A DNA stretch of 64,000 nt from Mobula hypostoma (GCF_963921235.1 NC_086098.1:82646001-82710000), one strand, 5' to 3'. Counted from the stretch's first letter, positions 1-64,000 are shown. Notes: a model not told the origin generated them from the letters alone. Numbers and translations: made by a program.

Positions 1-755
1 AGGTTAAATATGATGGCAGAATGTAGTATTAATGGTAAGACTTGGCAGTGTGAAGGAGCAGAGGGATCTTGGGGTCTGAGTCCATAGGACACTCAAAGCT
101 GTTGCGCAGGTTGACTGTATGGTTAAGAAGGCATATGGTGTATTGGCCTCCATCAACCATGGGGTTGAGTTCAAGAGCCGAGAGGTAATGTTACAGCTAT
201 ATAGCACCCTGGTCAGACCCCACTTGGAGTACTGTGCTCAGATCTGGTCACCTCACTACAGGAAGGTTGTGGAAACTATAGAAAGGGTGCAGAGGAGACT
301 TACAAGGATGTTGCCTGGATTGGGGAGCATGCCTTATGAGAATAGGTTGAGTGAAGCTGGCCTTTTCTCCTTGGAGCAATGGAGGATGAGAGGTGACCTG
401 ATAGAGATTGAAAAGGATGATGAGAGGCAGTGATCATGTGGATAGTCAGAGGCTTTTTCCCAGGGCTGAAATGGCTAATACGAGAGGACACAGTTTTAAA
501 GTGCTTGGAAGTGGATACAGAGATGTCGGGGTAAGTTTTTACGCACAGAGTGTTGAGTGTGTGGAATGGGCTGCCAGGGACAGTGGTGGAGGCAGAAACA
601 ACAGGGTCTTTTAAGAGAGTCTTGGATAGGTACATGACGCTTAGAAAAATAGAGTGCTATGGGTAACTCTAGGTAATTTCTAAAGTAAGTATATGTTTGG
701 AACAGCATTGTGGGCCGAAGGACCTGTATTGTGCTGTAGGTTTTCTGTTTCTATG
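1..755 (+). mobile_element. CR1-clade LINE, 3' part (RT C-terminus, 3' UTR, ttctatg tail)
   Basis: LVRPHLEYCAQ.WSP and MRGDLIE motifs; tail gggccgaagg...tttctatg; same subfamily as the young copy at ~37487-38686. Confidence 0.93.
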
Positions 756-1885
756 AGAAAACAACAAGTAGAGTGGACAAAGGAGAGGCAGTGGATGTCA
801 TTTACTTGGATTTTCAGAAGGTGTTTGATAAAGTGTCACAAATGAGGCTACTTAACAAGATAAAAACCTATGGCGTTATAGGAAAGATACTGGCAGGTAT
901 AGAGGAATGGCTGACAGGCAGGAGGCAGTGAGTGGGAATAAAGGTTGGCTGGTTGGCTGCTGGTGAGTAGTGGTGTTCCTCCAAGGTCAGTGGGACCACT
1001 ACTTTTCACACTGTTCATCAATGATTTAGATTATAGAATTGATGGCTTTGTGGAAAAGTTTGCAGATGATATGACAGGTGGAAGGGTAGGTAGTGCGGAG
1101 GAAGCAATACAATTGCAGCATGACTTACACAAATTAGAAGAATGGGCAAAAAAGTGGCAGATGGAATACAGAGTTGGGAAATGTATGATAATGGATTTTG
1201 GTAAAAGTAACAAACGTGCAGACTATTATCTAAATTGGGAGAAAATTCATAAATCAGAGGTGCAAAAGGACTTTGGAGTCCTCGTGCAAGACTCTCAGAA
1301 GATTAATTTACGGGTTGAGTCTATGGTAAAGAAGGCAAATACAATATTGGCATTTATTTCAAGGGGAATAGATTATAAAAACAAGGAGATAATGATGAGG
1401 TTTTATAAGACACTGGCCAGGCCACACTTAAGAGTATAGTCAAGAGTTTTAGGCCCCATATCTCTGAAGGTATGTATTGTCATTGGACAGTCCAGAGGAG
1501 GTTCACAAGGATGATTCCAGGAACAGAGGGGTTAACATACGAGGAGCATTTTACAGCTTTGGGCCTGTATTCATGAGAATTTGAAGAATGCGGGGATCTC
1601 AATGAAACCTACCCAACGTTGAAAAGACTAGATAAAGTGGATGTGGAGAGGATGTTTTCTATGGTGGGAGTGTCCAGAACACAACCTCAAAATTGAGAGG
1701 CGACCCTTTAGGCCAAGACTGTGGGTATATTTAAAGCAAAAATTGAGAATTTCCTGATTGGTCAGGGCATCAAAGGCTATGGCGAGAAGGCAGATGTATC
1801 AGGTTGAGTGGGATCCAGGATCAGTCATGATGGAATGGTGGGGCAGACTCAATGGGCTGAATGGCCTTACTCTGCTCCTATGTCT
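756..1885 (+). mobile_element. CR1-clade LINE fragment (RT through 3' UTR), abutting or interrupted by the 1-755 copy
   Basis: DVIYLDFQK, SGVP, FADD and RPHL motifs with frameshifts; tail ctgctcctatgtctt. Confidence 0.9.
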
Positions 1886-2704
1886 TCTGCTGCCTGACCT
1901 GATTTCCTCCAGCATTTTCTGTGTGCTACCCTGGATTTCCAGCATCTCTTGCATTTTGCATTTTATTTGGTCAGTAGGTAGTATATACATAAGATTCAGA
2001 TTCTGTACAGGTATTCATCATTACATCACTATCATGCAGTAAAGTGTAATTTAATTTTGACCTCCATCTCCATACCACTTAGCCTTTGCAGACATCCTTT
2101 CTTTGATAGAACTTCCTTTAAAACTTTTAACTACAAAATATGAGCATTATTTGGGGATAGGGTATTTGATTCACTTTTTTTTTGATCATCCCAGATAAAA
2201 AAAAGAACTAGGTTTAAATCTGTAACAGTATGAAGACTTAACCTGCCATCAGTATAAAATGAACTGGCTGACTCCTTAGTTAATTTACTGAAGTATTCAC
2301 ACGCAACACCCATGATAGGATACCTGCACTAACTTAGGACTTTCCTGTTCTATCTGACAGTACATTCATCATATTGCAGACTACTATCGCTGATGGGTTC
2401 TTTATTCCAACATTGTAAGCACTCATATCACTCCAATGTGGGAGGGTTTACTGCTTTTCGGTGTGATTTCCTAGTTCCATTTGTTTTCACGTGGTCCACA
2501 GGCTTTACATTTCAGTTAAGGTGGGCAGGACAGGTCTTTCTTCTGCACAAAAAGTAATGGTTGCCTCTGTCTATGGTGGTAGCAGTGGAGGCAAAATTCA
2601 AGAATGTTTAATGCTATTTCCAATGCACAAGTGCAAAGGAGAATGAAATAATTGTTACTCTGAATCCGATACAGCACAAAAAAATTAAAAAACCACAATA
2701 AATA

Positions 2705-3243
2705 CAGTACTGTGCAAAAGTCTTAAGCACATATATATAGCTAGGGTGCCTATGATTTTTGGACAGTATTGTATTTGGCAACGTGGAGCAGAAAGCAAGT
2801 TTGTAAATCTGGCAGGAGCAAATGATGTTGGGAATGGCAGGATGCAGCACTGTGGAAGAGATGTGGGACAGATGGAAGAGGAGTACCGGGGCAGGGGGTG
2901 ACACAAATGCAGACACACCCAGCTCTGAGACACTGTGCAAGGTCATTGGATTCCAGACAATTGGTTTACTGATCATTACAGAATGTCTCTCTGGTGCTTC
3001 CCGCTCCCTCCCCACTCCCTTCCCTTTTTCCCAACCATGATTCCCTCCTCCCTGCCCAGTTCCCACTCTCAGTCCACAATTGTGAACCATTATCAGACTC
3101 AGCTTTATCATCTCTCGCAGATATCATGAAATTTATGGGTGTTTTGTAGCAATACAGTGTAATACATAAATTTACTACAATACTGTGTAAAGTCTTAGGC
3201 AGGCTAGCTCTGTATACATTGTTAAGACTTTTGTACAGTACTG
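2705..3243. mobile_element. Non-autonomous Tc1/mariner-type composite element bounded by two mini-MITEs
   Basis: TA-flanked ends cagtactgtgcaaaagtctt / aagacttttgtacagtactg. Each end (2705-2771, 3178-3243) is itself an inverted-repeat unit. Confidence 0.75.
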
Positions 3244-3253
3244 TATAAACATG

Positions 3254-3420
3254 CAACCTTTTACATTCCATGCATCAATTTTTTCACACACAAGTTCAGA
3301 TGCGATTTTTCCACGCACGAGTTGTTACAAGAATTGAAAGGGGGTACAAGAGTTGTATGGCATATCTGAACTCATGAGTGAAAAAATTGACGCATGGAAT
3401 GTAAAAGGTTGGCCACCCCA
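3254..3420. mobile_element. hAT/Charlie-like palindromic MITE
   Basis: ~47-bp inverted arms (caaccttttacattccatgcatcaattttttcac / gtgaaaaaattgacgcatggaatgtaaaaggttg). Right end ggttggccacccc resembles a Charlie-type terminus; left terminus eroded. Confidence 0.65.
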
Positions 3421-4194
3421 ATCTAGATTGATTAATTGTATGTCCATAAAGTGACACTAAGGACAGATGTGTCTGTACTAAAGTGATTCTAACAAGAAAT
3501 GGTAAAGTAGTGGTGGTGTGGGGTGTTGGGGGGGGGGTGTATGACTGCCTGGGAAAGTAACCATTTTAGAGTCTGGTGGTCATAGCATGGATGCTAAGTA
3601 GCCTCTTCCCTGATGGGAGAGGGATAAACAGTCCATGAGCTGGGTGGGTGGGATCCTTCAAGATGTTACTGGCCCTTTTCTGACACCTTTCTGTACATAT
3701 CTCCTTGATGGCAGATGGGCTGGTGCTAATGATACACTGGACCATTGTAGAGCATTATGACAGAGGAATTTAACAGGCTCTTATATAGGCACATGAGTAT
3801 GGCGAGATTGAAAGGATACGGAGTATAGGTAGAAACAATTAGATGTCATTAGTTTAATTAGTTTGGCACACCAGTGTAAGGCAAAGGGCCAATTCCTAAT
3901 ATATTATGTTCTAATCAGCCCTCTTGACCAATGCCTAGGGTTTGATGATGTTATAATAACTACAATTTTTCTTTGCAATTGTATCTCACTAAGTATAAAA
4001 ATATAATGAAGATCTGGAATTTTACTAAATAGCAACATTTACAGAACAATTAAAGAGTGATTTTTGGTTTGCTTTTGTCTTATAGGATTATAAATTTCAA
4101 TAGATTAACAATAGAGCAACACCAATAGATATGCAGAATCAAACGGATATTTTAAATCAATAACTCAAACTACCAACTTTTGTACTTCCAGGAA

Positions 4195-4200
4195 TTTATT
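4195..4200 (-). terminator. Candidate NTPCR polyadenylation signal AATAAA
   Basis: First canonical AATAAA I see on the minus strand, about 500 nt after the stop codon. Not confirmed by transcript data. Confidence 0.45.
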
Positions 4201-4707
4201 CAAGAAGATTGGATGGAGGGAGCAACCTTAATACAGTATTCAAACAAATTTCATTACCAAGACAAAAATAATTACCAGAGATACTGAAAACAAATGAACT
4301 TTCTAACATTTAGAAAATCTTCATTTTTAAATAATTTCCTGTTGAAGGACTAGCAATGCTCCCTCACAAATATATTCAGCACACTTTGAGATCCTTCACT
4401 ATACAAAAAAGCAAATGTCAACACATTCTTCTAAGTATTCAGTGCAAAATTAAACACACACATAAATCAGAGGGTAAGTAAGAATGACCACTTTTATATA
4501 CAAGAGCAAATTATCATATTATCTTGGAAACTGAAAGAGCAAGTTGAAGTATTTGAAATCCATAATCATTACTGAAGGTTGCTTTGAAAAAAAACAAAAA
4601 TATCTAAAGCATAAAACAAAACTAAGGCCCATCAACACCTGTGCTGTTTACAGAGCACATACATCGTATAATTATCACAATCCAAATCTCAGATTCTTGA
4701 TAACTCT

Positions 4708-4788
4708 TCAGTCTCCATTCAGCTTTCTGCAGTCTTGCACCGTTGCAATAATCTCTTTAACAATACTGTTCCTATTATCCTTTGTAAT
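4708..4788 (-). CDS. NTPCR: NTPCR coding exon 5 (ITKDNRNSIVKEIIATVQDCRKLNGD*)
   Basis: Acceptor ttttatttccag; TGA at 4710-4708; resembles the NTPCR C-terminus (TKENRN motif). Confidence 0.93.
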   Translation of the reverse strand: MTKDNRNSIVKEIIATVQDCRKLNGD

Positions 4789-7700
4789 CTGGAAATAAAA
4801 AATAATGTTTAGTAGTTTTTATATATATTACACTCTAAATTATTTTAAAACCTGGGAGTACATATGGAAAAGTTTGTATTAATCAAAATTTCTAGTAGTT
4901 ATGTACTCCAGTATAGAGGTATATTTGGAAAATACTTATACTTTACTGCTTATTATTCGATAGTTTCCACAATACTGAAATCTGTCAGCTTTGCTATTAA
5001 CCTACAGGAATTACAGAGAAAGAAGCACATTAGAGAGTTACCCTGTTAATCTATTGATTTCTCTGATGGCACTAACAATGTTCGTATTTCCAAATAGAAA
5101 AATAGAGGGCTATAGGTAAGCCTAGTAATTTCTAAGGTAGCAACATGTTCAGCACAACTTTGTGGGCCGAAGGGCCTGTATTGTGCTGTACGTATTCTAT
5201 GTTTCTATGAAATGTCAATATTCAAGTACTTACATTGAAGATTTTAACATCCCTTCTGCTTCTGATTTCTTCCACAAGTCCCAAAGGTTTTCCCTTAGGG
5301 ACCGGAATAGTTCCAAGTATAGTGGCACCAGTTCCATCTAGGATTTGACGTACACCCTGGATAAAGGATTGACTAAAGAGCTCCATTTTCCCTATCTCAT
5401 CTATCACATATACCTTTTTTTCTTTGTCATCTTTGCCATTAACCTACAGGAATTATAGAGAAAGAAGCACATTAGAGTGTTACCCTGTTAACCTATTGAT
5501 TTCTCTAATGGCACTAACAATGTTCATATTTCCAAATAACAATTTTTTCTAACTGTCACAACTAGTCAGTAACGTCTTCTACTTTAATCTGAATCTTCAT
5601 GAGAGTGAATTTATAAAGATTAGCTGTATTTATCATGTGCATATCAAAACATACAGTAGTGAAATGCGTCATTTGTGTCGAAGATGTACTGGGGGCAGCC
5701 TGCAAATATTGCCATGCTTCCAGCACCAACAAAACACTAACCCTAACTCATACGTCTTTGAAATGTAGGAAGAAACCAGAGCACCAGGCGGAAACCCATA
5801 CGATCGGGGAGAATGTACAAATTCCTCTACAGACGACTGATGGAATTAAACCCTGATCTTACAGCTGGCACAATAAAGTGTTAAGTGTTGCACCTCCACA
5901 TAGTTAAAGATTAAAGAGATTAGCTTTACTTATCACATGTACATTGAAACATACAGTGAAATGCGTTGTTTGGGTCAGACCAAGCATATGCTGGGGACAG
6001 CCTGCTTCTGGCATCAACACATCATGCTGATAACTTACTGTCTTTAAGTCTTTGGTATGTGGGAGGAAACCAGAGCACCCTGAGAAAACCCACGCAGTCA
6101 CAAGTAGAATGTACAAACTCCTAACAGTCAGCAACAGGAATTGAACCTTGGTCGCTGATGCTGTAAAGCATTATGCTAAGCCCTACACTACCACGCTGCC
6201 CTCTTTCCCTTCGCTGCAACTGACGATAAACAAATCCAGTAGCAGTGAATTATTCAAGATCAAAACTCACCACCTACTTTTGTGAGAAGTGGGAGAGCCA
6301 GGCACTCAAAGGATGGAATATCTACTACATATTGACCAACTCTGTACTCGCATCTTCCACTGCTCAAAGTACCCGTATCATCCCTTGGGGACAAGAAATC
6401 ACAACTTTTAAAACTGAGTAAGCACGTTACCCCTTAGAAAAAACTTCAAAGATTTGTAGAATGAAAACAATTTTACCTAGTTCTGGACAAAGTTCCTCGC
6501 TTACCAGATACTGTAACAACATCAAATCCAATTCTTCTTCCATTTTTCCTGACTTCTTCAGTATAAAATCCATCAATAGGAACCCCAGAAGATTTCAAGA
6601 CATCTATGGTTTTGTGAATTAAGGTTGTTTTACCAACACCTAATGAAACATCAAACAGCATCTTCAGGTTAAATTGAATACATAACTGGTATTAGATGTG
6701 AAGTAGACTTTGTGGATTAAGTTTAGACCATATGACATAGAACAGAATTAGGTCTGCTATGCCATTCCATCATAGCTGATTTATCAATCCTCTCAACCCC
6801 TTTCTCTATCCTTCCCCACACCCCCCTCCCCCTGTAGCCTTTGCTGCCCTGACACCCATGAGACAATCCTTGTCGGAGGATCAGAGGTAGAGTGTCAACA
6901 ACTTTAAATTCCTTCGTTTTATCATTTCCGAGTGCTTGACCTGGGCCCAGTACATAAGTACAATTATGAAGAAAGCACAGCAGCACCTCTACTTCCTTAG
7001 GAGTTTAACTCTGACAAACTTCTTTAGGTTTGTGGTGGACAGTATGTTGACTGACAACATCTACACAGAGCCTTGCCACAGGAAACCAGCATCCATCATC
7101 AGGCCATGCTCTCTTCTTGCTGCTGCCATCAGGAAGAAGGTACAGGAGCCTCTGGATTCACACCACCAGGTTTAAGAACAGTTATGACCCCTCAACTATC
7201 AGGTTCTTGAACCAAAGGGCATAACTTCACTCAATTTCACTGACCCCATCACTGAAATGTTCCACAACCTATGGACTCACTTTCAAGGACTCTTCATCTC
7301 ATGTTCTTGATAATTATCACTTATTTATTTAATTATTATTATTAGTAGTAATTCTTTCTTTTTATATTTGCAAAATGTGTTGTCTTTTGCATACCGGTTG
7401 AATGCCCAAGTTGATTTGATTATGGTTATTATTCTAATATGGATTTATTGAGTATGTCCACAAGAAAATGAATATCAGGATTGTGAATGGTGACATATAT
7501 GTACTTTGATATTAAATTCTTTTGGACTTTGAACTTTGACTAATCAAGAACCTATTAACCTAAACTTTAAATATACCCAATGACTTAACCTCCACAACTG
7601 TCTGTGGTGATGAATTCCAGATTCACCACCCTCTGGCTAAAGAAATACCTCCTCATTTGAGTTCTAAAAGGACAGCCTTCTATTCTTAGACTGTGCCCTT

Positions 7701-10700
7701 TGATCTTAAACTCCTCTCCTAAAGGAAACATCCTTTCCACATCCATTCCATAAGGTCCTTTCATTATTCAATAGGTTTCATTGAGATTTCCCCTCATTCT
7801 TCTAAAATTTTTACTGCATTTCTCATTCTTTAGTTTTTCCTCTCCCTTGGCAACATCCCCAGTCCTTGGAAAACATTGTGTACTCAATGCCATTCTATAA
7901 TTAAGTAGTTTTTTCCCCTTTTTTTCAATAACAGTGGTTTCTCCAGCACTCAATACCTTCCTTAGTGGCTCTGTGACATAAAGAATTCATCACATGAAAG
8001 CTTGTTTCCGTGAGAACACTAAATATAACACTGACACAGTTATTACAATTTCTGGTTGTGGTTTTTGAAAAGAAAAATCTCACAAATTACAAGTGGATCA
8101 TTTCCAATGAATAAAAATTAAACCTTCCTTAAAAAGGCAATAAGCTTTTACAGTCCTCCATCATACATTAAACAATAAAATAATTAGCCGAGTTTAAAAC
8201 ATCAAAGATAAACATTAGCACCATTTCAATCATAGAGCACCTTCAAAGGAAAAGGCACATCCTGTAAAATACTCTATGACTAACATTTCCCTAATTAAAA
8301 CTGAAAAGTACACTTTATTCTCCCAATTTCTCAAATAATTTACAGGATTCAAACAGCTAGCAGTGTACAAATACAGCATCAGGTTAACTAACTGCAAAAG
8401 AAATGCTTAGGTATAGATTTTCATTGATTTTTAAAAATCTTGCAGTGTATATTTTATAGTTAGATGTAAAGAAACTTACGACATTATTCACTCTCCAGAT
8501 GTTTTACTACTCTTACTAAGCTTTGCTTGCCAGTCTATTGTTTTTCTTTGGATCTGTATAAATTTTTGATTACACTTCAGTAAAGAATCATGGGACAATT
8601 ATGCAATATGTAAACAACATTTCTTTTTATTTATGATGAATAGTATCTTTTCAGGATTTTGAATATTTCTTACATATTCACTACCATGCTGTAGAAACTA
8701 TAAAATCCTGAAACAATTTTGATTAGCTAAGGAAATACATTCTCAGGGATTAGCCATATAACTGATTTCCTTACTTTTATTCCTTCAGTAATAACTTGCA
8801 CAAACAGTACACAGACACAAACTGCTGGAGGAACTCAGCATGCCAGACAGCATCTAGGAAAAGAGTACAGTCAGCGTTTCAGGCCGACATTGACTATACT
8901 CTTGTCCTAGATGCTGCCTGGCCTGCTGAGTTCATCCAGCATTTTGTGTGAGTTACTCAGATTTCCAGCAACTGCAGATTTTCTCTTGTTTATAATTGGA
9001 ATACAGTACTTTTAATAGTGAAATATCTGAAAAATATGTAATGGGACTTTTACCAAAGTTTGAGACAAGCCACATCTTCCTCACTCAAAGATGTCGCATG
9101 TTTCAAACATTGGTACTCCTGTCACCAATCGTCGCAGCGCCATCGCCTGAGTGGACAAAGTCAGAGTAGTGATCTTAAAGCTTTAGCTCTTTGAGGCTTC
9201 CGCAGAGAGAAGCTTCACTCAGAGAAAGCACAGGAAAGAAAAGCTCAAGTTTTTTTCCTTCCCTCCTTTATATCTGCTCAGCTAGGACAGTAGAGATGTC
9301 AGGCAGAATAGTAAAATGTTCCTGTTGCGGGATGTGGGAAGGCAGTGAGACCTCCAGTATCCCTAATCACTACAACTGCTGGAAGTGCAGCCAGCTGCGG
9401 CTTCTAACAAATTACATTAAGGAGCTGGAGCTGGAACTGGATGAACTGCTAATCATTCAGAAAGCTGAAGGGGTGATAGATTGGACAAATAGAGAGGCAA
9501 CTACAGCCGAGGTGCAGGACACAGAAAACTGGGTGAAGAAGCCACTGCATAGCCCCCATGACCATCCGCCTCAACAACAGGTACATTACTGTGGAAACTG
9601 TCAGGAGAGGAGAGTCACTGTGGTCGGATCTCTGGCACTAAGTCTGCCTTTGTGACCCAGCAGAGAAGCGGGGGTATAAGCACAGAGTGGTGACAGGGGA
9701 TTTGTTAGCTATGGAACAGACAGGCATGAGGTTCTGTGAGCAAGAATGAGATTCCCAGATGGTATGTTGCCTCCCAGATGCCAAGTCTGGGATATCTTGG
9801 ATTGAGTCCTCAGCATTCTTAAGTGGGAGGATGAACAGCCAGAAGTCATGCTCCACATAGCTACCAACGAGAGGGGTAGGACGAGTGACGAGGTTCTGCA
9901 TAGGAAGTTCAGGGTGCTAGGTGCTAAGTTAAAGGACAGGACCTCCAGGGTTATGATCTCAGCATTGCTACCCATGCCACGTGCTAGTGAGGCTCAAATT
10001 TAATACGTGGTTAAGGAGCTGGTGTAGGAGCGAGGGCATAAGATTTTTGGGTCACTGAGCTCTCTTCCAAGGAAGGTGGGAACTGTACAGAAGGGGCAAT
10101 TTCCACCTGAACTGAGGGAGACTAATATCCTAGCAAGGTTTATTAATGCTGCACAGTTGAGTTTAAACTAGCGTTGCAGGGGGTGGGAACCAGAGTGCCA
10201 GAACAATTAGTGGAAAGGTTGTGCAGGCAGATGTTGTTAAAACCTCAGACAAAGTTAGGAATCAAAAGGTTGAGCATGGTGTGACTCGTGTCCTGAGCTG
10301 CCTGTACTTCAATGCAGGAAATATCTTAGAAAAGGTGGATGATAGTGCTGAAGATGAGGTACACTTTGACCATTGGGACCTGAGGAGTGCCGGATTAGTG
10401 AAAATGCCGAATTACAGAAGGATCACATTAAGCATAATCGGTGCCGGATTATCAAAGGAACCGGATTACAGGTCGTCAGATTAGTGAAAGTCGACCTGTA
10501 GTTGGTTTACAAAGAGAGGCAATGTTCAGTTTGGAGAGGCTGTTGATAGGGCAAAATTGCAATCAACAAAATGAGTTGCAATGTAAAAGACGGACAAAAT
10601 CGAAAAGGGTGAATACAGGACTGATGGTGATGTATCTGAATGCACGCAGTATTTTAAAAAAAGGTAGATGAACTTGCAGCACAGATACAGATCGGCAGGT

Positions 10701-13700
10701 ATGATGTTGTAGGCATCACTGAATCATAGCTGAAAGATTATAGCTAGGAGCTTAAAGTCCAAGGCTACACATTGTATCAAAAGGCTAGACAGTAAGGCAG
10801 ATCTGTTGGTGAAAAAATGAATTCAGATAATTAGAAAGAGGTGACAGAGGGCTGGAAGATGTTGAATCATTGTGGATAGAGCTAAGGAAATGCAAAGGTA
10901 AAAAGACCCTGATGGGGTTTGCATACGGACCCCAAACAGTAGTAAGGATGTGGTTTACAAATTACAACGGGAGATAGAAAATGCATGCCAGAAAGGCAAT
11001 ATTACAACAGTCATGGGGGAATTTCAATATGCAGTTAGATTGGGAAAATCAGGTTGGTGGTAGATTACAGGAGGGGGAATTTCTAGAGTGCCTATGAAAT
11101 GGCTTTTTAGAGCAGCTTGTGGTTGAGCCTATGGGAGGATCAGCTATTCCGGATTGGGTGTTGTGCAATGAACCAGAATTGATTAAAGAACTTAAGGTAA
11201 AAGAACCCTTAGGGTGTTCATAATGTATTGTAATATGATTGATTTCACCCTGAAATTTGAGGAGGAGAAGCTAAAGTCAGATGTATCAGTGTAACAGTGG
11301 AGAAATGGGAATTACAGAGGCATGAGAGGAAGAGTTGGCCAGAATTGATTGGAAAAGAACAATAGCAGGGATGATAGCAGAGCAGCAATGGCTTGAATTT
11401 CTAGAAGCAATTCGGAAGGCACAGGATATATACATCCCAAAAAGGAAAAAGTATTTTAAAGGAAAGATGACACAACCACTGATAACAGAAGGAGTCAAAG
11501 CCAACATAAAAGCCAAAGAGAGGGTATGTAATGGAGCAAAAAATAGTGGCAAGTTAGAAGATTGGGAAGCTTTCAAATACGAACAGAAGGCAACTAAAAA
11601 ATCATTAAGAAGGTAAAGGAGGAATACAAAAGTAAGCTAGGCAATAATATTACTGAAGATACCAAAAATTTCTTCAGATGTATATATAGTGTAGCAGAGT
11701 GATGAGTGTGGATATCGCACCACTAGAAAACAATGCCGGAGAGGTAATAATGGGGACAAGAAAATGGCAGACGAACTGAATAAGTATTTTGCATCAGTCT
11801 TCACTGTAGAAGACACTAGCAGTATGGAGGAAGTTCCAGGAGTCAGGGGTCATGAAGTATGTTAAATTACCCTAACTAGAGAGAAGGTGAGATTACATTA
11901 TTAGATTATGAGAACACTCAGTCCTCTTTTATTGTCATTTAGAAATGCATACATACATTAAGAAATGATACAATGTTCCTCCAGAGTGATATCACAGAAA
12001 ACAGGACAAACCAAAGACTAACACTGACAGAACCACATAATTATAACATATAGTTACAGCAGTGCAAAACAATACCATAATTTGATAAAGAACAGACCAT
12101 GGGCCCGGTAAAAAAAAGTCTCAAATCCCGATTGACTCCCGAGTCCCCGATAGCAGGCGTCAAAGGGAGAAACTCCCTGCCATAAACCTCCAAGGCACCG
12201 ACAACTGCTGATGCCTTGGAAGCAGCCGACCACAGCCAACACCGAGTCCGTCCATCCAAAAACTTCGAGCCTCCGACCAGCCCCTCCCATACAGCCTGCC
12301 GAGCACCTTTGACCTAGCCCCGGCTGCCAAAACAAGCAACTCTGAGGATTCGGGGCCTTCTGCTCCGAAGATTCCGGTTACCACACAGTAGCAGCGGCAG
12401 CGAAGCGGGCATTTCAGAAGTTTCTCCAGATGTTCCTCCGTACTCTCACGTCTGTCTCCATCAAATCAGAATTGTGCACGGTACTCTACTTGACAGATAA
12501 CAGATATCATTCACCGGAGAGGCCGGGGGCACTGCGTTGCGTCGCCACCTTCTCCTCCTCCTCCTTGGGAAACTGAAAAATTTGAAGGTAGATGTCACCT
12601 GGACCAGATGGTGTACACCACAGGGTTCTGAAAGAGGTGGCTGAAGAGATCATGGAGGCATCAGTAATGACCTTTCAAGAATCACTAGATTCTGGAATGG
12701 TTCTGGAAAATTCCAAATGTCACTCCACTCTTCAAGAAGGGACAGAGGAAGAAGAAAGGAAACTAAGTCCAGTGAATCTGACCTCAGTGATTGGGAAGAT
12801 GTTGAAGTCGATTATTAAGGATAAGGTCTCAGGGTACTTGGAGGCACATGATAAAGTAGGCCATAGTCAGCATGGTTTTTTCAAGGGAAAATCTTGCCTG
12901 ACTAATCTGTTGAAAATATAACAAGCAGAATAGACAAAGTAGAGTCAGGTGATGTTTTATACCTAGATTTTCAGAAGGCCTTTGACAAGGTGCCACACGA
13001 GGCTACTTTACAAGCTAGGAGCACATGGTATTATAAGAAAGATTCTAGTGTGGATAAAGCATTGGCTAATTGGCAGGAGACAAGAGGCAGGAATAAAGGG
13101 AGTCTTTTCTGGCTGGCTGCCGATGACTAGTGGTGTTCCACAGGAGGGTCTGTGTTGGGACCGATTCTTTCTATGTTATATGTCAATGATTTGGATGATG
13201 AAATTGATGGCTTTGTTGAAAATTTTGCAGATGATGTAAATATAGGTTGAGGGGCAGGTAGTTTTGAGGAAGTAGAGAGGCTACAGGAGACAGATGAGGA
13301 GAATGGGCAAAGAAATGGCAGATGGAATCCAGCATCAAGAAGCGTATGGTCATGCAATTTGGTAGCAGAAATGAAAGGGTTGACTATTTTCTAAATGGAG
13401 AGAAAATACAAAAAACTGAAGCACAAAGGGACCTGGGAGTCCTTGTGCAGGATTCCCTAAAGGTTAATTTGCAGGCTGAGTCTGTGATGAGCAAGACAAA
13501 TGCAATGTTAGCATTCATTTCAAGAGGACTAGAATGTAATCTTGAAACTTGAGGCATCACTTGGGAGTATTGTGAGCAGGTTTGGGCCCTTCATCTTAGG
13601 AATAATGTGCTGAAGCTGGAGAATGTTCAAAGGAGGTTCATGAAAATTATTCCAGGATTGAATGGCTTGTCATATGAAAAGCGTTTTGTGGCTCTGTGCC

Positions 13701-16700
13701 TCTATTCACTAGAATTCAGAAGAATGAGGGGTGACCTCACTGAAGGCTATCAAGTGGTGAAAAACCTTGACAGAGTTGATATGGAGAGGATGTTTCCTAT
13801 GGTGGGAGAGTCTATGATCAAAGGACACAACCTCAGAATAGAGGGGCGTCCATTTTGAACAGAAATGAGGAGGAATTTCTTTAGCCAGAGAGTGGTGAAT
13901 ATGTGGAATTCTTTGCCACAGGCAGCTGTGGATGCCAAGTCTTTACATTTATTTAAGGCAGAAGTTGATAAGATTCTTGACTGATCAGGGCATGAAGGGA
14001 TATGGGGAGGAGGAGGAGATTGGGGCTGAGAGAAAAATTAGATCAGCCATGATGAAATGGCAGAGCAGATGCGATGGGCCAAATAACCTAATTCAGCTCC
14101 TATATCTTATGATCTTATGTTACATTTCTTCAATAGTTCACTGTTAAAAGTACTGTGTTCTGTAGGTCCAAGTTATTATGAAAGGAAAAAAAGAGCAGTT
14201 TGGTCAAAATGGTTGATTTTAAGGAGCAACTTAAAGATGAAAGGATGCAAAGTGATTTGACGAAGGGATTTTAGAGCTTTGGGGCTTAGGTAGCTAAGGG
14301 CGCAAACACAAGTACTGAAGTTATTAAAATTAAATATATACACGAGCCTAGATTTGAAGAAGTGATCTTAAAACTCGCGGAACAGAGTTAGGGAGTTCCA
14401 GATCACAATTTCGACTATGTATTATCAGCATGTACTTCCACTTCCATCCTGCTGTTGGTATCTGCACGTCTTTTAATGGAACAATGTAACTAACATAGGA
14501 CAGTAAGGTATTACATCAATTCCATTATACAAGTGGTTAAAGGCATTTAAAATGGAAATGTGAAACAAGAGTAGAATGAATGTATCTGACATCTGGACTG
14601 AATCATATTCCCAGCCCAAACACTCACTTGAATATTATATTTGGTTTTTGACTTAGACCATAAGACCTTAAGACTTAGGAGCAGAAATGGGCCATCTGGC
14701 CATCGAGTCTGCTCTGCCATTCAGTCATGGCTGATCCCTTTTTTCTTCCTCCTCAACCCCAGTTCCCAGCCTTCACCCCATAACCTTCGATGCCATGTCC
14801 AATCAAGAACCTATCAATCTCTGCCTTAAATACACTCAACGACCTAGCCTCCACAGCTGCATGTGGCAACAAATTCACCACCCTCTGGCTAAAGAAATTT
14901 CTTGCATCTCTGTTTTGAAAGGGCGCCCCTCTATCCTGAGGCTGTGCTCTCTTGCCCTAGACACTCCGACCATGGGAAACAACTTTTCCACATCTACTCT
15001 GTCTAGGCCTTTCAACATTCGAAAGGCTTCAATGAGAACCCCCCTCATCCTTCTGAACTCCAGCAAAAACAGTCCCAGAGCTATCAAACGTTCCTCATAT
15101 AATAACTCTTTCATTCCTGGAATCATCCTTGTGAACCTCTTCTGGACCCTCCCCAATGCCAGCACATCTTTTCTAAGATGAGGAACCCAAAACTGTTCAA
15201 GGTGAGGCCACACCAGTGCCTTATAAAGCCTCAGCATCACATCCTTGCTCCTGTATTCGAGACCTCTTGAAATTAATGCTAACATGGCATTTGCCTTCCT
15301 CACCACCAACTCAACCTGCACATTAACCTTCGGGATGTTCTGCACAAGGACTCCCAAGTCCCTCTGCATCTCAGATTTTTGGATTTTCTCTTTGTTTAGA
15401 AAATAGTCTACACATTTATTTCTACTACCAAAGTGCATGACCATGCATTTTCCAACATCGTATTTCATTTTCACTTTCTTGCCCATTCTCCTTATCCAAG
15501 TCTTTCTGCATCCTACCTGTTTCCTCAACACTACCTGCCCTCCGCCAATCTTCATATCATCTGCAAACTTGGCAACAAGCCCATCTATTCCATCAGCTAA
15601 ATCATTTTATATAAATGATATAAATGAGCATAAAAAGAAGTGGTCCCAACACTGACCCCTGCGGAATTCCACTAGTCACTGCCACCCAACCAGAAAAGGA
15701 TCCTTTTATTCCCATCAGCCATTGCTCTAACCATGTAAGTAACTTTCCTGTAATACCATGGGCTTTTAACTTGGTAAGCAGCCTCATGTGTCGCACCTCG
15801 TCAAAGGCCTTCTGAAAGTCCAAATATACAACACCCACTGCATCCCTTTTATCTATCCTACATGTAATCTCCTCAAAGAATTCCAACAGGTTCATCAGGC
15901 AGGATTTTCCCTGAAGCAAACCATGCTGACTTTGTAGTATCTTGTCCTGTGTCACCAAGTACTCCATCACCTCATCCTTAACAATGGACTCTGACTTCTT
16001 CCCAACCCCTGAGGTCAGGCTAACTGGTCTATAATTTCCTTTCTGCTGCCTTCCTCCTTTCTTAAAGAGCAGAGTAACCTGTGCAATTTTCCAGTCCTCT
16101 GGCACCATGCTAGAGTCCAATGATTTTTGAAAGGTCATTTCTAATGCCACCACAATCTCTAATGCTACCTCCTTCAGAACCCTAGGGTACAGTTCCTCTG
16201 GTCCAGGTGACTTATGTACCTTTAGGTCTTTCAGCCTTTTGACCACCTTCTCTCTTGTAACAGTTACTGCACCCAATTCTCTTCCTCACACACTAACAAC
16301 AGACTTCTAACAAATAGATTTATGACATTTAAAGAGTTGCTACGGTTTCCTGAAATAATGCATGATAATCTGATTAAAAGTGTGCATGCCTGCACAAAAA
16401 CAACTGTAAATATAATTTATTCCATTTTTGTTTTGCTTTTTCAGGATGCAGGCAGAAATTGCCAGGGCTCTAGCAGAGATATTTTAATCACCCTGAGTGA
16501 CAGGAGAGAAACCAGAGGATTGGAGGATAGCTAATGTTGTTTTGCTGTTTAAGAAAAGCTCTAAGCATAAACCAGGAAATTATAGGCCAGTGAGTTTGAC
16601 ATCAGTAGTGGGAAAGTTATTGGGAGGTTATTCCAAGGGACCAGATACATAAGAATTTGGATAGACACGGACTGATAAGTATAGTCAACTGATAAGTATA

Positions 16701-18558
16701 GCCTTTGACAGAGTCCTGCATGGAAGATTGGTCAAGAAAGTTCAGTCGCTCAGTATTCAAGATGAGGTAGTTAATTGGATTAGACATTGTCTTTGTGGGA
16801 GAAGCCAGAGAATGGTAGTAGACAGTTCCCTCTCTGACTGAAAGCCTGTGACTAGTACAGTGCCATAGGGAATGGTACTGGGTACATTGTTGTTTGTCAT
16901 GTATATCAAAGATCTGGATGATAAGGTGGTCAGTGGATCAGCAAATTTGCAGATGACACCAAGATTGGGGGTGCAGTGGACAGTGAGGAAGGCTATCATA
17001 CCTTGCTAACAGATCTGGATCAGCTGGAAAATAGAGCAGAAAATTGGCAGATGGAATTTAATGCAGACAAGTGCGAGGTGTTGCACTTTAGTAGGACCAA
17101 CAAGGTTAGGTGTTATACAAGTGAACGATACGGCACTGAGGAGTGTGGGAGAACAACAGTATCTGGGAATGCAGGCCAATAATTTGTTGAAATTAGCATC
17201 ACAGGTAGATAGGGTCGTCAAAAAAGTTTTTGGCACATTGGCCTTCATGTACTGAGTGCAGAAGATAGGATGTTATGTTGAAGTTGTATAAAGCGTGGGT
17301 GAGGCGTAATTTGGAGTATTGTGTGCAGTCTTGGTCACCTACCTACAGGAAAGATGTAAATAAGGTTGAAGGAGTACAAAAAAAATTACAAGGACGTTGC
17401 CAGGTCTGGAGGACCTGAGTTATAAGGAAAGATTGAATAGGTTACGACTTATGGGAACATCATGGGAAACTTCTTCACTCAGGGGATCGTGAGAGTGGGG
17501 AACAAGCTGCCAGCACAAGTGGTGCACACGAGCTTAATTTCAACATTTAAGCAAAGTTTGGATAGGTACATAGATGGCGGGGGTACGGAGGGCTATAGTC
17601 CCAGTGCAGGTCGATGTGAGTAGGCAGTTTAAATGGTTTCAGCATGGATTAGTTAGGCCAAAGGACCTTTTTCTGTGTTGTACGATGTGGACAATGATAT
17701 GTAGGCTTTTATATGCAAAGCCTGCATTTTCTGTTCATTCGTAAGTGCCCTTTAAAACATGCAGTCAAATCAGAATAGACACGTGGTGAAAATGGAGTTA
17801 GAAGAGGGAAGAAAAATCTCTTCATATATACGTACATTAAAAAATAAAGTTTCATTTATCCTAGCATCTGCAGACTTTCCCTTGTTTTTCACTTATCCTA
17901 CCAATGTTTGTTTAAGTAGTTTAAGTAGTTTCCTTTCTTGTCATATGCACCAATTAAATTCCTAGCTCATGTGAAACAGTAAACACTATACATAGTAAAT
18001 AATAAACAATAATTACAGCAACAAGCGAACAACAGAATGGTGCAAGATAGTACTGTAATGCAAAAACAAATGCTTACGTGACGACAGACACTCCCCCCTC
18101 CCCCAAAAAAACCTCGTGGAAAAGCAAACCGGTAAGATTAGCTATGACAAAGTGGAGCAAGTTCCGCCCTCTTCTCCAGGGATTATAACACTTGGGTTAA
18201 ACTGAGTTTATCTCAATCTGTTCTCAAACAAGGGCTCTACTACAAACAGTATTGCCCGAGGTACGGAAAATGTTACCCAAGCTCGAATCTGGCGACATGG
18301 GTAATAATGTCATAAATATTACTCCCCCGCGTTCAAATTAAGTAAATTGATGATGTCTTGAAATGGGACAAACGTCACTACCGAGCCTGCTTGCATCAAA
18401 GACCCACGATCAGTAATAGAAAAGGGCTAGAAAAGGTACGGATTGGGAGCAGGCCGCTGCTCTGTTATTTTCTTACACCAGACACGGACTGGAGCGCCGG
18501 GACTCGCTTTAAAGCGGAAAGTACCTGGCAGGCCCGTCAGGAAAACGTGGCGTCCCAT
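4708..18558 (-). CDS. NTPCR: NTPCR (cancer-related nucleoside-triphosphatase, THEP1 family); spliced CDS join(18558-18525,6639-6477,6383-6278,5443-5234,4788-4708), 594 nt, 197 aa
   Basis: Exons assembled by hand with GT-AG boundaries and consistent phases (34+163+106+210+81 nt). Translation MGRHVFLTGLPGVGKTTLIHK...GFYTEEVR...RIGFDVVT...VGQYVVD...VIDEIGKMELFS...LGTIPVPKGKPL...TKDNRN closely matches vertebrate NTPCR. Walker A (GLPGVGKT) and Walker B (VIDE) are intact. Confidence 0.96.
4983..5096 (-). repeat. 114-bp duplicate of 5425-5538 (NTPCR intron 3 end plus first 19 nt of exon 4)
   Basis: Ungapped match at offset 442 bp; I count 7 mismatches in 114. Confidence 0.95.
5095..5209 (+). mobile_element. 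5'-truncated CR1 3' tail
   Basis: tagaaaaatagagggctat...gggccgaagggcctgtattgtgctgta...tttctatg matches the tails at 642-755 and 38567-38686. Confidence 0.9.
5234..5443 (-). CDS. NTPCR: NTPCR coding exon 4 (VNGK...VIDEIGKMELFS...KIFN)
   Basis: Acceptor ttcctgtag, donor AAT|GTAAGT; 210 nt, phase 0-0; contains Walker B. Confidence 0.96.
5615..6201 (-). mobile_element. Two tandem tRNA-derived V-SINE (HE1-like) copies in NTPCR intron 3
   Basis: Minus strand shows an A-box-like head, a B box (ggttcaattcc in the 5905-6201 copy) and the V-domain-like tgggttt..tgctctggttt..; copies at ~5615-5900 and ~5905-6201. Confidence 0.75.
6278..6383 (-). CDS. NTPCR: NTPCR coding exon 3 (DDTG...EYRVGQYVVDIPSFECLALPLLTK)
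   Basis: Acceptor ttcttgtccccaag; in-frame donor AAA|GTAGGT; 106 nt; conserved VGQYVVD motif. Confidence 0.9.
6477..6639 (-). CDS. NTPCR: NTPCR coding exon 2 (GVGKTT...LSRT)
   Basis: Acceptor ttcattag, donor AG|GTAAAA; 163 nt; contains the Walker A lysine. Confidence 0.96.
6870..7538 (+). mobile_element. Rex1/Babar-type LINE 3' fragment inserted in a minus-strand CR1 tail (~6725-6852 and ~7540-7805)
   Basis: KKAQQHLYFLRSL motif; tail ...ctttgaactttg; the CR1 tail resumes after it (gccctgac / tgactaatcaagaacc). Confidence 0.75.
8816..8990. mobile_element. Fold-back element made of two inverted Penelope-like terminal-repeat pieces
   Basis: 58-bp arms at 8816-8873 and 8891-8948 around a 17-nt loop; the arm sequence matches the repeat at ~31985-32050. 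Confidence 0.8.
10362..10498. mobile_element. Tigger/pogo-like MITE remnant nested in CR1
   Basis: Flanked by TA on both sides; five (g)ccggatta-like subterminal motifs; right end ttagtgaaagtcgacctg. Confidence 0.6.
11890..12563 (-). mobile_element. Non-autonomous retroposon (GC-rich head, Rex/L2-like tail) nested in CR1 ORF2
   Basis: Interrupts ...agagagaagg / cttgggaaactg... of the CR1. On the minus strand it starts ggagaaggtggcgacg and ends with aataaa plus short repeats. CpGs are retained, so it is probably young. Confidence 0.65.
14655..16290 (-). mobile_element. CR1 LINE, RT through 3' tail
   Basis: KSPGPE, NYRPVSLTS, KSCLMNLLEFFE, YLDFQKAFD and SGIPQGSVLGPLLF motifs; short-repeat tail near 14655-14680. 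Confidence 0.93.
16495..17685 (+). mobile_element. Degenerate, internally deleted CR1 LINE
   Basis: PEDWRIANV, NYRPVSLTS, FADDTK and WQMEFN remnants; 3' UTR. Confidence 0.85.
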
Positions 18559-18745
18559 CACCAACACCCACCGTCACCTGCCCAACGACCGCGCAACGTC
18601 ACCGAGCACCGCGCTGTCACCTGACTCCCGAGTCCGGCGTCTGACGTCACCCAACCTGGTGGGGCGGAGGTGATGGGGAGGGGGAGGGGAGTGCGCGTGC
18701 GCAGTTGTGGTCGCCAGCTTGGCCGCTGAAACTGCACGGCGTTGT
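18440..18745 (-). promoter_or_regulatory. NTPCR CpG-island promoter: CRE, GC box, NRF1 site
   Basis: Palindromic CRE TGACGTCA at 18642-18649; GGGGCGGAG at 18661-18669; TGCGCGTGCGCA at 18692-18703, whose reverse complement TGCGCACGCGCA matches the NRF1 consensus YGCGCAYGCGCR; high CpG density; 85-145 bp upstream of the ATG. Confidence 0.8.
18525..18558 (-). CDS. NTPCR: NTPCR coding exon 1 (MGRHVFLTGLP-G)
   Basis: ATG at 18558; donor CAG|GTAC at 18524; lies in a CpG-rich promoter. Missed by the ORF track. Confidence 0.93.
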
Positions 18746-19039
18746 AGTGTGTGCTTTACTCTGTACTGTATTACCAACGGGTCACTCCACATCAATAGCT
18801 GTGTCATTCTTTCCCCCACACCGATCAGAATCAGGTTTAATATCACTGATATATGTCATGAAGTGTATTATTTTGTGGCAGCTATACAGTGCAATACATA
18901 AAAAACCTGTAAGTGCCTTACGTTGATGGGAAAGACGTGGGCTGGAATGTCCGTTTCTCTCCATAGGTGCTACGTTACCTGCTGAGTTCCCTCAGCGTGT
19001 TGTGTGTTGGGACCAGAATCATTGACTATTTCAGATATT

Positions 19040-19770
19040 TCAGACTAAGGAGCTGGTGGTAGACCTGAGGAGAGCTAAGGTACCGGTGACCCCTGTTTCC
19101 ATCCAGGGGGTCAGTGTGGACATGGTGGAGGATTACAAATACCTGGGGGTACGAATTGACAATAGACTGGACTGGTCAAAGAACACTGTGGCTGTCTACA
19201 AGAAGGGTCAGAGCAATCTCAATTTCCTGAGGAGAATGAGGTCCTTTAACATCTGCTGGACGATGCTGAGGATGTTCTACGAGTCTGTGGTGGCCAGTGT
19301 GATCATGTTTGCTGTTGTGTACTGGGGCAGCAGGCTGAGGGTAGCAGACACCAACAGAATCAACAAACTCATTCGTAAGGCCAGTGATGTGGGGATAGAA
19401 CTGGACTCTCTGACGGTGGTGTCTGAAAAGAGGATCCTGTCCAAGTTGCATGCCATCTTGGACAACGTCTCCCATCCACTACATAATGTACTGGTTGGGC
19501 ACAGGAGTACATTCAGCCAGAGACTCATTTCACCAAGATGCAACACAGAGCATCATAGGAGGTCATTCCTGCCTGTGGCCATCAAACTTTACAACTCCTC
19601 CCTTGGAGGGTCAGACACCCTGAGCCAATAGGCTGGTCCTGGACTTATTTCCTGGCATAATTTACATATTACTATTTAACTATTTATAGTTTTATTACTA
19701 TTTAATTATTTCTGGTGCAACTGTAATGAAAACCAATTTCCCCCGGGATCAATAAAGTATGGCTATGATT
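19040..19770 (+). mobile_element. Young Rex1/Babar LINE 3' fragment
   Basis: Open ORF 19056-19631 with YKYLGV, LRRMRSFN, FYESVVASV and RRSFLPVAIKLYN; aataaa plus short tail. Confidence 0.85.
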
Positions 19771-19789
19771 ATATTTACTCCCCCTTTCC

Positions 19790-20553
19790 AGCCATGCTGG
19801 TAGGCCAAATCAAATGTGGTGAGGAATCAGCATATAGGAGGGAGATTGAAAATCTGGCTAAGTGGTGCTACAGCGACAACCTCTTACTCAATGTCAGCAA
19901 GACCATGGAGCTGATTATTGGTCGCAGGGGGCGGCAACCTGAGGTTCATGAGCCTGTCCTCATGGGAGAATCAAATAGGCACAGGGTCAATAACTTTAAA
20001 TTGTGGAGTGTTATATTTTCAGAGTACCTGCTCTGGGCCTAGCATGTAACTACAATTACGAAGAAAGCACACTGGCGCTTCTACTTTCTTAGGAGTTTGC
20101 GAAGGTTTGGCATGCCAACTAAAACTGACAAATATCTACAGCTGTGTAGTGGAGAATATATTGACTGGCTGACTCATAGCCTGGTATGGAAACGCCAGTG
20201 CCCTTGAATGGAAAACCCAACAAAAAAGTGGTGGGTATGGCCCATTCCATCATGAGTAAAGCCATTGAGCACATCTACATGAAGTGTTGTCACAGGAAAA
20301 CATCATCCACCATCAGGTCCTCCACCACCCAGGTCATATTCCCTTTTTGCTGCTACCATCAAAAAGATACTACAGGAGACTCAGTACTCATGCCACCAGG
20401 TTCAGGGGCAGTTATTACCACTCAACCATCAGGCTCTTGAACCAAAGGCAATAACTTCACTTGCCACATCATTGAGATGTTCCCACAACCTGTGAACTCA
20501 CTTGGTGACATATACACTGTGTACATCGATAACAAATTTACTTTGAACTTTGA
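19790..20553 (+). mobile_element. Older Rex1/Babar LINE 3' fragment
   Basis: ESAYRREIENL.KWC..NLLLNVSKT.ELII motif; tail tactttgaactttgaac. Confidence 0.8.
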
Positions 20554-20944
20554 ACATTCTCTTCTGGACACTATCCACTCTTGCCATGAAGGGCATATCC
20601 AAGGAAAGCCAAATGTCACCAAGATGTAGGACCACTTCCTCAGCAGCTGATCGTGGGAGATCCTGTACAAAAACACAAATTAAGTTGGTCAACATACAAG
20701 AGACCAGTGATGATTCGATCTGGAGCTGATTTAGTGCAATAGACCCGCGCTGTCAGGATCTCAATGCTGCAAGTTTCTGCAACTCCAGAAATCTGATTAA
20801 AATTGAGAAAGGTTAGTGTGTCCTTTGTTGAGGGAGACCAATCAATGTTGTCAGGTTGCCTAAATTCTTAGAAGGTTTTGTGATTAATAACCCTTCAAAC
20901 CCAGTGAATAAACTACTGTATAATCCTTACAGTAAATTCATAAA

Positions 20945-21490
20945 GACTATAAGACATAAGAGTGAATTAGGCCATTTACCTTCAAGTCTGTTCTGTCATT
21001 TGCTGATTTATTTTCCTTCTCAACCCCATTACCATGCCTTCTCTCTATAACTATTGACAGCCTTACTAAGTAAGAACCTGTCAACCTTCACTTTAAATAT
21101 ACCCAAAGAACTCAGCCATCTATGGCATTGAATTCCAGATTCATCACGCTTGGCTAAAGAAATTCTCCTCATCTCTCTTCTAATGGGATTTTCTTTTATT
21201 CTGAGAATGTGCTGTCTGATCCTAGATTCTCTTACTATTGGAAACATCCTCTCCATATCCAACGTATCTATATTCAATAGATTTCAATGAGATCCCCCTC
21301 ATTCTTCTGAACTCCAGCAAATACTGGTTCAGAGCTATCAAATGCTCCTCATGCATTAACCCTTTCATTGCTAGGATCATTCTTGTAGACCTCCTCTGGA
21401 CCCCTTCCAATGCTGGCACATCCTCTCTTAGATATGGGATCCAAAACTCTTCACTGTACTCCAAACGTAGTCTAACCAAAGCTGTATAAG
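20945..21490 (-). mobile_element. CR1 LINE 3' fragment
   Basis: LVRLRLEY..EFW.PYLR, LEGVQRR and EFRRMRG motifs; repeat tail. Confidence 0.85.
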
Positions 21491-23164
21491 TGAGATTAAT
21501 TACAGTTTATAAAAATTCACAACTCTCAAAAATTGAAATTTTGTTCAAGTATGCAATATTCAAAGTTAAAAGTACATTTATTATCGAAATATGTAAATGT
21601 CACCATATACTACCCTGAGATTTGCTTTCTTGCAGGCATTCACAGTAGAACAAAGAAATACAATAGAATAAATGAAAAACTACACACAAAGACTAGCAAA
21701 CAACCAAAATGCAAAAGAAGACAAACTGTAAATACCAAAAAAGATAAATAATAATAATAATAAATAAGTAAATAATTAATGCTGAGCACATGAGTTGTTG
21801 AGTCCTTGAAAGTGAAAGTGAGTTGAAATTGAGAATTGTAACCAGTTCTTAATTTTATTGGCCTATTTATTCTTAAAAGAGATTAGCCATCTGTAAAAAG
21901 CCTGTCTAGCATGCTGTTCATACAGATCAATTCATTACACAGTACATTGAGGCAATGCAAGGGAAAACCATAAAAGAAGGCAGGATAAAGTGTAGCAGAT
22001 TCAGAAAAAGAGCAGTGCAGGTAAACATAAGATACAGGTTCGTAACAAGGTAGATTGTGAGGTTATGAGTCCACCTTGTACTAGGGAATCATTCAATAGT
22101 CTTATAGCCATGGGGTAGAAACGGTCTTTGACCTAGTGGTACATGCCTTCAAGCTTTTGTATCTTCTGCCCAATGGAAAAGAGGGAGAAGAGAGAATGGC
22201 CAGGACGGGTGGTCTTTGATTCTGCTGGTTGCTTTATCAGGCAGTGAGAAGTGTAGACAGAGTTCATGTGTTCTCTGTCCTTTGGTCTGCATCGTCCAGT
22301 TGATCAGGAACTGAGATTGGAGGCAAATTTGAATGTATAGCTTGAAGTTTTTTTTTTGAAATTCATGACAGTCAAGTATTAAATACAAAGTATGTCAGTT
22401 GTAATAAACCAGATTCTGATTTTGAACTATTACGTATCATTCTCTTCATACTATTTATCTGTTTTTCATTTTTTAAATCTCTTTGAAATTAACTTTTGTA
22501 TGGTCAACCATGACTGAATCCACTTATTAATTCTTCCTTTGAACAAAATTCTATTATGGACATTAATTTCTAAAGCTCCTTTTGCCTTTACTTTCCTTTT
22601 GGCCAGATTGTGTTGAAAGTTAGCTCTCTTTTCTTAGCAAGGAACTTTATAGAGCTCTGCTCCTTTGAACCATATCTGATTTGTTTCCCACACTCTCTTT
22701 AAACTCACTGATGTCTTGTCACCCACACTCCCTTTAAGTTTATTCACTGGAATATGTCTCATTGCTCTGTGTAGGTTTTAAATAAAAAGTGAATTATATC
22801 TGTGATGATAGTCGAAAAGATCTTCTAGTCAAGCAGATCTAAAGTCCCAAGGAAACCCCATTAAATGATACTTATCATATTCTGTTCCCTCATCCTCTTT
22901 GCCAAATACATTATCTCATACTTCTCTGGATTGATTTCCATTCACCAAATTGTGTCTGCCCATTGACAGCTTCCTGTAATTCTGAAACTGCTAATTTCAT
23001 CAACAAGCTTCTTAGTTATGACCCCTACATTTAATTGATAAATGTTCACAAAAGGGAAGAGATCTGTTATTAAGTGCTTCAGAGCCAACTATGCACAGTT
23101 CTCCAGTCACTATAACTCCCTGCCTTTGCTTTCTTCTATTGAGCCAACTCATAATACAACTCAC

Positions 23165-23610
23165 CTGAGCAACACACACAAAATGCTGGAGGAACTCAGC
23201 AGGTCAAGCAGCACCTCTGGAAATTAATAAATAGTGGACATTTCAGTCTGAGACTCTTTTTCAGGACTCAAAAGGAGGGGGGAAGATGGCAGAATAAGTG
23301 GGTGGAGGAAGGGGAAGGAGGATAGTTAGAAGGTGATAGGTGAAGCCAGATGGGTAGGAAAAGTAAAGGGCTAATGAGAAAGGAATCTGATAGGAGAGAA
23401 GAGTGGACCATAGGAGAAAGGGAAGGAGGAGGTGACCCAGGGGGAGGTGATAGGTGGATAAGAAGAGGTAAGAGGCCAGAGTGGGAAACAGAAGAAGAGG
23501 GGAGGGGGAGGGAACTTTATTTTGTCAGAAGAAGAAATCAATATTCGTGCAATCAGGTGGGAGGCTACCCAGATGGAATGTAAAGTGCTGCTCCTCCACC
23601 CTGAGGGTGA
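23165..23610 (-). mobile_element. Penelope-like element 3' end
   Basis: Minus strand encodes TLRVEEQHFTFHLGSLPPDCTNIDF (homologous to the C-terminus at ~32370-32460), then a pyrimidine-rich UTR and terminal repeat with a decayed hammerhead at 23231-23270. Confidence 0.75.
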
Positions 23611-23699
23611 ACTCTCCACTCTCCCTTATTCCTATGGTTTCTTTTGGATCGGGACTACAGAGCATCATGGGAGCTGAATTCCGAAGGAAGGCAGTTTTT

Positions 23700-25542
23700 T
23701 AAAAAACTTCGAGTGCAAGAAGGACGAGACTGCACAGGTGCGTAATGTCAACAGAACAGCGCAGAGAGTTTAAAAAGGAGACCACCCTATACAGCGGGCA
23801 GCGGAGTGAGTGGGAGCAGAGTGTAGGGCTTTGTCTTCAATGGGCTTCGGCGGTAAACGGGAAGAGGTGAGAGCAAAGCACCAACTTATTTTTTCTCCTC
23901 CCCCACTTTCGCGCATCGGCCCGGACAGACAGGAACAGCAGGTGTCACACAGCTAACGGTATGAGCTAACGGTTTAAAAAAGTTCGCTTGTTTGGCGAGG
24001 TAAATGGGTGAATAGACTTATGTTTGCTGTTTCATTTCTGTAGAATTAGATAGCATGCCTACAGGGTTAGTGCTTTGTTCAGGGTGTCAGATGTGGGAAT
24101 CCTAGGAGACCTCCAGCCTCCCTGATGGCCACATCTGCGCCAGGTGCACCGAGATGCAGCTCCTCAGAGACCGTGTTAGGGATCTGGAGCTGCAGCTTGA
24201 TGACCTACTGCTTATCAGGGAAAGTGAAGGGGTGATAGACAGGAGCTACAGGGAGGTAGTCATCCCTAGGCTACAGGGGTCAGAAAACTGGGTCACTGTC
24301 AAGAGAGGGAAGGGAAATGCCCGGATAGTGGAGAGCACACCTGTGGCTGTACCCCTCAGCAACAAATATCTTGTTCTGGATGCTGTTGAGGGGGATGACC
24401 TGACAGGGGATGCCCACGGTGACCGGGTCTCTAGCACTGAGCCTGGCGCTGTTGTGCAGGAGGGAAGGAGGGAGAAGAGGAATGCGGTAGTCGTAGGGGA
24501 TTCCATAGTCAGGGGAACGGACAGGAGACCCATGGTGTGTTGCCTCCAGGTGCCAGGGTACGGGATGTCTCGGATCGGGTTCTGAATATTCTGAAGGGGT
24601 CGGTGAGCAGCCAGTTGTCTTGGTACATGTTGGTACCAATGACATAGATAGGACAAAGGAGGAGGTCCTGAAGAGAGATTTCCAGGAATTAGGAAGGAAG
24701 CTGAGAAGCAGGACCTCCAGGGTAGTAATCTCGGGATTGCTACCTGTGCCACGTGCTAGCGAGGGCAAGAATAGTAGGATCAGGCAGATGAATGCGTGGC
24801 TGAGAGACTGGTGTAGGGGGCAGGGCTTCAGATTCTTGGATAATTGGGATCTCTTCTGGGGGAAGTATGACCTGTTCAAAAAGGACAGGTTACACCTGAA
24901 CCCGAAGGGGACCAATATCCTGGCGGGAAAGTTTAATAGAGCTGTTAGGGAGGGTTTAAACTAATTTGGCAGGGGGATGGGAACCAGAATGACAGAGCAG
25001 AGGAAGGGGAAAACAGAAATAAATCTAAGATAGTGAGCAGTAAAGATGTCAGGAAAGACAGGCAGGTGATGGGGCAAATTTGTAGCCATTGGGATGAGTT
25101 GCAGTGCAATAAAGTTGCAGTGAAATCAAAGCAAAAAGTATCAAATACTGGTCTTAAGGTGTTATACTTAAATGCACGCAGCATAAGGAATAAGGTGGAT
25201 GATCTTGTCATATAGCTACAGATTGGCAGGTGTGATATTGTGGCCATCACTGAGACCTGGCTAAAGGATGCATGTCTCTGGGAGCTGAACGTCCAGGGGT
25301 ACACGCTGTATTGGAAGGATAGGAAGGTAGGCAGAGGGGGAGGCGTGGCTTTATTGGTAAGAAATGATATTAAATCATTAGAAAGAGGTGATATAGGATC
25401 GGAAGGTGCAGGATCTTTATGGGTTGAGCTAAGAAATAGCAGGGGTAAAAGGACCCTGATGGCAGTTATTTATAGGCCTCCAAACAGCTGCAGGGATGTG
25501 GACTACAAATTACAACTGGAAATAGAAAAGGCTTGTCAGAAG
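23700..25542 (+). mobile_element. CR1 LINE 5' half: 5' UTR, ORF1 (zinc finger, coiled coil, SGNH esterase) and endonuclease start; 3' part lost
   Basis: CSGCQMWE..CARC, LELQLDDL, VVGDSIVRG, HVGTND, DRLHLN (esterase blocks); YLNARSIRNK, AITETWL, GRGGGVALLV, IYRPP (APE endonuclease). Confidence 0.92.
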
Positions 25543-26770
25543 GTTTGTCATGCTGCACACTACATGTTACTATGCATTTTGAATTATATTTTATGAATTT
25601 ATTTATGGTAATATTTTGTTTTATCTGCTGTGTGTGATACTATACATGTTTTAAGGATGCACTGTGGTCCGGAGGAACATTGTTTTGTTTGGTCTTATAT
25701 AGGAACAGTCAGATTACAATAAGCTTGAACTTGAACTTCCAAGACTGAGATACCCTACCAAAATAGGGCAAACTGATGTCAATCCACAATTACTGTAATT
25801 GTGTGCTGACACCTGTTTCCATACTTTGAGCTAATTCCTCGACTTCTCATATTGGTACCTAATAATGCAGCTTATGCCTTCATTCCTGTGATCTGGGTAT
25901 TGTAACTGTATCTAGAATATGTAGTTATTCAGTGGCATGATTTATATCGTTTTTATAATATGAAAACTGTTATGTGTCCCACTTATTCCTACTATCCTAA
26001 TTTGTTGTCTGACATGAAGAGACAGTGAGGCAGCGGTTTAATAGCCTCAGTAACTAGGATTCTGAAACATTACAGGATTATTCTAGCAAACTGCTTATGT
26101 ATTCATTGTTATGGCTTTTATAGCATGGAATAAATTGTAGCAAACATTTTGTTCATGTTACCATAAACCTGATGTATCTGTATATTTCTCACATCACATT
26201 GTATAGAGAAGGTTAAAATGCAGATATGGGCTTTAATCTGGAAGTTTTCATCACATAAAGTGAAGTGATCATTAAAAGAACCTCAACTGCCATTCCTGAT
26301 AAGTCCATTAAAATAATGAACCCGGCTAGTAGTGCAGCAGTTGAGTTATTTCTCTTAATTACTGGTTTAGCTTCACTTGTAATATGGTACCACATATAAT
26401 AATCAAGAACAGAATTAGCAGTTACCTGGCATAGTTTGGACTGATTAGTGAAAGCCAGCATGTATTTGCAAAAAAAACAAATCAAGTCTAACCAGCTTTG
26501 TAGAGTTATTGTTTTAATGCAGTAATAGAATGAATTAATGAGGAAATACAATCAGCATGGACCCCCAAAAGGCATTTGGAAAGCACCCATAAAATAAGTA
26601 AGCTTGTCATCAAGACTGAAGACTATAAAAGATTTGGTAGCAGCATGGATAGAAAATTGACTAGATAATAGAAAACAAATAAGACATTCCCCAGGTTTCA
26701 GCAGGCTTCCATTCCTGAGAACTATTCATAACCCAAAATATATGTTGGAATTGCTGAAGGTAGCATAGCA

Positions 26771-27098
26771 GGGGTGGCATGGTAGTGTAACAGTTAGTGT
26801 AATGGTTTACAATGCCAGCTGTAAAAGCAAGGTTGAGTTTCTGCTGCCAACTGTAAAGAGTTTGCACGTTTTCCCATGACCACATGACTTTCCTCCGGGT
26901 GCTCTGGTTTCCTCCCTCATTCCAAAGATGTACAAATTAGGATTAGTAAATTATAGGCCTGCTATGTTGGCTTCGGAAGTGTATCAACAGATGCAGGCTG
27001 CCCCAAGCACAATTCTCACTGATTTGATTTGAAGCAAACAAAGCAGTTCTTTTTCTGTTTCAATGTACATGTGACAAGTAAAGCTAATCTTTATCTTT
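26771..27098 (+). mobile_element. tRNA-derived V-SINE
   Basis: tttcctccgggtgctctggtttcctccc core; same family as 5615-6201. Confidence 0.75.
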
Positions 27099-27439
27099 AG
27101 AAACAGTTTGTGGAAGGGAATCACAGAAACAGTTGTGATGGTAGAGCGAGCATGTGCAGAAAGAGCAGCTGCTAGCCAGTCTCACTGACTTAATGAGTGA
27201 GCCTAATCAGTGCTCACAGCTCTACTTGAATCAAACCAGCCCCAATTTTTGTAGCTCTGTTCCAATCTGACAGAAACTGCCCTGTAAGTCCCAGCAAATT
27301 CATCCCCATCCATTCCACCAGTCTCCCACAAGCTCATTTGTACATACTATGTACTCATAAGTTGGGTGTTCCGAACCTGAGAAGGACCTGTAGTTCTGCT
27401 TGGTGTGTCACGTTGGAGAGAGTAGTTCATAAGTTCTTA

Positions 27440-28350
27440 CAAGATGCATTGCTTTTTATCATGTATATCGATGAAATAAATTTGGATTTGCAGGACACAG
27501 TTTCCAAATTTTTCAGAAGGGACTATGGGGAGGTTAAGTGTTGACTTCAAGAAGATACAGATAGGTTGGTGGAATGGACAGGTAGGTAGGTGGTCGATGA
27601 AAGTTGATACAATGAAAGGTAAAGAATTGCATCTTGCTTGGAAGAATGCAAAACAACATAAATTGGAGGGCAAAATTCTAAAGGGGTACAATTACAGAGA
27701 GATGTAAGTATTTGTATAATTTGTTAAAACTAGCAGGACAGGTTGAGAAAGTAATTTTAAAAAGCACATGGGATCCTGGACTTTACAAAGACTATAAAAA
27801 CAAAGCAATCTTGATGAATATTTATAAAACACAAAGTTTGCCATAATCAGAATATTGTGTTGATTTTAGAGTGTCACACTTTGGGAAAAATGTAAAGGCT
27901 TTAAAGAAGTACTGAAGAGACTTACTAAAATGATTCCAGGGATTAAGGACTTTAGTTATGTAGATAGAATGATAAATCTGGGGTTGTTTTCCTTGGTATT
28001 GGGGAGATAGCAAGGGGATCATAGTTAGGTAGTGGTAAAATGTTCCAATTAGAGCAGCTAACTAGAATTAGGAAACTTTGAAAGAAAATATTTGGCAAAA
28101 TTAAAATCTTACCCAAGTAGGTACTTATTTTACACAGCTAATGGCTAGGCATGGAATGCACTATTGAGGTAGTGATGTAGCCAAATTCAGTCCACCAGTC
28201 AAAATGAAGCTAATAAGTACTGTATCTGAAATGAATGGATGTTTGGTTTCAGAGGTGTATGGATAACTGGAGTGCTCTTGTGTAGAATTCAAATATGGTT
28301 GATGGTCCAAGTAGCCTCCTTTCATGCTCTAACCACTCAGTGATTATATG
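27440..28350 (+). mobile_element. Old, decayed CR1 LINE fragment
   Basis: Faint RT C-terminal remnants (gaatattgtgt, atgattccagg) and CR1-like tail. Confidence 0.6.
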
Positions 28351-29901
28351 ATAAGCAGCAACTGCTCTGAGCATTTTCTAAGTTGAAAGAAAGGGACATT
28401 GTTGTGGAAAGATAATCAGCAGGGAATCTAAGATGTTTATGAATGATCTGCATTTTTGCTCTGTCTCTGACCTTGAACTGGTTGCTATGGATACTCTTCA
28501 ACTGTTTCCTTTATCAGTCATTACCTTTTATTCACAGAATTCACATTTTCACAGAGAACATTGGCATGCTTTAAATAATTCCTTTTAACAACTGATTTTT
28601 CAAGACATGGTGTTCCCTACCCTTTAACTTTTTGGTATAAAAGCACAAATCCCTCAATAGTTAAAGCAGATTTATACAGATTTTCTCTGCTTTCCCTAGC
28701 TCTTCACAATTTCCTCAATGTTTATCCTAATTTTATGTTGTATTCTTAGTTCATATTTCCTTAAGTCTGCAGTGAGACAATAAATTGACCTGCCTGAGCT
28801 GATAACTACATGAGCCTCCTTATCTGTCTTTATCCTTGTCATTTTTTTCTCCCCCGTACTGAACTAGCTTCTCCTAAATCTAAACTATCTGTTTCAACTG
28901 ATTTTTATAGGTATAGCACATAGCACATTTTTATTACTATTTGCTCTCCTCAGAGATTTGTCCTGAATTTTCTAAGGTTTGACATTGAAAGCCTTTTGAA
29001 AATCAAAATATATTAAATATAGCAGATTATTCTTGTCTACTCTTTCTATTATGTCTTTGCAGAATTTAATAATTCATGGAATTCAATCATAACCATTCTT
29101 TTTGAAATACATGCTGGCTACATTTCATGATATTTTTGTTTCAATTACATCTTTGAATAAGGAATCCATTAGTTTTCTTATCATCTCCGTAAAGCTAGTG
29201 GGTCTATCGTTTCCTGAACGTTTTCTGTCTCCATTTTCTAACTGTCTGATTAGCATTGGCTATCCTCCAATCCTCTGGTACTTCTCCCTCATCACATTAA
29301 AAAATATATTTATGTCATCGTATTTCAGTTAACTTTCCTCAAACTTACAATATTTGTGGATTTGGTCCATCTACGTCAGGGCTTTTATGTCCTCATTAGT
29401 TTCAAGTTTGTAAATTATTTATTGCCCTTTCTACCTTAAATGCTTTATATTTTTGATCTCTTATAATGTCACCTGTTAGACATCCTTTAAATACCAAGCT
29501 GAGATATCTTTTCAATATTTATGCAATATTCTTCCCATTATCTGTGAGTTTAGCTTGCCACCTGAAACACATCCTGACTTTTCTTGCCTTGTTGCATTTG
29601 TTATTTCATTTCATGTTCTATTATAATTTAACCTTGTAGTTTTTTTATGCCTTTTTATATACTTTGTAAATCTCTTCATATTTCCTTTTGTCATTTTCAC
29701 ATAGGTACTCAGTATTCTGCCTTTATCCTGTTATTTATTCATGGTGTACCATTGTTGACTAGTTTGTCTTTCATTTAGACCATTTCCTTTGAAATTCATA
29801 GATAATTATTTTTAATATGTACCACTGCTGTCCTATCACTATTTTATTTCTGGTTTGAATTCCCTGATTCTTCTTCTTCTGAATTAGCTTGTTTACAATT
29901 T

Positions 29902-30034
29902 AAAATGCCGGAGGAACTCAGCAGGTCAGGTCAAGAGATATCCTTCCCATAGATGCTGCCTGACTGGCTGAGTTCCTCAAGCATTTTTGTATGTGTTACT
30001 CAGGATTTCCAGTATGTGCAGAATCTCTTGTGTT
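29902..30034. mobile_element. Second fold-back Penelope terminal-repeat derivative
   Basis: aaaatgccggaggaactcagcaggtcagg / cctgactggctgagttcctcaagcatttt inverted arms. Confidence 0.7.
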
Positions 30035-30880
30035 ATTGTCTACGATCTATGGTTTTATCTGATCTTCATTATGTATGTCTTTACCATCATTGCTTAAACG
30101 TTTACAATGTTGTGATTGCTGTAATCTGCACTAACTATTCTTGTCCATATCCTTCACAAGAATCAAGCATGATACTCTTTTTAAAAAAATTAGGTAGCTA
30201 TTTTAAAATTTTATTTGTTCATTTTACAGAATCTGATTCATGCCATACTGCAAGATCATTTCTAATAGCCTTGGAGAACCAGTTGTAGACACCTTCTAGA
30301 GTAGCTGCAGGCTCTTTGGTGAGGCTACGCCCGCAATGCATTCAATAGGAAATTCCAAGGATAGACCCAGCAAATATGAAGGCATGGTGACATGTTTACA
30401 AGGTGGGATCATGTGCAAATTGGAGTAGAATGTTCAGGTGATGATGTTCACCTGCACTTGAAGCCCTTGTCCTTCTTGGTGGTAGGGATCCTGGTTTTGG
30501 GAGATGCCGCCAGAATAGCCTTGGTACAAAACTGCATTTTGCTGTTGGGCCACACCAAAGCCACAATGCACTGCTGGTGGACAGAATGAATGTTTAGGTT
30601 AGTATGTAGGATCCCAAGGGCTGTTACATCCATAGAACATTACAGCACAGTACAGGTCTTTTGGCCACAATGTTGTGCCGACCTTTTAACCTACTGTTAT
30701 TCTGCCCGGTCCCATTGACCTGCACCCGGACAATAGCCCTCCATACCCCTCCCATCCATGTACTCATCCAAACTTCTCTTCAATGTAACAATTGAACACA
30801 CATCAACCACTTCTGTACCACATTTGTACCACTCTCTGAGTAAAGGAATCCCCCCTCAGGCTTCCCTTCAACTTTCACCC

Positions 30881-31693
30881 TGGTGTGTATTTAATATTTC
30901 AGCAATATTTGACTAATGAAGAAGAAAAAGAAAGCCCTTAACTCCGAGTGGAGTCATTGGGACGCTGTCGTGACTGCGTTTTTTTTTAAAGCAGGCTTTC
31001 TTATTTTTATGAGACTGAGTTGCTAGCTCGACGCTCAACCCAGCACGGATGGAAAACGTGCAAGGGACTGGCTGGATTCGAACTCGGGAGCCTTTGCTCT
31101 GAAGTCCGGCGCTGATGCCACTACACCATCAGCCGGCTAATAGTCGATTAATATTGTAAATATATTGTTTTATTAAGCATTCTTTGTTGATTAAATAATT
31201 CATTATGGGTTATATGTAAAACTACGTGAATTGTATACTTCATTATACCACGAATTCAAGAGTAAGAAATCCTTCACAGCAATTAAATCTTAAGGCCAGA
31301 ATGGGACATCTTAAAATTTACCATGCTGTTGATGTCTATATAGTAGTTGCACTATATAGTATACTGTGTATGCATCTCAACTTATACCAGATAAGTTGAG
31401 ATACATTCTATATTGAGTTGGAGTTTATAGATAAGCAGGAAGGGGTGTTGTGTATTTAATATTTAAGCAATATTTGAGAAATATTGTAAAAATATATTTG
31501 ATTTAGTATTCTTTGTTGATTAAATAATTCATTAGAGGTTATATGTAAAAATCTGTGATTTGCATATGTCATGACACCACCATGGTATATGTGCGGGCCT
31601 CATTTAAAGTAAAAACAAAGCTAAACTTGCATTCCGGACTCCCTTGTTTTCCTTCCAAATAACTTTTAGGCTTTGGAGTTACAAAATGTAACA
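30881..31693 (+). mobile_element. Internally deleted Gypsy-type LTR retrotransposon
   Basis: Complete 3' LTR at 31446-31693 (TGTTG...TAACA) preceded by a polypurine tract aagcaggaagggg; homologous partial 5' LTR from 30881; internal remnant reads SRVRNPSQQLNL. Inserted in a minus-strand CR1 tail (30633-30880, resuming ~31695). Confidence 0.75.
30916..31140 (-). mobile_element. tRNA-derived SINE with (ttc)n tail, nested in the 5' LTR
   Basis: Minus strand: A box tggtgtagtgg, B box gagttcgaatcc, tail ctttttcttcttc; CpGs retained. Confidence 0.8.
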
Positions 31694-31939
31694 CACACTT
31701 AACCTATGACCTCTGGTTCTAGAGTGACTTTGTGGTAGTGGTAACTTTGACAGGCACTGGTAAAGCATGACCACCAGATTCCTGTAGATTATAAAAGTAC
31801 CAGTTGTCCAAGCAAATGAAGTCTTAATTCAAGACCCTAAATTCTACAGCATAAATATCGAATATGTTGGTCTCATAGATCAAGACCCTAAAATATAGAT
31901 CATCCATACAAATTTCCAAACTGATGAAAACAAATCCCT

Positions 31940-32915
31940 CAACGTAAACACGAGGAATTCTGCAGATGCTGGAAATTCAAGCAACACACATCAAAGTTGC
32001 TGGTGAACGCAGCAGGCCAGGCAGCATCTCTAGGAAGAGGTACAGTCGACATTTCGGGCCGAGACCCTTCGTCAGGACTAACTGAAGGAAGAGCTAGTAA
32101 GAGACTTGAAAGTGGGAGGGGGAGGGGGAGATCCAAAATGATAGGAGAAGACAGGAGGGGGAGGGATGGAGCCAAGAGCTGGACAGGTGATAGGCAAAAG
32201 GGATCATGGGACAGGAGGCCCAGGGAAAAGGAAAAGGGGGAGGGGGGAAAACCCAGAGGATGGGCAAGGGGTATAGTCAGAGGGACAGAGGGAGAAAGAG
32301 CAGAGAGAGAGGGAAAATGTGTACATATAAATAAATAACAGATGGGGTACGAGGGGGAGGTGGGGCATTAGCGAAAGTTAGAGAAGTCAATGTTCATGCT
32401 ATCAGGTTGGAGGCTTCCCAGACAGAATATAAGATGTTGTTCCTCAAACCTGGGTGTGGCTTCATCTTTACAGTAGGGGAGGCCGTGGATAGACATATCA
32501 GAATGGGAATGGGATGTGGAATTAAAACGTGTGGCCACTGGGAGATCCTGCTTTCTCCGGCGGACAGAGCGCAGGTGTTCAGCAAAACAATCTCCCAGTC
32601 TGTGCTGGGTCTCGCCAATATATAGAAGACCACCTTCGGGAGCACCGGACGCAGTATATCACCCCAGCTGACTCACAGGTGAAGTGTCGCCTCACCTGGA
32701 AGGACTGTCTGGGGCCCTGAATGGTGGTAAGGGAGGAAGTGTAAGGGCATGTGTAGCACTTGTTCCGCTTACATAGGGAGCGATCCCTGCGGAAAGCGGG
32801 GGGGGGGGAGAGAATAAGGGAAAGATGTGCTTAGTGGTGGGATCCCGTTGGAGGTGGCGGAAGTTACAGAGAATAATATGTTGGACCCGGAGGCTGGTGG
32901 GGTGGTAGGTGAGGA
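31940..32915 (-). mobile_element. Penelope-like retroelement, 5'-truncated: GIY-YIG endonuclease remnant and terminal repeat
   Basis: Minus strand FTCESAGVIYCVRCS (frameshift) LYIGETQHRLGDCFAEHLRSV...HSHSDMSIHG...EEQHLIFCLGSLQPDSMNIDFSNFR*, stop at 32370-32368. Confidence 0.85.
32043..32080 (-). ncRNA. Minimal type I hammerhead ribozyme motif (Penelope-associated)
   Basis: uaguc-CUGACGA-A-GGGU(cucg)GCCC-GAAA-UG-UC-gacug: stem I, full core and stem II; predicted cleavage after GUC between 32048 and 32047. Confidence 0.7.
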
Positions 32916-34441
32916 AAAAAAATCCCTCATCAAGGTTACTATGAACAAACCTTTTCACAGATGCAGGTAGCTCTGAGGTGTTAGTATAGGTACATTTTGT
33001 TGCCAGATTTTCAACCTCTCAAAAGCCTTTCTGTCAGAAGTGTTTTTCAGGAAACTCATGGATCCAAGTAATATTGTGAAGGCAAATTAATATCCTGTCA
33101 TTTAGCAATTAATACTTTGAAATTGACAGTCCTGCTGTCCCATCCGTGGTTTCAAGCACAAAGTCTAATATCCTGTAGTTAAATACTGAAGTTGGTGGTT
33201 GGAGCAGTTTCTGGACAGTCTGTCAATTTCTCTGGTTTTAAACACTGACTGCTCCCAAAAGCATGTGCTCATGCACATAAAATTCAACCCATTGTCTTCA
33301 TCTAAATGCATTCCTTTCCAACGAAGTGTTTGTTATGTTTCCATTGTCTCTAATTAGTGTAGCCAGTTTACCATCCCCCTTCCTTCCCTAACTTTTCTAA
33401 ATCATTACATCCTATCATATTTAACTTCAATCCTGCTCTCTAGTTAGTTCTGTTGCAGTTATTTCTACTGCATATTTTTACTTTCAAGGTTCTGCTTGCT
33501 TTATTTTTGTCCTGAACTATTATCTCCTTTACCCTGCCACACAGAAACCCAGTGTATGCGTTGGATGATTTTTTCTTCTCTGCTAGTAAATTAAATTAAA
33601 TTTATTTTTCATAGTCCAAACATTGCACACATTTTTGTTAGTTTTCCAAATCATTCAGATTTTCAGAATTTTTGGACAATATAATGTACAGCTACTTTTC
33701 AATGAGCAAATGGGGAAACAATTGTGACATTAAAATTATTTCCCTTTTCACTGTTGGTTGAAGTTATCGCTTCCAGAATGTTGCGGATGTAAGAATGTCA
33801 GAGGATGTAAGAATGTCAAAGGCTGTAAGTGGTATCTTGTGCAGTTCACATTCAATTGTTTTGCACTGGTAGCAGGAATCTGGCTGCAACATGGCTTCAA
33901 TAAATTCTGCCCTAAAGGGGCTGCCAGCGTCATACTGAATGATTACATACCTCACGTCCCCGAGTGGTTGAGCTACCTTATGGCAGAGGCGTTTCTTTCA
34001 ACCTACTGAATTCTGATATCAAATTCTTCTTTCTATATTGATTTTAAAGGATAGTAGGATGGGGAAACTATAATAGAATTATTTATTCCTGAGGCTAGAC
34101 AAATCTATATAGAACTTTCAATTAAAAGTAATTCTAATAGTCTCCTCTCCAGCATTCCAGAAGATTAAATCAAAAATAAAAGTTAATAGGTTTGTAAATA
34201 TTTTAAAAAGCGTAGAAGCCAATGCAGAAGATTTCCATATGACAATTTTAATCCCTTGGGCTATTTGGGTTTAAAATGAAATAGTTCCCTATCAATTATT
34301 AATACAATAATACCATGAAATCTAAATACTGGCTGTGCAATATTCCTGTTGTCAAAACGACATTCAAAGTGGAAAACATAATGGACCAGTTTTAGCAATT
34401 TTATACACTATATGTAAGACTATCTTCATTAACATAGAAAA

Positions 34442-34448
34442 ACGCACG

Positions 34449-34499
<51 letters not shown>

Positions 34500-34512
34500 A
34501 TGCACACACACA
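34442..34512. repeat. Compound (CG)n(CA)n microsatellite
   Basis: acgcacgcgcgcgcgc followed by a long CA run. Confidence 0.97.
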
Positions 34513-36649
34513 GAGTTGAAGCCACAGGGAACAAGACAGCTAACATTTTTGAAGAGGGGACTGGAAGCAGGTAGTTAAAACCAGAGGGGGTTATTTTTCT
34601 CTTTGACTGGTAGTGATAGCTCTTTACTTACTTACACTTACATATAGAGCGTACAATAAATGATATCTGTTTTTAGTAAACAAAGCTATAACTGTCCACA
34701 GAAATATTAACATGGATATTTGCATAACAAAATACCTAATTAACAATTAAAATTTGATGTCTATTCACTTCAAAATACAAATTTGTTAAAAGTCTCCTTT
34801 TTAACTTTTTATATTGGCTGAAAGAGATGGATCATTCAGGTTGATAAAGCACATCAACACATCAGATTCAGGTTTATTATCACTGATGTATGTAATGAAA
34901 TTTGTTGTTTTGTGGCAGCAGTACATTGCAATCCATAAAAATTACCATAAGTAATAATGGACAGACAGACAGACCGAAAGAGGAATAGTGAATTCATGTT
35001 CACGGGTTCGGAATCAGGCAAGGATAACTTCAAACTCCACTACCTATGAAATGATGATATAACCTACAGACTCACTTCCAAGGACTCTTTACAACTCATG
35101 TTCTCAGTATTATCTTTACTTGCATAATATTTGTCTTTATTTGCACTTTGGTTGTTAGCCAATCTTTGTCTGCTTATGTATATTTTTTTGTAATTTCTAT
35201 TTTTTTCCTGTAAATGCCTGCAAGAAAATGAATCTTAAGGTAGTATATGGTAATATACAGTATATGTACTTCCATAATAAATTTACTTTGAATTTTGAGG
35301 TTTATCACTGACACATCTAGTGAAATTTGCAAGACTTGAAAAAAAGTTAAGTTACAATAAATAAATAAATAAATAATGCAAAAAAAGAAGTGGTGTTCTT
35401 GGGTTCATGGGCTGTTCATCAATCTGATAAACAGAAGAGATTCTTCAGATGCTGGAAATCCAGAGTATAGCACAGACAAAATGATGGAAGAACTCAGCAG
35501 GTCAGGTAACATCAATAGAAAGGAATAAAGAATCAGCATTCTGGGCCTACTTCAGGACCAAACACATTTTCCAGTGTGTTAGTTGTGAAGGCAAAAGATG
35601 CATTTCACTGTATGTTTCGATGTACACATAATAAATAAACTTGAGTCTTGATTCTTGATGGGCTGAATGACCAACTTCTCCAACTTTTTAGATTGTGCAG
35701 TGATTCTATTTGTTTCAGGATCATGTTGACGTAGGAAAAATTACCTTGAACTACAGTAGTCAGGCAAAATATGTATCTGCTCCTATCCCATCAACTGCAG
35801 ATAAAACATCGACAGTAGGGTTTTACGAAACATCTTTTATTTGCAAAAGTAAGCTTGAGGTAACTGTGAAATTGGCTCAATTCCTTGCAGCAAGGTTCCA
35901 CATGTTGATACGGTCACCCTGCCACAAGATCATCAAATTCATGGTAACAAACAAGCTTTGCCATAAAAAAAGCTTAAATCATTGCTTTTGAAATGACATG
36001 TGTCCAGTTTTATATGATATGATAGTTGAATCACAACCAGAAAACATCCATCATTCTATCCTTGCAGTTGAAACTCTGACTTCTGGCAGACAATGCAGGA
36101 AGATGTCATTATATCTCTGAATACCATTCTTCAAGGAGATTTTGATGTTGTCATGGCACATTAGCAACTGTCTTCTCACAGATTACCAGAATCCCTGTGG
36201 CACAAGAAAGTGATGGTGACTCAGTAAAGCACAGATCTGCTTTTCAACATTAAGATGATTAGTTACAGAAGGAAGATAAGACGGGAAGATGTCATGGAAA
36301 TATTTTTTTTAATATACTTACTCACTTGTGGGTGATGCTAGCTAAATCATCATTAATTGTTTGAGAAGGTGGTATGGATCTGCCTACTGACCTGAATGTG
36401 ACCTAAACTGATAAGAATGCAATGCTTCACTGCCCTCTGGAAAGGCCCAGTAAGTCACTCAGTTCATGGAACATTTTGACATTCATATACTGTAGCAATG
36501 ATCAAGGTAGGCAACTTTCGCCGTAATGAATGCTCGTGTCGAATGTAGCACCACACCATAATGTAGCAATTAGCATAATGTTTTACAACACCAATAATTG
36601 TGATCAGAACAACCCAAAGAAACGTTCAAAATTATGAGAGGCATAGATA

Positions 36650-37232
36650 CAGTACACAGTATGGAAATGCCAATGCCCTTGTATGGAAAAACCTACAAAA
36701 AGAAGTGGATATCACACAGTCCATCACGAGCAATGTCCTCCCAACCATTGAGCATATCTACATGGAGTGCTGTTGCAGGGAAAGCAACATCCATCATCAA
36801 GGACCCCCATGACCTATGCTCTCTTCTTGCTGCAGCCATCAGGAAGAAGGTAAAGGAGCCTCAGGACTCGCACCACCAGGTTCAAGAACAGTTATTACTA
36901 CACAACCATCAGACTCTTGAACCAGAGGGGAGAACTTCACTTGCCTCAGCATTGAACTGTTTCACAACCTATGGACTCATTTTCAAGAACTCTTCATTGT
37001 ATGTTTTTGATATTTATTGCTTATTTATTGTTTATGTATGTATGTATTTCTCTTTTCGTGTTTGCACAGTTTGTTGTCTGTTGCACACTGGTTGTTTGTC
37101 CATCATATTGGGTGCAGTCTTTCATTGATTTTATTGTGTTTCTTTGATTTACCGTTCATGTTCACAAGAAAATTAAGCTAAGGGTTTTATATGGTAACAT
37201 ATATGTACTTTGCTAATAAATTTACTTTGAAC
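36650..37232 (+). mobile_element. Rex1/Babar LINE 3' fragment
   Basis: Homologous to 6870-7538 and 19790-20553 (KATSIIKDPH; tail aataaatttactttgaacttt). Confidence 0.75.
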
Positions 37233-37234
37233 TT

Positions 37235-38760
37235 TGGTAACAATCTTTTCCTGAGGGTAGTGGAGTCCACAACTAGGCAATATAGATTTCAAGTGAGAGG
37301 AAGAAGACTTAAAAGGACCCTGAGGGGCAACATTTTATGCAAAGAGTTGAAGAATGTATGGAATGAGATGCCAGAGGAAGTGGTAAAGCAGGTACAATAC
37401 TATCATTTAAGAAGCACTTGGGTAAGTACATTGAAGGGAGGGGCCAGGAAGGATATGGGCAGAATGCAAGAAATTGGGACTAGCTTGTTGGATAACATCG
37501 TTGTAGTGTATATGGATTCCAGCAAGGCATTTGATAAGGTACCTCATGCAAGGCTTATTGAGACAGTAAGGAAGCAAAGGATCCAAGAGGACATTGCTTT
37601 GTGGATCCAGAACTGGCTTGCCCACAGAAGGCAAAGAGTGGTTGTAGATGGGTCATATTCTGTATGGAGGTCAGTGCCAGTGGAGTGCCTCAGGGATCTG
37701 CTCTGGGACCTCTACACTTCGTGATTTTTATAAATAACCTGGATGAGGAAGTGGAGGGATGGGTAAGTAAGTTTGCTGATGACATGAACGTTGGAGGTGT
37801 TGTGGATAGTGTGGAGGGCTGTCAGAGGTTACAGTGGGACAATGATAGGATGCAAAACTGGGCTGAGAAGTGGCAGATGGAGTTCAACCCAGGTAAGTGT
37901 GAAGTGGTTCATTTTGGTAGGTTAAATATGATGGCAGAATATAGTATTAATGGTAAGACTCTTGGCAGTGTGGAGGATCAGAGGGATCTTGGGGTCCGAG
38001 TCCATAGGACACTCAAAGCAGCTGCGCAGGTTGACGCTGTGGTTAAGAAAGCATATGGTGTATTGGCCTTCATTAATCATGGAATTGAATTTAGGAGCCG
38101 AGAGGTAATGTTGCAGATATATAGGACCCTGGTTAGACCCCACTTGGAGTACTGTGCTCAGTTCTGGTCACCTCACTACAGGAAGGATGTGGAAACTATG
38201 GAAAGGGTGCAGAGGAGATTAGCAAGGATATTGCCTGGATTGGGGAGCATGCCTTATGAAAACTGGTTAAGTGAACTCGGCCTTTTCTCCTTGGAGTGAT
38301 GGAGGATGAGAGGTGACCTGATAGAGGTGTACAAGATAATGAGAGGTATTGATCGTGTGGGTAGTCAGAGGCTTTTTCCCAGGGCTGAAATGACTGCCAC
38401 AAGAGGACACAGGTTTAAGGTGCTGGGGAGTAGGTACAGAGGAGATGTCAGGGGTAAGTTTTTTACTCAGAGAGTGGTGAGTACGTGGAATGGGCTGCTG
38501 GCAATGGTGGTGGAGTCAGATACAACAGGCTCTTTTAACAGACTTCTGGATACGTACATGGAGCTTAGAAAAATAGAGGGCTATGGGGAAGTATAGTAAT
38601 TTTTAAGATAGGGACATGTTCGGCACAACTTTGTGGGCTGAAGGGCCTGTATTGTGCTGTACGTTTTCTATGTTTCTATGTTTCTAAACATGATTGACAA
38701 GGACTCATTGGGCCGAAGGGCATAGACCTGTGCTATGTTGCTCTGTGACTCTATGACTCA
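37235..38760 (+). mobile_element. Young CR1 (~37487-38686) nested in an older CR1 3' tail
   Basis: SGVPQGSALGP, KFADD, LVRPHLEYCAQFWSP motifs and (tttctatg)n tail; older tail continues at 38687-38760. Confidence 0.92.
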
Positions 38761-38852
38761 CTGTAAGTTTGAAATTACCTGTAAGATTCAAGATTGATTA
38801 ATGTAATTTCTAGTACACAAAGGTAAAGGAGAACAAAATAATTGTTAATATA

Positions 38853-39102
38853 GAGCAACACACATAAAAGTTGCTGGTGAACGCAGCAGGCCAGGCAGCA
38901 TCTATAGGAAGAGGTACAGTCCACGTTTCGGGCCGAGACCGAGACCCTTCATCACGACTAACTGAAAGAAGAGATAGTAAGAGATTTGAAAGTGGGAGGG
39001 GGAGAGAGAGATCCGAAATAATAGGAAAAGACAGGAGGGGGAGGGATGAAGCTAAGAGCTGGAAAGTTGATTGGCAAAAGGGATATGAAAGGATCATGGG
39101 AC
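38853..39102 (-). mobile_element. Penelope-like terminal repeat with mutated hammerhead (38917-38960)
   Basis: Highly similar to 31980-32210. Confidence 0.8.
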
Positions 39103-39384
39103 ATATACATATCTTGCAAACCCTTCAGTAGTTGCATAGGCACCTGAAGAGCAGACTATCTGTTTGCTGGAAGTGACCGATAGAGGCAGATGCCAACTTT
39201 TTAAGCTCACCAGTGGGAGGTGGTGCTTTAGCACTGCTGGTCCACCACCTCGAGGGAGTCTTGATCATAAGTGGGTGGAAACTCCTGAAGACAGGTGGCA
39301 GATCAACTGATGATCCCACTGGTGACAGCACAGGACAGTTAACATCTTAGTCCACGTGTATTTTGTAACTCTAATGTAATCTTC

Positions 39385-39948
39385 ATTCCCCCTCCCCCAC
39401 CCACCTACCTTCCCCCTCATAAGGCTTCACCTATCACCTTCCAGCTTGTACTCGTTTCCCTCCCCCATCTTCTTATTCAAAGTTCAAAGTTCAAATTAAT
39501 TATGCAAAGGCATATATTATATACAACCTTGAGATTCATCTTCTTGTAGGCAGCCACAAGACAAAGAAATGCAATAGAAGCCACAAAACAAAAACACAAC
39601 AAGTATCGACAAACATCCAAAGTGCGAAAAATATCAAGAGATTGTGCAAATAATAATAATGATAAACAAATAATACACAGACCATTATGCAGGGTCCCCA
39701 AAAGTGAGTCCACAGCCACGGAGCCAGTTCTGCACTGAGACAAGTGCCGATAGCTGCAAAGTCAATTCAGCATGGAGGTGAGTAAAGCCTCATGTTTTCT
39801 GGCTTATTTCCCCACCTTTCCAGTCCTGATGAAAGGTCTCATCCTGAAACATAGACCCTTTATTCCTTTCACAGACACTACCTGACCTGCTGAGTTCCTC
39901 CAACATTTTGTGCGTTACTCAAGATTTCCAGCATCTGCCTCGTGTTTA
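39385..39948 (+). mobile_element. Penelope-like 3' end, split by a minus-strand LINE tail (~39476-39795)
   Basis: Pyrimidine-rich UTR, then cagtcctgatgaaaggtctcatcctgaaac and cctgacctgctgagttcctccaacattttgtg. Confidence 0.7.
39821..39858 (+). ncRNA. Hammerhead ribozyme-like motif, diverged
   Basis: caguc-CUGAUGA-A-AGG(ucucau)CCU-GAAA-CA-UA-gac; core intact, stem I short. Confidence 0.5.
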
Positions 39949-41194
39949 AGATATTGTAATGGTCCCTGGTTTCAATCATTAATGTCAGTAGAACCAGATA
40001 TTATACCTGGTTGTTTTTAGAACTCATATTCAAATATTGCAGGAAATGTATTATAACCAATCCATTACAGAGATGACTATATATTCAGAAAAAGTTAATA
40101 ATTGTATTTCATTTGTTACCTTTTTCCCATTATAGCTTATAATCACTTAGATGCACATCTATCTTTCTTAGCTGAAACAATAATATGTCTTCTTTTTATA
40201 TTTCACCCAATAATTACTCACTCCCATTTTGACACTGATAATGGACTTTTTATTGCACTTTCTTCTATAGGCTTTTCCCTTCAAGGTGCCACTTGCTCCC
40301 AATCCAATTTCCTCTCCCTGACTTGAATTAAGCAGACAGGGCAGTCAATGTTCCAGACATTACCAGAACTACCTTAGCTCCATGATTGAAGAACAAATTG
40401 AGATAATCAGTCAATTTTTTTTGCCATTTCTCTTCCCCGAAAGGCAAATATTGAAATGGAATCATTCACTTGCATGGAGCATTTCATTTAACAGCTGGGA
40501 TTCAAATCTCCAGCTGGAAATCTGTCATATATCTGTTTAAAATATTGGGCCACTTATCATTTATAGTATCATTTTTTCCCCTCACTCTTACATGCTGGAA
40601 ATGCAATTAATTCTGGTGATAAAGGCGCATTGGTTTAATGATGATTTTCACAATTTTATCATTATGAAAATACTAAAACGCACTCCGCAGGTATGGACTC
40701 ACGTCCAGAAACTCTGCAATTCACGTTACAAGTGTTCTTATTTACTTTTTTTCACTATTTGTGCAACTTGATCGAGGTGCTTCGGTGCAGAGCTAGCTCT
40801 GCGGTTGTGGCCTGCAGTCATGGACTGACTGACTGACTCATCAGCTCCTGGACTGGCTTCACTCATCTCAGCAGCATGTGGAGTGGACTCACTTTTGGGG
40901 ACTCTGCAGTTTGTTGATTAATATTCTATGTGTTACTTGTTTGCTTTGTGTTATTTCCACAATTTGCATGTTGGGTGTTTGATGGTCTTTGTTTTGTGGC
41001 TGCCTGCAGGAAAACAAATCTCAAGGTTGAATACTGTTTACATACTTTGAAAATAAATGTTCTTTGAAACTTTAACTGTAATTATTGAATTAATACAGTA
41101 TAATATCACAACATCAATCAAAGCACACTACTCAGCACCAGAAGCAAGTAGCTTCAGGAGTTTATGCAGGGCAAATCTCATTCATGTTATTATA

Positions 41195-41531
41195 ATTGTA
41201 ACCACGGCCTCTGATGTTTGGGATTGATAATAGATGCTACGTCCTCGGTGTCTTAAGTCAATACAGAAGCCAGGGCAGTACAACATAGAGAGCAAGCTGT
41301 TGCCCATGCAGCAGACTCCCCCTCCCCATGCAGCTGATGAATCCAAAGAAACAGCAGAGACCGATACAATTTGGACCAGCAGTTTCACAGGAGTTGCCAG
41401 TAAGCATTGAACTCAATGTAGGACGGCCTTAGGGACTCCTGATTTTCCTCAGGGTTTACTCCGGAAGCATTCCCCATAAGTGTGTGTAGTCACAAGACAG
41501 CGGAGGTTTGAGGTCAGAGTTTTCCTTCTCC
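41195..41531 (-). mobile_element. RTE-related non-autonomous retroposon fragment
   Basis: Minus strand ggagaaggaaaactctgacctcaaacc...; shares blocks with 43300-43480 (tccaaag.aa, tttgg.accagc, caggag.tgc, ccttaggg.ctcc). Clade assignment is from recall. Confidence 0.5.
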
Positions 41532-43214
41532 AAAAAAGAGGAAGTTTTCTTAATGAAACAAAAAGAGTGTAAAAGGGCTGGAAATGATCTGGATGATGGA
41601 ATTTTGTGGCCATGTTAGTAGATGATACAAAGGTAGGTCGAGGAGGAAACAAAGATTCTGCAGAAGGACTTTGAACAAATTAGGAGAATGGGCAAAGAAG
41701 TGGCAGCTGGAATACGGTGCAGGGAAGTGTTTGGTCACACATTTCAGTAGGAGGAATAAACATGTAGACTATTTTCTAAACATGGAGCAAATTCAGAAAT
41801 TGAAGGTGCAAAGCAGAGGTTAATAGATTCTTGAATAGTAAGGGCATTAAAGTTTACACAGAGAAGGCTGGAGAATGGGTTAAGAAGGGAAAAAAATCAG
41901 CTATGATTTATTTTGGAGCAGACCAGACAGGCTGGGTGGCCTAATTATGCTCCTATGCCTTATAATACTGTATTATGAAACATAGGAGAAATTATTTCAG
42001 CATGTATTAGAAATCCTGATGATCTTTATCAAATATTTTTACAACTGATTTATGGCAATAATGCTATAGTGCATTAATTCTATAGAGTATCTTTTAAAAA
42101 TTTCAACCCAAAACGTAACTGGAAACAACAACATGAAAATTAATACACAGATACAGTACAAGAAATAGTGGACAGTGTCAGCTGAGAATTTGCGATATTC
42201 TTCAGGCATGACTTGGTTAAATTAGTAGCTGTATGTTGCACAGGTCTTGAAAAGGGGGAGTCTGTACTTCAGTCTATGCTTACTGGCCTCACTACTACGC
42301 AGCTACACTGAATCATAGATTTTTGACTTCTAAGGGAATTGAATATGTATGTTTGTAATTATAACAAGAAATGTTTTGGTTCTGTTAGACTAGTGATAAT
42401 GAATGTAGGAGCTCTGCCTTACTCATCTTAAGTGAAATGCAAGCAAATTGAAAACATAGTCTTGTTTGTCTAACTGTCAGGCAGAAAAGTTTAATTGGAT
42501 ATCTTTTGTTTTCCTCGATTATATTTTCCTCCCTCTTGCTTTTTATCAATACCTATGTTTCTTCTAATTCACAACTACTATTATTGAGAAGAAATGGTGC
42601 ATTAAGATTACGTTGTAAAATGGACAGTTTATAGACTTGTGTTGTTTTTTTTCAAAAGAGAATCTTTCCTCCTTCTGACATCATGCATGAATGCAAGGCT
42701 AGCAGCATGTTACTATTCCCAGAGGGTGGGTCTATAATGATTTTTTAAATAACATACATGAACTGCTGGAAGAATTCAGCAAATCAGGCAGCAGCTATGA
42801 AGGGGAATAAGGAGTTGACATTTTAGGGATGACCTATTTTTTAGAAATCCATGCTAGCTGTTCCTGGTCAAATAGAAATATCCAGTGAGAAGGGATCCAC
42901 CAATCATAGTTCGGAAATAGGTATTGATTCGCCAAATAAAGATTCAAATCTTCCTTTGGAGAACAAAAAGAGCACTCTGCTCTTCCTGGCTGGCAAGATT
43001 CCCAGAAAAACCCCTTGGAACCAAAGGATCCCATATTCATCTTCTCTTGTAACATGCAGCTGTTTTTTAAATGCTCAGTGGGATTTTTTCTCATAAATGT
43101 TTGACTTCTGAAAGGCATACATGCATGTGTTGCAATCATTGGCATAAAAATGGTGACATATCTATACATGGCAGGTTACATGTTTCCAGATATATCTTTA
43201 CCCATCTCTTCAGA

Positions 43215-43815
43215 TGTTTGTTGTCATCCGTCTGTTTCAAAGGACAATGGGTGATGATGATCATCACAAACCTGGGCAGAAGGAATGGAGATCCTGAGAT
43301 GTCTAGTTGTCAAGATCCCCCTCTTGGCCTCACCAGTGTAGTCCAAAGGAAAACTTATGAAGCAATATGTTTGGCACCAGCTTGGCTGCAGGAGCTGCTG
43401 GAAGGATGTTCAATGATGTCAAGCCACCTTAGGGCTCCACTCTGGTTTTGCTGTCGGGGTTTTCTCCTGTAGACTTCTTCTGTCCTGAGGCTGCACACAA
43501 AGCAGTGAGGCTGTTTACCTATTGCTTGGGATCTGATTCACAAGCACCAGGACATGTCCTTGTGCTGGTGGGCCTGCGTGCTACATGTGCAGGGGCCAGA
43601 CCTCCTCCCTGTCCTCTGAAGTTCAGCCTGCGTCTGAAAGGAGTCAAGTTTCCATGTGTTGCCAGCGAGGAGGCTCCACACGAGGCTTGCTGTTGGAGAA
43701 GTTATGTATAGGCAGGCAGAGACTTACACATTCAGCTCTCCTTTTCATAACACTGCTATCCAGTGCTGGAAGCTGAAAGGGAAAGCAACAAGCATTACCC
43801 ACTCCACCACCACAC
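43215..43815 (-). mobile_element. RTE-related non-autonomous retroposon
   Basis: Diverged relative of 41195-41531; no ORF. Confidence 0.45.
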
Positions 43816-44778
43816 TTCTCGTGATTTTTATTAACGACCTGGATGTGGGGGTAGAAGGGTGGGTTGGCAAATTTGCAGACGACGCAAAGGTTGGAGGTGT
43901 TGTAGATAGTGTAGAGGATTGTCAAAGATTGCAGAGAGACACTGATAGGATGCAGAAGTGGGCTGAAAGGTGGCAGATGGAGTTCAACCCGGAGAAGTGT
44001 GAGGTGGTACACTTTGGAAGGACAAACTCCAAGGCAGAGTACAAAGTAAATGGCAGGATACTTGGTAGTGTGGAGGAGCAGAGGGATCTGGGGGTACATG
44101 TCCACAGATCCCTGAAAGTTGCCTCACAGGTATATATGGTAGTTAAGAAAGCTTATGGAGTGATAGCTTTCGTAAGTCGAGGGATAGAGATTAAGAGTCG
44201 CGATGTAATGATGCAGCTCTATAAAACTCTGGTTAGGCCACACTTGGAGTACTGTGTCCAGTTCTGGTCGGCTCACTATAGGAAGGATGTGGAAGCATTG
44301 GAAAGGGTACAGAGGACATTTACCAGGATGCTGCCTGGTTTAGAGAGTATGAATTATGATCAGAGATTAAGGGATCTAGGGCTTTACTCTTTGGAGAGGA
44401 GGAGGATGAGAGGAGACATGATAGAGGTATACAAGATATTAAGAGGAATGGATAAAGTGGATACCCAGTGCCTCTTCCCCAGGGCACCACTGCTCGATAC
44501 AGGAAGACATGGCTTTAAGGTAAGGGGTAGGAAGTTTAAGCGGGATATTAGAGGAAGGTTTTTTACTCAGAGAGTGGTTGGTGCGTGGAATGCACTGCCT
44601 GAGTCAGTGGTGGAGGCAGATACACTAGTGAAATTTAAACAACTACTAGACAAGTATATGGAGGAATTTAAGGTGGGGGGGTTATATGGAAGGCAGGGTT
44701 TGAGGGTCGGCACAACATTGTGGGTCGAAGGGCCTGTACTGTGCTGTACTATTCTATGTTTCTATGTTCTATGTTCTA
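43816..44778 (+). mobile_element. Young 5'-truncated CR1 LINE with open RT C-terminal frame
   Basis: IFINDLD, KFADD, WQMEFN, LVRPHLEYCVQFWS, RRMRGDMIEVYKI, FFTQRVV..WN.LP without stops; (ttctatg)3 tail. Confidence 0.95.
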
Positions 44779-47382
44779 GACGCATCACAACAACCATTTG
44801 TTGTCATGACTATTGTCAATATGTAAATGGTGTCTGGGCTTGTAGGCACTTTTATCCATAAAGTATGCTGTCTGTAAGGACTTTTGTACGTTCTCCCCGT
44901 GATTGCTTGAGTTTCTTACGTGCTCCTGTTTCCTCCCACATTCCAAAGATGTACGGGTTAGGGTTAGTAAGCTGGGGCATGCTATCTGCTGAATTTAATC
45001 TTTCATCTGAAAAGATCTTGTAAATCTCAAAGTATTGCATTTGCCTTTTCTGAAATATATTGTTTGACCATTGGAGGAAAGGGTGGTTCACTTCACTTGG
45101 GCCTGAATGCCCAAGTGAATACTTATATATATAAATTCTTAAAATGTTATAGTTTATTTTATGTATTGCACTGTGCTGCTGTCACAAAACAACAAATTTC
45201 ACGATATATATCTGTGACAATATACCTGATTTCGATTGCTGAGGTTAAATTAACTGGAAAGTGGTCATTGTTCAAACTGGTGCATTATGACCAACACAAA
45301 AGTACATTCTCCTTCAGTGGATGGAGAGAGTTTGAGGATCATTTTACCTTGAAGTGTTGTACTTCTTGTTTGGTGGGCATAAATGATGCCCTTAGTTCTG
45401 AAGATTCACTAAGCAAGTGATCTAACATCACTCTTTGAAGAACCATGTGGAGATTGTAAACTAAAAAAAACAGATACATAGTTTTCTTCTGATGCTGAAG
45501 CATAATTAATACTACATCTAAAATTAATGAGCTATATACATAATTCAATCTGCAAATTATAGAAGCAAAGCCATTCACCTCTTTTGGACAATGGGCTCAG
45601 GTATTAAAACATCTGCAGGTGAATCTTTTTTCCTCTAAACCTTTAAAAAAAACAAGTGATACTTCCTGTTTCTGTTTGTTTGATACACCTAGTTTGTGAA
45701 ATGGTACCCACGTACTTAAGAAGGTACTACAGGGTCAGATGCAACAACAGATAAAGTTAGCAAGAACATACATTTATTCTCTTTTTTAAAGTTAAGTATA
45801 ATACCAAATATTATCTCCAGACTTTCTGAGATTGTTTTAATGAATATCTGCAAATACTGTAACTTAAAGTCACCATGTTTTATTCAGAATGTCCTCAGAC
45901 TAATGGCTATGAATTTTGAAGATACACACTTCATGAAACGCAATAATCTATCCATAAAAATCCTGAATGAATGCACAGAGGGAAAATGCAATACATTAAG
46001 TCCCAAGTTCTGTAACTTATCACAATATATAAGAACTGTTGTGCAGTTTGCTTTTCTGAAATGAGTTTCTATTTGTGCCTTCACACCAATCACTCAGATA
46101 ATCAACCAAACAGAAAATCAGACACGAGGCACCGTGTGTATAATAAACTGAAAGTGATGGACTGTAAAAGAATGTATTATCACATGTCGAATGTCTTCCA
46201 TGGTACATTTGGAATTTCTGCTGCGGAATAGGGTGACATTTCTGGGACTATAATAGCAAGGAGCACATCTGGCAATTACTATCACATTTCACAGAATTCT
46301 GCAGCTGCTTGTTGACAAAAATGTTAATATCTGTGTTTGCTACTCCAACTTAAAATAACAACGATAATTGGCATACACTTATTTCTTCATTTAAAGATGA
46401 TTTGAAAGAAAACTAGAACAGACATTTATCATAAAAGTGTAAAAATGACGTTTGCTATAAACTCAGGACTAAGAATTTCAAGTAAATGAATACTGTGGCA
46501 TGATAAACCTACATTTGCAAAATTTTGGGGATTGCAAATGTTAACCAGCAGGAAATTGAATGAGTTCAGTTTAATATCAGAGAAAATTTGAACTCATCCA
46601 ATAAAAGATTTGAGGCCATATTAATCCTTGACTGCACCACTATGAGTGACTCCTTTCAAGTTAAGGTCTATCTCTCTCAGGATTACTAATTGTAGTTGTT
46701 CTTGTTTCTACCGTGGAGTGTTTTACATTAAACTATTTTAACATATGTGTTGCTTCATTCACAGATTCACTTTCTACAACTGACACCTCCACTTTGATAA
46801 GTATCAGGCATGCCATCAATGAACAAGAATGACTCTTGTTGCTCAATTAGGGGTATTTTCTTGACATCGGTATATATCATATACAACAAGTACAAGTCCA
46901 TATCAGGGTGAAATCAGGTAGCATTACAACACTGACAATGCATCAGAAGTACTTCATTAGCTGTGAAATTCTGAGTTCAAGAAGGTCTCGAAGGAGGCTA
47001 TGTAAATATATCTTTCCCTGAGGATGTTAAAATTGTGAGTTTTACTGTTCAATGAAAAGCAATAACTTGAGGTTTGCCAAATCTCACCATATGAATGTCA
47101 TCATAAAATGAAATATTCTCTTTTGATTGTCCTAAGTAGATTGACCAGAAATAACATATTGTTACTATACAGCATGTTAATACTTACTGAGCATATTCCA
47201 GCTTTTTGTTAACTGTTGTGAAAATTAAATGTTCCTTTCCTAGATTAAATAATTATGAAAAGTTTTTTATTGTCTAATAATTTAATAATTGATGTTAGAT
47301 AACAGATTCTCTCTATATATTTTAATGCAAAGTTACTTGAGATCTTTTTACACTACACTAAGATCAACATTCAAGTCTCTGC

Positions 47383-47460
47383 TGTTGTATAGTTAAATTA
47401 TAAAGAAAAACTCAGAGGTTATGTTGTATAGTTAAATTATAAAGAAAAACTCAGATGTTA
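47383..47460. repeat. 39-bp tandem duplication
   Basis: tgttgtatagttaaattataaagaaaaactcaga(g/t)gtta twice; one mismatch. Confidence 0.95.
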
Positions 47461-47944
47461 ATTGTTGGTGTGTTTAGATAGATCAGATGCATAGGAATTT
47501 CTTAATGGGCTGATTTGACTCACGTTGAACAATATCAATATTTGTCCCAGAGAATGTTTCAAGAGCCACTGCTAATGGTGCGAGAGCAAAATGGGTAAGT
47601 AAGTGGTATATAAAAAAGTAATCAGGTACAGTATATGTCCCTCTTCCCTAGATCCCTACCCATGTCACATCACTTGTGACCTCCAGTTTGAAAAGGAGCT
47701 CAGGCAGAAATATATTAAGCTTTTTAAAGACAGTGCAATTTTTAATTGGATGTCAAAATATTTTAATAGTATAAGTTGTAATACCCATATTGTAATATTG
47801 ATACAGTATATCTACCAGAACCACATTTTCTTCAGATGCAGTAAAGGTTTCCACTGCATCAAACTGCAAGTTGTCAGTAATCAATACACGAACATCTATT
47901 TAGGTGCCAACAAATTGGTTCTGGAATTTGCTGCTGAGAAGAGA

Positions 47945-48168
47945 TGGCTTGTGTAAAGCTATTACAGTGCCAGTGACCCAGGTTCAATTCCACTGCTGTG
48001 AGGAGTTTGTATGTTCTCCCCATGATCATGTGGGTTTTCTCTCATGCTCCAATTTCCTCGCACATTCAACAAGATGTACAGGTTAATTGGTCACGTGGGT
48101 ATAATTGTGCGGCACATACTTGTTGGACCAGAAGGGTCTGTTATCACACTGAATTTCTAGGTAAGTAA
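47945..48168 (+). mobile_element. tRNA-derived V-SINE, diverged
   Basis: B box ggttcaattcc, then ggagtttgtatgttctcccc...tgtgggttttctc. Confidence 0.65.
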
Positions 48169-49299
48169 ATGCAATCATGGTTCAGGACACCAAATGTAAC
48201 CAGGACACAAAATGTAACCACCACTTCAGACGCCAGCCGCTGTCACGAAAAACAGCCTGATAATCAGACACATTAAGGATATTGGAAGTACCTGCTTGTA
48301 CCAGCATAATGAAAATGGAAGAATATTTGTACTGATCTAGAGTTTCCGTTATGCTAAGTTGCCACGTATTAAACATTCGAAAAGGGTTATAGTGCGGCCA
48401 GACATGCAATTGTAAAATGACAATAAAATTACTTAAAAGTGTGTTCTGATATATTCAAACAAAAAGATAAAAGCTTACAAATCCTGTAAATCTGAAAATA
48501 AACATGAAACTATACACTAAGTCTAAATTTGTAAAGCAAAAGGTGAGATAGCTTTATTCACAATTGTATTCAGTCGATAAGAGCATAGTTTGGCTGTAAT
48601 CATTCGTAAAAATATAATTTACACTTGAAGTATTAACATCTTTTTATCATGAACACAAAAACCAAAAAGAATTTCTGTTACTTTTATTGCATTTCATGTT
48701 ATCCACAAAAATTGATTTCTCAGACAATTTTTGATGCTTTCCCCAGTCTACTGAAGTTATGCTGCCTGATATCACAATTCATTTTCAGTAGAAATTGCTA
48801 ATTAAATTCTTTGGTAATGGGGACGTATGCGATACATATGACTCAAAGGTCAGCTTCGAATGGTGGGAGGAAGTGGAGAGAAAAATACAAGAGTCAGAAT
48901 TTAGGTTATTGCAACATCTTAGTATTTGCTGTACTTACAGGTTATGGAAAAATTAAACACGAGGATACTATTTAATGTAGCTTGAACTTCTGGAAAACTG
49001 TTTAGATAGTTCATTATGAACCAGAATGATACACAAGTGAGATATTATGTGGAACACAGCCTACTTGGAAGAGTTTGGATAAGATAAAGTTCATTGAGAG
49101 TGAGTGATAAAATGACGACTAGTCCAGAGAATAGAAGGATTAAATCTGAAAGCTTGATGAAAACATGTAAGGAGAATCCAGGACCACCAAATAAACTGAG
49201 TTAGGAGCAGAAGCAAGTGATGGAAATAGAGAAATTTGTGTCAATGACACTAAAAGCCTGAGGCCATCTTGGCTTTGGGCCTGTATTTACCTGTTTAGT

Positions 49300-49640
49300 A
49301 GAATGAGGGGAGAACATTCTTTGAAAACTATTGAATATTGGAAGGCCTAGATTGAATAAACGTGATGAGGATGTTTCCTATAATGGGGGAGTCTAGGACC
49401 AGAGGACACAGCTTCAGAATAGATGTCCCTTTAGAAAAGAGATGAGGAGGGTGGTGAATCTGTGGAATTCACTGCCACAGATGGATGTGGAAGCCAGGGC
49501 AATGGGTATATTTGAAGTAGAGGTTGATAGGTTCCTGATTAATAAGGTGTCGAAGGTTATGGGGGCAAGGCAGGAAAATGGGGTTGAGTGGGATAATAAA
49601 TCAGCCATGATTGAATAGCCTAATTCTGCTCCTATGTCTT
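49300..49640 (+). mobile_element. CR1 3' fragment
   Basis: agaatgagggg...gatgtttccta...ctaattctgctcctatgtctt. Confidence 0.8.
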
Positions 49641-50339
49641 AAGGATGCAAAGTTTGATTCAGCTGGAATAGATCAAAGCTCAAGGTAAATTTATGATCGA
49701 AGTATATATGTCACCATATGCAACCCTGAGATTCATTGTGGCAGAAGAGAGGAATGGAGTTGCAGAGAATTTGTGATGGGTGTGAAAACAATTGCTTTTC
49801 TTTCTCCAGTTGTAGAATTTTATGTTTAGGGTGGTTGTGAAACAAAGGTTTTACAACATAAGGAATAGCAGGCTCAAGAAAAATGCTGGCAGACATAGGC
49901 GGGGCTTGTTAACATGCAGTTCGAACCCAATCAAACAAGTAATGCTTGCAGGGGGCAGCACATAGAGGATGAAATGAAGGGGTCCTCAGGAGAATTGAGG
50001 TCCAAGATTGGAAAGAGCAGGAATTGTTATAAATTTTAATGCTACAATTGAATAAGTAGAAAACAAGGAAAGCATAAGAGTGGACAATGGAGGAAAGCTT
50101 TTAAGAAGGAGGGTATTGTTACATCAAAGTAGTCACAGAGGTTGAGAAATAGAATACTTTCAGGTGAAGTCTGAGAATTCAATCTAGTATGAATTTAGTC
50201 ACATACTGTACATGATACATAGTATATTTGCAGATAAAATGTTCCCAAGCGTAACTGAAATATAACAAGTTAGAAGACACTTTTATGTTGCTGAGTACAC
50301 ATTCACATTCGTGGAAATCTCAAGAACTATGGTGATAGA

Positions 50340-53105
50340 TCATAAAGTATATCCAGGAAGCTTGTTGGCTACTAGTTCAGAAATATGTCTGCATTCATTA
50401 ACTATTCCTGTGCTTCCCAATTCATTAATTTCATCTGTTTGAATATCCTTTGCAGTTATGCCAAGTCCACTGCAGACGAGATCAAACTCACTGGATGGTG
50501 CGTAAGAGCTCACCTGAGATATCCCCAAAGACTGGCTCTCCTCCAGTAACCTGTGACCATTCCTTGAACTTGAAAGTTGAAGGACCTCAGGGCTAGCTCG
50601 ATTGATGTCAAATCCAGAATCTGACTGAACAATTGACTTAAGTTGTTTCTCAGTCTCTTGTTTGTTTGATGGGTTCAGTATTTTTTTCGGTTGATTTTCC
50701 TCTGTCAAGCTGGTTGCTTCTTCAGATAGATTTGAGGTTGTTGAAGACAATGTCATTCTCTGATGGTGACTACTTACAAGACTTGTACCTTTTAATGATT
50801 GAATTGGAGATTGCTTAGAGAGTGCCAGCAGTGGGACTGAATCATCTTCTGTCTCACTTTGAGCTGCCCCCTGATTGTCACTGGAATATTTGGAAAGGCT
50901 CGAATCCAATTCATTGTTAGAACATCTGTGCTTCACCCTAATAGTTTCAGCTTCTGGACTGCTACCTAAAGTATCTGCATATCTATTTGTAGGTTCAGGA
51001 CTGGTAAAATCTTCTGAGTTGCCAGTTGGTTCAGGGCTTGTGAAGTCCTCTGAATACTTGGGTTCATCACAGCTACTGTAAGAAATCTGTGCATCAACAT
51101 TTTCAACTATTATTGGATCACTAGTAATGCCAGGATTCATATTTGGAACATCCACTGCTTTACAATAAATCTCATTCACACTGCGGTCAGAATCATGGTT
51201 GATTATTTCAGGCAGTCTGACTTTTATATCTTTTTGGTAAAGGTTCCTGTCATTAGCCATCTGTAAATCTGAAATCTCCACATTGTAATCTAGTGGGCCT
51301 GGAGGTCGAACAGATGTCTTTCCTGTTCTAGTGGCACTTCCCCGTCTCAAAGTTGCTTCAAAGCTATTATTATCCATAAGCTTTCCACTTCTCTGGACAT
51401 TTGAAGGATAAGCAGTGTCAGGTTTGATGCTGCTTTGAATCAATGTTTCAGCGTTTACTTTAGCTCTGCCACCAGAAAGTTGTTGGCCTTTTTGAAGAGT
51501 TGAAGAACTCCTTTCCCCTTTGCCTTCACGACATTTTTGACCAATCTTCTCTTTCAGTTGTTTCAATTGTCTTCTTCTGGACAACTCTTTCTGTTCATGC
51601 ACTATCAACATGCCTGGATTTGTCTGTTGGAGCCTTAACCGTAATGTATTTGTTAACCCATACATCAACTTTCTTTTGGGATGTTCCAAATCTTTCTTTG
51701 CATTACATCGCCTTGGGTTATTTTCTTTATCAAAGTTTCTAGGAGATACAGGTTGCTTTTGAACTTCTTTCTGCTGCTTAAAATGTGAATTAGATTGTTG
51801 TATTGTTGATTTGGTTGGTTCATAAAATTCCAGTGAATCATGCTTCAAATTACTATAAAGCCAAGCAAGCTGAGGATGAACAACGAGAGGAATCTGCTGA
51901 GGTAACTGCTCATGATGTAGCAAAGAAAGTTCCAGTAGGAGTGCGTTCAGCAGAGGCAACTGTCTGATGGTATTATATGCATCAGAATTGGCAGGACTCT
52001 TTTGAACTTGTTTTTTTAATGTACCTGTTGCTTCTGAGTGACCTTTGGGCAACTTAAAATCACTTTGGTTCATGTTGAACAATTCTTCACTTTCATCTGA
52101 ATCCAGCTCCTCAAGAAGAGCTGACTCTTCCTCAGGCTCCATTGTTTTCCACATTTCAGAGACCTTCTCTTTGGGCCCTTCCTTTGATTGGCTGTAGTAC
52201 ATAGGGGGTGGACAAAAAACATTGTCCACTTTGATATCCACAGTAGGTTCGAATTTCAGAACCTGTTGTTTAATCTTAGATGCTGCTTTTGCTAATGTGT
52301 TCAGCTTATGGTCCCCCTTTAAAACAGAAATAATAACAGGCTCTTTGATCTGTTCAAACTGTCTACCTTCAACAGCCTGGTCACCAGAAATGTGGTTGGG
52401 GTACTTTTCAGAGTCAGTCGGAATGTGTCCAGTGCCTTGATCTGCCACCTTCTCATTCTCCCCTTGTTCTGGCACCTGTCCTTCACTGGGCAGGTGTGCA
52501 AAGTCCGTGTTTTGCATTTCAGCCTTCAGGACCTGGTTTTTTGGAATATGCGGCAGCAAACCAACTCCCAAACTCATAAGTCTATATCCTGCCGATATTT
52601 GGCCAATCTCGACACCCATCAGATTATAAAGAGGGTACAGGCCCCTCTTCCCTTGCATGGATGGTGTTGTAATGCCGCGTCCCTCTACATCCAATCTGAT
52701 TTTCTCCACGGCATTCGCCATCGAGATCAGGCAACTTCCCACCAATTTGGGTACTTGCTGTGACACGTCTAGTAGCATGGCGTACAGAGGGGTGTTGGTC
52801 AGATGGCGGTGAAGGGTTGACATCCCCATCTTGAACAGGCAGGACTTGCCTTTATTGAAAGTGATGCCAGTGCGGGCCCCCGTTCGCACGGGTGCCTGTC
52901 TCTCCTGCCCACGCTCCCAGCTCCGCCGCAGGGCTTCCGCTCGCTGCGGCTCGGTCTGATGGACCAAGAGTGTGGGGAAGTCCAGCAGTCTGAAGGCCAC
53001 CGCCAGCAAAGGGCCGGGCTCAGGCTGGGTTTCAGGTCCAACGTTCACGTAGTCCACTAACAGTTCCAAGGAGAACAGCGTCTCCACTTTGGCGGCTGTA
53101 TCCAT
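50340..53105 (-). CDS. MAP10: MAP10 (microtubule-associated protein 10, KIAA1383), single coding exon, 921 aa
   Basis: Strong Kozak actaccATGG at 53105. MAP10 hallmarks present: LFSLELLVD, AVAFRLLDFPTLLV, GKSCLF, QLPLLNALLLELSLL, HPQLAWLY (HPHLAWLY-type motif), LMYGLTNTLRLRLQQTNP, YSEDF, C-terminal ELVANKLPGYTL. Same orientation and upstream of NTPCR, as in human. The ORF-track start at 53702 is not an ATG. Confidence 0.95.
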   Translation of the reverse strand: MDTAAKVETLFSLELLVDYVNVGPETQPEPGPLLAVAFRLLDFPTLLVHQTEPQRAEALRRSWERGQERQAPVRTGARTGITFNKGKSCLFKMGMSTLHRHLTNTPLYAMLLDVSQQVPKLVGSCLISMANAVEKIRLDVEGRGITTPSMQGKRGLYPLYNLMGVEIGQISAGYRLMSLGVGLLPHIPKNQVLKAEMQNTDFAHLPSEGQVPEQGENEKVADQGTGHIPTDSEKYPNHISGDQAVEGRQFEQIKEPVIISVLKGDHKLNTLAKAASKIKQQVLKFEPTVDIKVDNVFCPPPMYYSQSKEGPKEKVSEMWKTMEPEEESALLEELDSDESEELFNMNQSDFKLPKGHSEATGTLKKQVQKSPANSDAYNTIRQLPLLNALLLELSLLHHEQLPQQIPLVVHPQLAWLYSNLKHDSLEFYEPTKSTIQQSNSHFKQQKEVQKQPVSPRNFDKENNPRRCNAKKDLEHPKRKLMYGLTNTLRLRLQQTNPGMLIVHEQKELSRRRQLKQLKEKIGQKCREGKGERSSSTLQKGQQLSGGRAKVNAETLIQSSIKPDTAYPSNVQRSGKLMDNNSFEATLRRGSATRTGKTSVRPPGPLDYNVEISDLQMANDRNLYQKDIKVRLPEIINHDSDRSVNEIYCKAVDVPNMNPGITSDPIIVENVDAQISYSSCDEPKYSEDFTSPEPTGNSEDFTSPEPTNRYADTLGSSPEAETIRVKHRCSNNELDSSLSKYSSDNQGAAQSETEDDSVPLLALSKQSPIQSLKGTSLVSSHHQRMTLSSTTSNLSEEATSLTEENQPKKILNPSNKQETEKQLKSIVQSDSGFDINRASPEVLQLSSSRNGHRLLEESQSLGISQVSSYAPSSEFDLVCSGLGITAKDIQTDEINELGSTGIVNECRHISELVANKLPGYTL

Positions 53106-53109
53106 GGTA

Positions 53110-54000
53110 GTTGCTTTGCCCCTGGTGGCACCGGCGTTGGCAGAACCGGTCCCCACAAACGGATTACATCGGACACCTTGGCAACACCGCACTACAAGTA
53201 AACGCGGTACTTTGAGCGCAATGAAGTCTGGGGGCTGTAGTCCTTCAGCGCAGTTACCTTCATCGCTCTTTTGACTCCAACTCCCATCCTGCCTCTGGAC
53301 TTCATCTTGTCCATTTGAGCAAAAGGAGCGGGCGCGTGGACGATGGCAGACGTTTGACCAAGAGAAAACCGTGGGTGGTGTCTCGTTACAGACATGTAGG
53401 ATAGACCAATGCTGTGAGGGGCAAAGCCAGCGGTTGACCAATGGGAGAGCATCCAAAGCCAAAGGACAGCGAATAGAAAAAAGGAGTACGGACCAAAGAC
53501 AGCCAATAGGGAGGAGGGCAGGGCTAACGATGGCCAATGGGTGGAGAGAAGGACCAAATTTCATCCAATCGAGGAAGAGTGAGGGGCCCAGAACAGCCAA
53601 TGGGAGGAAGGAAGAGCCGGCGGGCGAGGGGGTGGAACATTGGTCGCCAGGTTGTGTTGAGGTGCGGGAGAATGTGAAAAGTTTCCAGCCTGCTGGCCGC
53701 AAGAGGTGGTGCTGCGAACCTGGCTTGCGAGCGGTAGCGGGATCTTTGATTCACTGTCTGTCCCATGGTGTGGATTGTGCAGAAGGTCTCCTCGCGTGCA
53801 CGTGCGGCTCGGCCCCGCGGCTGTCAGGTAAGAGAGGTGGTGGTAGCGGAGGGGGAGTGAGGAGCCCTGGGCTTGTTGACAAGTTGAAGGTCGTAGAGTC
53901 GGTGCTGGGTCTCAGGCTGTCCGTTAGTACACTTGCAGACCGTTGGAAGTATTTCCCTCCTTCACGCCATCCTGCCCCCCGACACAACTCGGACCCTCCC
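53110..54000. promoter_or_regulatory. CpG-island, probably bidirectional promoter (MAP10 and a plus-strand transcript)
   Basis: CCAAT at 53406, 53438, 53503, 53534, 53565, 53597 (CGAAT at 53470); ZNF143/SBS-like ACTACAGCCCCCAGA on minus 53241-53227; X-box-like GTTGCCAAGG on minus near 53185-53176; E-box CACGTG at 53799-53804; CpG rich. Confidence 0.8.
53650..53827 (+). other. Candidate first (probably non-coding) exon of a gene divergent from MAP10
   Basis: GC-rich segment just downstream of the CCAAT array, ending in a strong donor CAG|GTAAGA at 53827/53828. The start is approximate and the identity is not determinable here. Confidence 0.5.
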
Positions 54001-56414
54001 TCACCCCCACCATTTTAGTGCACCCCCCCGGCCCATCTTCAGCCCAAACTAACCACCGCCCACTCCCGAAAAATGCCCTCTCTTTCAATCCCTTCACCTC
54101 CCTTCTCTCAAATATCTGCCGAAATACCTCAGAACATGTTCGTACATCTCGTCTGCGCCTGCCATTCTTTAGTTGCCTCCCTGGCAAGGGATGCGACTTT
54201 CCTCTCTTTCCCCGAACCGTTCACCAATGCAACCCCCGTCTGAAAAATGCTTTCCTTTCTTCACACCCCCTCATCTCCCGGATCTGAGATAAAATTCCTA
54301 GCAATCATGTCTAATCCTTCTCGCCCCAAAAAATTGTTCAAATTCCGCCTCCCACCCCCATCTCCTCTCAAAAGGCAGTTCGCACCCTCCCCCACTGCAA
54401 AAATATCATTAGCAGATCAGCCTCCCCCTCTTCCCCCAAGGCAGGATAACAACCCGTCGTCTTGCGGGTGGTTGTGTTCTTGGTGAAGCCGAATGGGCTG
54501 CATGTTGCGATCGCGGGACCCTTCCGTGAAGCCGGCAGGCTTTGGGGTCAGGTGCTATTCTCGGTTCCGCAAGCGGACGGCAGCCGGCCAATTATGTTGT
54601 GTGTGAAATACTCCTCCTTTCTACTCTAAATGAAATCAAACTGGGAATGAACAAAAGGGTTTGTGTCCCGTTCTCTAAATCCAGAAGATTTGGGCTCCCC
54701 TCAATTACCTTCAAACTTCAGGATTTTGAGAATAAAAATCAAGTATATCATTGATTGTGTATGTGCAATAATATATTTAATTCGATGCCATTGTTCACGG
54801 CGCGTGTACTACGGAGTTCTACTGAGAACCTAATTGCGCGTCGCTGTTTCTCTGGAAGTTGTAGCGATCGGTTGATTTGTTGTGGAATTGGATTTGTTGA
54901 TTTCTTTTCTGTCTTCTAACTTTATCCGCTAGATGGCTTTGCATGACACAATGGTCAAGGATTTTGGGTTCACTTTGTACGGAAACACTTCCTACATATT
55001 TATTTGGTCTGAGCTGTTTACTTTTTTTTGAAGATTTTTAATATATTGCTTATATGTGTAAATCTACAATGAAGCTATGACCATTTTCTGAAAGTTAGTT
55101 TCAATTATAAATGTTTTTGCAGCTCTAAGAGACGGGAAAGAATAAAACGAGCGCTGCAGTGCATTTCGTGTTGTTGATCAATACCCTCATCAAGTTTACC
55201 AGCTGTTTCAGTGAAAATATTAATATCGTATATCATCTTCACTGTTGTTTACTGGGATATATCAGTCTCCACAGTTAACTCATTGTAATATCTGGGACGA
55301 AAATATCCTCTTCCAGCTCGAAATTATAACGCTGTCACTCACTAAGAACAATGTAGTCGATTATTTTGGTTGGTCATTTACAATTTACACAAACAATGGC
55401 TCTGGAGGAAAATTTTTAAAAATCTAAGAATACAATGTGCCTGATTTCTGAGGTGATGATTTCGGAAATAGTGTTGGGCTCTTTCATTCTATGCAGTTAC
55501 TACTGGCAGTGTTTGTCATGGTAACATTACAGAAGGTTTTTGCCTTCATAGAAGGGTATTGGTTAATAACCTTGTTTCTTGTGATTGATCACCTATTGTG
55601 ATCATGTGTAATAAATTGGTAGGCATGAATTATGAGTTGAATATGAAAACTATTGCAGTGCTTTAGGTACTCTAAATAGTTTACCATCTGTATATATGAC
55701 ATTTGACATAGTTGTGCAAAAATTATTCTAGATAGAAGCAAATTACTTTATAATATTGTAATAAGGTTTTGTCCACTTTGGAGTGAATACATTTAACAAA
55801 TTGCATTGCTGGAACCAAAATATTTGACACAATTTATACATGAACACGTGTAGCATGAAGGTAAATGGTCAGTCTCTGGAAGTCAATGTAAATTGTTTGA
55901 TTACTGACATTTTTGAACATGCTAAATAAAAAGGCACTCAAATATCAAAACTGTTCTTACATTAAAGAAAAAAACATTCATGTGACCTTGTTATTGTCTG
56001 GTAAAGCTGGTCTTACTGTGTGATGCTTCCTTATTTTAATACAACAGCTGTTGAAAAATTATTCCGAAGTGCTGAAGGCGAAAAGGTTATCCTTGATGTT
56101 CTGCTGGCCTAAGTAAGCTCAGTCTTTTGGATTTAGAAGTTGTCAGGGCAACGGTTGATTATCTCCAGTCTTCAATTGCTTCCATTCATTGAGTGTCTTG
56201 CTCAACAGCAGAGTTGCCAACGATGAGATCTATGACGATGGCTGTGTAAATGTGCCCTGTAACTAAAGAAATTCTTTCATTTGGTAGTATTGAAAAGTGA
56301 TCTCAATTTTGCTTTATTTGAGTAAAATGTTTATGGTTAATGTTTCAATTTTTAAAAATGGCTAAAATAGTTCTTTCAACCCTGGGTACAGTAGAAAGTT
56401 TCTCCAGGCTTGGA

Positions 56415-56900
56415 TTGTTCAAAGTAAGTATATTATCAAAGTACAGTATGTACCCTTAGATTAATTTTCTTGTGGGTATTCTCAGTAGATACAAAGGAGT
56501 ACAATGGGTTCAATGAAAAAAATGGGCAAACAACTACTGAGCAAAAGAAGATAAATGGTGCAAATAAAATAATAATAACTAATACTGAGAACATGAGTTG
56601 TGGAATCTTTGAAAGTGAGTCCATAGGTTGTGGAATCAGTTCAGTGTGAAAGTGAGTGAAGTTATCCATGCTCGTTGCAGGGTAATAACTGTTCCTGAAC
56701 CTGGTGTGTGGGACTAAGGCTCCTGTACTTCCTATCCACTGGCAGTAGCAAGAAGAGAGGAAGAGAGCATGGCCTGGAGTGTAGAGGTCTTTGAGGGATG
56801 TTGCTTTCTTGTGGCAGTGTTCCTTGTAAATGTGTTGAATGATGGAGTGGGGAGAGGGATTTTCCTGTGATGGACTGGACTGTATCCACTTCTTTTTGTA
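56415..56900 (-). mobile_element. Rex1/Babar LINE 3' fragment
   Basis: Minus strand HTRFRNSYYP and GHALF motifs; same tail family as 36650-37232. Confidence 0.7.
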
Positions 56901-59039
56901 GATGGTATCGTACTGCTTAATTTTTTCCTGAATAGCATGGGCACTGACTGAGCTTGTAACTGAATGAAACCTGTGATCTGAAGGAAATAATTGTATGCTG
57001 TGTATCAGAGCAAACCGAACAGACTGTTTTGCTACCAAGTCTAAACAATTATAGAAAGTACATCAAAGAAAGAATGAGTATAACCTGTCCTCTTACTTAA
57101 GTGCAGGGTAGTGAATCATTGTAGAGTGCTGCAACTTAAACTGTAATTTTTAGTCATTGAGTAAGTCAGGGTGATTGGCAATGCAGATCGAAATTATGAA
57201 AAGCTGCTAGTTACTGAAATGAGTATTTTTGAAAATTGTGGATAATGAATAAAGAATGTAACAAGCTTTTTAACTAATTGTCTAAAACTAAATAAAATTT
57301 TACACAACTGCAGTTTGATTTATGAAGTGAATAGACTGTGTTTCTTTGGAAGTAAGCCCCTTAGTTTTTAAATAAATTGAGTCCGACCTTTGCTCATTCT
57401 ATGATCAAAAACAGAGTATCATGTGCGTAAAAGTGCTGATGATGCATTGGGAGTTTTTTTTTAATGTTCTTGCCTGAATCTGACTTAATAGATTTTCTAA
57501 AATAAATTATTTTCTTTTTATAGATGTGGGGATAATTATATTAGAAGAAAAATGTAGTTCTCAAGTATTTAGTTAAAATGACAAAGTGAAAATGTAAACT
57601 GACGTCGGTATAAATTAAATTGAAGAACCACAGAAGATTAATGTTGGATCAATAGTTTTGTGATCAGTCAGATTTTGGTCAGGTTGGGGTATTTCAAAAA
57701 ACATTCAAATGCAGCTGCCTTAAATATTAAATTTGTTTTCTTCCCTCCCTGGCCCCACCTAATTCCTAAGCTTTAATAATTATTATATATATTCAACTGT
57801 TGTATCTGATTCTAATTAGATAAATAAATTGTTCTTTCCCATAAACTTGATGTGGATCTTTCTGAAATCATTCTGATGTAATCACTTATTCCCAAATGCA
57901 CTTCTTTTGATATCAAAAATCTTGTGCAGTAATAATATAGAGCTTGGAAGGAGGGTTTTTCATTTATGTGGTGGCTCAAATGAATGATAGCTTCCCTATA
58001 CACTGAAAATAGACCTAATGCATTATATGTTATTTAAAAAAACTATAAACAGAAGTTTTAAAATGTTATTGCTAAAACTTATCAAAGGATATACACTTCC
58101 TATCCTAAATGTTTGACATTTTTCATGAATTAGAATAATCCTTCCAAACCTCCAACTCATAGATCTGGTTTAAAAGAAGTTTTTGGTGTTTTGGTTAAAG
58201 ACCTTTATTTGGTGAGAGGAAGAATGTGACATTGTACTTTTAAAAAGTCCAACTCTGGATCTTGTTCCCTCGTTTCATTTCTAATTACCTTCAGAACATT
58301 TAAATAACTCTATCTATGCCTGCTAATGATCTTAAGCCTCTGGGATAATCATTGAAGCAGAGGCATCATTCTGCTGGATTGTGAGACCAGTTGTTGATGG
58401 ATTGTGTGAACCATTTCAAAAAACTTGTACGTGAGGTCATCCCTATGCAGTTGCAGTGTGCTCATTGTGCTAATTTTATGCTGATGAGTTAATCATTAGG
58501 AGGGAGCTGAGCTTTTCCCAAGTGGGAACCAGCAGTCATTATGATACCTTGAATATTTTTTGGCTGGTATGTTGCTTGTTCCTTGAATGGGGGTAGGAAT
58601 TTTAGAGAAGTTGCAGATGGTTTGGTCATGGTTTTTACTCCACCAATCCGAGAAGGCATTTGTACACTTTGGCTTATCCTGGAACACTGTTAGAATTTGC
58701 AGTTAATTAGCTGAATCAGGGTTTCATGTTGAAATGTGTCATGGGCAGATTGGAATAAAATGGTCCACTGCATTATACTTGCACAAGTGATGATTAGAGA
58801 AATGTATTTGGGACGGGGGGTGGGGGGTGCAGTGGGAAGTAGATGGAGGAAGGCATGGTGGGGAAAACTTAAACAGAAGAGATTCTGCAGATGCTGGAAA
58901 TGGAGCAACGCACACAAAATGCTGAAGGACCACAGCAAGTCAGGCAGCATCTGTGGGGGGAAGAAACAGTTGGTTCAGACTTTCAAGATATTGTTAAGGA
59001 AAAGGGGACTTTTCCTATTGAGAGGAGGGGACAAAAAGT

Positions 59040-61812
59040 AGCAGTGGGTCGCTACAGCGAAGAAGAGTTTTGGCCAGCGGCCAACCTGGACATCTGAGGT
59101 TTTGAGAGGAGGCAGACTTCAATTAGGTTCACTGCCCCAGTACAAAAGGCAGCAGCGGGTGGCTACAGCATAACAAGAGCTTTGACCAGTGACCAATCGG
59201 CACTGGGATTGATTGATGGGAGGTGGGGCAAGCACAGCAGCTGTCCTCTGAGTGGACAGAGTCAAGACTGGTGATCTTGAGGCTAAAGCTCTTTGAGGCT
59301 TTAGTGAAGAGAGGCATCAGTCAGAGAAAGCAAAGGAAAGAAAAGCTGAAGGTTTTTTTCCCCCTTCTTTATATCTGGGATGTGGGAAGGCAGTGAGACC
59401 TCTGGTGTCCCTGATGACTACAACTGCAAGGTGTATCCAGCTGCAGCTTCTAACAAACTGTGTTAAGGAGTTGGAGCTGGAACTGCATGAATCTGAATCA
59501 TCTAGGAGGCTGTGGGGGTGATAGAACATGTAGAGAGGTAGTAACACTCAAGGTGCAGGACACAGGAAACTGGGTGACAGTCAGGAAAGGAAAAGAGGTT
59601 ATGAAATCAGGGCAGAATACCCCTATGGCCATCCCCCTCATCAATAGGTATATTAATTATTATTTTGGATACCATTTGGGGAGATGACCTAACAGAGGAA
59701 AGTCACAGTGGTCAGATCTTTGGCACTGAGTCTGCCTCTGACTCAGAAGGGAAGTGAGAAGAAGAGACACACTGTGGTGATAGGTGATTTGTTAGGGGAA
59801 TGGACAGGAGGTTCTGTGCTTGAAAATGACAATCCTGGATGATATTTTGCCTCCATATGCTAGTGGCTAGTGAGGCCAAAATTAGGAAGATTATACAGTT
59901 TAATACGTAGCTAAGGAATTGGTGTAGGAGGGAGGGCATAAGAATTTTGGATCATTGGGCTTTCTTCCAGGGAAGGGAGATTCTGTACAGAAGAGATGGC
60001 TGGCACCTGAACTGGATGGGTCTAATATCCAAGCAGGAAGGTTTGTTAATGTGGGAAGGTGGGGATTGCGAATATCCGGTTGGTGCTGCATTCCAGGAGG
60101 GGAACTTTCTGGAGTGCCCTCGAGATTGCCTTTTAGAGCAGCTTGTGGTTGAGCCCACCAGACGACCAGCTATTCTGCAGTGGCTGTTGAATAATGAACC
60201 AGAATTGATTAGAGGGCTTCAGGTAAAAGAACCCTTTGGGGAAAGTGATCATAGTATGATCAAATTAACCTTGAAATTTGAGAAGGAGAAGGTAAGGTCA
60301 GATGTATCAGTATTACAGTGGAGTAATGGGAATTGCAGAGGCATGAAAGAAGAGATGGCCAGAAATGATTGGGGAAAAAGAACTGCCAGGTATGGTGGTG
60401 GAGCAGCAGTGGCTAGAACTTCCAGAAGCAATTTGGAAGGCACAGGATATATACACCCCAAAGAGGAAGAAGTATTCTAAAGGAAAGATGATATAACTGT
60501 GGCTAACAATGAGGTTTCAGGGTACTTGGAGATATATGATAAAATAGCCTGTAATCAGCATCATTTCCTCATGGGGAAATCTTGCCTGACAAATCTGTTG
60601 GAATTCTTTGGAGAAATATCAAGCAGGATAGATAAAAGAGAATCTGTTGATGTTGTGTACTTGGATTTTCAGAAGGATTTTGAAAAGTTGCCACAACATG
60701 AGGATGTTTATCAAGCTACAAGCCTTACAAGAAAGATTCTAGCATGGATAAAGCAGTGACTGATTGGCAGGAAGCAAAGAGTGGGAATAAAGCGAGCCTT
60801 TTCTGGTTGGCTGCCAGTGACTAGTGGTGTTCCACAGGGGTCTGTGTAGGGACTGATTCTCTTACATTTGTATGTTGATGGTTTGAACGGAATTGATGGT
60901 TTGTTGCAAAGTTTGCAGACGATGTGAGGATAAGTGGCGAGGCAGGTAGTTTTGAGGAAATAGAGCAGCTACAGAGTGGCTTAGATTGGGAAAATGGACA
61001 AAGAAATGGCAGATGGAATACAGTGTCAGGAAGTGCATGGTCAGGAAGTTTGGTAGAAGGAATGCAAGAAACTAGTTTCTAAATGGAGAGAAAATACTGA
61101 AAGCTGAGGCGCAAAATGACATGGGAGTCCTTGTGCAGGGTTCATTAAATGTTAATTTGCAGCTTAAGTCTGTGGTAAGGAAGGCAAATGAAATGTTAGC
61201 ATTCATTTCAAGGGGACTAATACCAAGCATGTAATGTTGAAATTTTATACAGTATTGGTGAGGCCTCACTTAGAGTATTGTGAGCAGTTTTGGGCCCCTT
61301 ATCTCAGAAGGGATGTGCTGAAACTGGAGAGGGTTCAAAGGAGGTTCACAAAAATGATTCCAGGATTGAATGGCTTGTCATGTGAAGAGTATTTGATGGC
61401 TCTGGGCCTGTATTCATTAGAATTCAGAAGAATGAGGAGTGACCTGATTAAAACCTATCGAATGTTGAAAGGCCTTGGTGGAATGGATGTGGAAATGGTG
61501 GGAGAGCCTAAGACCAGAGGACACAGCCTCAGGATAGAGGGCTGTCCTTTTAGAACAGAGATGAGGAAGAAGTTCTTTAGCCAGAGAATGGTGAATATGT
61601 GAAATTCTTTGGCACAGGCAGCTGTGGAGGCCAAGTCATTATGTATATTTAAAGCAGAGATTGATAGATTTTTGATTGGTCAGGGCATGAAGAGATATGG
61701 GGAGAAAGCAGGAGACTGGGGCTGAGAGGAAAATTGGATCAGTTACGATGAAACGGCAGAGCAGACTTGATGGACCAAATGGCCTAATTCTGCTCCTGTA
61801 CCTTATGGTTTT
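59040..61812 (+). mobile_element. CR1 LINE retaining both ends but with large internal deletions; same family as 9140-14118
   Basis: 5' UTR ctgagtggaca.agtca...ctctttgaggct shared with 9147-9198; ORF1, EN (GESDHSMI) and RT (KSCLTNLLEFF, YLDFQK, LVRPHLEYC) remnants; 3' tail. Confidence 0.9.
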
Positions 61813-63164
61813 ATACTCTTAAATTGTTTTTATCTAAGGTGGAAATTCCTAGGGATTAGAGGAGCAAATTGTTCATTGAACGCATGGGGAATATTTTATT
61901 TTACTCACAGATGCACGCAGTATTCTGTGTAACACTGTTAATTGCTGAATGTAAAGTTAAAGCTTGAAGCAAATATTTACCCTCTTGTATAATTTTAAAA
62001 TGCTTTGAGTGCATAGATATATTGATCTTTAAGCATGTTTGTATTTAACATTTTTAGAGGCATCACCAATTCAGTACAGGAATTTTTACATAGATCTAAA
62101 TAGTTAAATCTGCTACTAAATTGATTACTTTCTCTTCCTAATTGTTCAGTGTCTTGGTTTGAACTTTGAGCTTTGAAAAAGTAGCTCTCAAAGATTGCTT
62201 CATAAACCTGTTTTTATTCCCCCCTTTGGTCACCACCTGATATTTCTTTTATGGCTTGTTGTCTGATTTTTTTTTAACATATCTCATAACACTCCCATGA
62301 AATGCCTTGTATATCTTTGCTATGTTAACTATGAAAGGATGGAAATTCAAACTAACTTGGAATTGTGTTGTTTGAGATTAATTTTGATCATCAGTTAGTA
62401 GGACTTAATTTTTTCAAAATTTGTCTCCTTGCATAAATTTATTATTTAGCTAAAACATTTTATCAAATGTTAGGAAAAACTTGTGGATCAAATGCATATG
62501 TTTAACCAAACTATTCCCAGTTTTGTGAGAGTTCATTATTTTAAGACAATTCTATTTCTATTGAAAACACTGAGAAGTTTGATATTTAGTGAGGACAGTA
62601 CATTTTGGGCTGCTGGTCTGCTTTTGTTTTGCTGATTCAGAGGAGCTGTTATAATTTGACTGAGGATGAGGAGTTTATCTTGGTTACACTGCCTTCAAAA
62701 TTTCTAGTAGAAGGAGACAAAATGTTATACTCCTACAGTTATCTCCTGTGGAACTGCTTATTTGTGCATCATGACTACAGCTACCACCTCGTTTGAATCT
62801 GATTTGAAGTCTTACAAGCTCCATGGCAGATAAACCAAGGTAGCTTTGCCAGTAAAATCTTTTTATTCAGGGCTGTGGATTTTCCCATGCTACTACTCAG
62901 CCACTATACCAATATACTGTAAAGGTTTTCTGTGTATTTGTAGAATGATTTCTGATCTACCCCCTCCAGCCTGCACACCTGAGTTACCATTTCTGGTGGG
63001 TTTGACCTAGTCCTGGGACTAAATGTACAGTACCTGGAAATTGAAGTGGAGGAGCTTGAAACATAGTCCAACTTGCTGATGGTCTTAGGCTGTTGCTTGA
63101 CTAGCTTGTGGGATAGTTTTTCAGTTTGGGTACCTAACCCCTGATGTTTGTGACTTTGTCATGT

Positions 63165-63585
63165 TTAGAACGTAGAAGACTTACAAAACTTTGATCTACA
63201 ATATTTTGCCAACCCTTTAACCTATTCCAAGATCAATCTGACCCTTCCCTCCCACATCGCCCTTCATTTTTCTTTCATCCATAGGCCTATCTGAGAGTTT
63301 CTTGTATGCCCCTAATGTGTCTGCTTCTACCACCACCCCAACAACATATTCTATGCACTTGCCAATGTGTTTAAAAAGAAAAATATTACTTTGGAAATCT
63401 TTCTCCCTTTTTTTCCCTCCAAGCTTCTTAAAGTTAAGCCCCCTCATGTTAGCCATTTCTGACTTGGGGACTCTATCAAGTCACCTCTCATCATCCTTCA
63501 CTCCAAAAAGAAAGGCCCTGGCTCTCTCACCCTATGCTCATTAGACATGCACTCTGGTATACCTCCTCTGCATCCTTTTTAAAGC
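63165..63585 (-). mobile_element. Old CR1 3' fragment
   Basis: EMANMRG..FK and VVEADTLG..K motifs on the minus strand; tail near 63165. Confidence 0.7.
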
Positions 63586-64000
63586 TTTGAAAATTTTGAA
63601 TTTAATGCCTTGGTTGATGCCATGTTGTTGGTCCAGTTGTGTTTTATCATTAAAAATGTTGTAATAACTGTATAACTGAGGCCACTTCACAGTCTATTGA
63701 AGAGCCAAAATTTATGAAGTTGCAGATAGTGTAGAGGTCTTGGGTAAAGAAATGGACATTGGTGAACTAGATGTTTTTTTTGCCATGAGCTAGTAGTTTT
63801 CATGATTACCAATATTACATCTAATTGGAATATTCCCTTCTCCCAAATTCTAGATTTTCAAAACAATTTTTGAAAATAGTTTCAAAATATGAAATTGTGG
63901 TACTATTTTTTTTACACCAATCCTCTTGAAATAAAAACTAGTTTTCCATTAAGAGGTGGGGAGAGGGGAAGAAACACATTGTTTTCTGAAATAAAACCAT

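What the first reader, a model, noticed from the sequence alone, without database searches (positions are those of the whole stretch)
53400..53645. Seven CCAAT-type boxes phased at three helical turns in the MAP10 promoter
Seen: CCAAT starts at 53406, 53438, (CGAAT 53470), 53503, 53534, 53565, 53597. Spacings are 32, 32, 33, 31, 31, 32 bp, all on one strand, mostly with NF-Y-type flanks (R-CCAAT-SR). Spacers are purine-rich and only loosely similar. An inverted ATTGG sits at 53639. Established: ~32-bp-spaced CCAAT boxes bind NF-Y in G2/M promoters such as cyclin B2 and CDC25C, usually two or three boxes, and NF-Y is enriched at bidirectional promoters. Inference: an old ~32-bp minisatellite retained for motif and spacing only, forming an unusually long NF-Y platform for a cell-division microtubule gene.
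Basis: partly seen in the sequence, partly recalled or inferred. Interest (0 to 1): 0.7.

Follow-up and report, generated by a model that had tools for sequence, protein, structure and literature searches.

The report
Phased CCAAT-box array, ray MAP10/SIPA1L2 promoter
A stingray carries six intact CCAAT boxes (probable NF-Y sites) spaced every 32 bp, filling the gap between the start sites of two back-to-back genes (MAP10 and SIPA1L2); rays, sawfish, skates and electric rays share the array and have kept the five-letter motif while the spacers drifted, so it is a real, old, extreme example of a known promoter design.

Summary
CCAAT lies on the + strand at 53406, 53438, 53503, 53534, 53565 and 53597, with an in-phase CGAAT at 53470. 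The mean period is 31.8 bp, about 3.0 helical turns, and this is far beyond chance.

The array fills the untranscribed 287-bp gap of a CpG-island bidirectional promoter. MAP10 RNA contigs (minus strand) reach 53347. A spliced plus-strand exon 1 starts at 53634-53678, and by synteny it belongs to SIPA1L2.

Unit-by-unit orthologues exist in sawfish, skate and electric ray. Two sharks and a chimaera have only two boxes, so the array arose by tandem duplication in the batoid stem.

Orthologous pentamers are 95-100% identical against 44-61% for spacers (Fisher p 1e-6 to 1e-8). Flanks fit the NF-Y matrix. This points to selection on the motif.

- Spacing conservation is not beyond neutral expectation.
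- There is no CHR element, so the G2/M reading is unsupported.
- The ATTGG at 53639 is lineage-specific.

NF-Y binding itself is untested. I read this as a new, extreme variant of the known phased multi-CCAAT promoter, of moderate interest.

The parts
53398..53625 (+). The whole array: seven ~32-bp units U1-U7, purine-rich on the + strand
   Evidence: orthologous units in Pristis, Rhinoraja and Narcine
53406..53410 (+). U1 CCAAT (flanks GA_GC). It is the box nearest MAP10, 59 bp from the furthest MAP10 RNA contig end (53347)
   Evidence: CCAAT in Pristis and Rhinoraja, absent in Narcine
53438..53442 (+). U2 CCAAT (flanks GA_GG)
   Evidence: CCAAT in Pristis and Rhinoraja, CCAAC in Narcine
53470..53474 (+). 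U3 CGAAT, an anciently decayed box that keeps the register. It is CGAAT also in Pristis and Narcine, and is destroyed and replaced by a (GA)n run in Rhinoraja
53503..53507 (+). U4 CCAAT (flanks AG_AG)
   Evidence: CCAAT in all four batoids
53534..53538 (+). U5 CCAAT (flanks GG_GG)
   Evidence: CCAAT in Rhinoraja and Narcine; in Pristis the unit is duplicated, one copy CCAAA and one CCAAT
53565..53569 (+). U6 CCAAT (flanks AT_CG; T at -1 is suboptimal by the mammalian matrix)
   Evidence: CCAAT in all four batoids; PMC6843132 for the matrix rules
53597..53601 (+). U7 CCAAT (flanks AG_GG), the ancestral proximal box. It sits 72-74 bp upstream of the conserved GAATGTGAAAA landmark in stingray, sawfish, skate and both sharks (65 bp in electric ray, 121 bp in chimaera)
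53639..53643 (-). It is not conserved (ATCGG in sawfish and skate, ATGGG in electric ray) and lies inside the longest exon-1 RNA contig
53634..53828 (+). Exon 1 of the divergent transcript, assigned to SIPA1L2. RNA contigs start at 53634, 53674 and 53678, and all leave the genome at 53828 before a GT donor
   Evidence: tables 7, 8. Stegostoma has SIPA1L2 annotated head-to-head with MAP10, with its CDS starting in the homologous exon
53625..53715 (+). Deeply conserved block at the SIPA1L2 start, nearly invariant in rays and sharks and partly in chimaera
53106..53347 (-). MAP10 5' untranslated region, minimum extent. RNA contigs end at 53206, 53310 and 53347
   Evidence: A skate transcript contig (L003) likewise stops just short of the array
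50340..53105 (-). MAP10 coding sequence: a single exon of 921 aa, ATG at 53105
53274..53292 (+). ACTACA-N-TCCC type (ZNF143/SBS-like) motif. The stingray copy has one mismatch; the motif is intact in the six other chondrichthyans
52600..54650 (.). CpG island (GC 0.51-0.62, CpG observed/expected 0.6-0.87) that holds both starts. The array itself is the CpG-poorest part (0.38)

Best explanation
The stretch is the core of a shared, bidirectional CpG-island promoter. MAP10 is transcribed leftwards and SIPA1L2 rightwards.

The ~290 bp between the two start regions is tiled by seven ~32-bp units, six of them with an intact CCAAT pentamer. The array arose in the stem lineage of rays and skates. An ancestral two-box promoter, still seen in sharks and chimaera, gained ~31-32-bp CCAAT-bearing units by tandem duplication.

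Since then each unit has evolved on its own, with no homogenisation between units. Spacers drifted at about the neutral rate. Boxes were occasionally lost (U3 early; U2 in electric ray; one U5 copy in sawfish) or gained (a 62-bp dimer in sawfish; a 20-bp sub-repeat in skate). The pentamer and its NF-Y-type flanks stayed under purifying selection.

The most likely mechanism is inferred, not shown. Up to six NF-Y trimers bind side by side on one face of the helix, one per three turns. They keep the inter-start region free of nucleosomes and fix both start sites about 35-80 bp beyond the outermost boxes. Multiple redundant boxes would add activity and robustness.

The ~32-bp register is probably a legacy of the repeat unit. 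It happens to be the spacing at which neighbouring NF-Y complexes fit. Whether it is itself maintained by selection is unresolved.
For: Shown:
- Exact positions and non-random clustering and phasing.
- MAP10 identity.
- RNA contigs from two species cover MAP10 up to 53347 and a spliced plus-strand exon from 53634-53678 to 53828, with none across 53348-53633.
- Stegostoma has SIPA1L2 annotated head-to-head with MAP10, and its CDS starts in the exon homologous to the conserved block.
- CCAAT arrays sit at the same place in Pristis (7 CCAAT, CGAAT and CCAAA), Rhinoraja (7 CCAAT and 5 CCAAC) and Narcine (4 CCAAT, CGAAT and CCAAC). Stegostoma, Heptranchias and Callorhinchus have only 2 boxes.
- Unit orthology is one to one. 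Non-core identity between stingray and sawfish units is 0.54-0.69 for matching units, against a mean of 0.39 between units within the stingray.
- Core identity is 0.95-1.00 against 0.44-0.61 for non-core positions in all six species pairs, Fisher p 3e-6 to 1e-8.
- Of the six stingray boxes, 5, 6 and 4 are retained in the three other batoids, against neutral expectations of 0.40, 0.29 and 0.27 per box (P = 0.041, 0.0006 and 0.048).
- In a sister species at 1.8% divergence, 7 substitutions and 1 deletion fall in the array and none in a pentamer.
- The consensus over 24 batoid boxes is C(-3), purine(-2, 24 of 24), G(-1), CCAAT, G, G. This agrees with the mammalian NF-Y rules: purine at -1, C or G at +1, purine at +2, every core base mandatory (PMC6843132).

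Established knowledge:
- CCAAT pairs and triplets 31-33 bp apart bind NF-Y (PMC3287175, PMC4982600).
- NF-Y keeps the nucleosome-depleted region open and blocks upstream ectopic initiation (PMC6624317).
Against: - No binding, accessibility or reporter data exist for any cartilaginous fish at this locus. NF-Y occupancy is inferred from sequence alone.
- Units were matched partly through their pentamers, which biases the core versus non-core contrast upwards. Order, diagonal identity and unanchored alignments agree with the matching all the same.
- Species are not independent, so the p-values overstate the evidence.
- Contig ends are only approximate start sites.
- Three boxes have one non-preferred flank base.
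- Spacing conservation is no better than neutral, and the skate tolerates 20-, 78- and 91-bp intervals. The 'same face of the helix' part may therefore be irrelevant to function.
Confidence: 0.7

Rival explanations
1. G2/M platform. The array would be an enlarged version of the cyclin B2 / CDC25C type module, giving MAP10 cell-cycle-periodic, DREAM/MMB-FOXM1-controlled expression.
For: - The 31-33-bp spacing equals that of cyclin B2 boxes (PMC3287175).
- MAP10 is a microtubule and cytokinesis protein (general knowledge; KIAA1383 appears in cytokinesis literature).
Against: - None of the published CHR sequences (TTTGAA, TTTAAA, TAGGAA, CTTGAA, either strand) occurs between the MAP10 ATG and the SIPA1L2 donor in the stingray. 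The few hits in other species are not positionally conserved.
- The partner gene SIPA1L2 is not a mitotic gene.
- Phased CCAAT pairs also occur in housekeeping, histone and chromatin promoters (PMC4982600).
- The literature search found no data on MAP10 promoter regulation.
Confidence: 0.12
2. The conserved pentamers are read by something other than NF-Y. Candidates are NFI/CTF half-sites (GCCAA), another CCAAT-region binder, or a composite site with the second conserved element GCCA 19-22 bp downstream of each box.
For: - Several boxes read GCCAAT.
- A second, weaker conserved element (G/C, C, A at +20 to +22; C in 19 of 24 at +21) recurs in every unit and has no assigned factor.
Against: - The T of CCAAT is invariant (24 of 24). 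The base before the first C is G in only 16 of 24 and is A, T or C elsewhere. That is the reverse of what an NFI half-site needs.
- There is no TTGGC partner half-site.
- The flank pattern fits the NF-Y matrix (PMC6843132).
Confidence: 0.1
3. Neutral remnant. A minisatellite happened to contain CCAAT and is simply decaying slowly in slowly evolving cartilaginous-fish genomes, with no function for the extra boxes.
For: - Chondrichthyan neutral DNA is still alignable across these species (77-83% identity in aligned introns).
- Spacing conservation is within neutral expectation.
- Some boxes have decayed (U3, Narcine U2, one sawfish U5).
Against: - Pentamers are 95-100% identical while the adjacent spacers are 44-61% identical.
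- All six stingray boxes are intact in the skate, where 0.29 per box is expected (P=0.0006).
- Units are not homogenised, so concerted evolution cannot explain the retention.
Confidence: 0.06

Closest known systems
Cyclin B2 / CDC25C / CDC2-type promoters (two or three CCAAT boxes ~33 bp apart plus CDE/CHR)
   Same: Same-strand CCAAT boxes at 31-33 bp with NF-Y-type flanks, close to the start site. In cyclin B2 the spacing is conserved across vertebrates (PMC3287175).
   Different: - Six intact boxes here instead of two or three.
- No CHR.
- The promoter is bidirectional and the array reaches from one start site to the other.
- Cell-cycle control has not been shown.
[quoted passage not shown] TOP2B
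   Same: A preferred distance of about 31-32 bp with weaker maxima every 10-11 bp, read as NF-Y complexes on one face of the helix (PMC4982600).
   Different: That class is defined as dimers. Here the same module is iterated six to seven times, and its tandem-duplication origin can be traced.
Human P4HB (protein disulfide isomerase) promoter with six CCAAT boxes
   Same: Six CCAAT elements within about 380 bp, each contributing to activity (PMC3500226, citing Tasanen et al. 1992).
   Different: - As far as I know it is not regularly phased. This is from recollection and was not checked here.
- It is not repeat-derived, and it is an ER-stress / housekeeping gene.
LTR12 / MER / RLTR10 retroviral LTRs with multiple CCAAT boxes bound by NF-Y
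   Same: Repeat-borne clusters of good CCAAT boxes, more than 1 per 100 bp, bound by NF-Y (PMC12065363).
   Different: - Those are dispersed transposon copies that act mostly as enhancers or cryptic promoters.
- This is a single-locus array with no other copy of the unit in the 64-kb window. It lies inside a conserved host promoter and has been kept since the batoid orders diverged (roughly 200 million years by my recollection, not computed here).

Membership tests
NF-Y (CBF/HAP2-3-5) binding site | Intact CCAAT pentamer, every base required | tested here: met
   Six exact CCAAT. CGAAT at 53470 fails and is counted as a dead box. Rule taken from PMC6843132.
NF-Y (CBF/HAP2-3-5) binding site | Flanks of the ~10-bp matrix: purines at -2 and -1, C or G at +1, purine at +2, T disfavoured | tested here: met
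   Across 24 batoid boxes: purine at -2 in 24 of 24, G or A at -1 in 20 of 24, G or C at +1 in 20 of 24, G or A at +2 in 20 of 24. In the stingray, 3 of 6 fit R-CCAAT-SR fully and 3 miss one base. No formal PWM was available, so scoring was by consensus only.
NF-Y (CBF/HAP2-3-5) binding site | Position roughly 60-100 bp upstream of a start site | tested here: met
   U1 lies 59 bp from the furthest MAP10 RNA contig end. U7 lies 33-77 bp from the exon-1 contig starts. Contig ends are approximate. The positional rule is from general knowledge.
NF-Y (CBF/HAP2-3-5) binding site | Physical occupancy by the NF-YA/B/C trimer | not testable with these tools
   No ChIP, CUT&RUN or ATAC data could be reached.
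G2/M CCAAT-CHR (DREAM / MMB-FOXM1) promoter | Two or more CCAAT boxes about 31-33 bp apart | tested here: met
   PMC3287175
G2/M CCAAT-CHR (DREAM / MMB-FOXM1) promoter | CHR element (TTTGAA, TTTAAA, TAGGAA or CTTGAA, either strand) near the start site and phylogenetically conserved | tested here: not met
   No hit in window 53106-53830. The scattered hits in Pristis, Stegostoma and Callorhinchus sit at non-homologous positions.
G2/M CCAAT-CHR (DREAM / MMB-FOXM1) promoter | Cell-cycle-periodic expression peaking in G2/M | not testable with these tools
   No synchronised-cell data were available.
Bidirectional promoter | Two divergent start sites less than 1 kb apart, usually in a CpG island | tested here: met
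   Minus-strand RNA reaches 53347 and plus-strand RNA starts at 53634, a gap of 287 bp. CpG island at about 52600-54650. The partner is named SIPA1L2 from the Stegostoma annotation and the conserved exon 1. SIPA1L2 coding exons were not seen inside the window.
Minisatellite / tandem repeat | Head-to-tail units with detectable sequence similarity | tested here: inconclusive
   TRF reports nothing at score 30 or above. Unit similarity outside the core is weak but above shuffles (0.41 against 0.32, p<0.001), with partial families of 66-76% identity. The tandem origin is clearest from the two alternating unit types and the recent 62-bp duplicate in Pristis.
Minisatellite / tandem repeat | Unit-number change between lineages | tested here: met
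   2 boxes in sharks and chimaera; 7 units in stingray; 9 in sawfish; about 11 in skate with a 20-bp sub-repeat; 6 in electric ray. No change in unit number in a sister species at 1.8% divergence.

The most novel reading that the evidence does not exclude
The six in-phase boxes could assemble a fixed, nucleosome-like particle made of histone-fold NF-Y trimers. Each trimer bends DNA in the same direction every three turns. Such a particle would permanently replace the nucleosome between two divergent start sites and act as both spacer and barrier, setting where MAP10 and SIPA1L2 transcription begins. On this reading the tandem expansion in the batoid stem would be an evolutionary route to building such a particle, and the 31-32-bp register would be under selection in rays but relaxed in skates.
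Probability: 0.15. Interest if true: 0.65.

Novelty: new variant of a known kind. Interest (0 to 1): 0.42.

Why it matters
This is a clean natural experiment on promoter grammar. The same promoter exists with two CCAAT boxes in sharks and chimaera and with four to seven in rays, sawfish and skates. Individual boxes can be traced unit by unit across the batoid orders.

It shows a cis-regulatory array built by tandem duplication and then held only at the five-letter motif and its immediate flanks. It also offers a direct way to ask whether NF-Y box number and helical register matter for start-site choice at a bidirectional promoter.

It does not change what is known about NF-Y. Its value is as an extreme, datable example and a good substrate for reporter and footprinting tests.

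Tried and rejected
- Tandem Repeats Finder at minimum score 30 found nothing. The array is too decayed for it.
- The look-up of encoding contigs returned no DNA for the closest relatives Hemitrygon akajei and Hypanus sabinus, nor for Scyliorhinus canicula, because the files were too large. Latimeria was not on record. Close-relative information therefore comes only from the coded sister species laid.
- The gar locus (L006) shares no alignable promoter with the stingray. It has an AT-rich region upstream of its MAP10 ATG, so bony fishes could not be compared.
- Exon 2 of the plus-strand transcript (the loose end after 53828) is not in the window. SIPA1L2 is therefore named by synteny, not by coding sequence in this window.
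- The unit consensus occurs nowhere else in the window, so there is no sign of a dispersed repeat family.
- Scans for CHR, E2F, GC-box, NRF1, CRE and TATA gave nothing in the stingray promoter.
- The test for selection on spacing was negative: it cannot be told apart from neutral indel drift.
- The scan's earlier notes hold no other CCAAT/NF-Y array in this genome.
- Literature searches found no paper on MAP10 or SIPA1L2 promoter structure and no report of a phased array of six or more boxes.
- I did not build an NF-Y position weight matrix from memory, because it would be unreliable.

Full report
**1. What is in the sequence**

CCAAT lies on the + strand at 53406, 53438, 53503, 53534, 53565 and 53597. 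CGAAT lies in register at 53470, and one minus-strand CCAAT (ATTGG on the + strand) at 53639. The spacings are 32, 32, 33, 31, 31 and 32 bp. The mean period is 31.83 bp, or 3.03 turns at 10.5 bp per turn.

The window as a whole is poor in CCAAT: 152 found against about 203 expected. In 100 Markov simulations of the window the longest same-strand chain at 31-33 bp was at most 3, and the densest 200 bp held at most 5 boxes. The real values are an unbroken chain of 4, with 2 more in register across the CGAAT, and 6. From local composition, 0.33 boxes are expected in these 246 bp.

Outside the pentamer the seven units are only 41% alike, against 32% for composition-matched shuffles (p<0.001). TRF sees no array. 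The repeat finder sees only partial families of 66-76% identity. The stretch is strongly purine-rich on the + strand.

**2. Where it sits**

The long minus-strand ORF with its ATG at 53105 is MAP10. It matches Pfam MAP10_N and HPHLAWLY. It is 91% and 89% identical to the proteins that NCBI names MAP10 in the stingrays Hemitrygon akajei and Hypanus sabinus, so the window comes from a stingray-like ray. The array lies in a CpG island at about 52600-54650.

I laid Logan contigs of three probable RNA runs (two from the window's species, one from a sister species) and one DNA run of that sister species on 52300-54300.
- The MAP10 transcript contigs run up to 53206, 53310 and 53347.
- A plus-strand transcript starts at 53634, 53674 or 53678. 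In all three RNA runs it leaves the genome at 53828, directly before a GT, and continues in sequence that is not in the window.
- No RNA contig covers 53348-53633.

The array (53398-53625) is therefore the untranscribed 287-bp gap between two divergent start regions. U1 lies 59 bp from the furthest MAP10 contig end. U7 lies 33-77 bp from the exon-1 contig starts. Contig ends are only approximate start sites.

The divergent gene is SIPA1L2 by synteny. In the zebra shark locus L005 a 1742-residue Rap-GAP/PDZ/SPAR_C gene is annotated head-to-head with MAP10. Its CDS begins in the exon homologous to the window's exon 1.

**3. Relatives**

I obtained MAP10 loci for five cartilaginous-fish orders plus chimaera and gar:
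- sawfish Pristis (L001)
- skate Rhinoraja (L002)
- electric ray Narcine (L007)
- zebra shark Stegostoma (L005)
- cow shark Heptranchias (L008)
- chimaera Callorhinchus (L004)
- gar Lepisosteus (L006)

A block at the start of SIPA1L2 exon 1 (window 53625-53715) is nearly invariant in all rays and sharks and recognisable in the chimaera. I used its GAATGTGAAAA core as a landmark. Box positions relative to that landmark:

| Species | CCAAT and in-register variants |
|---|---|
| Stingray | -264, -232, (-200 CGAAT), -167, -136, -105, -73 |
| Sawfish | -328, -291, (-260 CGAAT), -228, (-197 CCAAA), -166, -135, -104, -73 |
| Electric ray | (-215 CCAAC), (-183 CGAAT), -152, -127, -96, -65 |
| Skate | -357, -326, [dead unit plus a (GA)n run], -248, -228, -197, several CCAAC at 20-bp steps, -106, -74 |
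| Zebra shark | -126, -72 |
| Cow shark | -122, -74 |
| Chimaera | -216, -121 |

The proximal box U7 is ancestral to cartilaginous fishes. The long array is shared by all four batoid orders and absent from sharks and chimaera. The simplest history is tandem duplication in the batoid stem lineage. The gar promoter is not alignable.

Units can be matched one to one. Non-core identity between stingray and sawfish units is 0.54-0.69 for matching units. The mean between units within the stingray is 0.39. This rules out homogenisation by gene conversion.

The dead box U3 is CGAAT in stingray, sawfish and electric ray alike, so it was lost before those lineages split. The array also turns over:
- The sawfish duplicated the U5-U6 dimer (62 bp), and one U5 copy then became CCAAA.
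- The skate amplified a 20-bp CCAAT/CCAAC sub-unit.
- The electric ray lost U1 and U2.

**4. Selection**

For orthologous units, the pentamers are 95-100% identical in every species pair. The 26 flanking and spacer positions are 44-61% identical (Fisher p between 3e-6 and 1e-8).

As a baseline I used SIPA1L2 intron 1 and the region 3' of MAP10. Ungapped identity there is 0.83, 0.78 and 0.77 to sawfish, skate and electric ray. That gives an expected pentamer survival of 0.40, 0.29 and 0.27. Observed survival of the six stingray boxes is 5, 6 and 4 (P = 0.041, 0.0006 and 0.048).

In the sister species (36 differences in 2001 bp), 7 substitutions and one 1-bp deletion fall within the array and none within a pentamer. 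On its own that is not significant.

Caveats apply. The species share history, and the units were matched partly by their pentamers. Even so, order, diagonal identity and the unanchored alignments agree. I conclude that the motif is under purifying selection and the spacers are not.

Spacing is a different matter. Neighbouring neutral DNA carries 2.7-3.7 indels per 100 bp. Simulation gives P=0.27 for at least 5 of 6 spacers staying within ±1 bp between stingray and sawfish, which is what is observed. The electric ray has a 25-bp interval and the skate has 20-, 78- and 91-bp intervals. The 31-33-bp register can therefore be explained as inheritance from the repeat unit. Selection on it is not shown, though it is not excluded either.

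**5. What reads the boxes**

Over 24 intact batoid boxes the extended consensus is C(-3), purine(-2, 24 of 24), G(-1, 16 of 24), CCAAT, G(+1, 18 of 24), G(+2, 19 of 24). This matches the rules given for the mammalian NF-Y matrix: all five core bases mandatory, purine at -1, C or G at +1, purine at +2, T disfavoured (PMC6843132).

An NFI/CTF half-site (GCCAA) would need the preceding G and not the T. The data show the reverse.

A second, weaker conserved element (GCCA about 19-22 bp 3' of each box) remains unexplained.

**6. How it likely works**

These points are established elsewhere:
- Neighbouring CCAAT boxes 31-33 bp apart are a recurrent NF-Y module. Cyclin B2 has three boxes about 33 bp apart, conserved among vertebrates (PMC3287175).
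- Human promoter 'CCAAT dimers' peak at 31 bp, with echoes every 10-11 bp (PMC4982600).
- NF-Y keeps the region upstream of start sites nucleosome-free and prevents upstream ectopic initiation (PMC6624317).

My inference is that up to six NF-Y trimers line one face of the DNA across the whole inter-start gap. They would hold it open and define both starts, with redundancy among boxes. None of this binding has been observed in a cartilaginous fish.

**7. The G2/M reading**

The cyclin B2 class is defined by CCAAT boxes plus a CHR. None of the four published CHR sequences, on either strand, occurs between the MAP10 ATG and the SIPA1L2 donor in the stingray. The isolated hits in other species are not at homologous positions. 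Phased CCAAT pairs also mark non-mitotic promoters (PMC4982600). I found no paper on MAP10 promoter control. The resemblance in spacing is real. Membership of the G2/M class is not supported.

**8. Details corrected**

- The ATTGG at 53639 reads ATCGG in sawfish and skate and ATGGG in electric ray, and it lies inside the longest exon-1 contig. It is a lineage-specific substitution, not a conserved eighth box.
- Six CCAAT boxes in one promoter are not unprecedented. Human P4HB has six in 378 nt, each contributing to activity (PMC3500226). CCAAT-rich LTRs are bound by NF-Y (PMC12065363).
- What I could not find described is a regularly phased run of six or seven.

**9. Verdict**

It is not supported on selected spacing, on G2/M class or on the inverted box.

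I classify the array as a new, extreme variant of the known phased multi-CCAAT/NF-Y promoter. Interest is moderate. Its main value is as a traceable case of promoter evolution and a test bed for NF-Y box number and register.

Noticed in passing
window 53625-53715 (+): A roughly 90-bp block at the start of SIPA1L2 exon 1, centred on GGAGAATGTGAAAAGTTTCCAGCC, is nearly invariant in stingray, sawfish, skate, electric ray and two sharks, and recognisable in chimaera. It is far better conserved than the neighbouring sequence. Its function is unknown; it could be an initiator region, a 5'UTR element or a factor site.
   Followed up: partly
window 53274-53292 (+) and 53228-53245 (-): An ACTACA-N-TCCC motif (ZNF143/SBS-like) is intact in six of the seven cartilaginous fishes compared on the MAP10 side of the promoter; the stingray copy has one mismatch (ACTCCAACTCCC). 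A second, inverted copy sits about 40 bp closer to the MAP10 ATG. One MAP10 RNA contig ends at 53206, which hints at a second, downstream MAP10 start.
   Followed up: partly
window 53766-53828 (+): An ATG in good context opens a 21-codon frame that runs exactly to the exon-1 splice donor in batoids. The zebra shark gene model starts the SIPA1L2 CDS at a different ATG of the same exon, in another phase. It may be an alternative N-terminus or an upstream ORF.
   Followed up: no
each array unit, +19 to +22 after CCAAT (e.g. window 53429-53432, 53526-53529, 53557-53560): A second weakly conserved element (G/C-C-A; C in 19 of 24 units at +21) recurs once per unit across four batoid species. No factor has been assigned to it.
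   Followed up: partly
L002 (Rhinoraja) and L001 (Pristis), inter-start region: Microsatellites have grown inside the promoter. The skate has a (GA)n run replacing dead unit U3, and the sawfish has a (CTG)n run in SIPA1L2 exon 1. The skate also amplified a 20-bp CCAAT/CCAAC sub-repeat.
   Followed up: partly
window 59947-61602 (+): Three broken ORFs look like reverse-transcriptase fragments of a retroelement inside SIPA1L2 intron 1. This was judged by eye and no domain search was run.
   Followed up: no
L008 (Heptranchias), SIPA1L2 intron 1 side: A tandem repeat of roughly 30 bp (GGGAGGGGCAGGACAA followed by a C run) lies a few hundred bp beyond exon 1 in the cow shark only.
   Followed up: no
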